A stretch of DNA of 64,000 nt from the sequence record PP216085. The stretch is one strand, 5' to 3'. Within the stretch, counting starts at the first letter, position 1. Each line of letters begins with the position of its first letter. Shown here in pieces: positions 1 through 64,000 of this stretch. The position numbers and the translations under genes were made by a program. Under the pieces are notes generated by a model that searched no databases, was not told the origin of the DNA, and saw only the letters and a program-made list of their open reading frames with translations. This DNA is from Escherichia phage vB_EcoM_HZ_ZJUN4.

Positions 1-133
1 ATTCCAATAAATGAATAGAAACGAAATCAACTTCTGCCGGTGATAAATTTGGACAAATAGAATCGATCAAAAGTTTTAAATTTTCATCGGGTCCTTTAAC
101 ATCTTTTAAAATGTTATAATGTTTAAGACCCAT
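1..133 (-). CDS. 28: baseplate hub subunit gp28, N-terminal fragment running off the window edge
   Basis: Reverse-strand ATG at 131-133 opens a frame (MGLKHYNILKDVKGPDENLK...) just downstream of gene 27, the position gene 28 holds in T4. Confidence 0.5.
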   Translation of the reverse strand, partial: MGLKHYNILKDVKGPDENLKLLIDSICPNLSPAEVDFVSIHLLE

Positions 134-152
134 TTTAGGAATAGAAACTTCT

Positions 153-1328
153 TTATTGCTTATTGGAAGAACTACTTTCTTCAGTGGTAGTATCAGATTT
201 AAATTCATTTTTAACCTTAACTGGGTCTATTGTTTCCAGTTTCGTTGCATTAGTGAACATATATAGATGAGTTACTGAATTATTATTGGATAATTCGTGG
301 ATAACTTCATCAACGTAAAATTCTGTTTTAAATTGGTTTTTACTATCATTAAAAATAATTTTAACGCCAGGTGTCAAGTTAAAATTACCGACAGTAGAAC
401 ATTTAGCATAGCCATCGTATTGTGCCATAGTTTGAAGACGAATAGCTTCTTCATATCCATTCCTATAAGTCATTTCAGAATAAGCACCTGACCTTGACAC
501 TACAATAGAGTTTTCGCCTTTTCCTGTAGTAATCATTGGCAATGAAGAATCTAAAAATGAATGCGCATAGATAGTAGCATTTTTCATTGGGTCACGTTTG
601 TGAGGATTCGATTTAGTCAACCAAACGAAATCATACGCTAATGGATATTTTAATTCTTGGATGAATTGACCTATTAAAGATGGCTCACCGACAATCATTG
701 GATATGGTTCTTGATTTATCATCATGTCATAGTCCATCATGTTAACTCCCATGATGTCTTGCCACACAAATACAAATTTGTCACTTCCTACAGCTAGAGC
801 AACTTCTCTGACATACGACAAATAGTTTTCAAATGTACTAGTCCACGGAATATCAGGAACATAAGCATTTATAGCATTTATCGCTGGAGTTAATAGCGTG
901 CGGTCTTGATAAATGACACCAAGCATTTCCTTTATAGATTCACCTGCATCAGGGAAAAACGGTCTGCCAAATTTAAGATTTTCTATAGAATGAATAGTTC
1001 CCAATTCAATAGCAATGATGTTATCACCTTTTGAATCTACTGACACTGAAAAATGCTTACATCCATAAATTCTTGTTTTAACATTATTAATATCGTTTGC
1101 ATTAGCTACAGAAATCTGAATTATTTCATTTCCATCCATTTTTGTATGGATATTTTTAGAATCATAAAACTGCAGCATTCCTTCATTTCGGCCATAAAGA
1201 GAATCCCGCATAGTTAATGTGGTAATAGTAGCAGCTAATTCAACAAATCTATTATTACTCCAAGCGTCGTAGCTATCAAATAATTTAACGCTGAGATTTG
1301 GATATCCTGGGCGTTGCAACATACTCAT
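153..1328 (-). CDS. 27: baseplate hub subunit gp27
   Basis: 391 aa, same length as T4 gp27; synteny 51-27-28. Confidence 0.9.
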
Positions 1329-2077
1329 TATTGTTTATCCTTCTCAATCAGTTTTAATACGAATCCGCGCTCAGCAGGAATCATTTTCATTATTGAATTT
1401 AAGCTATAATTACTTTTTACGAGCGTGTGATTAATTTGATAAAAAGTAAATATTTCATCTGGGTTAACTAATAGCTTAAACACATCTACTATATCAGTGT
1501 ATTTTTTTACATACTTATCACAGCAGGACATATGTAGCGTTAAATTAATAGGATTCATTGCATCGAGAATTTTTTCTAATGTTTCTATCTCGATGGCGTC
1601 AACAAGTTCTATTTGACTTGATTCACTAATTTCCTTCCAATCATACCATGTTTCATCTACTTGAACAGAATGAATATTTTCAGTAATCATCTTCGCTTTA
1701 TTTTCATAAAACTCAGAAGGAAACTTTAATTTAATTTTAACATTAGCTACATCAAAAACAGGTTCCTTTAATTCTTTTTGATATATTTCAAATGGAACTG
1801 TCTTTTCTTTTTTACATTTTGGACATACAAATGTGACCGGTACTTTAGTTTTACCTATTGACCCTACAAATACCTGCAAAAATATAAATGGTTGCCAAGT
1901 CTTCGGATAGTCTCCAAAATAATCAGCAATTAAATCAGCAATTATTTCTTTTTGTTCTTGTGGTGACCGATGTTCTATATCGTTTCGAACTAACAAAAAA
2001 TCTCGATAATCTTCTACCGTAAATGGTTTAAAACGATGAACACCATCTGGTAATTTACAACGAATAATGTTTGCCAT
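1328..2077 (-). CDS. 51: baseplate hub assembly catalyst gp51
   Basis: 249 aa as in T4; stop/start overlap with gene 27; synteny. Confidence 0.85.
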
Positions 2078-2127
2078 AGATGCTCCTTTTATTCTATTTA
2101 TAAATATGATAAATAAAGGAGCTAAAT

Positions 2128-2754
2128 ATGTATGAATACAAATTTGGCGTGAGAGTTGGTTCTAAAATAATCAACTGTCGCGCATTTACTCTTAAAGAAT
2201 ATCTAGAACTTATTACTGCTAAAAAGAACGGTTCAGTAGAAGAGATCGTTAAAAAGCTAATCAAAGACTGTACAAATGCAAAAGATTTAAACCGCCAAGA
2301 ATCAGAACTCTTGTTGATTCATTTATGGGCACATTCTCTTGGGGAAGTTAATCACGAAAACTCCTGGAAGTGCACCTGTGGAACTGAAATACCAACCCAT
2401 ATAAATCTATTACATACGCAAATAGATGCACCAGAAGACCTCTGGTATACACTGGGTGACATTAAAATTAAGTTCCATTACCCTAAAATTTTTGATGATA
2501 AAAATATAGCCCACATGATAGTATCATGTATAGAAACGATTCATGCTAACGGTGAAAGCATTCCAATTGAAGACTTAAATGAAAAAGAGTTGGAAGATTT
2601 ATATTCTATCATCACAGAGTCAGATATTGTAGCTATAAAAGATATGCTTTTAAAGCCTACTGTTTATTTGGCTGTTCCAATTAAATGTCCAGAGTGTGGA
2701 AAATCTCACGCTCACGTAATAAGAGGACTCAAAGAATTCTTTGAGCTATTGTAA
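2128..2754 (+). CDS. 26: baseplate hub subunit gp26
   Basis: 208 aa as in T4; Cys pairs CTCG...CPECG; followed by gene 25 with ATGA-type overlap. Confidence 0.8.
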
Positions 2755-3152
2755 TGGCAAATATTAATAAGCTTTATTCTGACATTGACCCAGAAATGAA
2801 AATGGATTGGAACAAAGATGTTTCTAGATCTCTTGGATTAAGGTCAATTAAAAATAGCCTTTTGGGAATTATTACAACCAGAAAAGGGTCAAGACCTTTT
2901 GACCCAGAATTTGGATGCGATTTATCTGATCAGCTTTTTGAGAATATGACTCCTCTTACTGCTGATACAGTTGAGCGTAACATCGAAAGCGCAGTAAGAA
3001 ACTACGAGCCACGTATTGATAAATTAGCAGTTAATGTAATACCAGTTTATGATGATTATACTTTGATAGTAGAAATACGCTTTTCGGTCATCGATAACCC
3101 TGATGATATTGAACAGATAAAACTACAACTGGCTTCCAGTAATAGAGTATAA
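2754..3152 (+). CDS. 25: baseplate wedge subunit gp25
   Basis: 132 aa; N-terminus [22 protein letters not shown] recognised as T4 gp25. Confidence 0.9.
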   Translation: MANINKLYSDIDPEMKMDWNKDVSRSLGLRSIKNSLLGIITTRKGSRPFDPEFGCDLSDQLFENMTPLTADTVERNIESAVRNYEPRIDKLAVNVIPVYDDYTLIVEIRFSVIDNPDDIEQIKLQLASSNRV

Positions 3153-3218
3153 TGCTTCACGTATAAACGTGGTATAATGAATCTAAGTCCATCCAATAAC
3201 AATTGAATAGAGAACAAT

Positions 3219-3632
3219 ATGAGATTAGAAGATCTTCAAGAAGAATTGAAGAAAGATGTGTTTATAGATTCGACTAAATTACAGTATGAAGCAGCTAATA
3301 ATGTGATGTTATATAGTAAATGGCTTAATAAGCATTCAAGTATTAAAAAGGAAATGCTTAGAATTGAAGCACAGAAAAAAGTTGCTCTTAAAGCTAAATT
3401 AGACTACTACTCGGGACGAGGAGATGGTGATGAATTTAGTATGGATCGTTATGAAAAATCAGAAATGAAGACAGTTCTATCAGCTGATAAGGATGTTTTA
3501 AAAGTTGATACTTCATTACAATATTGGGGAATTTTATTGGATTTCTGTAGCGGAGCTCTTGATGCTATTAAATCACGTGGATTTGCTATTAAGCATATTC
3601 AAGACATGCGAGCATTTGAGGCTGGAAAATAA
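3219..3632 (+). CDS. uvsY: UvsY recombination mediator
   Basis: 137 aa as in T4 UvsY; position between gene 25 and uvsW. Confidence 0.9.
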   Translation: MRLEDLQEELKKDVFIDSTKLQYEAANNVMLYSKWLNKHSSIKKEMLRIEAQKKVALKAKLDYYSGRGDGDEFSMDRYEKSEMKTVLSADKDVLKVDTSLQYWGILLDFCSGALDAIKSRGFAIKHIQDMRAFEAGK

Positions 3633-3856
3633 TGAAATATAGCATTGATGATGCTTTTAATTATGAAGAAGAATTCGAAACGGAAATTCAATTTTTAATG
3701 AAAAAGTATAATCTCAAGCGTCAGGATATTCGTATCCTGGCCGACCACCCATGCGGTGAAGATGTACTTTATATTAAAGGAAAATTTGCCGGATATCTTG
3801 ATGAATATTTTTATTCTAAAGATATGGGCATTGATATGCATATGAGAGTTATATAA
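3632..3856 (+). CDS. small protein at the uvsY.-1 position
   Basis: 74-aa ORF coupled to the uvsY stop (ATGA overlap); synteny only. Confidence 0.6.
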   Translation: MKYSIDDAFNYEEEFETEIQFLMKKYNLKRQDIRILADHPCGEDVLYIKGKFAGYLDEYFYSKDMGIDMHMRVI

Positions 3857-3859
3857 ATA
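3852..3859 (+). promoter_or_regulatory. T4-type late promoter box TATAAATA
   Basis: Exact TATAAATA 26 nt upstream of the 3885 ATG, followed by GAGGAG ribosome-binding site. Confidence 0.5.
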
Positions 3860-3884
3860 GATATATAATTTAGAGGAGACAATC

Positions 3885-4052
3885 ATGTCAGATAAGATTT
3901 GTGTTGTCTGTAAAACTCCAATCGATTCTGCATTGGTTGTTGAAACAGACAAAGGTCCTGTACATCCTGGGCCTTGCTATAATTACATTAAAGAACTACC
4001 AGTTTCAGAAAGTTCGGAAGAACAATTAAATGAAACACAACTTTTGCTATAG
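3885..4052 (+). CDS. 55-aa Cys-containing small protein at the uvsY.-2 position
   Basis: ORF below the track cutoff, translated by hand (MSDKICVVCKTPIDS...PGPCYNY...); strong RBS, late promoter box, terminator downstream. Confidence 0.5.
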   Translation: MSDKICVVCKTPIDSALVVETDKGPVHPGPCYNYIKELPVSESSEEQLNETQLLL

Positions 4053-4074
4053 TGTGACCTTTAGTCTATAGTTT

Positions 4075-4104
4075 TGGCCCTTCCTTTTTGGTTGGGCCTT
4101 TTTT
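4075..4104 (+). terminator. intrinsic terminator hairpin
   Basis: GGCCC...GGGCC stem followed by TTTTTT. Confidence 0.6.
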
Positions 4105-4107
4105 AAT

Positions 4108-4350
4108 TTAAAAGCTTTCTTCTACTTCATCGTCTGAATCTTCTAATTCAGCTCTTTTTCCTGCCAAAGCATCTCTGACTGAGATGTCATCAGTATCTTT
4201 TAATTCAGTTTCTTTAACTCTTTTCTTATAATAAGCTTCAAGTTCTTCTAGACCTTCTAATGTTTGGCAAGAGGCAATTTTACCCATAAATTCATCAATA
4301 GAAGCTTCATAAAGAAATTGTTTAAATTCTAGTAACATCTTTTTCTCCAA
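4108..4350 (-). CDS. uvsW.1: UvsW.1 small acidic protein
   Basis: 80-aa ORF immediately downstream of uvsW, as in T4. Confidence 0.7.
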   Translation of the reverse strand: MEKKMLLEFKQFLYEASIDEFMGKIASCQTLEGLEELEAYYKKRVKETELKDTDDISVRDALAGKRAELEDSDDEVEESF

Positions 4351-4363
4351 AGGGCCGAAGCCC

Positions 4364-5875
4364 TTATAAATTAACTGTTTTCATTACGTAATTAAATTTT
4401 TCATCTGCGTAGCGCTGAATACGATCAATGCCGTGTTTTAAAAGATAGTTCAAATGAACATATTTCTTTTTCGTATTAGCAGATTTTGGCTTGACGCCAC
4501 AATCATCAATGAGGTCCCAGACCGTTGCGATTGTTTTAGAACCATGCTTACGTAATACACGACCTATTGTTTGCAATACAATAATTTTAGATTTAACACC
4601 GTGCGCTAAAACAACGTGATGCAGATTTTTAACTGAAATACCAGTAGAAAATACACCATAACTAGCTACTATAATTATTCCTTTACCGTTTTCAGCTAAG
4701 GTTTTCATTACATTGCGAGTTTCGGTATCAACTTCCCCCGATACGTAATAAACTTTATCGTATTCATTTTTAATTAAATCGAAAATAGCTTTACCATGTG
4801 ATACATGTTTAAACATGACAAAAGCGTTTTCATCTTTTTGTGCAAGTTTAATAGCTAATTTAGCGATCCATTTATTTCTTTTACTGAGCCCAGTAATAAT
4901 TTTTATTTCTTCTTGGTAAGTTTTTCCCTTTAATTTAGTAGTGAACTCATCAGGATAACGAAGAAAAATACTATTAATTTTTAGCTCAGTTACTTGTCCA
5001 TCTTCCATTAATTTAGAAGTCGTTACTGGCTTAAATATTTCACCAAACATTCCAACATACTGCATGATATTAGCTTTGCCATCACGTAATGAACCTGATA
5101 GACCAAATTTGAACATGCAGTTATTTAAACCTGATATGATAGATGAAATACTTTTTCCTGTGGCAAGATGGCATTCATCATTCATCATCATTCCAAACTG
5201 TGAGAACCATTCTTTTGGTTGTTTTACTACAGTTTGCCATGTACCAACAATTACCGGTGCATCATTTTTATATTTATCATCTTTTGATGCTCCACCACCG
5301 ATTTTCTTTATCATTGCATGACTGAATAAACGATAGTCAACAAAGTCATCAGCCATCTGAGTTGTCAGAGCAGTTGTTGGAACAATGATAAGAATTTTAC
5401 CTTCATAATTTTCCAAATAATAACGTGCAAGCAAAGCTTGAATTAAAGATTTACCTGCGGATGTTGGAAGATTAAGAATTCTACGACGATTAACTAATCC
5501 TTCGAACACTGCATCTTTTTGATACCAGTGTGGTTCAATTCTTTTATTTCCTGAATAGATTTCTAACTTAGAAAGCCATTCATCAAAATCTTTTCTTGAT
5601 AATTCTTCTTTTTCGTTAATTTGCGGGTCAATCCAAGCTTTATAGCCAAAGTTATCGCAGAACTTTTTAATTTGCCCAACTAAGCCGAATGGAAGAAGGC
5701 GATTATAATCTAAAAGACGGATTCGTCCATCCCAGTGACCATATTTGTATTTCGGATTAAAACGATACCCATCAGCTTCAAAGCTAAAGAAATCACGGAG
5801 TTCATGAAATGTACTTTCTTCACAATCAATTCTCACGTGACTAAAATCATAAAAATGTACTTTAATGTCAGTCAT
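4364..5875 (-). CDS. uvsW: UvsW DNA helicase (SF2)
   Basis: 503 aa; Walker A NLPTSAGKS and DECH box; N-terminus MTDIKVHFYDFSHVRIDCEEST recognised. Confidence 0.95.
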   Translation of the reverse strand: MTDIKVHFYDFSHVRIDCEESTFHELRDFFSFEADGYRFNPKYKYGHWDGRIRLLDYNRLLPFGLVGQIKKFCDNFGYKAWIDPQINEKEELSRKDFDEWLSKLEIYSGNKRIEPHWYQKDAVFEGLVNRRRILNLPTSAGKSLIQALLARYYLENYEGKILIIVPTTALTTQMADDFVDYRLFSHAMIKKIGGGASKDDKYKNDAPVIVGTWQTVVKQPKEWFSQFGMMMNDECHLATGKSISSIISGLNNCMFKFGLSGSLRDGKANIMQYVGMFGEIFKPVTTSKLMEDGQVTELKINSIFLRYPDEFTTKLKGKTYQEEIKIITGLSKRNKWIAKLAIKLAQKDENAFVMFKHVSHGKAIFDLIKNEYDKVYYVSGEVDTETRNVMKTLAENGKGIIIVASYGVFSTGISVKNLHHVVLAHGVKSKIIVLQTIGRVLRKHGSKTIATVWDLIDDCGVKPKSANTKKKYVHLNYLLKHGIDRIQRYADEKFNYVMKTVNL

Positions 5876-5925
5876 GTCTAAATACCATGTAATAAATATA
5901 TCTATATTTATACTGAGGAAATATT

Positions 5926-6606
5926 ATGATAGATAAAGATTATATTGCAGAGCTGAAGGCTCTTGATGATAATAAAGAAGCTAAAGCTAAATTAGCTGAA
6001 TATGCTGAACAGTTTGGTATAAAGGTCAAAAAGAATAAATCTTTTGATAATATCGTTATTGATATTGAAGAAGCCCTCCAGAAGCTCGCTAGTGAACCTA
6101 TGCCAGAGACTGATGGGTTATCTATTAAAGACTTAATCAATGCTGCTGATGCTGCAGAGGGATTAAAATATGACGATGAAGAGGTCAATCCAGAAGCAGC
6201 ACTTCTGATTGATTCTCCGGTTAAATCTGATATTAAAATTGAAGTAGTAGAAACGGATAAAATTCCTGAAAATACCGATGTTTTGATTGAAGATACTCCT
6301 TTTGTTGAAGAAAAATTCGAACAGGCTGTAGCTGAGATTATTGAATCTGAAAAACCGTCTGTATTTACTCTTCCGGAAAACTTTAGTCCGAATCTTCAGC
6401 TGATTGGAAAAAATCCAGGATTCTGCACTGTTCCTTGGTGGATTTACCAGTGGATTGCTGAAACTCCGGATTGGAAATCTCACCCAACTAGTTTTGAACA
6501 CGCGTCGGCACATCAAACTTTATTTAGCTTAATTTACTACATTAATCGTGACGGATCAGTTCTAATTCGTGAAACACGTAATTCTTCTTTCGTAACATTA
6601 AAATAA
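5926..6606 (+). CDS. inh: Inh, inhibitor of prohead protease (by synteny)
   Basis: 226-aa ORF between uvsW and hoc. Confidence 0.6.
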   Translation: MIDKDYIAELKALDDNKEAKAKLAEYAEQFGIKVKKNKSFDNIVIDIEEALQKLASEPMPETDGLSIKDLINAADAAEGLKYDDEEVNPEAALLIDSPVKSDIKIEVVETDKIPENTDVLIEDTPFVEEKFEQAVAEIIESEKPSVFTLPENFSPNLQLIGKNPGFCTVPWWIYQWIAETPDWKSHPTSFEHASAHQTLFSLIYYINRDGSVLIRETRNSSFVTLK

Positions 6607-6615
6607 GGATAACTT

Positions 6616-7749
6616 ATGGCTTTTACAGTTGATATAACTCCTAAAACACCTACTGGAGTTATAGATCAGACTCAGCAGTTTACTGCTACACCCAGTGGTG
6701 AAACTGGAGGTGGAACTATTACCTATGCTTGGACTGTAGATAATGTTCCACAAGATGGGGCTGAAGCAACTTTTAGTTATGTACTAAAAGGACCTGCCGG
6801 TCAAAAGACTATTAAGGTGGTTGCAACAAATACAATTCCAGATACTGATGCTGAAACAGCAGAAGCTACTACAACTATTACAGTTCAAAACAAGACACAG
6901 ACAACTACCTTAGCTGTAACTCCTGCTAGTCCTGCTGCTGGAGTAATTGGAACCCCAGTTCAATTTACTGCTGCCTTAGCTTCTCAACCATCAGGTGCAT
7001 CTGCTACGTATCAGTGGCATGTAGATGATTCTCCTGTGAGCGAAGCAACTAGTGCTACATTCAATTACACTCCTACTACAAGCGGAGTTAAAAAAATTAA
7101 GTGTGTAGCTCAAGTAACCGCGGCAGATTATGATGCACTGAGCGTTACTTCTAATGAAGTATCACTGACTGTTAATAAGAAGACAATGAATCCACAGGTT
7201 ACACTGACTCCTCCTTCTATTAATGTTCAGCAAGATGCTTCGGCTACATTTACTGCTAATGTTACTGGCGCACCTGACGCAGCACAAATTACTTACTCGT
7301 GGAAGAAAGATTCTTCTCCTGCAGAAGGGTCAACTAATGTATACACTGTTGATACATCATCTATTGGAAGTCAAACCATTGAAGTTACTGCAACTGTTAC
7401 TGCAACTGACTATGATAGCAAAACTATCACAGCAGAAGGTCAAGTTCAGGTAACTGATAAAGTTGTTGCTCCGGAACCAGAAGGTGAATTACCTTATGTT
7501 CATCCTCTTCCACATCGTACTTCAGCTTATATCTGGTGCGGTTGGTGGGTTATGGATGAAATCCAAAAAATGACTGAAGAAGGTAAAGATTGGAAAACTG
7601 AAGATCCAGATAGTAAGTACTACTTGCATCGTTACACTCTTCAGAAGATGATGAAAGACTATCCAGAAGTTGATGTTCAAGAATCACGTAATGGATACAT
7701 CATTCATAAAACTGCTTTAGAAACTGGTATCATCTATACCTATCCATAA
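6616..7749 (+). CDS. hoc: Hoc outer capsid decoration protein
   Basis: 377 aa; repeated Ig-like modules (TATPSG...TYAW / TYQW / TYSW); C-terminal YVHPLPHR...CGWWVMDE recognised. Confidence 0.9.
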   Translation: MAFTVDITPKTPTGVIDQTQQFTATPSGETGGGTITYAWTVDNVPQDGAEATFSYVLKGPAGQKTIKVVATNTIPDTDAETAEATTTITVQNKTQTTTLAVTPASPAAGVIGTPVQFTAALASQPSGASATYQWHVDDSPVSEATSATFNYTPTTSGVKKIKCVAQVTAADYDALSVTSNEVSLTVNKKTMNPQVTLTPPSINVQQDASATFTANVTGAPDAAQITYSWKKDSSPAEGSTNVYTVDTSSIGSQTIEVTATVTATDYDSKTITAEGQVQVTDKVVAPEPEGELPYVHPLPHRTSAYIWCGWWVMDEIQKMTEEGKDWKTEDPDSKYYLHRYTLQKMMKDYPEVDVQESRNGYIIHKTALETGIIYTYP

Positions 7750-7754
7750 TCATA

Positions 7755-7780
7755 AGGGGCTTCGGCCCCTTTCTTCATTT
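7755..7780 (+). terminator. intrinsic terminator after hoc
   Basis: AGGGGC-TTCG-GCCCCT hairpin followed by a T-rich tract. Confidence 0.7.
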
Positions 7781-7838
7781 TGAAAGCACACAAAACACAA
7801 TCAGAAAACGATGTATATAATGGCACCAACTCGATAAC

Positions 7839-8054
7839 ATGAGATTGATTATGAGAACTGAGGTTGTGGTGTTTACACTCCATGAGTCTGGAAAGTCATT
7901 CATTGAAATTGCTCGTGAATTGAACTTACAGGCAAAGGAAGTGGCTGTATTATGGGCTCGAGCTATGACTGCTAAGAATAAATTTGAGACTCGAGAAAAA
8001 GTTGTCTATAGAAAAAGACATATTAATAAAAAGGTGAAAAATGGAACAGTATGA
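7839..8054 (+). CDS. hypothetical small protein (position of T4 24.3)
   Basis: 71-aa ORF; synteny only. Confidence 0.5.
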   Translation: MRLIMRTEVVVFTLHESGKSFIEIARELNLQAKEVAVLWARAMTAKNKFETREKVVYRKRHINKKVKNGTV

Positions 8055-8319
8055 TCTTTATGAAAATGAATCTTTTGCTAATCAATTACGCGAAAAAGCA
8101 CTTAAAAGTAAACAGTTTAAACTAGAGTGTTTTATTAAAGATTTTTCGGAACTTGCTAATAAAGCAGCTGAACAAGGTAAAACATATTTTAGTTATTATT
8201 GCACTGCTCGCGATAAATTGATTACTGAAGAAATTGGTGATTGGCTGAGAAAAGAAGGATTTAGCTTTAAAGTCAATAGTGATCAGCGTGATGGTGATTG
8301 GTTAGAAATTACATTTTGA
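8041..8319 (+). CDS. hypothetical small protein (position of T4 24.2)
   Basis: 92-aa ORF overlapping the previous stop; synteny only. Confidence 0.5.
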   Translation: MEQYDLYENESFANQLREKALKSKQFKLECFIKDFSELANKAAEQGKTYFSYYCTARDKLITEEIGDWLRKEGFSFKVNSDQRDGDWLEITF

Positions 8320-8328
8320 GGATTAATT

Positions 8329-9333
8329 ATGTTTAAAAAGTATAGCAGTCTTGAAAATCATTACAATTCTAAATTCATTGAAAAACTTTACAGTTTAGGA
8401 TTGACTGGCGGCGAATGGGTAGCTCGTGAAAAGATTCATGGCACAAATTTCTCACTAATTATTGAACGCGATAAAGCAACTTGTGCTAAACGTACTGGAC
8501 CGATTCTTCCTGCTGAAGATTTCTTTGGGTATGAAATTATTCTAAAGAATTACGCTGATTCCATTAAAGCAGTACAAGATATTATGGAAACTTCGGCAGT
8601 TGTATCTTATCAAGTCTTTGGCGAATTCGCTGGACCTGGCATTCAGAAGAATGTTGATTATGGTGATAAAGATTTTTATGTATTTGACATTATTGTTACT
8701 ACCGAAAGTGGTGATGTGACTTATGTCGATGATTATATGATGGAATCATTCTGTAATACATTTAAATTTAAAATGGCTCCACTTTTAGGTCGCGGTAAAT
8801 TTGAAGAGCTTATTAAATTGCCAAATGATTTAGATTCTGTCGTTCAAGATTATAATTTTACAGTAGACCATGCTGGATTAGTTGATGCAAATAAATGCGT
8901 TTGGAATGCCGAAGCAAAAGGCGAAGTATTTACCGCTGAAGGTTATGTATTGAAACCTTGTTATCCTTCTTGGATGCCTAACGGAAATCGTGTAGCTATT
9001 AAATGCAAGAACTCTAAATTTAGTGAAAAGAAAAAGTCTGATAAGCCTATTAAAGCTAAAGTTGAACTGTCAGAAGCTGATAACAAATTGGTGGGAATTT
9101 TAGCTTGTTACGTTACACTGAACCGAGTAAATAACGTTATTTCTAAAATTGGCGAAATTGGTACAAAAGATTTTGGAAAGGTGATGGGACTAACTGTTCA
9201 AGATATTTTGGAAGAAACTTCTCGTGAAGGTATTACTCTAACTCAAGCAGATAATCCTTCTTTGGTTAAAAAGGAATTAGTTAAAATGGTACAAGATGTA
9301 CTTCGTCCGGCTTGGATTGAATTGGTAAGTTAA
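8329..9333 (+). CDS. rnlB: RNA ligase 2 (Rnl2)
   Basis: 334 aa; adenylylation lysine motif EKIHGTN; N-terminus [16 protein letters not shown] recognised. Confidence 0.9.
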
Positions 9334-9337
9334 ATAA

Positions 9338-9366
9338 AAAGGGACCGAAAGGTCCCTTTGTTTTAT
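9338..9366. terminator. bidirectional terminator between rnlB and gene 24
   Basis: AAAAAGGGACC-GAAA-GGTCCCTTTGTTTT; U-tract on both strands. Confidence 0.7.
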
Positions 9367-10646
9367 TCATCAACAATAATTTTTGGTAGCTTAACACCTA
9401 ATAAAACAGACAAATCTGAACGACCCGCCATTTTATCCATGTCTCCACCATCAATTATTCTTGCTTCTTTTTCATCTTTTGCTACAGTGTAAGGATTTGC
9501 AGATAAAGCATATCTAACTAATAAACCGATAGATGGCTGCAAACTTTCTGGATCAACTACAACTTTAAATGCACCTACATGTTCAGGGTCATCTAAGTCA
9601 AGACCTTCTGTATACGGAGCATAGAAAATTGATCCAACAATTTCTTTTTCGCCAATATTTTCTACCACGCCAACGATTACATAATCTAATGGGCTGTTAG
9701 TATCGCAATAAAGCGGTAAACCATTAGCTAAGAACCCGTAGGCATTTTGTGAAAGATATTTGTCATCTTCTGGTTTATGTTTTAACCAACCTGATGCAGC
9801 AAGAATCGCAGCGGCACGAGCTGAAGCAACACAGAACGTTGCTGTATAAGTTGATTCTTTTTGGATATGCGAAACCATTTCACACACCATTCGATATAAT
9901 GAACGACCAGCTTCAGGTGCAGATGCATAACTCAAATCAATGAAACCGGTATCAGTAATTCCTGTAACTTTATAGCGTTTTGATACTGTAATCAAAGACT
10001 GTAGAATATCTTTATTGATTTCATCCGCCATTTCAGTTGCAAGCAAATCTTCCAAGAAATTAGGAGCATCGAATCCATTTGCTTCTAAATCTTGTGCTAA
10101 TTCAACTGTGATGCCAGTTTTAAGTTTACGAGATTTAACTGCGGTTTGCCATTTATTAATCTGGAATCTAGCATCCGCAATTTCGCTATCAGAGCTTTCA
10201 AATTTGCTCGTTGACGCTGCATCAGAAAATAGACGAACCTTTAAAAGAACAATTGCAATCTGAAGAGCTAATTCTAAATCGCTTTCTTCAATGGTAGCAA
10301 ATGGTGTATCTTCTAATACTTTATAAACGATATTATTGTATTTGAATAAATCGCCTTTATTGAGAGTTAATTTAGACTCTTCTGTTAATTCTGTGATTTG
10401 TTCTCGGTCTACATACCCAGCTTCGCCAGCGTAAGTAGCACCAGTTTTAAAAGTAAATTCGTTATCTGGATTAAGGTATTTGATACCATAAAAAGCAGCA
10501 ACAGGTTGATTAGTTCTTTGCGTTGCTACAATGTCAGAATATATTAATTTAGTGGTAGCGCGAGTCAAAGCAACGAGATTTGGGCGACCGATTGAGTTGC
10601 TATTCGTTGTGGTTGATTCGCGCAGAAGTTCGTTGATTTTAGCCAT
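9363..10646 (-). CDS. 24: head vertex protein gp24
   Basis: 427 aa as in T4; paralog of gp23; synteny. Confidence 0.95.
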   Translation of the reverse strand: MAKINELLRESTTTNSNSIGRPNLVALTRATTKLIYSDIVATQRTNQPVAAFYGIKYLNPDNEFTFKTGATYAGEAGYVDREQITELTEESKLTLNKGDLFKYNNIVYKVLEDTPFATIEESDLELALQIAIVLLKVRLFSDAASTSKFESSDSEIADARFQINKWQTAVKSRKLKTGITVELAQDLEANGFDAPNFLEDLLATEMADEINKDILQSLITVSKRYKVTGITDTGFIDLSYASAPEAGRSLYRMVCEMVSHIQKESTYTATFCVASARAAAILAASGWLKHKPEDDKYLSQNAYGFLANGLPLYCDTNSPLDYVIVGVVENIGEKEIVGSIFYAPYTEGLDLDDPEHVGAFKVVVDPESLQPSIGLLVRYALSANPYTVAKDEKEARIIDGGDMDKMAGRSDLSVLLGVKLPKIIVDE

Positions 10647-10674
10647 TGCGCTTTCCTTGTTGAGAGTATATGTT

Positions 10675-10682
10675 TATTTATA
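10675..10682 (-). promoter_or_regulatory. late promoter box for gene 24
   Basis: Plus-strand TATTTATA (TATAAATA on minus) 29 nt upstream of the gp24 start. Confidence 0.5.
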
Positions 10683-10748
10683 AAAGTTGTTTACAGCAAG
10701 GTTATCACATGTTACTATAGACCTATCAAAAACATGAGGAGATTAAAA

Positions 10749-11015
10749 ATGAACAAGTTAAACTTTATTCGTACTACTCTGTCCGCTCTTGATAAAGACA
10801 TCAAAGCCCTGGTAGAAAAATATGGTTCCAATCCTAACGGTAATGCAGTGAATGCCCTAGTTAAGAAATATGAAACCATGGCTTATGCTACTGACTTCTG
10901 GTGGAACGGTGAATATTCTACCCATACCAAAGACAAATCTGGTAACTGGCTGAAAATCCAAGAAAATCGTATTGACTTCCGTGACATCATCAACCGTCGA
11001 GTTAAGATTGCGTAG
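10749..11015 (+). CDS. hypothetical 88-aa protein convergent with gene 23
   Basis: Track ORF starts at 10734; internal ATG at 10749 has better spacing from a GAGGAG RBS; ends at the shared hairpin. Confidence 0.45.
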   Translation: MNKLNFIRTTLSALDKDIKALVEKYGSNPNGNAVNALVKKYETMAYATDFWWNGEYSTHTKDKSGNWLKIQENRIDFRDIINRRVKIA

Positions 11016-11022
11016 TATAGAA

Positions 11023-11044
11023 ACAAGAATGGGAGACCGAAGTC
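11023..11044. terminator. perfect hairpin shared by convergent transcripts
   Basis: ATGGGAGAC-CGAA-GTCTCCCAT; minus strand has a T-rich tail. Confidence 0.5.
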
Positions 11045-11064
11045 TCCCATAATAAGGTTATATC

Positions 11065-12630
11065 TTAGATACCTTTAACATATACACGGCGGAAGTAAGC
11101 GTTTTTACCAAGGCTATTCAGAATAGAAGGCATACCGCTCTGGATGCGAGAAGCCGGAGCCTGAGCAGCGGATTCTGCAAATGGGTTGATACCGATACCG
11201 TAACGAGTTTTGAATCCCATTACTGGTTGGAAGTTCTTCGGATCGGAACCACGCAGCGGAGTCAGAGCTACATATGGAGCATAGTAAATACCAGCATCCA
11301 TTTCGTTCGGACCTTTATAACCTACAGTGAAATAATCCTGTTTAGCATACTGGTCGATATATACACGGTATTTACCACCCAGAACACCCGCAAATACTGA
11401 CTTGGTAGTATCAGTGTTAAAGCCGGTAGCCAGACCCTGTGCAGCATAAGAAATGCCAGTATCAACTGAAGCCAGAACGTTAACTACGTTACGGGAAGCG
11501 ATAATGAAGTTACCTTCACCACGACCGGTCTGACGAGCAATTTCAACTGCTTCTTTGTCAATCTGGAACAACAGAGCTTTAAAGGATTCACCCGCCCAGC
11601 GAGCACCACGAATATCAATCGGATCCTGGAAGTCAAATACACCAGCTTTAGAACCCGGAGTCAGGGTCATACCAGATTTACCAACCTGAGCCGAGTAGTT
11701 AATCCAATCGACAACTTCACGGTTGATTTCCAGCATGATTTCTGTAGCCAGAATACCAGACAGTTCAGCATCAGCATCCATACCGTGAACAGCGCGGAGG
11801 TCTTGTGCTAATTCGATAGAGTAAGCAGCTTTCAGCTGGCGAGATTTAGCTTCGATAACTTGTTTATCGATACGGAAGCCCATTTCATTCCATGGGTTAT
11901 CGGTAGAACCGTTGAAACCTTCCTGAAGTTCAGCGATAGAAGTAGCCATACCTTCAGCGATTTCTACCAGTACACCAGCTTCCATTTGTTTCTTAATTTC
12001 AGCATCTAATTTAGCTGCGTCAGTTGCACTAGTATCAATTTGCTTAACTTCTGTAGCTTGCAGATACACAGTACCAGTGTCCTGGAAGAAGTGGGTGTAA
12101 ATAGTTCCAACTTCAAGAGTATCACTTGCTTTCAAAGCAGCGAATTTCTTAGCAGCACCCTGACCAGAGAACATTGCATCTGGACCATACATTGGGTGGA
12201 ATGCTTCTTTAGCACCGGCAGCGATTGGGTCTTTACCATATACTGCGCGCAGTGCGAATACCTGACCGGTCGGGCTATTCATCGGCTGAACACCGCAAAT
12301 ATCGAAAGCAATCAGGTTAGGAATAGCACGACGTACCATACCCATAACAGCTGGGCCAATCTGAGTTACTGCACCAGAAGTCTGACCGGCAGCGATGTTA
12401 GTAGCATTGTAACCGTGGTCACCACCGATTTCAGCTTCTGTTAAGAAAGAACCGAACGCCTGAGCGATTTTTTCGTCTTTGTACTCTGGAGCTGTCTGGA
12501 AATCTTTTTCCTGGTTTTCAAAGATTTTAGCGATAATCGCTTGTTTGCTATTAGCAATTTCCGGTAAACCTTCACCTTCCAGTAATGGCTTCCATTTGTT
12601 CAAAAGTTCAGCTTTAGTTTTGATAGTCAT
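11065..12630 (-). CDS. 23: major capsid protein gp23
   Basis: 521 aa; N-terminus MTIKTKAELLNKWKPLLEGEGLPEIANSKQAIIAKIFENQ recognised as T4 gp23. Confidence 0.97.
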   Translation of the reverse strand: MTIKTKAELLNKWKPLLEGEGLPEIANSKQAIIAKIFENQEKDFQTAPEYKDEKIAQAFGSFLTEAEIGGDHGYNATNIAAGQTSGAVTQIGPAVMGMVRRAIPNLIAFDICGVQPMNSPTGQVFALRAVYGKDPIAAGAKEAFHPMYGPDAMFSGQGAAKKFAALKASDTLEVGTIYTHFFQDTGTVYLQATEVKQIDTSATDAAKLDAEIKKQMEAGVLVEIAEGMATSIAELQEGFNGSTDNPWNEMGFRIDKQVIEAKSRQLKAAYSIELAQDLRAVHGMDADAELSGILATEIMLEINREVVDWINYSAQVGKSGMTLTPGSKAGVFDFQDPIDIRGARWAGESFKALLFQIDKEAVEIARQTGRGEGNFIIASRNVVNVLASVDTGISYAAQGLATGFNTDTTKSVFAGVLGGKYRVYIDQYAKQDYFTVGYKGPNEMDAGIYYAPYVALTPLRGSDPKNFQPVMGFKTRYGIGINPFAESAAQAPASRIQSGMPSILNSLGKNAYFRRVYVKGI

Positions 12631-12648
12631 TTGTGTTAACCTTTAAAA

Positions 12649-13458
12649 TTAGAAACGAGATGCGACTTTCGCATATACACTTACAATATCTTCTGCACCA
12701 GGTGCAGCTTTATCTTCTACAGCTTCAGTGACGAAATTCAGTCCGGCTGCTTCAGTATCAGGAGTATTTATACCCTCAGTAATAGTGCTTTCATCTTTAT
12801 TAGACTTCTTCACCATTTCTACGATGGCACTCAATTTATTTGAGAATTCATCTGAATAATCCATACCTTCGACCAGAGCAGAGACTTTTTCTTTTTGAGA
12901 CTCAGTCAGATCTTTAGTACTTTCGCTCAATGCCACTTCACGCTGCACATAATTGATATATGCGTCGCGCATATTGAGTTCTTCGAACAGACGAGCTGAT
13001 TCTTCTTTATGTTCTTGCAGCTCTTCTTCCATTTCAGCCACAACATCAACTGATTCTTCTGGAACAACAACGTTGTGTTCAACAAAGAGCTCTTTTAATC
13101 CACCAAGCATGGATTCAAACAGTTCGGCTTTGATGCCTTTATCAACTGCTAATTTATTTTCAGCGAGCCATTCTTTCGCAAGATGGTCGATGAATTTAGA
13201 AGCTTGCTCAGCGATTTTCTTCTCAGCTTTTTCTTCGGCTTCTTCTTTATTTTTTTCTACTTCTTCTTCTGCTTTTTCAGCAATTTTAGCGATATGAGAT
13301 TCAGCTAATTTAACGGCGTGCTGCTTGACGGTAGCTTCGAATACAGTGCCGAAAGTTTCTTTTGCTTCCGGAGAAATATTAACTGATTCGAAAATACTAT
13401 CAAGAGCAACGGAAGCATCAATTTTTTGCGCTTCAGCAATCAGTTGTTCTTTAAGCAT
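12649..13458 (-). CDS. 22: prohead core scaffold protein gp22
   Basis: 269 aa; acidic, coiled-coil-rich; synteny 21-22-23. Confidence 0.9.
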   Translation of the reverse strand: MLKEQLIAEAQKIDASVALDSIFESVNISPEAKETFGTVFEATVKQHAVKLAESHIAKIAEKAEEEVEKNKEEAEEKAEKKIAEQASKFIDHLAKEWLAENKLAVDKGIKAELFESMLGGLKELFVEHNVVVPEESVDVVAEMEEELQEHKEESARLFEELNMRDAYINYVQREVALSESTKDLTESQKEKVSALVEGMDYSDEFSNKLSAIVEMVKKSNKDESTITEGINTPDTEAAGLNFVTEAVEDKAAPGAEDIVSVYAKVASRF

Positions 13459-13485
13459 TTTGTAGTCCTGTTGTTTAGATAATAA

Positions 13486-13493
13486 TATTTATA
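13486..13493 (-). promoter_or_regulatory. late promoter box for gene 22
   Basis: TATAAATA on minus strand 28 nt upstream of the gp22 ATG. Confidence 0.5.
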
Positions 13494-14127
13494 ACGCTTT
13501 TTTCATGGCCTCTGCGAGAGCCATATAGGCGTCATCGGCACTTGTATCGGCTTCCGCCGTCTGTGATTCGGTAATTTCCTTAGGAGTTACCCATGCATCT
13601 GGAGCACTTGGACCCCATACTGCATCAACACCTACAGTTAATTTGAATCCTTCGTTTACGATACGATAACCTTTATTTGTGTCAGTCAATGAACCTAATC
13701 CACGAGAAGAAACTCCTGGAATCCATCCGGCACGAATATTAGCTGCTAATTTATCTCCAGGACCGTGGTCACCTTCAATAACACGAGCTCGTCCGTATAC
13801 GTCATTTCCTTTCCACCACATATCTTCTATAATGATAGCGGCTTGCATCGGGTCAACATTAGCGCGTGGAGGATGATTTAATTCTCCGAGAGCTTGTTTA
13901 GTTAAAACTTGCTCATTAATATAGTCTTTTACCGCTTTTTCTAATATGCGTTTTGGATAAAGACGTTTATTTCTATTGACGACTTCTGCTTGCATGAATA
14001 TTCCTTCGATGTATAAACCCGGTTTTAAACCTAAGTCTTTTCCATCGTGGGATTCAAGCATTGGCACACCATCAATAATTTCGCCAGGTTGACCCCAAGT
14101 TTCAATTAGTAATTGGGGTTCATTCAT
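13489..14127 (-). CDS. 21: prohead protease gp21
   Basis: 212 aa as in T4; synteny. Confidence 0.9.
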   Translation of the reverse strand: MNEPQLLIETWGQPGEIIDGVPMLESHDGKDLGLKPGLYIEGIFMQAEVVNRNKRLYPKRILEKAVKDYINEQVLTKQALGELNHPPRANVDPMQAAIIIEDMWWKGNDVYGRARVIEGDHGPGDKLAANIRAGWIPGVSSRGLGSLTDTNKGYRIVNEGFKLTVGVDAVWGPSAPDAWVTPKEITESQTAEADTSADDAYMALAEAMKKAL

Positions 14128-14552
14128 TAGCTTAATCCTAATGCTTTACGGCGTTTAAGAGCTTTTTTACGCTTACGCTGAGCACGAGATTGACCTGCTG
14201 GATTGGCAATCTTCGTTTTGGTAGCTTTGCGAGCAATTTGTCTACGTTTTGCTTTAGACAGCCCAGTGGTTTGAAATGCATTACGTTCGCGTGTTTTGCG
14301 GTCTTTAGTACGTGTAATTTCACCACGAGCTGAAACGTGCTTAACAATGAATTCATTTAACGGCATGTTTTCATTAATAGAAGCTAATGCAACTGCTAAA
14401 TCAGTTTCATCATCAAGCATATTCTCGACAATTGTATTTATATCGTCTTTATTTAAAGCAGAAGACAATTCGTCAAAGCGACCCTGTGCTTCAGGAATAA
14501 GTGCTTCGACATTCTCGAGAACTAATTCATGAGTTTCAGGGATCAGAAGCAT
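14127..14552 (-). CDS. 68: prohead core protein gp68
   Basis: 141 aa; basic C-terminus; synteny 20-67-68-21. Confidence 0.7.
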
Positions 14553-14790
14553 TATTCATCATCCTCGTCTTCGTCATCTTCGTCAGAGTCTTTGTCTTTT
14601 TTATCATCACCATCTTCGTCTTCGTCATCATCCTCGTCTTCAGGTTCTTCACCTTCGATTAAGAAATTACGAGCGATAGCGATTTTTTCTTCTTTAATTA
14701 AATCAATCGTTCTTGCAGCCATGGCTTCAGCAAATAATTTACGAGCGGCTACGAGGTCGTTTGATTTAATAGCTTCAATTAAACCTTCCA

Positions 14791-14791
<1 letters not shown>
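14552..14791 (-). CDS. 67: prohead core protein gp67
   Basis: 79 aa ending in a long Asp/Glu low-complexity tail; synteny. Confidence 0.7.
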
Positions 14792-16416
<1,625 letters not shown>

Positions 16417-16448
16417 TTAAGCAGGATGGGGATTTCTCCCCATTCATT

Positions 16449-16940
16449 TTATTCCCAATAATCGAGAGCGAGAGTTACTTCAAAGGTTTGGATTTCATTG
16501 TTTGAATCCCAATCTAATTGAAGTTCACCCACGTTAGTAGGCCACAGGCCTTTAATTTCGACTTCTTTTGTTACAGTTTTAGCGTCACGAGCATATTGGC
16601 GTACAATAGCACTCTTTTTATACTCTGCTGGTTTTCCACCAGTAATTTCGTTTCCTTGCCCAGCAGCAATGCTTTGCCAATCAACAAACTTCTGACGTGC
16701 ATCATGCGCCTCATCATTCATTACTGTAATAGTCCAGTCATCGAATGTACGATCGCCTGCTACGTTAATTTTACGGTTCATAAATCCGACTGGAATTTTT
16801 TCTACAATACCAGCTGGTAAAGCAGTGGCTTTACATTGAAACGTAAAATTTTGTCCAAGATAAGAAATTTCTACTTGGAATAAGTTAGGTCGAGCAAAAT
16901 CACCAGATTCAAACGCTCGTGTTACATCATCTACAAACAT
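16449..16940 (-). CDS. 19: tail tube protein gp19
   Basis: 163 aa as in T4; synteny. Confidence 0.95.
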   Translation of the reverse strand: MFVDDVTRAFESGDFARPNLFQVEISYLGQNFTFQCKATALPAGIVEKIPVGFMNRKINVAGDRTFDDWTITVMNDEAHDARQKFVDWQSIAAGQGNEITGGKPAEYKKSAIVRQYARDAKTVTKEVEIKGLWPTNVGELQLDWDSNNEIQTFEVTLALDYWE

Positions 16941-16954
16941 ATTAGCCTCTGTAG

Positions 16955-17021
16955 TATTTATATCCCTATGTTTAACCTAGGGCATATAGAATTAAAGAAT
17001 TAAGGATATAGTGTATTTATA
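16955..17021 (-). promoter_or_regulatory. two late promoter boxes upstream of gene 19
   Basis: Minus-strand TATAAATA at 16955-16962 and 17014-17021. Confidence 0.45.
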
Positions 17022-17056
17022 TGGCCTGCCGAAACAGGCCTTTAGAATGCACCATA

Positions 17057-19036
17057 TTAACCTGCAAGACCAGTTAACTCATCGAAATCTGCACCAGTAG
17101 CAGTTGCTACGAAGTTCAAGGTAATGTAGTTAATGCTTCTAGCCGGTTGGATGTAGAATGTTGCAACAAACTCATTTCTATCAATTACTGACGGAGTGTT
17201 ATTTGTTGTATCGCAAACTACACGATATTCATAAATTCCACCGAGAGCTTTAATTCCCTGTAAGTATTGGGCAGTTTCTGTGCGGAATGATGAACGAGTA
17301 AACGCGTTGTTTAATTCGAACAAACGATATTTTGAACTACGTCCGATATTCGTTTTCAGCATATTAAACAGACGACGAACGTTAATACGATCAAATGGAG
17401 AAGGAACAGAAGTAGCTGTTTTATCACCATACAATACGTAACCATCACCACCTGTACCGGTTACCGGGTTGATAGCTTCTTGGTATAAACGATCGCGCTG
17501 CGCCTGGCGAGTTTCAATAGCAAGTTTAATAACGTTAAGAATCTGGCCGCGATTATAACCAGCTGGAGACATCCAAGTCTGAGAAACGTTATCGGTTCTT
17601 GCACATAAACCGGCAATATCAGCTGCTAATGGAACCCAACGATTCACATCATTATATTTGTCATACTGATACTTGTAGTTACCATCAATTGCTGCGTAGG
17701 TTGAACTGATATTAAAGTTATTATCGGTGTATGAACCTGCTGCAGTTCTCCAATTGACTAAGTTATCAACAGCACGAGTTACAGGAATTCCAACTACAGT
17801 TTCACGCGGTGGTGAGCACAATACTAAGCAATCTTGGCGAGCATCCCCAATTGAAACGACGTGTTTTTGGACAGTAGATGCTGTTTCTAAAGATTCACCG
17901 GCACAAGAACCCGCAATAAACAACTGAACGTCAACAGATTCACGGTCAGCAAAGAAGTCCCAGGCTTCCATCAAATCTCCTGCTGTTACTTCAGCATTTG
18001 ACGATAATCCACCAGACAGAGTTAAAATTCCGGAGAAGCCTTCTGGCCAGTTTTGTGCAGTTGCGAAAATATATTCTGAACCGCCTTTTGCGAAAAAGTC
18101 ATCAATATAGATGTTACTATCGTAAATATCTTTTTCACCACGCTTTGTTGAAAGAACAACGCTTTGAACAATAGCATCATTACGACGAACTATAATAGCG
18201 TATTGCGAATCAGTTTGTGGTCCATATCCAAACACTGCTTTGGCAGTAGATGCGCGTGTTCCGCCACCTGGATAAATTGGTAGTAATGCAGAAGCACCTT
18301 TTGCGTAGTCAGCTTTAGATACGATTTCGATTTCGATTTTATCGCCCAACTCGCCTGGATAAAGAGCTACTACTCCTGGAATTCCATATTTTTCGAGATT
18401 TGTTTGAAATTCAACTGCTGTCATAGCAGCTTCAGCATTTTCAATCTCAGCTAATAAAATACCGGAATCAGTAATAATTTTTCCAAGAGTTATTACTGCA
18501 GCTAAACCAGATGAAGACGAAGAAATTTCCGCGGTCCAGTTAGAACCTAATGCTGGATATTCACCGACTTCTTTCGCTTTAGCGATAATTTTTGCGGTAG
18601 GAATATTAATTTTCTTAATTTTTCCATCAGCATCTACTTCGGTAATTTTACCTTCCGTTTCAATGTCTTCTGAAACATACTTAACTGTGATTTTATCTCC
18701 AACCGCGTAGTTACTACCTGGAGTAGAAATAGTGTATTCAATATTACCGGCAATCGGAGATGAGTTTTTAGCGGTATCTCTATCGACAGCACGCACAACT
18801 CGCAAATCATTTCCATATTGTAAGAAATTCATTGCAGACATAAAATAGTCAGCAGTTTCAGCTGTAGGTTGACCAAAAGTATTAACTAAATCTACTTCAT
18901 TTGTAACCTGTTTAATCTGAAAAGCAGGACCCCACTGGAATTTACCGGCCAAAGCTGCTGTACCAGTAGAGTTATTAACCACGGTGCTTTGAACCGTAGT
19001 TTCTTTGAGCTCAATGCCCGGAGATAATAAAGTCAT
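17057..19036 (-). CDS. 18: tail sheath protein gp18
   Basis: 659 aa as in T4; synteny. Confidence 0.95.
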   Translation of the reverse strand: MTLLSPGIELKETTVQSTVVNNSTGTAALAGKFQWGPAFQIKQVTNEVDLVNTFGQPTAETADYFMSAMNFLQYGNDLRVVRAVDRDTAKNSSPIAGNIEYTISTPGSNYAVGDKITVKYVSEDIETEGKITEVDADGKIKKINIPTAKIIAKAKEVGEYPALGSNWTAEISSSSSGLAAVITLGKIITDSGILLAEIENAEAAMTAVEFQTNLEKYGIPGVVALYPGELGDKIEIEIVSKADYAKGASALLPIYPGGGTRASTAKAVFGYGPQTDSQYAIIVRRNDAIVQSVVLSTKRGEKDIYDSNIYIDDFFAKGGSEYIFATAQNWPEGFSGILTLSGGLSSNAEVTAGDLMEAWDFFADRESVDVQLFIAGSCAGESLETASTVQKHVVSIGDARQDCLVLCSPPRETVVGIPVTRAVDNLVNWRTAAGSYTDNNFNISSTYAAIDGNYKYQYDKYNDVNRWVPLAADIAGLCARTDNVSQTWMSPAGYNRGQILNVIKLAIETRQAQRDRLYQEAINPVTGTGGDGYVLYGDKTATSVPSPFDRINVRRLFNMLKTNIGRSSKYRLFELNNAFTRSSFRTETAQYLQGIKALGGIYEYRVVCDTTNNTPSVIDRNEFVATFYIQPARSINYITLNFVATATGADFDELTGLAG

Positions 19037-19064
19037 TTTTAATCCTCTTTAATATGCTTTAATA

Positions 19065-22205
<3,141 letters not shown>

Positions 22206-22246
22206 GATTTCTCCTAATCTGGGCTTTAATTAGTTTATAATATTTA

Positions 22247-23948
<1,702 letters not shown>

Positions 23949-23961
23949 TTAAAAATCCTTT

Positions 23962-23977
23962 GGGGCCTTGCGGCCCC
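23962..23977 (-). terminator. hairpin between wac and gene 13
   Basis: GGGGCC-TTGC-GGCCCC; U-rich tail on minus strand. Confidence 0.5.
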
Positions 23978-23980
23978 ATG

Positions 23981-25438
23981 TTATGCTGGTGATAAAAAGG
24001 TAGAAAGTAGTACCCATTCGCCGTCTTTACGAACGTAAGCTTGGCCATCTTTTGGAGCTTCAGGGATATAACCTGCTTCCTGTAAAGTCTGAACATCCCC
24101 CTGTAATGAAGATACATTACTTTTAATACTACGCATTTCTTGATTAATAGAAGAAATGTTAGTTTCATTAGCTTTTATTGAATTAGTTAATCCGCGCTCT
24201 TCTACCGTTGAACCATTTGGATTTGTGCCGCTTACTAGTTTATTTAGTGCAACAACTTGGCCTTTAATTCCAGTAGTGTTATTACCAATTTCAACTTGTA
24301 AGTTTTGAACATCATTGTTCAGTCTATTAACTGAAGTTTCAACAGTTGAAACCCTATTTAAAAGAGACCCAGGAGGAGAAGGCTGACCTCCACTAGAATC
24401 AGTTCCAACGATTTGGTTTAGCCATGAAACGTTTGCTCGTAGTCCAGATGAAGTGTTTTCACCAACAATTCCATTTAAAAACTCAATAGATGTTGTATTA
24501 TCTTTAATTCTACCTTTAATACTAGAAGGAATATCATCTGAGCCAATTGACGTTTCAATGACAGTCAATCGTTGTTTAATACCTCCGCTTTTATTTAGTT
24601 CATCATTTAAAGCTGAAACTTCTCGTGTATTAGTGTTAACATCTGTGATTATTGAAGTATTTCCTGGATATCCAATAGAAGTTTTGATAGATTTAATTTC
24701 GGAACTAAGATTAATCTGCGATTGATCTAAATTATGAACACGTGAATATATGCTTTCACTGAATGAAGATGGTCTTTGTCCAAGTTCTTGTCTAAGATTT
24801 CCGACTTCAATTGTCAGTGAACCTACATCAGATTCAATAAATTTTTCTTCCAAATCACTTAGACGTATTCCTTGGGAAGTTATAGCATCTGTATTATTAA
24901 TGATACGGTGCTTCATCCCCGTGCTGCTATTTCCTACAACAGGAAGACCATTAATGTCTTGCCCAGCATATTGTCCTAATTCCCTTTTAATCCATAACAA
25001 ATCATTTCTAATCGTTCTATAAACTGAATTTGCTTGCGAATTAAATGGACCAATATCAGAAAGAATATTATCAACCGTGGTATTTGTACCATTTAATATA
25101 TCAGTGTGTTCATTCGTGAGTGTCTTTAAATTTGATATATCATTTTTATTAATGCTGATCTGTGATAGCGCTTCTATATCTCCTGATACATCTAAAATGC
25201 CTTGAATGGTTTTAATATCTTCCTGAGATGTTTCAATGGCAGTTTTAAGAATTCCTACATTTTCGTCGAGAACCTCGACATTTTTAAACACGGAAACAGT
25301 TGGTCTATTCATTGACCCATCGTTTCCATACTTAGTACTAGCTCCTAATATTTCTTCACCATTTTTAATCCATGAAATACGTTCCTGACCTTCGCCAGGA
25401 ACGCTATCAACAAAAGGTAACTCTTTTAATTCAATCAT
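23981..25438 (-). CDS. wac: fibritin (whisker) Wac
   Basis: 485 aa; coiled-coil heptads; C-terminal foldon [27 protein letters not shown] recognised. Confidence 0.92.
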
Positions 25439-25447
25439 TTGTAATCC

Positions 25448-26998
25448 TTAGTAATGAACTTTAATAATATAGTTTAATGATATATTCCATGGTCTAGTTT
25501 CATAACCAATTAATCCTTCACGATTAAGTGTACCATGAGCATCTCTCGGTCCACCTAATTCAAATCCATCATTAGTGAAGTATGAAGCATTATCCCAGTC
25601 GGAATATTTTCTAGTTCCAAGATATCCTTGATAAACTGACGCGCCAAATGGGCCTTCACTTCTGTTATATTCACCCCAACCACCAGCATGTTTATGGTAT
25701 GACATTTGTTGTGCCTGAACACCACCAACATGCATTCCGTCACATCCTACACCAAGTCTATCCTTCCCATAGCCATCTTGTCCTCGTTGATTTAAAATAT
25801 GACCGCCCGTGCCAGCTCCTCTGACGAAAAGACCTCGCATATCAGGAATGCCAGGGTTATTCCAATCACCACCAAATCTTGTTCCAACTGTGTTTCTATA
25901 ATCAGGATATTGATCTCCTGACACGGTTCCGCCGTGGCACATAATCCAACCCGGAGGTGCTGAATCACCCGCAAACATCATAATAGTTCCAACTGGAACT
26001 CTTTCGGACGCATATCTTTCAGTGGCAACAGGTTGATCGCCATTTTTCCACATACCGCCGCGTGACCAAATTCCGTTTGCTGTAAGATGGTCTAAATTTA
26101 AAGAACCATTAATAGTTTGTCCACCACGAGTATTAATTACATCTGCGTTCCATGCTAATGCTCCAGAGCTATCACCCTCGGGGGCAATACCGGCTTGCGT
26201 CGTTAATTTTACCACCCCACGCATAGAACCAGTAGCTCCTCGACCATTTAGTGTTTCACCTGTTACTGCAACATCTCCTAAATTACTGTTAATTTCCGAT
26301 TGTGTTCCTAAACGTATAACACCCTTATATTCTTGTGTTGCAACAGAATTCATAAAGGTATACGGAGAAATTGCATATCCTTCGCGGAGAGTTCCTTGAC
26401 GAGTTTGCGCAACGGTAGATAATTGAACTACACCTCTCACAGATTCTGATGCAGTATCTTCGGAAGGAGCTATTTGTGAAATTAATTTTATTGCAAGTTT
26501 TTGCGTTTTTAATGGAGTCATTGCCGTAGTATCATCAACACCAGCTAAAGCTGCAGGTGTTGATGATATTTTAATAACCCCGTTTGATGACTCAGACGAA
26601 TATCTATTTTGGAACACATCGTCAGTATGGTATTTCAGTTTTTGCGGCGTTATTGATGAATTATTATCTGAGCCTTCTAATGTTTCTTCATTTGTTGAAT
26701 AGCGCGTTAAACCATACTTAGTTTCAGTAGCATTTGGATACAATAATCTTGTTGCTAATGTAGCTGGTGTAACGATTTTAGAATTATTAGTTCCATCTAA
26801 AACCTCTTGCTCTGACGCAATCATTGCTATTCCTTTAACTTCCATAGTTGCATCAGGAATACCATTTACACCGATATTACTTATTTTTGATAATGCAGAC
26901 TGCACTGTCGTGACAGTGTCAGGAAAATTCGATCCAGTAGGATCGAATTTAACATATTTTGATTCATTTGATACGTGCTGATATGTATTGTTACTCAT
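25448..26998 (-). CDS. 12: short tail fibre gp12
   Basis: 516 aa (T4 527); synteny. Confidence 0.9.
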
Positions 26999-27654
26999 GC
27001 TATTCTCTCAAAATAATAAAATACCGTAGGTTGTGTGTGACTATCTAGCGTGACAGTTTGCGCACCTAATAATTGCCAAGTTCCGTATCCAGGTTTAGAA
27101 GGAGAAATTATTTCTTGTTTGAAAGTAATTCCTTTATCAGAGTATTGTTCTAAGATATGTTCTTGGTTATCTAAATACTTAACTTGTATTTTATTTCCTA
27201 TGGTAGGATGGTCTTCAAATGAATCAATTGCAATAAATTTTGCAACCATTTCCTGCAGAGCTGTTCTAACGGCACTGGTAAATTCGATTGAAGTCATTCC
27301 GTTAGTAGCTTTAACAGGAATGCCAAACATATTAACAATAACTGGGTCACCTGGTTTGGCTGAAGTATCATTGACAGTTCCTTCAAATGACCAATAGTCT
27401 GTTTGCTGCACGCCAGTAGGAGATACGCCACTTATATTAACTAATACAGCTCCAACCTGTTGCTCTGCCATATTTCTAACATCATTAATAGCAGATTCTA
27501 CATTTGGGTCATAAAACCCTTTTGCTATTTGTGAAATTGTTACAGCACCTACTGGCTGATTATTCATAACCGAAATATCATTTTTCTTAGTTCTAAAACC
27601 AAGAAAATCTGCTAAGCGGGAAATAACTCCCGCTTTATTATTAAGTAAACTCAT
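26995..27654 (-). CDS. 11: baseplate wedge / short-fibre attachment protein gp11
   Basis: Track ORF is 225 aa; likely true start is [20 protein letters not shown] (219 aa), giving a stop/start overlap with gene 10. Confidence 0.85.
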
Positions 27655-29459
27655 TATGCAATCCTTATCCAACGGTATACAGTAATAGACGGTTGAATAT
27701 TACTAATATTAGCAGGAGGAGTATGTGAAGAGTTTGTTGTTGCGTAGTCTTCACGATATTTTGTATATATAGGACCAGTTTCATCTGGGTCATATTGGCA
27801 ACCTCCAATAATAACCGATCCATTTTCGTCTTCAATTAAAACTCTTTCGTCGGTTTTAGTTGCAGGAAGATTTGCGTTTTCAAGCGTTACTGATGTTGTT
27901 CCAACTGTTCCACCGGCAGTATGTGAAGGATTTCCGCTAGAATCTAAATCATTATTGTTTAAAGCAAAGTTTGGATCCGTAACATCATCATTCCATCCTA
28001 CTAAAACTTGTCCTTTACCAAATAATTTCCATGAACCAAATCCCATATAAGTCACCGGATTATTTGGATTTATAGCATTTTCATAAATTGAACCTACAGG
28101 ATAAATGCTATCGAAAATAGATGATATTGAATTATACGTTCTAGTATAAGAATCAACTTTTTCAACATTTGGCCAACCGATTTTATCAAAATCTGTTAAG
28201 GCCACATCACCAGTAACTTCAGTAGATGATCCTTTGCTAACATAGCGGTCATCAGTCAATTCAATAATGTCATCTTTTTCTAAAAGAGTTCCTAAATCGT
28301 TATTGAACCATGTTATAACGATAATGTCACCTGATTCAAATTTTCTATCAAATAAAAGACTGGTAGGTTTTCCATCTTCATATTCTATAGAATAATCTGT
28401 GTTTGATTCTTTCCATTCGCCACCAAGAGATATACATCCTTCTTGTGTATCTGAACTAGCGCCTTCACACAAAAACAGAGGATATCCAGCTGTTCCAGCC
28501 TGCTGCTGTAAAATTCCATTAAAACGAACCTCAAGAGAATTAGGATTAATGGGTTCACCAGGAATTAATCCAAATGCAGAAAATGGAATTGATTTCATCG
28601 CCGATAAATCAGTAACATAAATGCTTCCTTCTAAAGAAGTCTTTGATGTTAGTTTTGAATCTAGTACTTTTATTTGGCGTCTTGTATATGAACTTCTCCA
28701 TTGTGATACACCATCCATAAATGTTTCAATTTGAACAGTGTCACCAATATTACAAGGCTGTCTTAATCGAATATTAAATCCATCAAGAGGAACTAATTCG
28801 CCTTCATTTTCGCCCGGAGAGCCAAAGTCACTGTTTTCACTAAATACATCGCCGTAATACAATTCGTTACCACGATGTTTTACTCTGATGTTATTGACAT
28901 TATAACTAGTTCCATTGAAAACATCTAAAAAGTCAGTTTGTCCTTGAACTTCAACTAAAAATTCTTTGCGAGCTACATTACTAATATCTGAACTAACAAT
29001 TTTGTCAATTTGTTTGTTTTTGACATATTCCCAACGTCCTGGAGCGCAATAAACGAGCTCTAAATCACTAAATTGAATATTAATTTCAACTGACGATGAC
29101 GACCCTTTAATTGTATCTCCGGAAGCAGCTACTAAAGTAACTGGATTGATGTTCCACGTTGCAAATACATCCCTGGCTCTAATTACCTTGTTGTAATCAT
29201 TGACAGTTCCTTTAGGAAGTTGTAGAGTTACTCTTCCAGAAGAGGTATTAATAGCGTATGATTTTCCCCATTCTGCCGTTAGTGTTTGTCCAGATGAAGC
29301 ATCATAAGTTTTCCAGGCACCGGCTGAATATGGAACATCTCCATCACCAAGTTCATAATAAAGTTCATCAAAGTTTTCATTTATTTTTATACCACCTTTA
29401 CGCAGGTAGTCACCGGTACCATCATCAACAACATTACCGATATTAATATTTTGTTTCAT
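27654..29459 (-). CDS. 10: baseplate wedge protein gp10
   Basis: 601 aa; synteny. Confidence 0.9.
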
Positions 29460-30325
29460 TATTGAGCCACCCCGATTTTCTGCGTAGCGATAACTTTAAC
29501 TGCTGCTCTCATACCGACAGTTGAAGAACTTATAGTCGCCGTTACATAATTTTCTTTAATACTAAATGCAATATTAGCGATTTCGTCTTCTTCGGTTTCA
29601 TTCCCAACCCGCATGACAGCATATTCAGAAGAAATGACCGTTGAATTAACAGTATCTACAAGAATATTTATTTCTGCCGTTTTAATTTTTCTTCCATCTA
29701 CCGATTGACAAGTAACTAGCAATTTAGCCATATTGTATTCAGTACGATGAAATAATGGAATGTCAACTGATCCAGATGTAGAAATATTCCATGTACCTTC
29801 AGCCGGTGATTCCTTTTGGCCAAACATACTTTCAATAGAATAATTCCAAACTGACGTAGAATTATCAGATGAAATACAACGTAAAGTAACTTTACTATAT
29901 GGACTAGTTACTACCAAATTACCTGAAACACCTTTAATTGAATCAATCGCTTGAATCGTTAAAGGATTGGTAACTGATATAGATCCATTTGAGTTAATAA
30001 ATTCAACGCAATCACCAAGTTCGCCTCTTTCAATGATAACTTTAACACCTACAGCAGAGGTATCAATATCATGTCTAGTACCAACTTTCACCGGAGTTGC
30101 GTACTCTGTGATAGAATGCTTTTGATAATATCCAGTAGCATGGATAATTTGGCCGTCAGCACCAGTACCATTTGCTACTGCCATTTTACGCTGATCGCCA
30201 AACGCGTTATAAATTGCATTAAAATCACTATTAATTTTATTACCACCGTCGAATAAGATATCACCAGTAGAAGCGTTACCAATTTCGCCGGTATCAATCA
30301 ATTTCTTTGGTTCTTGAATGAACAT
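29459..30325 (-). CDS. 9: baseplate wedge / long tail fibre socket gp9
   Basis: 288 aa as in T4; synteny. Confidence 0.9.
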   Translation of the reverse strand: MFIQEPKKLIDTGEIGNASTGDILFDGGNKINSDFNAIYNAFGDQRKMAVANGTGADGQIIHATGYYQKHSITEYATPVKVGTRHDIDTSAVGVKVIIERGELGDCVEFINSNGSISVTNPLTIQAIDSIKGVSGNLVVTSPYSKVTLRCISSDNSTSVWNYSIESMFGQKESPAEGTWNISTSGSVDIPLFHRTEYNMAKLLVTCQSVDGRKIKTAEINILVDTVNSTVISSEYAVMRVGNETEEDEIANIAFSIKENYVTATISSSTVGMRAAVKVIATQKIGVAQ

Positions 30326-30363
30326 AGCGGTTTCCTTATGAGTTTATAGTATTTATAAAGAAA

Positions 30364-30386
30364 AAGGGAGCCCATGGGCTCCCTTA
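30364..30386 (-). terminator. intrinsic terminator after gene 8
   Basis: GGGAGCC-CATG-GGCTCCC followed by TTTTTCTTT on minus strand. Confidence 0.65.
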
Positions 30387-30388
30387 AT

Positions 30389-31393
30389 TTAAAATGTAAA
30401 CAGAATATTGATTTCTTCTGTTTGATCCATTGCCATAATAATAGGTGGCCTATTTTCCATATAAATCATTTCGCCCGAATGCCTCATTAAATCTTCCGGA
30501 TCATAGTAATCCTTTTCAGCTTTAACGTTTGGGTCATTTGGATGAACTTTAGCTTCAAGAGGATTCGTGATTATCGATATTTGTCTAAATCCTTTATTTC
30601 CTGGCAATGCAGCTTCAGGAAAATAAACTGAATCTAAGTATGCTTTAAAACGAATAGTATTTGCCTTAACCCGGTAAATTAATCCAAAATCATCTTGCTG
30701 CCAAGTGAGGTTATCTTCATACCCCCATCTAGTCGGGTCTTCTTTTAATTCCTCGGGCCAAGGAACCACGATATATTCATTCGTGCATCTGTTTATAGAT
30801 ACATCAGGCGGAATCTCAAAAAGATATTCCCATACATACCCGTCTCCAGGTTCGATTGTTCCTTCCGCGTCTCCTCGACCTTCAGGAGGAGTCATTGACC
30901 TAACAGAAGGAGTCCATTTTCCACCTAACTTAAGGCATTCATCCTTATTAGTTAAAGACTCAATTGAGCACACTCCTGTATCAGGAACATCTAAACAACG
31001 ATATACTAACCAACCTGCACCTGATTCAGTAGCATTGTAAGGAGCTGAGTTACACACTACAATATCGTTAATTCTAAATGTGTATGGATCCGGATATCTA
31101 GTATCTCCCCAATCTCTACGAGGAATAACTGCATCAAGCATAGATGGAAGAACCTTTACGGTTCCCATCATATGAGTCCACATGTCAGTTACACCTAACA
31201 CAGAATCGGTGGGATAAGGTGGGGCAAATCCCACCTCATTTTCGTTTGATGACCACGGTTCTGATCTTCCAAATGTAATAAAGATAGTGTTTTTATCCGG
31301 ACCACTTCCAATTGAATTATAAAAATTCAACATTTTTTCTGTTCTAAATTTTGAAGTAACTATCGCACGATAGATAACACTTGAATCATTCAT
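30389..31393 (-). CDS. 8: baseplate wedge protein gp8
   Basis: 334 aa as in T4; synteny. Confidence 0.9.
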   Translation of the reverse strand: MNDSSVIYRAIVTSKFRTEKMLNFYNSIGSGPDKNTIFITFGRSEPWSSNENEVGFAPPYPTDSVLGVTDMWTHMMGTVKVLPSMLDAVIPRRDWGDTRYPDPYTFRINDIVVCNSAPYNATESGAGWLVYRCLDVPDTGVCSIESLTNKDECLKLGGKWTPSVRSMTPPEGRGDAEGTIEPGDGYVWEYLFEIPPDVSINRCTNEYIVVPWPEELKEDPTRWGYEDNLTWQQDDFGLIYRVKANTIRFKAYLDSVYFPEAALPGNKGFRQISIITNPLEAKVHPNDPNVKAEKDYYDPEDLMRHSGEMIYMENRPPIIMAMDQTEEINILFTF

Positions 31394-34300
31394 CTATTTT
31401 AACCTGTGTTGGATTTTCAGGGTCTCTTGGATTTCCTATATTATCTTTTAGACGTTTATTAACTAAATCCCTAAATTGCGCAAATGTTGTTCCAGATGCA
31501 TCAAATAGAGGACTCATTAATTTACGTCGTTCAGAAGGCAATTGACCTTGAAATATTGAATTATTATTTTCAGCATTATAGTCATCAGGAAGAGGATATT
31601 CTACACCAGCCATTGGGCCAGGTTCATAAATTGCTTCGCCTGTTACTGAATCATGCTCAATTTCACCGGTTGGAGTCAATTTAGCTACTCTATCAGCGTA
31701 TTCAGTAGGCAATCCAGAATCCCATTTATAGTTTTTGTATTTATTAATTATAGTCTCTGTGTGTTTAAGAGTTAAACCAACATTAATAAACATTGTTAAA
31801 AGGGTAATTGCTATAAATCCAAATCCTACTGGATGAACAAAACGAATAACGTCAGATTTCCAGCGGGAAGAAGGTAAATTGGATTTAATTTTCATTACAT
31901 AATATGATCTACTTCTATTAATATAGTCTATATTATTTTGAAGCAAATCCTTTCCTTTAACCCCGCGAATAATTTCGCCTTCGAAACTAGGGAGTCTTTC
32001 TGCTTTAACTTCTTGACCGGCAATTAATCTTCCCAAAAGATTATGAATAGTTACGGTCCATTGTAATTTACCATTAGAATAGCTTCTTTCTATATAAGTA
32101 ACATTACATCTTCCTGTAGCTGTATAAATCGTTTGTCCTACTAAGTCTTCGGTCAAAGAATCAGATTGAACGATTATATCATATTCAGTACCAGCCCCAG
32201 ATTCAATTTCAATTTCAACTTCTTCATTATAAAGAACTTTAAAAAGAAATTTGTATGATGCTTCAATTCCTTTAGTAGAATAAAAATCATAGCTACGTGA
32301 TTCAAAAAATCTTGCAACAGCATCACGTTTATCAGCATTTAAATAAATGTTTCTTTTATATATCTCTGACCACAAATATTCCCACGCATGCTCTTCTCGC
32401 GGATATTGGTTACGAATTAAATTTCGTAAATTATTATACTGAGTTCCATATCCATCAGAAAGATACTGAATATATGCTTCGCAGAATGCCTCAAAATTAG
32501 AATCCTGTAGCAAATAAGAATCAGGCATCATTGTGCCAATCAATGGTCTTAAATCAGGATCAGCTAATCCATGCTCTTCTTCCGGGGACCAAGGAGTTTC
32601 ACGCTCTTGGTTTTGTAAAAATGCTTTTAAAAATATTCCAGTTGGCTTCCAAATTATTTCAACCGTGTCTCTCACTCGATAGTTAAAATCATAGTAAGAA
32701 ATTATTTCACCAGAAGATTTATAAAAAAGCATCCCAGACGCATATTTTTTAAATCCCGTGAATTTAACATTTGGCATTACTATCGTGCAATCACCATCAT
32801 CCCAATATTCATGAACTAATCTATCTGGCGATGTTTCCGGAATATTTTCTATAACTTTAGTGTATTTTAAATCAGCATAAACTACTACAGCTCTATCAGA
32901 GTTGTTTATCCAACAGCGTGTGTTAGATTTTTTAGACCAGTTAAAGAATGGTTCTGCATAGTATTTCATCGGCTGAGGCGTAAAAGTTTCCCAATCAGAT
33001 TTTTCATCTGCTATAAATGCCATCATATGATAATGCTTATCAGCTAGCCATTCACGAGGAAATTCATATTTAACAGCACCGATTAACTGATATTTCGCTG
33101 CAGTTTCAGGGTCATTAACAATGTTATCACTTAAAAATTTAAAATTACTCGAAGATAGAGAAACTAATTTACCGTCAGTTGACATATTCGCATATCCAGG
33201 TTGAATACGTCTTCTTTCTTCTTCAGTGTTGCCAAAAACTCTTTTCCATGTTTTCGTAGCATGATTTAAAACATATATTCCTTTATCGGCAGAATCAATT
33301 ATTTTTGATGTTCTAGGATTAGCATTTAATGTTTCAACTTCACCAATAATAAGAGCAAAAACTTTATCACCGACAGAATCCATTTTATAACATACTGCTT
33401 TAGGATTTCCAGTTATAGTCATCGTATCAGGTTCAAATAGCCTTTCCGAATATGTTGGAGATAATGGGTCAGAATCTATAGGTGCATTACTCGTTTTTAT
33501 GTATCTAACTTTGTCTCTGGCGACAACGTAAATGTAATCATTAGTGCAAGTAATAGCTTCTGCAATGCGGTATACATTAGCTGGCAAAGTCGCGTAAGTG
33601 GCAAAAATTTCTACATCAAATCCTAGATGTAATTGGTCGCCAAGTTTAGCGAATGTTATATCCTGCGAACTAAATCTGACATCATCAGCTGACCATCTAA
33701 CATCAGTAGATTTGCGGCCATAGAAAATCTTGTCGTATCCTAGAACGTATGTTGTGTTTGCAGATTGGTAATATACAGTCTTAGATAAAGGATATCCTAC
33801 ACGGTCATTGAAGAGCTTTACAGCTTTCCAGGTTTGTCCTTTATCATTAGATACTTTAACTACAGGTTGATAACGCTCAAAAAGATATAGAATCCCTTCT
33901 GATTCCATCAAATAAACTCGGTTAATATCCTTACATACTTGCTGAATAGAACCTTGTATTTCATGATACTCATTTTCACCAATAATAAAATTACTTATTG
34001 ATGAAACATCAACATATGATGGGCTGAATTGAAACGATTCATTCATCAATGCAGCCATTATAGTGTCATTGTTAAAATTGACATAGTCAGAATTATTAAG
34101 AGTAAATTTTTCCTGAATGAATTTATTAGCTAATTGCATTTCAATCATGTTTTGAAATGTATAAGCGTTTGTAGCAAAAGTTTCAAACTCTTCAGTATAA
34201 ATCCAATCAGACTGCTCAAAATCCTGCGCAGCTGTAGCTACTCTAATAATGTACGATGTCAATGGGTCAGCATTATCAAAAAAGAAGCTGTTATTTGCAG

Positions 34301-34484
34301 TATATCCTAAGTTAACCCATCTGTATTGATTACTCGGGAGATTTTCCCCCGAGTCTGTTTTTGTCTCAGCGATTTCTACAAAATAGTAGAAATTAGCACC
34401 AACGTCATCCCAGCGTACTTGCACCTGATTTGCGGATAACTTGGAAATTCTGAGACTAGTGACTGAAGGTGCTTTTACTGTCAT
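31386..34484 (-). CDS. 7: baseplate wedge initiator gp7
   Basis: 1032 aa as in T4; synteny. Confidence 0.9.
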   Translation of the reverse strand: MTVKAPSVTSLRISKLSANQVQVRWDDVGANFYYFVEIAETKTDSGENLPSNQYRWVNLGYTANNSFFFDNADPLTSYIIRVATAAQDFEQSDWIYTEEFETFATNAYTFQNMIEMQLANKFIQEKFTLNNSDYVNFNNDTIMAALMNESFQFSPSYVDVSSISNFIIGENEYHEIQGSIQQVCKDINRVYLMESEGILYLFERYQPVVKVSNDKGQTWKAVKLFNDRVGYPLSKTVYYQSANTTYVLGYDKIFYGRKSTDVRWSADDVRFSSQDITFAKLGDQLHLGFDVEIFATYATLPANVYRIAEAITCTNDYIYVVARDKVRYIKTSNAPIDSDPLSPTYSERLFEPDTMTITGNPKAVCYKMDSVGDKVFALIIGEVETLNANPRTSKIIDSADKGIYVLNHATKTWKRVFGNTEEERRRIQPGYANMSTDGKLVSLSSSNFKFLSDNIVNDPETAAKYQLIGAVKYEFPREWLADKHYHMMAFIADEKSDWETFTPQPMKYYAEPFFNWSKKSNTRCWINNSDRAVVVYADLKYTKVIENIPETSPDRLVHEYWDDGDCTIVMPNVKFTGFKKYASGMLFYKSSGEIISYYDFNYRVRDTVEIIWKPTGIFLKAFLQNQERETPWSPEEEHGLADPDLRPLIGTMMPDSYLLQDSNFEAFCEAYIQYLSDGYGTQYNNLRNLIRNQYPREEHAWEYLWSEIYKRNIYLNADKRDAVARFFESRSYDFYSTKGIEASYKFLFKVLYNEEVEIEIESGAGTEYDIIVQSDSLTEDLVGQTIYTATGRCNVTYIERSYSNGKLQWTVTIHNLLGRLIAGQEVKAERLPSFEGEIIRGVKGKDLLQNNIDYINRSRSYYVMKIKSNLPSSRWKSDVIRFVHPVGFGFIAITLLTMFINVGLTLKHTETIINKYKNYKWDSGLPTEYADRVAKLTPTGEIEHDSVTGEAIYEPGPMAGVEYPLPDDYNAENNNSIFQGQLPSERRKLMSPLFDASGTTFAQFRDLVNKRLKDNIGNPRDPENPTQVKIDE

Positions 34485-36463
34485 TGTGATATAGGCTCCA
34501 AATCGATAGTTAAGTATTGTGGACGTAAATCATTTTCAAATACAATCAGTGAACCATCGCGTGTGAAAATAACATCGTCTATTGGATCAGAATATAGCTC
34601 AATAGTCTGAACCTCAAATTTATCGGATGTTAAATTAATTTTAGCGATATTCCAATAAATCATGTCAGCTGGATAATTTATTTCACCGATAACGTAGTAT
34701 TTGTCGCGTCCATCGGAACTTGCTAATTTATTAAAATCATTGCCTGTATATGGCTGAATGTTTTCATTTTCTGTAACATCACCCGAAGCAAATGGACCAA
34801 TAATAACTTTACCAATTCCTTTAGAATCTCGGTCTGTTGATACTATACGAACGTCATATAATACATCTTCTTCTAAGCCAGTATCAGGATTTACAACCTT
34901 TCGTCCGGAATTAAATGAAAACGTATTAGATTCCATAGAACGATCTTTTATTTGATTATTGTATTTAATACCCGCTTCAGGCGTTTTATAGAAGTTTTGT
35001 ACTTCACGTACCATTTGAATTGTCGCGGATGAGCCAATAATAGAATGATCTGCATCATCTACATATGTCAACATCTTAGATTTAGCGAAAGATGAGTTAA
35101 AAATTTCTACATCTTCGGTATAATAACGATCAATTTTATCAATTATTTGACCTTCTAGCCACTGTTCTGATTCTTGCAGCTTATTTAAAGCATATGTGAC
35201 TTTTAAATTAGTCTTAACAAAAAGATAATTAGGAGAAATAATTGATGGTGTAATAGGAGCTAAATTATAATCTTTGAGATAATTTTTAATATCTTCACGT
35301 TGTACAGTAGTTAAATATAGTCCTGATTTAGGTTTAGCAGCAATAAATGCATAACCAGGCTTAGTAGAATCAGTGAAAGTCTGAACTGCTTGAATAATAG
35401 AACCGAATCTTTCTGAGACGAATGTATCATAATCAGTCGCAGTTACGCATCGTTGCTGGGTTTCACGTTTAATAGTACCCAATTCGCGAATACGTTCAAT
35501 ATCTTCTGGGTCACCGCCGCCATCTGCCCCAACAAAATCTGGGTCATCGTTTGGGTTTTCGTTAATATTGATGACAGTTATATTTGTTAATGTATCTGCG
35601 TATGAAAATCCGACTGCACCGTTCGCATCTGCACCGTTAGTACTGATGTACTCAATAACAATCGTAGAGTTCTGAGTAGGTTTAAGACCTCCAATATAAT
35701 TAGCAGTCAATGCTCCTTCTGCCGCATTAACGGAAATCTCACCTTCACCAAAATAAAATTCAGTATTTCCATCAATAGTTTCACGCATGTAGTAAATTGT
35801 TGATGTAGAACCAGCATGAACCATTGACTTTCTTGTCCAGTTAATCCATTCTGCTCCATCAACGTATAGTTTAACTTGGTTTCTATCTATATTTTTGTCA
35901 TAAATGATAATAGGTGTTAATTTATCATAAATGATTTCAGTTCTTACTATACGTCCCTGGGCTAATTTTAAACGCGGAAAATATTGGTTATTTTTATCGC
36001 GAATAGCAATAACATCTTCAGTAGATACAAAGTTATAAGGATTAACGGAAGTATCTTTTGCATATGCTAAAAAGCGAGTACCGCGAGGAATAGTAATGTA
36101 ATTTCTATTCAATGCGTCTGTGCAAGTTAGCATAATTTCAGTTTGAGCAGCTGATTTTGAAGTAGGTAAATATCCATTATCTTGTGCCGCTTGAACTACT
36201 GAACTACGTAAGTTAGCAGTACGCATAAAGCTTTCATATACAGCAGCATTACCAAACTGCTGAATGTACAATGTATTATAAGCCAAAAGGTCACACAGAA
36301 CGTTTAATCTTGAGCCTTCAAAATCATAATCCAAAAATTCATTTTGGCCATTAAGCCATTCAATGAGGTTTTGTTTTATTTCAGCAAATGTACCCCCGAC
36401 GAATATCTCGGGAATAGCATTTGCTGTTCTTGTTAATTGATAATTTACAGGGGTCTTTGCCAT
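34481..36463 (-). CDS. 6: baseplate wedge protein gp6
   Basis: 660 aa as in T4; synteny. Confidence 0.9.
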   Translation of the reverse strand: MAKTPVNYQLTRTANAIPEIFVGGTFAEIKQNLIEWLNGQNEFLDYDFEGSRLNVLCDLLAYNTLYIQQFGNAAVYESFMRTANLRSSVVQAAQDNGYLPTSKSAAQTEIMLTCTDALNRNYITIPRGTRFLAYAKDTSVNPYNFVSTEDVIAIRDKNNQYFPRLKLAQGRIVRTEIIYDKLTPIIIYDKNIDRNQVKLYVDGAEWINWTRKSMVHAGSTSTIYYMRETIDGNTEFYFGEGEISVNAAEGALTANYIGGLKPTQNSTIVIEYISTNGADANGAVGFSYADTLTNITVININENPNDDPDFVGADGGGDPEDIERIRELGTIKRETQQRCVTATDYDTFVSERFGSIIQAVQTFTDSTKPGYAFIAAKPKSGLYLTTVQREDIKNYLKDYNLAPITPSIISPNYLFVKTNLKVTYALNKLQESEQWLEGQIIDKIDRYYTEDVEIFNSSFAKSKMLTYVDDADHSIIGSSATIQMVREVQNFYKTPEAGIKYNNQIKDRSMESNTFSFNSGRKVVNPDTGLEEDVLYDVRIVSTDRDSKGIGKVIIGPFASGDVTENENIQPYTGNDFNKLASSDGRDKYYVIGEINYPADMIYWNIAKINLTSDKFEVQTIELYSDPIDDVIFTRDGSLIVFENDLRPQYLTIDLEPISQ

Positions 36464-36471
36464 TTTAAATC

Positions 36472-36765
36472 CTATTTAATGAATACTTTAGATGATGCCT
36501 GAGCCACAGTATCACCGCATGATATTGGATCAGCCATTTGAACAGCTTTCTTTCCAGTGACATATACCTTAGAAGTTCTAGGTTGTGTCACTCCGCCATG
36601 TGTTTCATATGGCTTTTTAATTTCTGTATGCTCTGTAATTGGATCACCTGCTACGAGAACAGCAATTCCTCCAGTGAATACTTTACTTTGTGTAGCATTC
36701 ACAACTGTTGGAGGCCATGCTTCATGGCCAGCAGTAACACACTTATCATAACTTAATCCTGACAT
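36472..36765 (-). CDS. 5.4: PAAR-repeat spike tip protein gp5.4
   Basis: 97 aa; PAAR-like Gly/His/Cys-rich composition; directly after gene 5/5.1. Confidence 0.85.
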
Positions 36766-37322
36766 TATTGCCTCTCATATACGTAGCTTCTCAATTTATT
36801 AGCCCAACGGCTCCAATTTCCAACTATAGTTTTTGTGTAATTTTTAACAAGAGTTTTTCTTATTGGAGCAGGAGGATCGGTTGGTTCAGTAGTATCAGAA
36901 GATGACCTAGAATTACTGCCAGAACCTCCAGATTCACTTTGTTCTTGGTAGTCATATATTAATGTTACTTCGTAAGTGAATGTCTTCTGAAGGTTTTGAG
37001 GAGCTTTCCATAGATATAACTGAGTATTAGAATCAGTTGGAAGGTCTTCCCACGAAGCAGCAGTTTTAAATTCATCATCTAAACGATATTTCAATGCGTC
37101 ATTTCCAAATCCAAACACAGATTCATACGTTCCATATAAACGATTTTCTTCTACTGAAACTCCAGGAGTTTCATCGTAACTAGTTATATTTATAGATACT
37201 AACGTTTCACCCGTTTCTAATTGAGCGGTAAAGGTGACGTCGATAGAAGAACCTTCCATGGATTCTCCTAAATCAGCGCTCATTGGAAGTATATTAGCCA
37301 ATGTCAATCCTCGATCCATCAA
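36765..37322 (-). CDS. 5.1: hypothetical protein at the gene 5.1 position
   Basis: 185-aa ORF between gene 5 and 5.4; synteny only. Confidence 0.55.
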
Positions 37323-39021
37323 TTGTGTATTGACCAGATGAAATAGAACTCATAGATGCCATTTTTTCTGTCCAATCACCACCAACGTCCCAATCAACTG
37401 TCCCAGCAACTTTCCAAGAAAGATTTCCATTTACTGTATTAGTTTGATTTCCTTCAACTAAAGTAGTAGCATCCCCTTTAACTGTAATGTCAGCATTACC
37501 TTCAACTACAATAGTAACATTACCTTTTACTAGGATAGTTCCATTACCTTCAACTGTCTTAGTTTCATCGCCACGTACAAATATTGTATTGCTTCCATCT
37601 ATTTGATGGAGACGATTATCCATGTTGTAATAAATTTCTGATCCACCGACGTTAGTCTTTTTATCGCCAGCTACCAAAAAATTACCATCAGCATTTGTTA
37701 TATCATACAAATTATCAACAGTTTTTCTTGTTCTTCTTCCTGACGGTGATACTTCCTCATATGTTCCAGTCGGATGAACTAATCTGTATCGTTCTTGTCC
37801 CGGGGTATCGTCAAATTCCTGAATATGACCGCTTTCAGTTTCCATTGTATGAACATACGGATATTCACCTTTATATGAAGAAACAGGTTCTTTAAATAAA
37901 ATTCTCGAATCATTCGGAATAGGAGGGTCAGCTGGATCAGAAGACTTTGCTACAGCAGCAGCCATTGCTGACAAAGACCTAGCCGGTGTTTTCACTTCAA
38001 TACCGTATGATTCCAAATTACCTGTAAGAATAATCATGGTAACACGGGATGCACGGCCTTTTGTTTGTTGATACCACAATGAATCACGACCAGCTTTATA
38101 TGCTTTTTCCCAATCTCCGGCTAACATAGCTGTTAACATTGTGTTAAATTTAGCTACACCGCCAACACCCATCTGAAATGCCATATTTTCTAATGCCATT
38201 TGACGAGAACGATTAACTGCTTTCCAAACTGGGCCAACTTTAGAATGTGATTTAATGTCACGTTGCATATCAGCTAAATCACGTTCAAATAAAGTTACCG
38301 CTTCTTCCATTGTAATAGAACCTGGATTTCCGGTAATTTCACGACCAACTTGTTTTGATAAAACTTTATTAATTTGGGCCATATCACGAACTGGCTGCTT
38401 CATGATAAGATGACCAATACCAATTGTCGGATATCCTTCAGTATCCCAATAAACTTTTAGTCTTAATCCTTCATCACGGCGAAGCATTTCAGCCATTGAC
38501 ATATTTGGATTATCATCAGTTGGAATCTCTGATAGCGGTCTATCATCGGGATTTATCGCAGTGTCTAGATTACTATCTTGGATAATATTAGAAGACGAAT
38601 CATATCCTACTTCTCCGCCTTGGTTTAATACGTTAGTATCATTTCCTAGACGTCTAGGATACTGACCAGTTGGGTCAGAAAATCCTTCAAGTCTATTAGG
38701 TTTTTCGCGAACTATTCCACCATACGTTCCAAGGACAATTCCGTTAGTTTTCCATTTGTCTAAAAAATGACCATATACTCTAGTTCCTTCTACTGGCCCT
38801 GTAACAGAACCTCCAATTCCAGACATTGCTGCAGAAGTTATAGGTTGAATAACTGACATCCATGGTAATTTATCAGTTGGAATACCCATTACATCGCCTT
38901 GCGCTCTTTGAGGTGGATGCAGACCAACTACACGAACACGAACACGACCTAATTTTAATGGGTCCATTCTATCTTCAACAACACCAACAAACCAATTGAG
39001 GTTATTACTTATCATTTCCAT
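37294..39021 (-). CDS. 5: baseplate central spike with lysozyme domain, gp5
   Basis: 575 aa; internal lysozyme motif LRLKVYWDTEGYPTIGIGHLI; C-terminal beta-helix VxGxxxxx repeats. Confidence 0.95.
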   Translation of the reverse strand: MEMISNNLNWFVGVVEDRMDPLKLGRVRVRVVGLHPPQRAQGDVMGIPTDKLPWMSVIQPITSAAMSGIGGSVTGPVEGTRVYGHFLDKWKTNGIVLGTYGGIVREKPNRLEGFSDPTGQYPRRLGNDTNVLNQGGEVGYDSSSNIIQDSNLDTAINPDDRPLSEIPTDDNPNMSMAEMLRRDEGLRLKVYWDTEGYPTIGIGHLIMKQPVRDMAQINKVLSKQVGREITGNPGSITMEEAVTLFERDLADMQRDIKSHSKVGPVWKAVNRSRQMALENMAFQMGVGGVAKFNTMLTAMLAGDWEKAYKAGRDSLWYQQTKGRASRVTMIILTGNLESYGIEVKTPARSLSAMAAAVAKSSDPADPPIPNDSRILFKEPVSSYKGEYPYVHTMETESGHIQEFDDTPGQERYRLVHPTGTYEEVSPSGRRTRKTVDNLYDITNADGNFLVAGDKKTNVGGSEIYYNMDNRLHQIDGSNTIFVRGDETKTVEGNGTILVKGNVTIVVEGNADITVKGDATTLVEGNQTNTVNGNLSWKVAGTVDWDVGGDWTEKMASMSSISSGQYTIDGSRIDIG

Positions 39022-39595
39022 AAGATTTCTCCATTATACGTATAAGGTCGTTCATAAATGAATTGATGTCTGATTTTGCTATTATTTTTATTTGACGAAG
39101 TTTTTCATTTTCAAGAACAGCAGCTTCATACGTATCGACCGCAGCAAGTGCTCCTTCATATTGAGGATATTTTCTGGCTTTATCGCCTTTGTCATACCAA
39201 ACATATGGATTATCATCGTATGATATTAAATTATAAAATTTTTCACCATTCTCATTCACATGATATACTATTTGGTCTCCACCTATGTTTTTGTATTTTT
39301 GTATAGATGCTTGATAAGCAGCTTCTTGCGAAGTAATCCATCCATAATACGGATCATAATTATCATTACACATCAATAAAACCCAATACAACTGCGGATT
39401 TCCATATATAGCATTTGCTAATTCTTCCGGGCGTGGTGAACCTTTAATATAATAAGTACGTAAACGGTATCCCGCAAGAGCGCGTTTGAAATAGTCTTTA
39501 TAGTTTCTAAAAATGTCTGTCATAGGAATAGTCGGCGCGTTTTTATTCACCGTTTTGGCCGCATATTCAATCGGATCAAAAAATGTAAAGAGCAT
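39005..39595 (-). CDS. 53: baseplate wedge protein gp53
   Basis: 196 aa as in T4; synteny. Confidence 0.9.
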   Translation of the reverse strand: MLFTFFDPIEYAAKTVNKNAPTIPMTDIFRNYKDYFKRALAGYRLRTYYIKGSPRPEELANAIYGNPQLYWVLLMCNDNYDPYYGWITSQEAAYQASIQKYKNIGGDQIVYHVNENGEKFYNLISYDDNPYVWYDKGDKARKYPQYEGALAAVDTYEAAVLENEKLRQIKIIAKSDINSFMNDLIRIMEKSYGNDK

Positions 39596-39608
39596 GGGCC
39601 CTCCTGTT

Positions 39609-39632
39609 TATAAATATATTATCTATTTATAA
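39609..39632. promoter_or_regulatory. divergent late promoter boxes (gene 4 rightward, gene 53 leftward)
   Basis: TATAAATA at 39609-39616 on plus and at 39625-39632 on minus. Confidence 0.45.
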
Positions 39633-39642
39633 GGAGAATCCA

Positions 39643-40095
39643 ATGGCATATTCTGGAAAATGGGTTCCTAAAAATATATCAAAATATAGAGGTGACCCTA
39701 AAAAAATTACGTATAGATCAAATTGGGAAAAATTCTTTTTTGAATGGTTAGATAAAAATCCAGAAATTATTGCATGGGGTAGTGAAACAGCAGTAATTCC
39801 TTATTTTTGTAATGCAGAAGGGAAAAAACGTAGATACTTCATGGATATTTGGATGAAAGATTCTTCTGGGCAAGAATTTTTTATTGAAATAAAACCTAAA
39901 AAAGAAACACAACCACCAGTTAAACCAGCACATCTAACAACTGCAGCGAAGAAAAGATTTATGAATGAAATTTATACATATTCCGTTAATACTGACAAAT
40001 GGAAAGCAGCACAATCTTTAGCTGAAAAGCGTGGAATAAAATTTAGAATTCTAACAGAAGATGGATTACGAGCTCTTGGCTTTAAGGGGGCATAA
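39643..40095 (+). CDS. 4: head completion protein gp4
   Basis: 150 aa as in T4; synteny 53/4/2/3/1. Confidence 0.8.
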
Positions 40096-40919
40096 TGGCT
40101 ATTTTTCAAATAATTAATGAAAGCACTCCCCAAGTTCCAAAGGTTAAGCAATCATTAAACGAAAAGAAATGGATTCAGATAGGTCTTGAATACAAAAAGG
40201 CCAAAGCAAAAGGAATGACAGGAAAGCAATTTGCTGAAGAAAAAGGAATTAAATATTCTACGTTTACTTCGGCAATGTCAAAATATGCTTCAGGAATTAA
40301 AACGGCTGAAAAGATTCAAAAGCTTGAATCAAAACCAATGAATAAACTCAATAAGCAAGAAAGACAACTGCTTATGATAAATTCATTCAGACAAACATTG
40401 CGTGATAAAATTCGTAATGAAGGCGCAGCAATTAATAATAAAACCAGAAAGTGGTTTGCTGAAACTATTAAGCAGGTAAAAGGACATAAAGTTGTTCGCC
40501 CGCAGCCGGGACGAATATATGCTTTTGCTTATGATGCTAAACACAAGGAAACTCTTCCTTATTGGGATAAATTTCCTTTGATAATTTACCTCGGTTTAGG
40601 TAAACATAATTTAATGTATGGATTGAACTTGCACTATATTCCACCTAAAGCTCGTCAGCAATTTCTAGAAGAGCTTTTAAAGCAATATTCAAATACACCT
40701 ACTATTACTAATAAAACGAAATTAAAAATTGATTGGAGTCAAGTGAAAGGATTTAGGGGTGCAGACCAAATGATTAAGGCATATATACCCGGTAATATTA
40801 TGGGTAGCCTTGTTGAAATCGCCCCGAAAGACTGGGCGAACGTTGTGTTAATGCCACTTCAGCAGTTCGTTTCAAAAGGAAAACGTTTCTCTGCAAACAA
40901 AGTCTGGTCAAATATCTAA
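40095..40919 (+). CDS. 2: DNA end protector protein gp2
   Basis: 274 aa as in T4; synteny. Confidence 0.85.
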
Positions 40920-41025
40920 TTCTATTATCTTCCATTCTTTTCTATTGTTTGTTCTAATTGGAATTGAATGGAAGGGACTTAGACCCATTATACCACCAAC
41001 ATTTATAAAGCATTATGAGGAATAT

Positions 41026-41556
41026 ATGTCACAAGCTCTGCAACAAATTTTTAACCAAGCAAATACAACTAACTTTGTAGTATCAATACCGCATAGTAAT
41101 ACTACATCTGCTTTTACTTTAAATGCTCAGTCAGTTCCTATTCCGGGAATTAGGATACCTGTTACTGATACCGTGACTGGGCCGTTTGGACTGGGCAGAG
41201 CACAACGTCCAGGAGTTACATTTGAGTACGACCCACTCATCGTGAGATTTATAGTTGATGAAGAGCTTAAGTCGTGGATAGGAATGTATGAATGGATGCT
41301 AGGAACTAGTAACTATCTTACAGGCGAAAATACTGCCCAAAAAACAGGTCCTGAATACATTACGCTTTACATTTTAGATAACAGTAAAACTGAAATCGTG
41401 ATGTCAATAAATTTTTATAAGCCTTGGGTTTCTGACCTGTCCGAAGTAGAATTTAGCTACACGGAAGATTCAGACCCGGCTTTAGTATGTACAGCAACGA
41501 TTCCTTATACGTATTTTCAAGTAGAAAAAGATGGTAAAATTATAGCAGAAGTTTAA
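41026..41556 (+). CDS. 3: tail completion / sheath stabiliser gp3
   Basis: 176 aa from the first ATG (GAGG RBS); the track's 203-aa ORF begins at a TTG. Confidence 0.8.
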   Translation: MSQALQQIFNQANTTNFVVSIPHSNTTSAFTLNAQSVPIPGIRIPVTDTVTGPFGLGRAQRPGVTFEYDPLIVRFIVDEELKSWIGMYEWMLGTSNYLTGENTAQKTGPEYITLYILDNSKTEIVMSINFYKPWVSDLSEVEFSYTEDSDPALVCTATIPYTYFQVEKDGKIIAEV

Positions 41557-41605
41557 TGCTTCAGTTTCATGTGTTATAATCTTAACTAAATTTGAGGAGA
41601 AACAT

Positions 41606-42318
41606 ATGAAACTAATCTTTTTAAGTGGTGTAAAGCGTAGTGGAAAAGATACTACTGCAGATTTTATTATGAATAATTATTCTGCAGTTAAATATCAACT
41701 TGCTGGTCCTATTAAAGATGCATTGGCTTATGCATGGGGTGTATTTGCAGCAAACACTGACTATCCTTGCTTAACTCGTAAAGAGTTTGAAGGAATTGAC
41801 TATGATCGTGAGACTAATTTAAATCTGACTAAATTAGAAGTAATTACGATTATGGAACAAGCATTTTGCTATCTTAATAGTAAAAGCCCAATTAAAGGCG
41901 TGTTTGTTTTTGATGACGCAGTTAATTTCGTAGCATTTAACAAGATTGCTGACGTTATAAATAATATTGAAGATCAATGGTCAGTCCGTCGTCTGATGCA
42001 AGCCCTAGGTACGGATTTGATTGTTAATAACTTCGACCGCATGTATTGGGTAAAATTATTTGCTTTAGATTATCTTGATAAATTTAACTCAGGTTATGAT
42101 TATTATATCGTTCCTGATACTCGTCAAGATCATGAAATGGATGCGGCTAGGGCGATGGGTGCTACAGTAATTCATGTAGTTCGTCCTGGTCAAAAATCCA
42201 ATGATACACATATTACAGAAGCTGGATTGCCAATTCGTAATGGTGATTTAGTAATTACAAACGATGGTTCTCTTGAAGAACTTTTTTCTAAAATTAAAAA
42301 TACACTAAAGGTACTATA

Positions 42319-42319
<1 letters not shown>
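41606..42319 (+). CDS. 1: dNMP kinase gp1
   Basis: 237 aa; P-loop GVKRSGKDT; synteny. Confidence 0.9.
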
Positions 42320-43016
<697 letters not shown>

Positions 43017-43028
43017 TTTCACAAAGTT

Positions 43029-43058
43029 GTTTACACGCTGATGAGGTAGTGATACTAT
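43029..43058 (+). promoter_or_regulatory. T4-type early (sigma70) promoter
   Basis: -35 GTTTAC at 43029-43034, 18-nt spacer, extended -10 GTGATACTAT. Confidence 0.6.
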
Positions 43059-43088
43059 TATCTCATCAAAATTAATTAGGAAAATAAA

Positions 43089-43376
43089 ATGAAAACATTT
43101 AAAGAATTTACTTCTACAACTACCCCGGTTTCTACCATTACCGAAGCTACTCTTACTTCTGAAGTTATTAAAGCAAATAAAGGACGAGAAGGTAAACCAA
43201 TGATTAGTCTGGTTGATGGCGAAGAAATCAAAGGTACTGTTTACCTAGGCGATGGGTGGTCTGCTAAAAAGGACGGTGCTACAATCGTTATCTCTCCTGC
43301 TGAAGAAACTGCGTTGTTTAAAGCTAAACACATTTCTGCGGCACATCTCAAAATTATTGCTAAAAATCTTTTGTAA
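43089..43376 (+). CDS. ipI: internal protein I (IPI) precursor
   Basis: 95 aa; long CTS MKTFKEFTSTTTPVSTITE followed by ATLTSEVIKANKGREGKP, recognised. Confidence 0.85.
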   Translation: MKTFKEFTSTTTPVSTITEATLTSEVIKANKGREGKPMISLVDGEEIKGTVYLGDGWSAKKDGATIVISPAEETALFKAKHISAAHLKIIAKNLL

Positions 43377-43394
43377 TAAATATTTCACAAAGTT

Positions 43395-43424
43395 GTTTAC
43401 ATAGGGTTTTAGTTGTGATACTAT
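43395..43424 (+). promoter_or_regulatory. T4-type early promoter
   Basis: GTTTAC, 18-nt spacer, GTGATACTAT. Confidence 0.6.
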
Positions 43425-43452
43425 TACCCTATCAACTACTGAGGAGAATAAA

Positions 43453-43638
43453 ATGAAACGTTGTGAATTAATTCGAAATGTTGCTATTGCAATTTCTGCT
43501 TCTGCTTTTAGTTTTTCAATGTTTGTTGGATTTATATGTGGATTATTAACTACAGCAGAAAACGTTTTTTCACTTGTAGTAGCATTTTTAATTGGTTTAA
43601 TCGCTATTGTTATGGATAAAATTTCTAAAGGTGAATAG
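43453..43638 (+). CDS. small membrane protein (two predicted TM segments)
   Basis: 61-aa strongly hydrophobic ORF with its own early promoter. Confidence 0.5.
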   Translation: MKRCELIRNVAIAISASAFSFSMFVGFICGLLTTAENVFSLVVAFLIGLIAIVMDKISKGE

Positions 43639-43639
43639 A

Positions 43640-44017
43640 ATGTACAAAGTGTACGCGGATTATCAGGCTAATCCATCTAAAAAGCCAAGCTGTCAAATAG
43701 GATGGGCTCATGATACTTTGCTTGAAGCAGTAGATGCTGCTCAAAAATTGGGATATAAATATGTAGAGATTGTTCAACTTCCATCAGGAACAGTTATTAC
43801 TCTCGAAGAGTTTAATAATATTAAACCAAACTTTTTACTTTTTGCAGGTGATAATTATTATCCTCGTGGTGGATATGATGATTTGATTGCGTATGCTGAA
43901 ACAGAAGATGAATTACGCCAAATTATTGAAGACAATAAATCAAAACGATTTGGCGATAGTTTCGACTGGTGGCAAATCGTAAATGCCCATACACATACTA
44001 TTGTTGATAAAGGTTAA
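43640..44017 (+). CDS. hypothetical protein
   Basis: Start at ATG 43640 after the previous stop (track ORF 43607 overlaps the upstream gene); 125 aa. Confidence 0.5.
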   Translation: MYKVYADYQANPSKKPSCQIGWAHDTLLEAVDAAQKLGYKYVEIVQLPSGTVITLEEFNNIKPNFLLFAGDNYYPRGGYDDLIAYAETEDELRQIIEDNKSKRFGDSFDWWQIVNAHTHTIVDKG

Positions 44018-44019
44018 TA

Positions 44020-44307
44020 ATGATTCTTTATGCGAAAGTATCATCCATTGAAAATGGATATAAATATGATCAAGAAGCAGCTAAAGCCTTGATTGATGAT
44101 TATGGCATTTTAACATGTTTTGAAGTTGAAAAGGTTTACATTGACCGTTCATCTTCTCAAGTTAAATTAGTGAAGGAAGACCGTAAATTTAATACAGTAA
44201 ATTTTGATTTCTTTATTGAAACAGAAAAAGGTCCTCTTGAATATGATATTTTCAAGAATCCTTTGGGTCTTGAATGCATCGTAAATATGTATCATCATAA
44301 ATGGTAA
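44020..44307 (+). CDS. hypothetical protein
   Basis: 95-aa ORF tightly packed behind the previous gene. Confidence 0.5.
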   Translation: MILYAKVSSIENGYKYDQEAAKALIDDYGILTCFEVEKVYIDRSSSQVKLVKEDRKFNTVNFDFFIETEKGPLEYDIFKNPLGLECIVNMYHHKW

Positions 44308-44404
44308 ATATGCTTTAAGAATTATTTGTTATTATTAACTCATATCGCACTGATTAATACCCTCTATCATCAAGGGTTCTTGCTTGAGAGCCTTTGTTAA
44401 TAAT

Positions 44405-44477
44405 TGGGAATTAGCCAAGTTGGTAAGGCACTGGATTTTGATTCCAGGATGCAAAGGTTCGAGTCCTTTATTCCCAG
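44405..44477 (+). tRNA. tRNA-Gln (anticodon UUG)
   Basis: Cloverleaf folded by hand: acceptor TGGGAAT/ATTCCCA, anticodon loop TTTTGAT, T-loop GGTTCGAGTCC. Confidence 0.8.
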
Positions 44478-44478
44478 C

Positions 44479-44565
44479 GCGAGAATGGTCAAATTGGTAA
44501 AGGCACAGCACTTAAAATGCTGCGGAATGATTTCCTTGTGGGTTCGAGTCCCACTTCTCGCACCA
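44479..44565 (+). tRNA. tRNA-Leu (anticodon UAA), type II, CCA encoded
   Basis: Acceptor GCGAGAA/TTCTCGC, anticodon loop CTTAAAA, long variable arm, GGTTCGAGTCC. Confidence 0.8.
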
Positions 44566-44570
44566 AATTT

Positions 44571-44644
<74 letters not shown>

Positions 44645-44654
44645 ATTTAATTTA

Positions 44655-44728
44655 CTCCGTGTAGCTCAGTTTGGTAGAGCGCCTGATTTGGGATCAGGAG
44701 GTCCAAGGTTCAAATCCTTGTATGGAGA
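44655..44728 (+). tRNA. tRNA-Pro (anticodon UGG), no encoded CCA
   Basis: Anticodon stem CCTGA/TCAGG, loop TTTGGGA; GGTTCAAATCC T-arm. Confidence 0.8.
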
Positions 44729-44730
44729 CT

Positions 44731-44820
44731 GGAGGCGTGGCAGAGTGGTTTAATGCACCGGTCTTGAAAACCGGCAGTCGCTCCGGCGACTCATAGGTTC
44801 AAATCCTATCGCCTCCGCCA
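44731..44820 (+). tRNA. tRNA-Ser (anticodon UGA), type II
   Basis: Acceptor GGAGGCG/CGCCTCC, anticodon stem CCGGT/ACCGG, loop CTTGAAA, long variable arm. Confidence 0.8.
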
Positions 44821-44825
44821 GTTTT

Positions 44826-44901
44826 GCTGATTTAGCTCAGTAGGTAGAGCAACTCACTTGTAATGAGAAGGTCGGCGGTTCGATTCCGTCAATCAGCACC
44901 A
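44826..44901 (+). tRNA. tRNA-Thr (anticodon UGU)
   Basis: Acceptor GCTGATT/AATCAGC, anticodon loop CTTGTAA, GGTTCGATTCC T-arm. Confidence 0.8.
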
Positions 44902-44902
44902 A

Positions 44903-44977
44903 GGCCCTGTAGCTGGAAGGTTCAAGCAAGCGACTCATAATCGCCAGATGGTGGTTCAATTCCACCCAGGGCCACCA
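44903..44977 (+). tRNA. tRNA with CAU anticodon (Ile by synteny with T4, reading AUA after modification; Met not excluded)
   Basis: Acceptor GGCCCTG/CAGGGCC, anticodon loop CTCATAA, GGTTCAATTCC T-arm. Confidence 0.7.
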
Positions 44978-44990
44978 AATTAAGAATTAA

Positions 44991-45077
44991 GGGGAGTTAT
45001 CCCGTAGAGGTAGCGGTGTGGACTGTAAATCCATTGTCATTGCGACTCGGGTGGTTCGACTCCATCACTCCCCACCA
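44991..45077 (+). tRNA. tRNA-Tyr-like (anticodon GUA), type II
   Basis: Acceptor GGGGAGT/ACTCCCC, anticodon stem GTGGA/TCCAT, loop CTGTAAA, long variable arm, T-arm GGTGG-TTCGACT-CCATC; D-arm pairing imperfect. Confidence 0.6.
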
Positions 45078-45081
45078 ATTT

Positions 45082-45156
45082 GGATGTGTAGCTCAATGGC
45101 AGAGCGATCGCCTGTTAAGCGATTGGTTATAGGTTCGAATCCTATCACGTCCGCCA
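45082..45156 (+). tRNA. tRNA-Asn (anticodon GUU)
   Basis: Acceptor GGATGTG/CACGTCC, D-stem GCTC/GAGC, anticodon stem ATCGC/GCGAT, loop CTGTTAA, GGTTCGAATCC T-arm. Confidence 0.7.
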
Positions 45157-45160
45157 AATC

Positions 45161-45236
45161 CGAGGCATAGCTCAGAAGGAAGAGCAAGGACCTTCTAAGT
45201 CCTAGGTCGTAGGTTCGATCCCTACTGCCTCGACCA
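45161..45236 (+). tRNA. tRNA-Arg (anticodon UCU)
   Basis: Acceptor CGAGGCA/TGCCTCG, D-stem GCTC/GAGC, anticodon stem AGGAC/GTCCT, loop CTTCTAA, GGTTCGATCCC T-arm. Confidence 0.8.
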
Positions 45237-45252
45237 ATTAAGTGAGGAAAAT

Positions 45253-45603
45253 ATGAAAGGTAATGTTTATTTAGTAGTTCATGATTTAACATTCTATTTT
45301 AATCACAATGACACTGTTATTTCTGAACGTGTAATTAATTTACTTTATCAGCATGCAGATTATGTTTATGTCGAAAACGAATACGGTCATTGGCAATTTC
45401 TCAAAAATCGTTCATTTGGTTTAGATGGTTACGAATACTTTGAACGTAAAGACCTTTTAGATAAAATTCCGTTATCTACACAATATCAAAATCATAAGTC
45501 TTTATATAAATGCCGTCCAATTCGAAATGCTGAATCTGCGTATGAAGTAATTGATTTATGGCGTAAACGTCGTGGACAGGTTGATGCTTTAAAAGAATAC
45601 TAA
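45253..45603 (+). CDS. hypothetical protein
   Basis: 116-aa ORF starting 17 nt after tRNA-Arg, with a GAGG RBS. Confidence 0.5.
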   Translation: MKGNVYLVVHDLTFYFNHNDTVISERVINLLYQHADYVYVENEYGHWQFLKNRSFGLDGYEYFERKDLLDKIPLSTQYQNHKSLYKCRPIRNAESAYEVIDLWRKRRGQVDALKEY

Positions 45604-45771
45604 GAAACCGGGTCGCTACCGGTAAGTCGTCGGACTGATGTTCCCTGGGTAAGGAATTGTGTTAATAAATCTTTATGATTTGTTGATGCCCTCTTACATC
45701 ACAGCAGAAACGGCGCACCGAATTATCGATTCGAGGAAATATCTTTGCCGTAAGCCGAGTAGCGTTTTTGA

Positions 45772-45863
45772 CGGAACGTTCGGATATGGTCGAGATATGG
45801 CCTTTTAAAAATATTAAGTAGCGTCAACTGCTTAATAACCGGGTTCGAATCCCGGCGTTTCGT
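45772..45863 (+). ncRNA. tRNA-like element (acceptor stem plus T-arm with divergent core); possible stable RNA or degenerate tRNA
   Basis: 7-bp acceptor-like helix CGGAACG/CGTTTCG flanking a T-arm CCGGG-TTCGAAT-CCCGG; ORF-free, GC-rich. Confidence 0.3.
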
Positions 45864-45914
45864 ACAAACACTTGCCTTAGCAGGTGGAACCCCGACAAGG
45901 TTGCCGCAAGGCTT

Positions 45915-45943
45915 AGCCCCGACCGAAAGGTTGGGGCTTTTTA
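45915..45943 (+). terminator. intrinsic terminator (repeat copy 1)
   Basis: 10-bp stem AGCCCCGACC/GGTTGGGGCT with GAAA loop, then TTTTT. Confidence 0.75.
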
Positions 45944-45944
45944 G

Positions 45945-45952
45945 TATAAATA
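45945..45952 (+). promoter_or_regulatory. late promoter box TATAAATA
   Basis: Exact TATAAATA 40 nt upstream of the 45992 ATG. Confidence 0.45.
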
Positions 45953-45991
45953 TAGTAGTGTATTAAATCACGAATTAAAACAGGAAATAAG

Positions 45992-46465
45992 ATGAAATCA
46001 TATGCTCAATTTTTAAATGAAGTGGTGTTAAATGAAGCATCCGCTTCAGATGTTCGCGCTGTAGCAACTGCTGCTATTAAAGCTGGTAAATATTCTTATA
46101 AAGATGCTTCTGACGAATCCCGGTACAAGTTCTACGACGATATGAGAGCTGAAGGCTTTGTGGGTAACTATGTTACCACCGCCTGGAAAAGTCTGGTTGC
46201 TACTGGTGCGGCTTTCGAAAAACCTTCCGGTAAACCTGCTCCTAAAGCAGATCCTAAAGCTGCACAAGAAAAAAATATTGTTAAAGGAATTATCGCTAAA
46301 TATGAAGCTATACTTAAAGAGCTTTTAGTAATTAAAACCGAAGGCCAAAAATTAGCCCGTGCCTATAGTTTCAAAGATAATCCACATGCTCATGACCTAG
46401 AGTATGTTGAAGACATCCAAAAAATTATTAAAGACCGCATTTGGTCTGCTAAACAAATCAAATAA
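45992..46465 (+). CDS. candidate internal (capsid-targeted) protein, unrecognised family
   Basis: 157 aa; N-terminus MKSYAQFLNE matches the 10-residue CTS of T4 internal proteins; flanked by identical terminators. Confidence 0.6.
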   Translation: MKSYAQFLNEVVLNEASASDVRAVATAAIKAGKYSYKDASDESRYKFYDDMRAEGFVGNYVTTAWKSLVATGAAFEKPSGKPAPKADPKAAQEKNIVKGIIAKYEAILKELLVIKTEGQKLARAYSFKDNPHAHDLEYVEDIQKIIKDRIWSAKQIK

Positions 46466-46472
46466 CATTCTT

Positions 46473-46501
46473 AGCCCCGACCGAAAGGTTGGGGCTTTTT
46501 A
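46473..46501 (+). terminator. intrinsic terminator (repeat copy 2)
   Basis: Same hairpin as 45915-45943, then TTTTT. Confidence 0.75.
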
Positions 46502-46590
46502 GTTTGAATCGCATAGAGAATGCTGTTACGGATAATAACAAAGTAATAAATAATTAATAACTGACCGATAAATTATTTCAAGGATTTTAA

Positions 46591-47154
46591 ATGAAAACCT
46601 ATGCCGAATTTTTAACCGAAGCAGCAAAATTACCATCTGAAGCAGAACTTACTAAAGTATTCTTCCAATTGGACCCAAAAGACCGTGGCGATTTTCTTAA
46701 GTGGAAAGCTAAAGCTATTGAAATGTATAACATTGATAATAGTTCTTTTACGATGAGTCAAGAAAATAAATTCAATAAAGCATTTTTCAAAATTTCTAAG
46801 AAACTGGCATCTGGCGCTCAGGTTCCTAAATCTGCCTTAGCTACTCCTGAACGTGCGCCTGTTAAAATTTCTAAGAATATGTTCGACACTAAAAAATACG
46901 TTAATGCTTTGAATAAAGCTCTTGATGCATTGGATGATGCAAAGAAGGCAGCCCGTGATCTTCAAGACGTGTACATCGATTTTGATCGTAAAACTAAAGG
47001 TTCTATTTCAAATAGCGAACGCAATAGTGTAAGCGTTTATTCTGATAGCCTTGACGTTCTTGGCGATGCGTATACTGAAATTAAAAATCGTATTAACACC
47101 GCATCTAAACTAAAAGCTGCCGCAGAAGCTATAATAGCTAAACTAGGTAAATAA
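46591..47154 (+). CDS. candidate internal (capsid-targeted) protein, unrecognised family
   Basis: 187 aa; N-terminus MKTYAEFLTE matches the T4 CTS; Lys/Ala-rich body. Confidence 0.6.
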   Translation: MKTYAEFLTEAAKLPSEAELTKVFFQLDPKDRGDFLKWKAKAIEMYNIDNSSFTMSQENKFNKAFFKISKKLASGAQVPKSALATPERAPVKISKNMFDTKKYVNALNKALDALDDAKKAARDLQDVYIDFDRKTKGSISNSERNSVSVYSDSLDVLGDAYTEIKNRINTASKLKAAAEAIIAKLGK

Positions 47155-47163
47155 TTTTAAACC

Positions 47164-47188
47164 CCCTATCTAAATGATAGGGCTTTTT
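47164..47188 (+). terminator. intrinsic terminator
   Basis: CCCTATC-TAAAT-GATAGGG then CTTTTT. Confidence 0.6.
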
Positions 47189-47322
47189 GGTATCTAGGCC
47201 TTTCTGGACCTCTCTAAGAATCATTTAGTTTCTACCCTTTATAATATATTATCCTATCCTTTAATTGCCCCTCCCTGTCCTAGAATTCCCTAAAACTTTT
47301 TAAAAAATTTTTTCACAAAACT

Positions 47323-47352
47323 GTTTACATCCCCGTTCTTCCATGGTACTAT
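47323..47352 (+). promoter_or_regulatory. T4-type early promoter
   Basis: GTTTAC, 18-nt spacer, GGTACTATACAACTATCAAC. Confidence 0.6.
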
Positions 47353-47395
47353 ACAACTATCAACTGCTGATACAGAAAACAACTTGGAGAATGAA

Positions 47396-47659
47396 ATGGA
47401 TAATTACGGCGAACTGTTCAACTTCTTTATGAAATGCGTTTCAGAAGATTTCGGTCGTACAGTGAATGATATTAAAGTCATCGGTCCTGACCATCCGATG
47501 TTTGAAACTTACGCAGTAATGGGTAATGAAGACGGTCAGTGGTATACTGTAAAAGTTGTGATTAATATGTTCACTGCTGAAGGTTATGTTAAACTGTCTT
47601 CTAAAGTTTACCACGATAACGATGAAATCGCAGAAGAATATTTCAATAATATGAAATAA
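47396..47659 (+). CDS. hypothetical protein
   Basis: Track ORF begins at TTG 47384; first ATG at 47396 with GGAGA RBS; 87 aa. Confidence 0.5.
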   Translation: MDNYGELFNFFMKCVSEDFGRTVNDIKVIGPDHPMFETYAVMGNEDGQWYTVKVVINMFTAEGYVKLSSKVYHDNDEIAEEYFNNMK

Positions 47660-47947
47660 GTGTGTACAAACACCAAGGACGGTGTTATTATAGACTTATC
47701 AAAACAATCACAGAAGCGGAGAAATAAATGACTACTTTAACTATTTGGTTTGACGAAAATGAAGAAACATACTGTGTGAACATTGATGAAAGTACAATGC
47801 CAGAATTTGAATCTTTAGATAAAAACTCGGTTGTATCTTGGGTTGAAGGTTATAAAGCAGCAAAAGGCGATGTTGAAATAGTTTACAAACTATCCGGAGT
47901 ATAATACTCTCATGGATTTTAAATCTTAATTAACCTAAGGAAATACT

Positions 47948-48541
47948 ATGAACACACTGAAGAAAATTGTTGATTTTATTCGCACTAAACTTGGTTCTGC
48001 AATGGCTAAAAATCTATCTGTTGAAGAACAGTATACTGCTGCAGCAGCAAAACTGCTTGATAAAATTAAAGACCTAAAAACTGCTTCTGTTAAATCTATT
48101 AATGAAGAAAAACGTATTCGTGAACTTATTGTTGAAAAGAATAAACAGGCTGAATCAAAAGAGCGTGAAATTCGCAAGCTTCTTTCCGAAGGTCAAGATG
48201 TAACAATGCATGCTAAACTTGGCTTGCTATATCGTCGAACAGCTGAACAGCTGACTACTAAAGCTGATGGGTATGCTGAAATGCGAATTGAAATCGCCAA
48301 GAAAGTAGTTGAGTTAGATGATGCTCGTCAAGAACTTGCAGTTAAATTGGAATATATCCGTGAAACTCGTGCGGCAAATGCCCTTGGAATTAGTACTGCT
48401 GATGATGTAGTTGAAATCGCAGCGCTAACTAAGGTTGATATTGAAGATACCCTTGCTCGAGTTGAAACCTTTAACGGTAATATTTCTGGGGTTGAAACCA
48501 CTTCTGCCGATGTTCAGGAATACATTAATTCTCTGAAATAA
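47948..48541 (+). CDS. coiled-coil protein, possibly PspA/IM30-like
   Basis: 197 aa, almost entirely heptad-like Lys/Glu/Ala/Leu helices; the PspA resemblance is by eye only. Confidence 0.45.
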
Positions 48542-48581
48542 TGATAAGGGGCTTCGGCCCCTATTACTGGAGTAAATAGGA

Positions 48582-49190
48582 ATGAGAATGCAAAATGATT
48601 TCAATTCAATGTTTGAAGAGTTCCAAAGACATGTTGATGTTCCAGACCAATTACTAAATGCTCTTAAACGTATGGCAGAAGGACGTAATTACTATTGGGG
48701 CTCTTCGTATGAAACTGATGAAAGCCTTTCTGGAAGACTTTATAGAGGTAAAAAGTCTTTAATACGTCCTGGAATACTTATTAACAGTATTGAATCAATT
48801 CATTCATTGACATGTGATTTTGATGTTGAATTTACTGATTTCATTTCCCCTGAATGGACGGTATGCTATTTAAACGATGATTATGACTATCTTGGCATTT
48901 ATAGTTTAAGTGACGCGGGGTTTAGACGTAATTTACAAAAGTCAAATTTATTTTATATTGATACTACGGTAAAATTTCAAGGCAAGAAATATTTCTTTAC
49001 TCTTATAGTTGACTCTGAAACAAAATATGAAAATAAACGTATTCTTAGTAAAAAGAATATCTTGACTATTATTGATGATCTTTTTGATAAATTCGTGGAA
49101 AATCCTAATTTTGAAAGCGATTTATTATTAGAAAAATTTGTTAAGGAATGTAGAGAATATGTCAAAGCCATCACTATACCTTCCAAGTAA
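48582..49190 (+). CDS. hypothetical protein
   Basis: 202-aa ORF. Confidence 0.5.
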   Translation: MRMQNDFNSMFEEFQRHVDVPDQLLNALKRMAEGRNYYWGSSYETDESLSGRLYRGKKSLIRPGILINSIESIHSLTCDFDVEFTDFISPEWTVCYLNDDYDYLGIYSLSDAGFRRNLQKSNLFYIDTTVKFQGKKYFFTLIVDSETKYENKRILSKKNILTIIDDLFDKFVENPNFESDLLLEKFVKECREYVKAITIPSK

Positions 49191-49551
49191 ACCTTTGAAG
49201 TATGAATTAAAGCGCCAGATAATTTCTACCGATGTATTAATAGGTCCTGTTATACTCATATCATTTGTAATTCTATTGATTATTGGAGGTGTTTTAGATG
49301 TTATGACTGATATTGATTCTGGCGAAATACTTGTATTAATGCTAATTCTTCCATTAATAGTTCCATTTTTATTAGTACCTGTAAATTGGGTAGGATACTG
49401 GTATCAAGGAAGGCATTATCGTAAACGCGTACGTGATTGGAAAGCACAGTGTAAAAAGATTAAAAAGGAACACCAGCTTAAACTAGATATGTATGAATTT
49501 GATGAAATTATGAAATTTGTTAAGGAATCACGATGCAAAGGCCAAAACTAA
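49159..49551 (+). CDS. small membrane protein
   Basis: Start at ATG 49159 (MSKPSLY...); two hydrophobic segments, basic C-terminus. Confidence 0.5.
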   Translation: MSKPSLYLPSKPLKYELKRQIISTDVLIGPVILISFVILLIIGGVLDVMTDIDSGEILVLMLILPLIVPFLLVPVNWVGYWYQGRHYRKRVRDWKAQCKKIKKEHQLKLDMYEFDEIMKFVKESRCKGQN

Positions 49552-49895
49552 ATAAAGTCAAATATTCGCTTCCTGAGTCATTTTTAATTTTTGCTGTGGC
49601 GTTGGCTGCAGCTCTTGCGGGTAGTCTTTTTGGATTGTTAATTGACTGTCTTATTTTAAACATCGATGGCACAGTAAATATAATAGAAGTTTGGAGTGAA
49701 CTTCGCTATACTAAAATTATTTCATTATTTTCATTCTTTTGTATCATTCTATATTTTCATTATGATAATTTTAAAATAAATTGGCAAAGAAAAAAGGATT
49801 ACAAAATACAATTAAAAGAATATAATAGCTACATGTCTTATATTGAAAATGAATCAATGAAAGAGTTTGTGATTGATTGCAGGAAATTAAAATGA
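49533..49895 (+). CDS. small membrane protein
   Basis: 120 aa with two hydrophobic segments; overlaps neighbours. Confidence 0.5.
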   Translation: MQRPKLNKVKYSLPESFLIFAVALAAALAGSLFGLLIDCLILNIDGTVNIIEVWSELRYTKIISLFSFFCIILYFHYDNFKINWQRKKDYKIQLKEYNSYMSYIENESMKEFVIDCRKLK

Positions 49896-50332
49896 AAACA
49901 TTATCAGCTGGTATTATCTTTATGACAGAAGATAAAGATTTATTCATGGGACGGGTTACCGGTTCTCGTAAGTCTGGAATGATGGCCCATCGCTGGGATA
50001 TTCCAAAGGGCCGTGTAGAAAATTCTGATTTAAGCGCACTAGAGGCAGCACGAAGAGAGTGTTTAGAAGAGACTGGCTTTAGCAATTATAATCCAGACCT
50101 TCTAGAAGACCTAGGTGTATTTAAATATTCTAGTAATAAAGACTTACAGTTATTTTATTATACGATTCCAGTAGAGCATGAGATGTTTAGAAATTGCCAC
50201 TGCGAGTCTTATTTTGAAAATAAAGATGGCGTTATGATTCCAGAGATGGACGCTTTTGCTCTTATTCCTCGTACTCAGTGGCAATATGTGATGGGTCCTT
50301 CACTTTACCGAATAATGAACAACCTCTTTTAA
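49877..50332 (+). CDS. nudE: Nudix hydrolase NudE (e.1)
   Basis: 151 aa; Nudix box GRVENSDLSALEAARRECLEETGF; directly upstream of e in the window. Confidence 0.85.
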   Translation: MQEIKMKTLSAGIIFMTEDKDLFMGRVTGSRKSGMMAHRWDIPKGRVENSDLSALEAARRECLEETGFSNYNPDLLEDLGVFKYSSNKDLQLFYYTIPVEHEMFRNCHCESYFENKDGVMIPEMDAFALIPRTQWQYVMGPSLYRIMNNLF

Positions 50333-50863
<531 letters not shown>

Positions 50864-50867
50864 AGTT

Positions 50868-50897
50868 GTTTACTTTCTCCTAGAACTGTGATAGTAT
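50868..50897 (+). promoter_or_regulatory. T4-type early promoter
   Basis: GTTTAC, spacer, GTGATAGTAT. Confidence 0.55.
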
Positions 50898-50934
50898 ATT
50901 CATAGTTACTAATTAAAATATTTAAAGGAACCAT

Positions 50935-51252
50935 ATGAAAACGTTTAAAGAATTTATTGCAGAATCTGCCCAAGGACAACGTGTAGAAGGCGGTTATATC
51001 TGGATTGAACAAGTTGAGCCGCCAAGTCGCACTTCTACAGGTAAATGGAAAATCACTGTTGATGGTCCTGGTGGTAAACGTAGGACTCTTAAAGAAATTA
51101 ACGGGTACTATGAAGAAGCTCTTTCTGACGCGGGTACTTATATGATGCAAATCATGATTAAAAACCCAGAAAATCGTTTTGCGGCTAGAGTTTTCCGCCG
51201 TATTGGAAATAAGCTTTATGATGCATATTCTAAAAACTTCCCTAAAGAATAA
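50935..51252 (+). CDS. internal protein with CTS (IPII/IPIII-type)
   Basis: 105 aa; N-terminus MKTFKEFIAE; locus next to e as in T4. Confidence 0.7.
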   Translation: MKTFKEFIAESAQGQRVEGGYIWIEQVEPPSRTSTGKWKITVDGPGGKRRTLKEINGYYEEALSDAGTYMMQIMIKNPENRFAARVFRRIGNKLYDAYSKNFPKE

Positions 51253-51268
51253 AAATTAAAGGATACAC

Positions 51269-51742
51269 ATGAAAACATATCAAGAATTTATTACTGAAGC
51301 AGCTATTAATTCTCAAATTATTGCTGAATCTTTTACTGATCTTTTGAAATTTAAAAAAGGACAGAAAATCACTGCTGTATTGGATGATGGTACAGAAGTT
51401 GAGATGGATGTACAGGGATATAATTATGCAGTAGATGGAAAACTGTATAATAAATCTCATGCTAAATTTGATTCATTTGACGACTTTGTTAATACAGTTG
51501 AAGATGAAAAAACTCGTCGATCCATTGCAACTGGTGATGCTAAGGTTCTTATGGCACATGGTCATGAACGCATTCGCGCTAAACAGAATAAAATGGGTGA
51601 AGATAATTTTGCATTAGTTGGTTATCAATCTGGTAAGCAAACTTATGGCTATCAGCGTACTGCTACCATGTATAATAAAAATGGTAAAATCGCTTTCGTG
51701 AATAGTAAAGGTTCTATTCAGTACGTTAAATCGTTCAAATAA
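51269..51742 (+). CDS. internal protein with CTS (IPII/IPIII-type)
   Basis: 157 aa; N-terminus MKTYQEFITE; locus next to e as in T4. Confidence 0.7.
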   Translation: MKTYQEFITEAAINSQIIAESFTDLLKFKKGQKITAVLDDGTEVEMDVQGYNYAVDGKLYNKSHAKFDSFDDFVNTVEDEKTRRSIATGDAKVLMAHGHERIRAKQNKMGEDNFALVGYQSGKQTYGYQRTATMYNKNGKIAFVNSKGSIQYVKSFK

Positions 51743-51882
51743 TATGGGAACAACCTGGACCTCATGATTCTGTGAGGGATTCCCGCCAACCTGTAATAAG
51801 GTCGAGCCCAAGTGCGGTAATGGGTAAATACAGAAATGGACAATTCATGCGCCACGGAATGGCCCAAATTTAGAGAGAAGAA

Positions 51883-52422
51883 ATGAGAACATTTTTAACT
51901 GGTCCTTATCTATCCCTGATGAATGCTTTTACACACCATTCTGATGCTAGAGTAGAAGAAATTTGTAAAAACGAATATATCCCGCCATTTGAAGACTTAC
52001 TTAAACAGTACTGCACACTTCGACTAGATGGTGGACGTCAATCCGGTAAATCAACTGCAATAACTAATTTTGCCGCTAATTGGTTATATGATGGTGGAAC
52101 AGTTATTGTTCTTTCTAATACTTCAGCTTACGCTAAAATTTCTGCGGGCCACATTAAAAAAGAATTTTCTCGTTATTCTAGCGATGATATTCGATTCCGC
52201 TTATTTACCGATTCTGTCCGTAGTTTTATCGGTAATAAAGGAAGCAAGTTCAGAGGTTTATCGCTTTCGCGGATTTTGTATATAATCGATGAGCCTGTTA
52301 AATCTCCTGATATGGATAAGATTTATAGTGTCCATATTGACACTGTACACTGCTGCTGTAATATTAAATGTTGTATTGGTGGTATTACTCGTCCACAGTT
52401 TTTCGTAATCGGAATGCAATGA
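51883..52422 (+). CDS. small P-loop NTPase with Cys-rich C-terminus
   Basis: 179 aa; Walker A GGRQSGKST, Walker B-like ILYIIDEP, tail HCCCNIKCC. Confidence 0.5.
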   Translation: MRTFLTGPYLSLMNAFTHHSDARVEEICKNEYIPPFEDLLKQYCTLRLDGGRQSGKSTAITNFAANWLYDGGTVIVLSNTSAYAKISAGHIKKEFSRYSSDDIRFRLFTDSVRSFIGNKGSKFRGLSLSRILYIIDEPVKSPDMDKIYSVHIDTVHCCCNIKCCIGGITRPQFFVIGMQ

Positions 52423-52748
52423 TGACAGACACTCAGCTTTTCGAATATCTTTATTTTTCGCCAAAAACTATTAAAAATAAATTGGTGAATCATTTTGAAA
52501 TTTTGGCAAATAACAACGTCTTGAGCGAATTTTATCCTAAGCAATACAAATTACAAAAAGGTGTATTCAAAGGATGCAGAGTTTTGTGCACTGCTCCTAA
52601 TGAAAGATTAATGAATAAAATTCCATATTTTACCATGGAATTTATTGATGGACCTTTTAAAGGACTAATCACCCAAAGTTTAATGGCATATGATTCTGAG
52701 CCATTTTTAATTAAAGAACAATCTTGGATAAATTTATTTTCTAATTGA
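52419..52748 (+). CDS. hypothetical protein
   Basis: ATGA overlap with upstream stop; starts [10 protein letters not shown] (track ORF 52368 has a spurious extension). Confidence 0.5.
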
Positions 52749-52755
52749 GGTTTAT

Positions 52756-53118
52756 ATGAAAGCATATCAAATTCTTGAAGGCACACATAAAGGTACTATT
52801 TATTTTGAAGACGGTATTCAAGCACGAATTATTGTTTCTAAAACCTTTAAAGAGGACTCTTTTGTAGACCCAGAAATTTTCTATGGTTTGCATGCCCGTG
52901 AAATTGAAATTGAAACACAACCTACAGTTAAAATCGAGGGTGGTCAACACCTGAACGTTAACGTTCTGCGTCGTGAAACTCTGGAAGATGCAGTTAAGCA
53001 TCCGGAAAAATATCCGCAACTGACCATCCGTGTATCCGGTTATGCAGTTCGCTTTAACTCTCTGACTCCGGAACAGCAGCGCGACGTTATCGCTCGTACC
53101 TTTACTGAGAGCCTATAA
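52756..53118 (+). CDS. autonomous glycyl radical cofactor (GrcA/YfiD-like)
   Basis: 120 aa; C-terminal [60 protein letters not shown] recognised as the glycyl-radical domain (RVSGY). Confidence 0.85.
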
Positions 53119-53339
53119 TGGCAAAGATAATTATTGAAGGTTCTGAAGATGTGTTAAATGCTTTCGCCGAATGGTTTAGTAATTCAGGCGAACAGCAATT
53201 TAACGAAGCGTGGAACATGGGTGATATTAATGGAATTTATCCTACGACAGAAATTTCTGTTCAAGGATATGGCATTAATGAGCCTATTCGTTTAGTTGAA
53301 TATGATTTGGGAACAGGTGAGGAAGTCAAATATGATTGA
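53118..53339 (+). CDS. hypothetical small acidic protein
   Basis: 73-aa ORF, ATGA overlap with upstream stop. Confidence 0.5.
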   Translation: MAKIIIEGSEDVLNAFAEWFSNSGEQQFNEAWNMGDINGIYPTTEISVQGYGINEPIRLVEYDLGTGEEVKYD

Positions 53340-53598
53340 AGACATTAAAGGTTATAAGCCACATACTGACGATAAAATCAGTAAAGTGAATGCTATCAAA
53401 GACGCTGAAGTTCGTTTAGGACTTATCTTTGATGCTTTATATGATGAATTCTGGGAAGCGCTAGATAATTGTGAAGATGATGAACTCACGAAGAATTACG
53501 CCGAAAGCCTCGATCAGTTAACTATTGCTAAAACGAAACTCAAAGAAGCCAGTATGTGGGCTTGTCGTGCAGTGTTCCAACCAGAGGAAAAATACTAA
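53332..53598 (+). CDS. hypothetical small protein
   Basis: Start at ATG 53332 with GAGGA RBS (track ORF begins 53296); 88 aa. Confidence 0.5.
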
Positions 53599-53876
53599 TG
53601 GCTCAATTAAGCGCAGGGTTTGGTTATGAGTATTATACTGCCCCTCGTCGTGTATCTGTCGCTCCTAAGAAAATTCAAAGTCTTGATGACTTCCAAGAAG
53701 TAGTCCGTAAAGCTTTCCAGGACTACGCATGTTATCTTAAAGAAGATTCACAGGACTGTCTCGAAGAAGATGAAATTGCTTACTATGAGCAGCGTCTTGA
53801 ACAGCTTAAAAACTTACATGAGGTTCGTGCAGAAGTTACAAAGTCTATGAATAAATTGATTAGATTTAAAGAATAA
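53598..53876 (+). CDS. hypothetical small protein
   Basis: TAATG stop/start overlap at 53596-53600; 92 aa. Confidence 0.5.
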
Positions 53877-53878
53877 CT

Positions 53879-53908
53879 GTTTACTTTTCCTCTTGACTGT
53901 GGTATAAT
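53879..53908 (+). promoter_or_regulatory. T4-type early promoter
   Basis: GTTTAC, spacer, TGTGGTATAAT. Confidence 0.6.
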
Positions 53909-53935
53909 TTTTCTATCAGTTAAGAGGAGAATAAC

Positions 53936-54397
53936 ATGACTATCAACACAGAAGTTTTTATCCGTCGAAATAAACTCCGTCGTCACTTTGAGTCGGAGTT
54001 TCGTCAAATTAACAATGAGATTCGTGAGGCATCAAAAGCAGCAGGAGTCTCATCGTTTCATCTAAAATATTCTCAACATCTTCTTGATCGTGCAATTCAA
54101 CGGGAGATTGATGAGACATATGTTTTTGAATTATTCCATAAAATAAAAGACCATGTTTTAGAAGTTAATGAATTCCTGAGTATGCCTCCACGCCCTGACA
54201 TTGACGAGGATTTTATTGATGGGGTTGAATATCGTCCTGGGCGTTTAGAAATCACTGATGGAAATCTTTGGCTTGGATTTACAGTTTGTAAACCTAATGC
54301 GAAGTTCAAAGACCCGTCACTTCAGTGCAGGATGGCAATTATCAATAGTCGTCGTTTACCAGGAAAGGCTTCTAAAGCAGTAATTAAAACTCAATGA
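53936..54397 (+). CDS. regB: RegB endoribonuclease
   Basis: 153 aa as in T4 RegB; basic protein; position between the small-ORF block and the tk region. Confidence 0.75.
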   Translation: MTINTEVFIRRNKLRRHFESEFRQINNEIREASKAAGVSSFHLKYSQHLLDRAIQREIDETYVFELFHKIKDHVLEVNEFLSMPPRPDIDEDFIDGVEYRPGRLEITDGNLWLGFTVCKPNAKFKDPSLQCRMAIINSRRLPGKASKAVIKTQ

Positions 54398-54404
54398 GGT
54401 AAGC

Positions 54405-54950
54405 ATGAGAAAAGCACTACTCGCTGGTCTATTGGCCATTTCAATGATGGCACATAGCTCCGAGCATACTTTCAGTAATGTCCAACTCGATAACATGCGT
54501 TACGCGTATCAATTCGGGGAACAATTTTCTAAGGATGGAAAATATAAAACACATAAAAATATCCACAAGAGCGGATTAGGTCATATAATGGCTGCTATTT
54601 TATGGCAAGAAAGCTCTGCCGGAGTTAATTTAAAATCTAAACCAAAGCATCATGCCTACGGAATGTTCCAAAATTATTTGCCAACTATGCGAGCAAGAGT
54701 TAAGGAACTTGGTTATAATATGACCGATGCCGAAATAAAAAGAATGTTGAATAAACGGTCCAATTCAGCTTCCTGGGCGTACATTGAACTTTCTTATTGG
54801 TTAAATATACATAAGGGCGATATAAGAAAGGCAATATCCTCTTATAATTCGGGATGGAATGTTAAAGCAGGTTCTAAATATGCTTCTGAAGTCCTAGAAA
54901 AGGCTAACTACCTTAAAAATAATAAACTACTGGAAATAGTAAATGACTAA
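54405..54950 (+). CDS. secreted lytic transglycosylase-like protein (SLT motifs)
   Basis: 181 aa; signal peptide MRKALLAGLLAISMMAHS; QESS...YGMFQ motifs. Confidence 0.55.
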   Translation: MRKALLAGLLAISMMAHSSEHTFSNVQLDNMRYAYQFGEQFSKDGKYKTHKNIHKSGLGHIMAAILWQESSAGVNLKSKPKHHAYGMFQNYLPTMRARVKELGYNMTDAEIKRMLNKRSNSASWAYIELSYWLNIHKGDIRKAISSYNSGWNVKAGSKYASEVLEKANYLKNNKLLEIVND

Positions 54951-55284
54951 AATTTTGGTTTTATGTGTAGGATTAATTTCATTTTCTGCGTTAGCAAATA
55001 CATCATACACTGAAATTAGAGAGTATGCAAACCGTACTGCCGCGGATTATTGTGGGAAAAATAAAGCATGCCAAGCTGAATTTGCACAGAAATTAATATA
55101 TGCATATAAAGACGGAGAAAGAGATAAATCAAGCAGATATAAAAATGATACTTTATTAAAACGATATGCTAAAAAGTGGAATACCTTAGAATGTTCAGTT
55201 GCGGAGGAGAAAGATAAAGCCGCTTGTCATTCAATGGTTGACCGTTTGGTAGATTCTTATAATCGAGGATTGAGTACTAGATGA
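54943..55284 (+). CDS. small secreted Cys-containing protein
   Basis: 113 aa; signal peptide MTKILVLCVGLISFSALA; four Cys in the mature part. Confidence 0.5.
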   Translation: MTKILVLCVGLISFSALANTSYTEIREYANRTAADYCGKNKACQAEFAQKLIYAYKDGERDKSSRYKNDTLLKRYAKKWNTLECSVAEEKDKAACHSMVDRLVDSYNRGLSTR

Positions 55285-55760
55285 TTGTAAAATATATCAA
55301 GGGCGATATTGTCGCCCTATTTCTTCAAGGTAATATTATTGCGCACGGATGCAACTGCTTCCACACAATGGGCTCTGGTGTAGCGGGTCAATTAGCAAGA
55401 GCCTATCCTAAAATTTTAGAAATAGATAAAACCACTACCGAATACGGTTCTCGTGATAAATTAGGCGATATGTCTATTGTTTTTAAGCATAGCCCTACGG
55501 GATTTGGTATATGCTATAACCTGTATACACAATACGAACCGGGTCCTAATCTTGATTATGGTGCTTTAGTAAATTGCATGATAGAATTAAATCTACAGGC
55601 AGAAACCCTTTTGTTTAAACCAGTAATTTACATTCCACGCATAGGTTGCGGTATTGCTGGAGGCGATTGGGATAAGGTTTCTAAATTAATCGACATGTTT
55701 ACTCCTGATATTGATTTAATAGTGGTGGATTATGAAAGTACATTACCCGCATCCGTTTGA
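55281..55760 (+). CDS. macro-domain-like protein (ADP-ribose binding/processing fold)
   Basis: 159 aa; GDIVALF...NIIAHGCNC...MGSGVAGQLA and IPRIGCGIAGGDW resemble macro-domain motifs. Confidence 0.55.
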   Translation: MIVKYIKGDIVALFLQGNIIAHGCNCFHTMGSGVAGQLARAYPKILEIDKTTTEYGSRDKLGDMSIVFKHSPTGFGICYNLYTQYEPGPNLDYGALVNCMIELNLQAETLLFKPVIYIPRIGCGIAGGDWDKVSKLIDMFTPDIDLIVVDYESTLPASV

Positions 55761-55944
55761 CCCTAAAAATAAAGCGGAAATTATTCGTCAATGGGAACGC
55801 ATTTGCCGTACTAAATGCCCAATTAATAGTCCACATGATGTAGATAAAGACTACATCGGAACATTCGTTGAATATACCTTTATTGATAAGAAAGGTCGTA
55901 AACAACATGTAGAAGAATATTGCTTAAAGGTTACATGGTTATGA
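55732..55944 (+). CDS. hypothetical small protein
   Basis: 70-aa ORF overlapping the end of the macro-domain gene. Confidence 0.4.
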   Translation: MKVHYPHPFDPKNKAEIIRQWERICRTKCPINSPHDVDKDYIGTFVEYTFIDKKGRKQHVEEYCLKVTWL

Positions 55945-56126
55945 GTTTAAGTAAAGAACAAAAAGACAGACTGTTTTCTCTTATTCACGAAGTTATTGAT
56001 AAAAATAGTGAATTGGAAAAAGTTTGCGATGAATGCGGTCCTTTTAATACCGACGAATACGAAGAACTGTGTAAAGATTTCGACGATAAAGAACAAGAAC
56101 TTATTGATTATATAAATTCCTTATGA
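55941..56126 (+). CDS. small helical protein, member of a tandem paralog family
   Basis: About 61 aa, MSLSKEQKDRLFSLIHEVI...ELIDYINSL; track ORF 55920 contains this. Confidence 0.5.
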   Translation: MSLSKEQKDRLFSLIHEVIDKNSELEKVCDECGPFNTDEYEELCKDFDDKEQELIDYINSL

Positions 56127-56311
56127 TTACTCGCGAACAAAAGAATGAAATACGATTTTTAATCAGCGAAATTATTAGTTTAGAACGAGATTTATCTTTT
56201 GAATTGGCTTCGGATTATGGAGATGCTGAAACATACTACGAATTAGTAAAATCTATCGATAAAGCTGAAAATGATTTAGAAACATATTTAGAAAATTTAA
56301 CTAAGGACTAA
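56123..56311 (+). CDS. small helical protein, paralog family
   Basis: 62 aa, MITREQKNEIRFLISEII...LETYLENL. Confidence 0.5.
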   Translation: MITREQKNEIRFLISEIISLERDLSFELASDYGDAETYYELVKSIDKAENDLETYLENLTKD

Positions 56312-56312
56312 G

Positions 56313-56894
56313 ATGGCGAGTTTAATTTTTACTTATGCAGCAATGAATGCTGGAAAATCTGCTTCTCTTTTGACTGCTGCGCATAATTATAAAGAACGCG
56401 GAATGAGTGTATTAGTTCTTAAGCCTGCTATTGATACTCGCGATTCTGTTTGTGAAGTCGTTTCTCGCATTGGAATTAAGCAGGAAGCGAATATTATTAC
56501 GGATGATATGGATATTTTTGAGTTCTATAAATGGGCTGAAGCACAAAAAGATATTCATTGCGTATTTGTAGATGAAGCACAGTTTTTAAAAACTGAACAG
56601 GTGCATCAATTAAGCCGAATTGTCGATACATATAATGTTCCTGTTATGGCTTATGGTCTAAGGACTGATTTCGCTGGAAAATTATTTGAAGGTTCTAAGG
56701 AACTTTTGGCGATTGCAGATAAACTTATTGAACTGAAGGCAGTTTGTCATTGCGGTAAAAAAGCGATTATGACAGCTCGATTAATGGAAGATGGAACACC
56801 AGTTAAAGAAGGTAATCAAATCTGTATTGGTGATGAAATTTATGTTTCTTTGTGTAGAAAACATTGGAATGAATTAACTAAAAAGCTTGGTTAG
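56313..56894 (+). CDS. tk: thymidine kinase
   Basis: 193 aa as in T4 Tk; P-loop AAMNAGKSASLL; C-terminal Cys/His cluster. Confidence 0.9.
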   Translation: MASLIFTYAAMNAGKSASLLTAAHNYKERGMSVLVLKPAIDTRDSVCEVVSRIGIKQEANIITDDMDIFEFYKWAEAQKDIHCVFVDEAQFLKTEQVHQLSRIVDTYNVPVMAYGLRTDFAGKLFEGSKELLAIADKLIELKAVCHCGKKAIMTARLMEDGTPVKEGNQICIGDEIYVSLCRKHWNELTKKLG

Positions 56895-56936
56895 TCCAAA
56901 AGTTATAAATAGGTTTATCTAACTAAAGGGGTATAT

Positions 56937-57149
56937 ATGCTACAATTAACTGAAAAGCAACTTCGCAATCTTACTGTGCTTCAATTAGATGAAATTCGTA
57001 GGGAAGTTGGAAATATCATTTCAGCTTTGCGTCGAGAAGTATCGCTCAACCAATCTCCGGCAGACTATACTAGATTGCGAAATTTTGAAAAATACCTTGA
57101 TAAAGTTAAGGCCGTGCACCGGCATAAAGTAAATACAGGACAAAAATGA
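56937..57149 (+). CDS. small helical protein (rI.1 position), paralog-family-like
   Basis: 70 aa, [12 protein letters not shown]...FEKYLDKV. Confidence 0.5.
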
Positions 57150-57161
57150 TAGGAGGCCTTT

Positions 57162-57455
57162 ATGGCCTTAAAAGCAACGGCACTATTCGCCATGCTAGGA
57201 TTAGCGTTTGTTTTATCTCCGCCGATTGAAGCGAATGTCGATCCTCATTTTGATAAATTTATGGAATCTGGTATTAGGCACGTTTATACACTTTTTGAAA
57301 ATAAAAGCGTAGAATCGTCTGAACAATTCTATAGTTTTATGAGAACGACCTATAAAAATGACCCGTGCTCTTCTGATTTTGAATGTATAGAGCGAGGCGC
57401 GGAGATGGCACAATCATACGCTAGAATTATGAACATTAAATTGGAGACTGAATGA
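57162..57455 (+). CDS. rI: lysis inhibition regulator RI
   Basis: 97 aa; N-terminal signal-anchor MALKATALFAMLGLAFVLSPPIEA; position next to tk. Confidence 0.85.
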   Translation: MALKATALFAMLGLAFVLSPPIEANVDPHFDKFMESGIRHVYTLFENKSVESSEQFYSFMRTTYKNDPCSSDFECIERGAEMAQSYARIMNIKLETE

Positions 57456-57838
57456 AATTCAGCGACTTTTCACAAAGTGGAAAACCTTCAAAGGCAGATG
57501 AATACTTAGGTTTATTAATGGCTGCACAAGCTTATTTTCATTCTGCACATTTTGAAACTAAAAGTTATGCTAGACACAAAGCATACGATTTTATTTTTTC
57601 CGAGTTGCCAGATTTGATTGATAAATTTGGTGAGCAATATTTGGGGTATTCTGGTAGAAAATACACACCTTCAATTCCAGATGCTAGTAAACTTCCTACA
57701 GACACAATTAAAATGATTGATCGTATACTAGACCAATCTAACATCATTTACAAAGAAATGCCTCCAGCCATTCAAAGCACGATAGATGATATTACTGGAA
57801 TGTTTTATCAAAGTAAATATCTTCTTTCCCTAGAATAA
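57452..57838 (+). CDS. hypothetical protein (rI.-1 position)
   Basis: 128-aa ORF, ATGA overlap with rI stop. Confidence 0.5.
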
Positions 57839-57843
57839 CATTA

Positions 57844-57866
57844 GTCTCCTTCGGGAGACTTTTTTC
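57844..57866 (+). terminator. intrinsic terminator
   Basis: GTCTCC-TTCG-GGAGAC then TTTTTT. Confidence 0.75.
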
Positions 57867-57875
57867 ATTTTACCG

Positions 57876-57905
57876 GTTTACTTTCCATTTGAGCTGTGAT
57901 ACTAT
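57876..57905 (+). promoter_or_regulatory. T4-type early promoter
   Basis: GTTTAC, spacer, GTGATACTATACAACTATC. Confidence 0.6.
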
Positions 57906-57933
57906 ACAACTATCGGATAAAGAGGAGAACATC

Positions 57934-58122
57934 ATGAAAATTGAAGCACTTAATCAAGAAGGAAATATCTACGTCATCATTAATGGTGATTTTTTCGTCG
58001 ACATGGATGAAGTTACTAGTGAAGAACTTGAAGAACTTCTTAAGAAACGTTATGATATGTGTGATGAAGCTGCAACTCATATGGCGTGTGCAATATTCTC
58101 TCTTTCATATGTGGTGGAATAA
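57934..58122 (+). CDS. hypothetical small protein
   Basis: Start at ATG 57934 after a GAGGAG RBS; 62 aa. Confidence 0.5.
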
Positions 58123-58325
58123 TGATTAGTATCGAACAAGCAGATAAAATTAAAGAATTGGTAGCTTTAATTCGCAAAGCAGATGAGGAACTTAGTGACT
58201 TTGCTTGGTTTTCGGCAGGCATTGCAAATAAAGGTATTGAAGAATTTGAAGCTAAAGTTGATAATGCTGTAGAAGCTTTAGATATGTTTCTTGATGAAAT
58301 TATCGATCACAATACGAGAGTTTAA
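58122..58325 (+). CDS. small helical protein, paralog family
   Basis: TAATG overlap; [17 protein letters not shown]...LDMFLDEI. Confidence 0.5.
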   Translation: MISIEQADKIKELVALIRKADEELSDFAWFSAGIANKGIEEFEAKVDNAVEALDMFLDEIIDHNTRV

Positions 58326-58327
58326 GT

Positions 58328-58522
58328 ATGCTGACACACGAACAGTTTGAAAAAATCATTAAATTAGCACGTGATGTTGAAATAGATTCATATCAATTAG
58401 CAGTTGAGCATTGTGAAGGATATTCATACGAAGGTATAGCAGCAGCTAAAAGAGATTTGGATAAATCTAAAGCTAAGTTAGTTCAATATCTTGAAATGAT
58501 TAGGTGGAATAATGAAAACTGA
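58328..58522 (+). CDS. small helical protein, paralog family
   Basis: 64 aa, MLTHEQFEKIIKLARDV...LVQYLEMI. Confidence 0.5.
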   Translation: MLTHEQFEKIIKLARDVEIDSYQLAVEHCEGYSYEGIAAAKRDLDKSKAKLVQYLEMIRWNNEN

Positions 58523-58685
58523 AAAGCAGATGTTTTTAATGAAGCTAATTGAAGAATATGCTAATGCAGTTTCTGACTATGAGTGTTCTTCTCGTGAAAG
58601 GGGTATAGCTTTCGCAAAAGAAGAAATGAAAATCATGGTTGATGCTCACACAAAGCTTCAGAATTTTATTGAAAACGTCATTTAA
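58512..58685 (+). CDS. small helical protein, paralog family
   Basis: 57-aa ORF below the track cutoff, hand-translated: MKTEKQMFLMKLIEEY...LQNFIENVI. Confidence 0.4.
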   Translation: MKTEKQMFLMKLIEEYANAVSDYECSSRERGIAFAKEEMKIMVDAHTKLQNFIENVI

Positions 58686-58687
58686 CG

Positions 58688-58717
58688 GTTTACAAGTTGG
58701 CAAGGTTATGGTATAGT
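58688..58717 (+). promoter_or_regulatory. T4-type early promoter
   Basis: GTTTAC, spacer, TATGGTATAGTAAT. Confidence 0.5.
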
Positions 58718-58849
58718 AATCTTGTCAACTGCTAAGGAGAAGAGAATGAAAATTTTGTTTGTTGTGTATGTGATGATTCAATATAATTACCCAATGTTTA
58801 CTTATAATCTGGTGAACAACATTATTGATATTATTCAAAGGAGCATGTA

Positions 58850-59035
58850 ATGACAAGTGAGCAGGCTTTTAAATTAAGAGAATTAATTGAGATGTATAGT
58901 AAAGCTGTTCATGCATCAACAGTTATTGATGAATCAGCTTTCTCCGGACATGCTAATAAGATTAAATACAAAACTCTTATGGAAGAAGCTAAAGTAAATC
59001 TTGATTCTTATATTGAAACTTTAATTGGTGAATAA
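58850..59035 (+). CDS. small helical protein, paralog family
   Basis: 61 aa, MTSEQAFKLRELIEMY...LDSYIETLIGE. Confidence 0.5.
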   Translation: MTSEQAFKLRELIEMYSKAVHASTVIDESAFSGHANKIKYKTLMEEAKVNLDSYIETLIGE

Positions 59036-59036
59036 C

Positions 59037-59303
59037 ATGAGCTTTCCTAAATTAGAAGTAGGCGATTTAGTCTTAACAAAATTGTGGAATGATGCTCAAT
59101 CAGTAGAAATCTGTCAATATCGTGGAGCAACAGGTAATTTGATGTACACGATTTATAACCCAGAAATTTTGTTAGAGTGTCATTTGGAACGCTTTATAAA
59201 AGACACCGATAGTATGCCTTATAGTGTATCGATTGTACGTAAATCTGATACAAAGGAATACTCTAAAATTTTAGAACAAATTCATGCCAATAAAAAGGAT
59301 TAA
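59037..59303 (+). CDS. hypothetical protein
   Basis: Start at ATG 59037 immediately after the previous stop; 88 aa. Confidence 0.5.
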   Translation: MSFPKLEVGDLVLTKLWNDAQSVEICQYRGATGNLMYTIYNPEILLECHLERFIKDTDSMPYSVSIVRKSDTKEYSKILEQIHANKKD

Positions 59304-59304
59304 T

Positions 59305-59835
59305 ATGAAACGATTAGTACTAGAAGTTAGTTCACTTTTTGGTGAATTGGCTATAGAAAAAGTAAATAATATGTATCGTTTGACGCAAGAAGACGATATG
59401 CTATATTTTACGCCTAGCGAAATTATTCATTTAACCCAAATTGAAAAACCTTACACTGATAAAATTGTAAGCATTAATGATGAGCATAAAATTCATTTTT
59501 ATTCTTTATGCCCAGGATTTAATATTGAAAGCGAGTCAATATGCTTATCAATTAATAATTGGGATAATTTTATAGCTAAGATTAAATATTTCTATTATTC
59601 TAATGAAAGAAAACATGGTTTAAAATGGTTTAAAAATTGCAATGCTATTATTACTAACGCTTGTAATCAAAATTATGAAACTGTTTTAAATGTATCAAAA
59701 TGCTATGAAGAGGGAGATGTCTTAACTATTCGTCAATCGGTAAATGATGTTAATGTTGTTGTATTAAACAAAGAAGAAGCTGTTTTATTAAAGACTTATC
59801 TTGATTCTGTCATTCCAACTATGATTTCAAAGTGA
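59305..59835 (+). CDS. hypothetical protein, tandem paralog A
   Basis: Start at ATG 59305 (AAGGA RBS); C-terminus ...EEAVLLKTYLDSVIPTMISK. Confidence 0.5.
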   Translation: MKRLVLEVSSLFGELAIEKVNNMYRLTQEDDMLYFTPSEIIHLTQIEKPYTDKIVSINDEHKIHFYSLCPGFNIESESICLSINNWDNFIAKIKYFYYSNERKHGLKWFKNCNAIITNACNQNYETVLNVSKCYEEGDVLTIRQSVNDVNVVVLNKEEAVLLKTYLDSVIPTMISK

Positions 59836-59841
59836 GGAAAT

Positions 59842-60363
59842 ATGTTTATTTCAAGTGGAAGTGGTTTAATTCGTGTTGAATTTAAAAATGACATCTTTCT
59901 TATTCAAGGAGATGATATTATTAAAATGAGTTATGACGAAATCAAGAAAATTTGTCATGCTCTTGAAAGTCATGGAAAAGTGAACGCTGTTATTGATATT
60001 GGCGATTTATGGGTGACACTTTATGAAGTATCCGAAGGATTTAACATTGAAGATGAAAATAACATTTTAGCTATTGATAAAAGAAGTGATTTGTTTGATG
60101 TATTAAAAATTTATGAACAGCCAAATGGCGGAAGAAAAGCTGTATTGATTTATCAAAAACCGCATTCATGCGGAACTGCTTCAATCATTTCAAATATTGA
60201 AGATGAAACTGATACTTATATGTGTGTTTTAAAAGCTGGTGGTGATCGTCATCCGGATTTTATTTCTATTCGTCAAAACAATGAAGAAATTTCATTATCA
60301 AAATCAGAAGCTGAAGCTATGATTAAGTATTTAACAACTGTTACACCTTCAATGAAAGGATAG
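59842..60363 (+). CDS. hypothetical protein, tandem paralog B
   Basis: 173 aa; C-terminus ...SEAEAMIKYLTTVTPSMKG parallels the upstream gene. Confidence 0.5.
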   Translation: MFISSGSGLIRVEFKNDIFLIQGDDIIKMSYDEIKKICHALESHGKVNAVIDIGDLWVTLYEVSEGFNIEDENNILAIDKRSDLFDVLKIYEQPNGGRKAVLIYQKPHSCGTASIISNIEDETDTYMCVLKAGGDRHPDFISIRQNNEEISLSKSEAEAMIKYLTTVTPSMKG

Positions 60364-60365
60364 TT

Positions 60366-60827
60366 ATGATTATTAATGAAAGCTCTTGGCACTATAAATT
60401 ATTCAAAATGTTTAATGATGAATGGAAACGACCTAAGACACTGTGCGCGTATTTTTGGTCTATTGTTATTCCTACATTTTTCGTTTCTTTTTTCGGATGT
60501 ACTATACTCGCAGGTCTAACTATCATCTGCGCAGAAATCATACAGAAATGGCTTATTTTTGGTAGTTTATGGACTCTTATTCCATCAGCATTTATACTTG
60601 CCATTTTGCTTGTTTTACTTATTATCGGTTCATTTGTTATTCCTGCACATTTGCGTGAAAAATATAAAGATTATAAATGGAAAAAGGATTATGCTTTACA
60701 TGTAGAAAATATTGATAGGGCGTATAAAGGTTTACCTCCTATTCAACCCAAGAAATCTATTATCGTCAAATTTTTAAAAGCCCGTAAAGCTAAAGTATGT
60801 CCTGTTATTGAATATAAGGCTGAATGA
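60366..60827 (+). CDS. membrane protein (two predicted TM helices)
   Basis: 153 aa with two long hydrophobic segments; ATGA overlap with the downstream gene. Confidence 0.5.
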   Translation: MIINESSWHYKLFKMFNDEWKRPKTLCAYFWSIVIPTFFVSFFGCTILAGLTIICAEIIQKWLIFGSLWTLIPSAFILAILLVLLIIGSFVIPAHLREKYKDYKWKKDYALHVENIDRAYKGLPPIQPKKSIIVKFLKARKAKVCPVIEYKAE

Positions 60828-61837
60828 TGAAAACAGTAATGAAAAGCTATTTTGGTAGTCATCTTTATGGAACTTCTACTCCAGAATCTGATGTAGATTT
60901 TAAAGAAATCTTTGTTCCTCCTGCTCGCGATATTCTTATCGGAAATGTTAAAGAGCATATGAGTAAAAACACTAACAACACATCATCTAAAAACACTAAA
61001 GATGATATTGACCATGAACTATACAGTCTTAAATATTTCTTTAAATTAGCAGCAGATGGTGAAACTGTAGCATTGGATATGCTCCACACTCCACCTGAAC
61101 TGGTAGTTAAATCTGATTTGCCTGATGTATGGAAGTTTATTCAAGACAATCGTTCTCGTTTTTATACAACTAACATGAAATCTTATTTAGGATATGTCCG
61201 CAAGCAAGCTTCTAAATATGGTGTCAAGGGTTCTCGTTTGGCCGCATTGCGTGATGTATTGAAAGTAGTTAATCAAATCCCCGATCAGTGGGTTGATTAT
61301 CAAGAAGACGGTTCCATTAAGCAGCGTCGCACTAAAGTTGAAGATATTAAGCATCGTCTTCCAGAAAACGAATTCTGTGAATGGGTGTTCCATAATCATG
61401 AGAAAACAGGCCCACAAATGTTCTATACTGTGTTGGGTCGTAAATATCAGACAACTCTTTCTCTTATTGAGCTTAAGCAGTCTTTGAATAAACTTGATGC
61501 TGAATACGGCGAACGTGCTCGTAAAGCTGAAGCGAATGAGGGCATTGACTGGAAAGCACTGAGTCATGCTTGCCGCGGTGGACTCCAACTATTGGAAATT
61601 TACAAAACTGGTGACTTAGTCTATCCACTTCAAGATGCTCCGTTTATTCTCGACGTGAAGCTGGGTAAACATCCATTTAAAACTGTTCAAGAGTTTTTGG
61701 AAGATGTGGTCGATCAAGTAGAAGCAGCATCCATTGAAGCTTCTAAGAACGGTATGCAGCAAAAAGTAGACATGGGTTTCTGGGATGACTTCCTTGAGAG
61801 GGTTTATCTTGAAAACCACCGAAGTTATTATAAATGA
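60824..61837 (+). CDS. nucleotidyltransferase-fold protein (Pol-beta-like)
   Basis: 337 aa; N-terminal GSHLYGTSTPESDVDF fits the NTase G[SG]...[DE]h[DE] signature. Confidence 0.5.
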   Translation: MMKTVMKSYFGSHLYGTSTPESDVDFKEIFVPPARDILIGNVKEHMSKNTNNTSSKNTKDDIDHELYSLKYFFKLAADGETVALDMLHTPPELVVKSDLPDVWKFIQDNRSRFYTTNMKSYLGYVRKQASKYGVKGSRLAALRDVLKVVNQIPDQWVDYQEDGSIKQRRTKVEDIKHRLPENEFCEWVFHNHEKTGPQMFYTVLGRKYQTTLSLIELKQSLNKLDAEYGERARKAEANEGIDWKALSHACRGGLQLLEIYKTGDLVYPLQDAPFILDVKLGKHPFKTVQEFLEDVVDQVEAASIEASKNGMQQKVDMGFWDDFLERVYLENHRSYYK

Positions 61838-61839
61838 TA

Positions 61840-61868
61840 GGGAGCCTTCGGGCTCCCTTTTTTGTTTA
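61840..61868 (+). terminator. intrinsic terminator
   Basis: GGGAGCC-TTCG-GGCTCCC then TTTTTTTGTTT. Confidence 0.75.
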
Positions 61869-61886
61869 AAATGACGTCACAAAGTT

Positions 61887-61916
61887 GTTTACAGGCATAA
61901 AGCTTTATGGTATTAT
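61887..61916 (+). promoter_or_regulatory. T4-type early promoter
   Basis: GTTTAC, spacer, GGTATTATACAACTATCAAC. Confidence 0.6.
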
Positions 61917-61950
61917 ACAACTATCAACTGATACGGATTTGGAGAATAAA

Positions 61951-62919
61951 ATGAAAACTGTAACTATCAATAAGGGTATCTACTTCGGTAAAGAAATCTC
62001 TGGAACTTTTGAGCTCTTAGGCGAATGGTTCCCAGATAATGCTCCGGTAGATGCACAAGGAGATGGTAAAGTTTTTGTTGAAATTGACGGCAAACGCCGC
62101 GGTGTTTGGGTTTACAAATCAGATATTTCATATGATGGTGTAAAAGTTGAAGAAGTTAAAGAATCATATGAAGATATGAAAACCCGCATTAATAAAAGAT
62201 TTAATGTTATGGGAATGATGACGAATGGTATTATTAACGGAAATATTCGTTCATTAATTATCTCTGGTGCGGCGGGTATTGGTAAAACGTATTCTTTAGA
62301 TAAAGCTTTGAATAAAGCAAATGATAATGGATACATTGAATATAAAAGCATTAATGGTAAAATCTCTGGTATCGGTCTTTATGAACAGCTTTGGAATAAT
62401 CGTGAAGAGAATTCTGTCCTTTTGATTGATGATGTGGATGTTTTCTCTGATATGGACATTCTTAATCTTCTGAAAGCTGCTCTGGACACTGGAGAGTCCC
62501 GTAAAGTCTGCTGGAGCACTGAATCTTCTTACTTAGAAGAAAAAGACATTGACCGTGAGTTTGAATTTAAAGGAACGATTGTTTTTATCACAAACGTTGA
62601 CATTGACCGCGAATTAGACCGTGGTACTAAACTTGCTCCACACTTACAAGCATTAGTGTCCCGCTCAGTTTATTTGGATTTGGGTGTTCACACTAATGAA
62701 GAAATTATGGTCAGGGTTGAAGATGTTATTCTTTCAACTGACATGATGCAAAAGCGCGGTCTTTCTGATGAAGAAACTTATAAAGCATTATCATGGATGA
62801 AAGTTAATGTTAATCGTTTACGCAATGTTTCACTGCGTACTGCTCTTTATCTTGCTGACTTTATTATGACCGACAAAAACGGTTGGGAAGAAATTGCTGA
62901 GGTTACTCTTCTGAAATAA
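61951..62919 (+). CDS. AAA+/P-loop ATPase
   Basis: Start at ATG 61951 with GGAGA RBS (322 aa); Walker A GAAGIGKT, Walker B VLLIDDVD. Confidence 0.6.
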   Translation: MKTVTINKGIYFGKEISGTFELLGEWFPDNAPVDAQGDGKVFVEIDGKRRGVWVYKSDISYDGVKVEEVKESYEDMKTRINKRFNVMGMMTNGIINGNIRSLIISGAAGIGKTYSLDKALNKANDNGYIEYKSINGKISGIGLYEQLWNNREENSVLLIDDVDVFSDMDILNLLKAALDTGESRKVCWSTESSYLEEKDIDREFEFKGTIVFITNVDIDRELDRGTKLAPHLQALVSRSVYLDLGVHTNEEIMVRVEDVILSTDMMQKRGLSDEETYKALSWMKVNVNRLRNVSLRTALYLADFIMTDKNGWEEIAEVTLLK

Positions 62920-63020
62920 TTCATAAGAGGACTTCTATGACAAAAAGGCAGTTCAGAAATAGATTATATGGACTGCCATCAAAAAGATGACTAGAATTAA
63001 ACTGGTGAATGGAGGTAGTG

Positions 63021-63323
63021 ATGTTATACTCAAAGGCTCGTGAAATTTACGAAACTAAGATTAAAGAAGCTGTATTTCAATTCGCAACGACAATGCGATG
63101 GACAAATGACTGGGAGTATTCAAAAAATCATAAGAAGCCCATGGTGACAAGAAAGGCTCATATGTTAGTGTTAATAGACCGTGAGCAGATTAAAGCCCGA
63201 GAAGCCCTCCAGAATCATAAAAAGGCTGCCTTTGAATGGTTTATGGATAACACTGCACCCGAGACTAAGAAAGCAGTGAGCGCATGGTTCAGTGGAAAAA
63301 ATTGTGAAAGAAGTTTCTTTTAG
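63021..63323 (+). CDS. hypothetical protein
   Basis: ATG 63021 with GGAGG RBS; 100 aa. Confidence 0.5.
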   Translation: MLYSKAREIYETKIKEAVFQFATTMRWTNDWEYSKNHKKPMVTRKAHMLVLIDREQIKAREALQNHKKAAFEWFMDNTAPETKKAVSAWFSGKNCERSFF

Positions 63324-63325
63324 TG

Positions 63326-63355
63326 GTTTACAAGACTGTTCCTCTGTGGTACTAT
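63326..63355 (+). promoter_or_regulatory. T4-type early promoter
   Basis: GTTTAC, spacer, GTGGTACTATACAACTATCAAC. Confidence 0.6.
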
Positions 63356-63383
63356 ACAACTATCAACTACGGAGGAACAGAAA

Positions 63384-63911
63384 ATGAACGCTAAAGATAT
63401 TTTCAACCTGGTAAATTACAACGATGGTAAATTTAAATCTGAAGCACAAAGCAAGTTCTTTAATGACATCTCAATCGGAGGTGAAATCACTGTTGATGGA
63501 GGACAAATTTACAAATCCCGTTGGAATTGGATCGTTATTATTGATGAGATCGGTATTGTAGAAATTTACAAGAATACGAATAAAAATCGTACATTACACT
63601 GGTCTCGTGATACTAACGAACAGTACAAAAAGGATAAAGCATCTAAAATGTCTCGTGTAACTCAAGAAGATATTGAGTTCATCAAGAAAGATATTTTAAT
63701 GTATGATAACTTAATTGCTGAAGAGCAAGCTGTTATTGATAAATTTGATGAGATTAAAGCTTCTCGTGAAATTCCTGATTTTATGAAAGAATCAGTAAAT
63801 GAACGATACTCTCTCATTTCAGAGCGTATTGAAACTTACAAAAAGCAAAGAGCTGAACGCCAAAATACTCTTCGGAAGTTTGAAGAACGGTTAAAGACGG
63901 TACTCGCATAA
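63384..63911 (+). CDS. hypothetical protein
   Basis: 175-aa ORF with GGAGGA RBS behind an early promoter. Confidence 0.5.
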   Translation: MNAKDIFNLVNYNDGKFKSEAQSKFFNDISIGGEITVDGGQIYKSRWNWIVIIDEIGIVEIYKNTNKNRTLHWSRDTNEQYKKDKASKMSRVTQEDIEFIKKDILMYDNLIAEEQAVIDKFDEIKASREIPDFMKESVNERYSLISERIETYKKQRAERQNTLRKFEERLKTVLA

Positions 63912-64000
63912 CCGCTTTATACCAAGGATGGTATAATGGTTCTAAGCCCTTTTAATTGAGATTATTATGAAACAGTTGATAATTAAAAGATTGAATTTAT

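What the first reader, a model, noticed from the sequence alone, without database searches (positions are those of the whole stretch)
55941..59035. Tandem family of at least six ~60-aa helical paralogs
ORFs at 55941, 56123, 56937, 58122, 58328, 58512 and 58850 share a pattern: M-x-x-x-EQ/EKQ near the N-terminus, then hydrophobic heptads, ending in an L-x-x-Y/F-[LI]-E-x-[LI] motif ([61 protein letters not shown]). They flank tk and rI and are often translationally coupled. A diversifying multi-copy small-protein family in an early region suggests host-factor binding or decoy functions.
Basis: seen in the sequence. Interest (0 to 1): 0.55.

Follow-up and report, generated by a model that had tools for sequence, protein, structure and literature searches.

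The report
Six small helical-hairpin paralogs (DUF7438)
Six of the seven flagged small genes in this T4-like phage really are diverged copies of one catalogued but uncharacterised family of roughly 60-residue acidic two-helix proteins (Pfam DUF7438; T4 genes tk.2, tk.1, mobD.4, mobD.3, mobD.2a plus one copy T4 lacks); what they do is still unknown.

Summary
The window is a Tequatrovirus (T4-like) genome segment. Six of the seven ORFs (starts 55941, 56123, 58122, 58328, 58512, 58850) match Pfam PF24219/DUF7438 over its full length (52-71 bits; cut-off 25). Each is recovered by a leave-one-out profile, and no shuffle or reversed sequence reaches its score. They are orthologs of T4 tk.2, tk.1, mobD.4, mobD.3 and mobD.2a, plus a sixth type that T4 lacks.

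The seventh ORF (56937, rI.1) is not a detectable member. It is a separate, more widely conserved protein with a similar predicted hairpin shape.

AlphaFold2 models MobD.4 as a confident two-helix hairpin. All members found are acidic (pI 4.1-5.3). Orthologs are under purifying selection (dN/dS 0.12-0.43). Copies near tk range from 0 to 6 among T4-like phages.

Published T4 data show early transcription, detected protein for four members, and dispensability for all five T4 members.

No function is known, and fold searches return only generic hairpins. My best inference is that these are accessory protein-binding modulators acting in host takeover or counter-defence, possibly redundant.

The family is already catalogued, so novelty is low. 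The useful lead is to delete all copies together.

The parts
55941..56126 (+). DUF7438 member, ortholog of T4 tk.2 (61 aa, pI 4.2). Its start overlaps the tk.3 stop (ATGA).
   Evidence: PF24219 71.5 bits; phrog_653; T4 naming.
56123..56311 (+). DUF7438 member, ortholog of T4 tk.1 (62 aa, pI 4.3). ATGA overlap with tk.2; it ends 1 nt before tk.
   Evidence: PF24219 54.3 bits; leave-one-out E 1e-8.
58122..58325 (+). DUF7438 member, ortholog of T4 mobD.4 (67 aa; the T4 copy is 60 aa with a shorter loop). TAATG overlap with mobD.5.
   Evidence: PF24219 61.6 bits; AF2 hairpin H4-30/H37-66, pLDDT 90.4; loop indels among orthologs.
58328..58522 (+). DUF7438 member, ortholog of T4 mobD.3 (64 aa). The loop CEGYSY-GI is conserved across genera.
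   Evidence: PF24219 56.8 bits; orthologs at 59-66% identity in other genera.
58512..58685 (+). DUF7438 member, intact 57-aa version of T4 mobD.2a. It overlaps mobD.3 by 11 nt.
   Evidence: PF24219 52.4 bits; phrog_2758; the T4 reference copy is split by a frameshift.
58850..59035 (+). DUF7438 member with no T4 counterpart (61 aa). TAATG overlap with the 34-aa mobD.2 ORF.
   Evidence: PF24219 55.9 bits; phrog_4859; found in 192 phage records; absent from a whole-genome scan of T4.
56937..57149 (+). rI.1 (70 aa). It is a separate hairpin-shaped protein with a basic C-terminal tail, linked to lysis inhibition.
   Evidence: No Pfam hit; hhalign probability 0.5-2%; own phrog_1826; AF2 single-sequence hairpin; PMC2962797.
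57843..57860 (+). Terminator-like hairpin after rI.-1. It separates the tk/rI transcription unit from the mobD.5-mobD.2a unit.
   Evidence: A terminator is annotated at the same place in phage G4507.
57876..57905 (+). T4 early-promoter-like sequence (GTTTAC ... TACTAT) upstream of mobD.5, mobD.4, mobD.3 and mobD.2a.
   Evidence: Read by eye; it falls below the scan threshold. A mobD.5 promoter is reported in T4 by PMC1702504.
58689..58717 (+). Promoter-like site (TTTACA-17-TATAGT with an upstream TG) ahead of mobD.2 and the sixth member.
   Evidence: 10 of 12 matches.

Best explanation
Shown. Six of the ORFs are genuine, anciently diverged paralogs of one phage family, Pfam DUF7438. They correspond to T4 tk.2, tk.1, mobD.4, mobD.3 and mobD.2a, plus a type T4 lacks. 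Each encodes an acidic protein of about 60 residues that is predicted to be a single antiparallel two-helix hairpin. The genes lie in two clusters on either side of tk-rI.1-rI-rI.-1, on the same strand as tk, and are mostly translationally coupled to their neighbours. In T4 they are transcribed early, four are detected as protein, and all are dispensable in laboratory hosts.

Inferred. The conserved columns (the N-terminal M-[IL]-[TS]-x-E-Q helix start, hydrophobic positions 10/13/14/17, and the C-terminal L-x-x-[YF]-[LIV]-[EN]-x-[LI]) build a common scaffold at the open end of the hairpin. That hydrophobic stripe is wider than two helices need, so the hairpin probably dimerises into a four-helix bundle or docks onto a partner. 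The loop end and the exposed faces differ between paralogs.

The most likely function is therefore a set of accessory protein-binding modulators, acting in host takeover or counter-defence. Each paralog would have its own or an overlapping target, and redundancy would explain why single-gene disruptions are silent.
For: Family membership:
- Pfam full-length hits for all six.
- Leave-one-out recovery and shuffle/reversal controls.
- An exhaustive HMMER search of 1.84 billion representatives finds only 30 hits at E<=1e-3; the listed ones are mostly about 60-aa proteins.
- Named relatives come from Tequatrovirus, phage JS10 and Gaprivervirus TH54.

Fold: AF2 pLDDT 90.4, helices 4-30 and 37-66.

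Acidity: pI 4.1-5.3 for nearly all of the 78 HMM hits in the fetched loci, including all six window copies.

Real genes under selection:
- dN/dS 0.12-0.26 for five types and 0.43 for the sixth, against 0.016 for tk.
- MobD.3 and MobD.4 are early RNA and early protein; Tk.1 and Tk.2 are early RNA and middle protein (PMC9697503 supplement).

Accessory nature:
- All five T4 members are non-essential in HIDEN-SEQ.
- nrdC.11-mobD.3 is deletable (PMC9825161).
- Copies near tk range from 0 to 6 in 40 IMG/VR loci.
- tblastn counts across phage records: tk.1 in 190 and the sixth type in 192, against mobD.3 in 585 and tk.2 in 741.

Scaffold versus variable surface: column statistics; the MobD.4 loop is indel-prone while the MobD.3 loop is conserved.

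Neighbourhood: tk.4, two genes upstream, is the anti-DarTG2 factor AdfM.
Against: - No experiment assigns any function, partner or oligomeric state to any member.
- In the one conditional HIDEN-SEQ table I could read, these genes show no significant effect (log2FC -0.13 to -0.50, adjusted p 1.0). None is named among the anti-defence hits in that paper's text.
- Fold searches give only generic hairpins or uncharacterised phage proteins, so the fold says nothing about the target.
- Lying next to an anti-defence gene in T4's densely packed early regions is weak evidence.
Confidence: 0.5

Rival explanations
1. The paralogs do not act separately. Adjacent, translationally coupled hairpins (tk.2+tk.1; mobD.4+mobD.3+mobD.2a) pair with each other into hetero-oligomeric four-helix bundles. 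They would form one or two complexes, in the way tandem Esx/WXG100 hairpin pairs do.
For: - Tight coupling gives roughly equimolar synthesis.
- The hydrophobic stripe at the open end is wider than a lone hairpin needs.
- tk.1 (190 records) is about as frequent as the T4-type tk.2 allele (168 records at >=80% identity).
- The mobD.4/.3/.2a trio nearly always travels together (504, 585 and 582 records).
- Three members also sit in a row in Gaprivervirus TH54.
Against: - Many phages carry only one copy near tk, so a lone hairpin must be functional (L013, L014, L018, L020, L022, L025).
- 573 records carry a divergent tk.2 allele, while tk.1 is found in only 190 records in all; the IMG/VR loci with that allele (L003, L005, L007) lack tk.1.
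- Co-occurrence of adjacent genes is confounded by linkage.
- No multimer model could be run.
Confidence: 0.15
2. They are acidic nucleic-acid mimics. As dimers they would imitate DNA or RNA and block a host nucleic-acid-binding protein, such as a restriction enzyme or nucleoid protein, as Ocr, Arn or Gam-type proteins do.
For: - Strongly acidic (pI 4.1-5.3 for nearly all members found).
- Small, helical and made early.
- Many columns on the variable faces are more than 40% Asp/Glu.
Against: - No fold or sequence match to any known mimic.
- The acidic residues are not at conserved positions apart from E5.
- Acidity is common among small phage early proteins.
- No restriction-related phenotype was reported.
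Confidence: 0.1
3. They belong functionally to the lysis-inhibition cluster (rI.1, rI, rI.-1) that they flank.
For: Physical proximity. rI.1 and rI.-1 are accessory modulators of lysis inhibition (PMC2962797). rI.1 has a similar predicted hairpin shape.
Against: - rI.1 is not homologous.
- The mobD cluster is separated from rI.-1 by a terminator and has its own promoter.
- tk lies between tk.1 and rI.1.
- rI.1 orthologs were recovered from 27 of the fetched loci and are seen in several loci with no family member (L024, L028, L030, L040, L042).
- No signal peptide or membrane segment is evident by eye in the sequences.
Confidence: 0.05
4. The similarity is compositional, or the ORFs are non-functional spacers kept only for translational coupling.
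For: Pairwise similarity is weak: the best pair is tk.2/tk.1 at E 2e-4, and most pairs are above 0.01. Only 4 columns are invariant among the six.
Against: - Pfam hits run far above the cut-off.
- 0 of 1000 shuffles reach the real scores.
- Other helical K/E-rich ORFs do not score.
- dN/dS is well below 1 for five types.
- Proteins are detected in T4.
- The conserved Glu-Gln uses synonymous codons (GAA CAA, GAA CAG, GAG CAG).
Confidence: 0.02

Closest known systems
Pfam PF24219 (DUF7438); PHROGs phrog_653, phrog_2758 and phrog_4859; T4 genes tk.2, tk.1, mobD.4, mobD.3, mobD.2a
   Same: The six window proteins are members and orthologs. They match the full model and have the same length, the same genomic position and the same neighbours.
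   Different: Nothing essential differs. This phage has an intact mobD.2a, a longer MobD.4 loop than T4, and a sixth copy that T4 lacks. PHROGs splits the family into three groups; Pfam unites them.
ColE1 Rop/Rom (63-aa helical hairpin that dimerises into an antiparallel four-helix bundle)
   Same: Size and the predicted helix-loop-helix architecture. Rop's properties are from my own knowledge. It is a plausible model for how a 60-residue hairpin becomes a stable unit.
   Different: No sequence relationship: no Rop hit in Pfam at E<=1 or in the PDB profile search at E<=10. Rop binds RNA kissing complexes on a plasmid; nothing suggests RNA binding here. It is an analogue only.
WXG100/Esx proteins (tandem paralogous helical hairpins forming heterodimeric four-helix bundles)
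   Same: Tandem, co-transcribed paralogous helical hairpins.
   Different: No conserved W-x-G loop motif and no secretion-system context; about 60 residues rather than about 100; many phages carry a single copy. WXG100 properties are from my own knowledge.
   Same: Small size, predicted helical hairpin, a helix start resembling L-T-x-x-Q-L, and a Y-L-D-x-V near the C-terminus.
   Different: No detectable homology. It has a basic C-terminal tail, is more widely conserved than DUF7438, and has genetic links to lysis inhibition (PMC2962797).

Membership tests
Pfam DUF7438 (PF24219) | Whole-protein score above the curated gathering cut-off (25 bits), covering the 57-position model end to end | tested here: met
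   The six ORFs score 52.4-71.5 bits over profile positions 1-56/57. rI.1 (56937), mobD.5 and tk.3 give no hit.
Pfam DUF7438 (PF24219) | Homology independent of the database model: recovery by a profile built without the tested copy, and failure of shuffled or reversed controls | tested here: met
   Leave-one-out E 1e-8 to 0.014 among 894 ORFs, always the top non-training hit. 0 of 1000 shuffles reach the real score.
Pfam DUF7438 (PF24219) | Single two-helix hairpin of about 55-67 residues | tested here: met
   AF2 model of the MobD.4 ortholog has pLDDT 90.4 with H4-30 and H37-66. This is a prediction, not a solved structure, and only one member was modelled.
DUF7438, applied to the seventh ORF (rI.1, 56937-57149) | Detectable sequence or profile similarity to the family | tested here: not met
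   No Pfam hit. hhalign probability 2% and 0.5-2% profile against profile. A similar hairpin shape is predicted, so very remote homology cannot be excluded.
MobA/MobB molybdopterin-guanine dinucleotide biosynthesis proteins (RefSeq product name on MobD.4 orthologs) | Similarity to a MobA or MobB domain | tested here: not met
   No such Pfam or NCBIfam hit at E<=1 and E<=0.01 respectively. At 60-67 aa the protein looks too short. The name appears to come from the T4 gene label mobD.4.
Helicase loader (label of phrog_4859 and of some RefSeq records for the 58850-type copy) | Similarity to a known helicase-loader family (T4 gp59, DnaC or similar) | tested here: not met
   Only DUF7438 is hit in Pfam, nothing in NCBIfam and nothing significant in PDB sequences. 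T4's real loader, gp59, is a different gene elsewhere in the genome.
Rop/Rom | Sequence similarity to Rop, and RNA-binding residues on helix 1 | tested here: not met
   No Rop family or chain appears. RNA binding is not testable with these tools.
WXG100/Esx | Conserved W-x-G turn, about 100 residues, link to type VII secretion | tested here: not met
   No conserved W-x-G in the alignment columns. The proteins are 54-67 residues and sit in a phage early-gene context.

The most novel reading that the evidence does not exclude
The hairpins are a redundant or combinatorial toolkit: a common dimerising scaffold that displays paralog-specific surfaces, each neutralising a different host immune sensor or host factor. 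Copies are gained, lost, swapped between genera and even recombined helix-by-helix (the tk.2/tk.1 chimeras). Single knockouts are silent, so a phenotype appears only when all copies are removed.
Probability: 0.2. Interest if true: 0.6.

Novelty: already known. Interest (0 to 1): 0.3.

Why it matters
About half of T4's genes still have no function, and this family accounts for four to six of them in T4-type phages.

This work adds several points:
- These ORFs are one family with a confident common fold.
- They are expressed and under purifying selection.
- They vary in copy number between phages.
- They sit next to a proven anti-defence gene.

Together these give a concrete reason why transposon screens saw no phenotype (possible redundancy) and a concrete experiment: delete all copies at once, then test natural hosts and defence systems.

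The work also flags wrong product names ('MobD molybdopterin...', 'helicase loader') that are spreading through phage annotations.

Tried and rejected
- Extra copies in the window: a family HMM scan of all 894 ORFs found none. A recurrent marginal hit at 43453-43638 is a hydrophobic, membrane-like ORF (by eye) and is spurious.
- Extra copies genome-wide in T4: only the five known genes. PseT.1 is marginal (E 0.004 and 0.2 with the two HMMs; hhalign 22%; no Pfam hit) and is left open.
- rI.1 as a member: rejected.
- mobD.5 and tk.3 as members: rejected.
- Function from fold: Foldseek against PDB had no hit at E<=0.001, only DHp, CnrX and other generic hairpins. BFVD returned only uncharacterised phage proteins.
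- Function from sequence: the PDB profile search, NCBIfam and PHROGs categories gave nothing reliable.
- Literature: no paper mentions DUF7438 or mobD.4, or pairs tk.2 with bacteriophage T4. mobD.3 and mobD.5 appear only in passing. A Mosigvirus early-protein toxicity screen concerns other proteins.
- Non-T4 relatives P0123 and P0126 sit among unannotated small ORFs and gave no functional clue.
Full report
**What the window is.** The region 55500-59500 is 95-97% identical to many Tequatrovirus genomes, including teqhad, T6 and pSs-1. Mapping onto the T4 reference annotation and by protein similarity gives this gene order on the + strand:
- tk.4 (55281)
- tk.3 (55732)
- tk.2 (55941)
- tk.1 (56123)
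- tk (56313)
- rI.1 (56937)
- rI (57162)
- rI.-1 (57452)
- a terminator (57843-57860)
- mobD.5 (57934)
- mobD.4 (58122)
- mobD.3 (58328)
- mobD.2a (58512)
- a promoter-like site (58689-58717)
- mobD.2 (58746)
- a 61-aa ORF that T4 lacks (58850)
- a Phage_tudor ORF (59037)
- two MobD.1-like ORFs

**Checking the observation.** All seven ORFs and the quoted C-terminal motifs are present. The junctions are as described: ATGA overlaps at 55941 and 56123, TAATG at 58122 and 58850, and an 11-nt overlap at 58512.

Six ORFs match Pfam PF24219 (DUF7438) end to end at 52-71 bits against a 25-bit cut-off. rI.1 matches nothing. PHROGs places the six in phrog_653, phrog_2758 and phrog_4859, with cross-hits between these groups.

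Pfam's seed probably contains close orthologs, so I tested homology within the window alone:
- A profile built from five copies always ranks the sixth as the best non-training hit among 894 ORFs, E 1e-8 to 0.014.
- None of 1000 shuffles of the left-out protein reaches its real score.
- The reversed sequences score about 0-5 bits.

Pairwise similarity is weak. The best pair is tk.2/tk.1 at E 2e-4. The family is therefore old and visible mainly at profile level, but it is not a compositional artefact.

For rI.1, a profile of 18 orthologs against a 68-sequence family profile gives hhalign probability 0.5-2%. It is a different family. A single-sequence AF2 model of rI.1 is also a helical hairpin (pLDDT 90), which explains why it looked similar by eye.

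No other member lies in the 64-kb window.

**Anatomy of the family.** A 22-sequence alignment and a 68-sequence alignment show the same conserved columns:
- M1, [LI]2, [TS]3, E5 (97%), Q6 (78%)
- Hydrophobic residues at 10, 11, 13 (L, 96%), 14, 17, 24 and 27
- A variable, indel-prone middle section
- Hydrophobic residues at 39, 42 and 46, a small residue at 49, L53 (94%), [YF]56, [LIV]57, [EN]58 and [LI]60

AF2 models the MobD.4 ortholog as two antiparallel helices, 4-30 and 37-66, with pLDDT 90.4 and pTM 0.74.

The best-conserved and most hydrophobic segments are the start of helix 1 and the end of helix 2. These lie side by side at the open end of the hairpin. The loop end varies. The hydrophobic stripe there (positions 10, 11, 13, 14, 17 and 53, 54, 56, 57, 60, 61) is wider than two helices need. 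From this I infer, but have not shown, self-association into a four-helix bundle or docking on a partner.

Nearly all of the 78 HMM hits in the fetched loci are acidic (pI 4.1-5.3) and 54-67 residues long. The exceptions are the two T4 mobD.2a fragments and one weak hit.

Constraints differ by type. The MobD.3 loop CEGYSY-GI is kept across genera. The MobD.4 loop gains and loses residues; the T4 copy is 7 residues shorter.

**Distribution and evolution.** An exhaustive HMMER scan of 1.84 billion representative proteins finds only 30 at E<=1e-3. Named relatives come from Tequatrovirus, phage JS10 and Gaprivervirus TH54. Predicted structures that look like relatives come from Citrobacter phage Merlin and Escherichia phages p000v and EcS1. 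Three longer metagenomic proteins also pass the Pfam cut-off and sit among small unannotated ORFs.

In 40 IMG/VR loci centred on tk, copies near tk number 0 to 6 and are always on the tk strand. They tend to fall in number as tk diverges.

tblastn counts across 50,697 phage records were:

| Query | Records with a match | Note |
|---|---|---|
| tk | 1709 | 501 at >=95% identity |
| tk.2 | 741 | 168 at >=80%; 573 are a divergent allele below 60% |
| tk.1 | 190 | |
| mobD.4 | 504 | |
| mobD.3 | 585 | |
| mobD.2a | 582 | |
| sixth type (58850) | 192 | |

Two haplotypes therefore exist upstream of tk: T4-type tk.2 plus tk.1, or a single divergent tk.2 allele. Two in-frame tk.2/tk.1 chimeras joined at the loop exist in databases (P0003, P0089). 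In Gaprivervirus TH54 the sixth type sits directly upstream of the mobD.4 and mobD.3 types.

Within ortholog groups, dN/dS is 0.12-0.26. The sixth type gives 0.43, but on few substitutions. For comparison, tk is 0.016, mobD.5 is 0.16-0.21 and rI.1 is 0.28. These are real, constrained accessory genes. They are not rapidly diversifying within a type.

A whole-genome scan of T4 finds only tk.2, tk.1, mobD.4, mobD.3 and a frameshift-split mobD.2a.

**What is known experimentally (T4 orthologs).**
- All five are classed as early transcripts. MobD.3 and MobD.4 are detected as early proteins and Tk.1 and Tk.2 as middle proteins. MobD.2a protein is not detected (PMC9697503 supplement).
- mobD.5 has its own promoter, and its transcript is insensitive to RegB (PMC1702504).
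- All five are non-essential in transposon sequencing and show no significant change in the one conditional table I could read (preprint 10.1101/2025.11.20.689424).
- nrdC.11-mobD.3 can be deleted (PMC9825161).
- The same preprint shows that tk.4, two genes upstream of tk.2, is AdfM, a macrodomain anti-DarTG2 factor.
- No paper in the library mentions DUF7438 or mobD.4, or assigns a function to any member.

**Mechanism.** Shown: a family of expressed, dispensable, acidic, predicted two-helix hairpins, in early transcription units, with variable copy number.

Inferred: a conserved scaffold that probably oligomerises and displays type-specific surfaces, working as accessory protein-binding modulators in host takeover or counter-defence. 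Redundancy is a possible reason for the silent single knockouts.

Identity is near certain. The functional part I rate at roughly 0.4, and the combined statement at 0.5.

Rivals, with my estimates:
- Hetero-oligomeric complexes of adjacent copies: 0.15
- Nucleic-acid mimicry: 0.1
- A role in lysis inhibition: 0.05
- Compositional artefact or spacer ORFs: 0.02, effectively refuted

**Comparison with the known.** The six are members of DUF7438 and orthologs of named T4 genes, so the feature is already catalogued, although its function is unknown. Rop and WXG100 proteins are architectural analogues only. They show no sequence relationship, and their defining motifs are absent.

The database names 'molybdopterin-guanine dinucleotide biosynthesis protein MobD' and 'helicase loader' on family members have no support.

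Fold searches against PDB and BFVD return generic hairpins or uncharacterised phage proteins.

**Verdict.** Novelty is low because the family is already known. Interest is modest (0.3), mainly as a well-defined target for a multi-copy deletion experiment.

Noticed in passing
L002:2497-2678 (T4 NC_000866 58049-58165 and adjacent), compared with window 58512-58685: The T4 reference mobD.2a is split by a frameshift into 38-aa and 33-aa pieces. The window, T2, most Tequatrovirus records and the T4D annotation used by HIDEN-SEQ (174 nt) have an intact 57-aa ORF. Either it is a real lesion in the sequenced T4 stock or an old sequencing error.
   Followed up: partly
window 58122-58325 and 58850-59035; records: Family members carry propagated wrong product names: 'molybdopterin-guanine dinucleotide biosynthesis protein MobD' (apparently from the gene label mobD.4), 'helicase loader'/'kilA' (phrog_4859) and 'cell wall hydrolase'. 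None is supported by Pfam, NCBIfam or PDB searches.
   Followed up: yes
window 59284-59835 and 59842-60363: Two adjacent ORFs (183 and 173 aa) both carry T4_y05I_N plus T4_y05I_C domains (MobD.1-like 'putative transcription factor'). This is a second tandem paralog pair just downstream of the hairpin cluster.
   Followed up: no
window 55281-55760: Macrodomain protein orthologous to T4 tk.4, recently named AdfM and shown to protect T4 from DarTG2 (preprint 10.1101/2025.11.20.689424). It lies two genes upstream of the first hairpin gene.
   Followed up: partly
L003:2870-3058, L005:5803-5988, L007:5803-5988; proteins P0003, P0089: Some Tequatrovirus contigs with tk 99-100% identical to the window's carry one divergent tk.2 allele (about 54% identity, the type also seen in other genera) and no tk.1. 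Two database proteins are in-frame tk.2/tk.1 chimeras joined at the hairpin loop. This points to allele replacement and helix-level recombination.
   Followed up: partly
window 56937-57149 (rI.1): The AF2 single-sequence model is a helical hairpin (H14-38, H41-67, pLDDT 90). An ortholog in Serratia phage X20 is named '50S ribosomal protein L29' in BFVD, but profile comparison with E. coli L29 gives probability 0.9%, so the name looks unfounded.
   Followed up: partly
L045:21109-21336 (T4 pseT.1, outside the window): PseT.1 (75 aa) starts MISWHQFEHLKGLIYE and ends DLHDYIQSLVEKK. It scores marginally against the family HMM (E 0.004 and 0.2) with hhalign probability 22% and no Pfam hit. It may be a very distant relative.
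   Followed up: partly
window 59037-59303: An 88-aa Phage_tudor domain ORF (PF24144, E 3e-40) follows the sixth hairpin gene. Both appear to be missing from T4, where mobD.2 abuts mobD.1.
   Followed up: no
L001:1733-2324 (teqhad) compared with window 55732-55944: teqhad has two extra small ORFs (70 aa and 57 aa, VOG2423 and VOG9178) between tk.4 and tk.2 that the window lacks. Neither matches the family HMM. This accounts for the roughly 380-bp gap in the two-piece BLAST match.
   Followed up: partly
L054:2932-3556 (Gaprivervirus TH54): Three family members lie in a row, overlapping each other, in the order 58850-type, mobD.4-type, mobD.3-type. The sixth type therefore occupies a different position from the one it has in Tequatrovirus.
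   Followed up: partly
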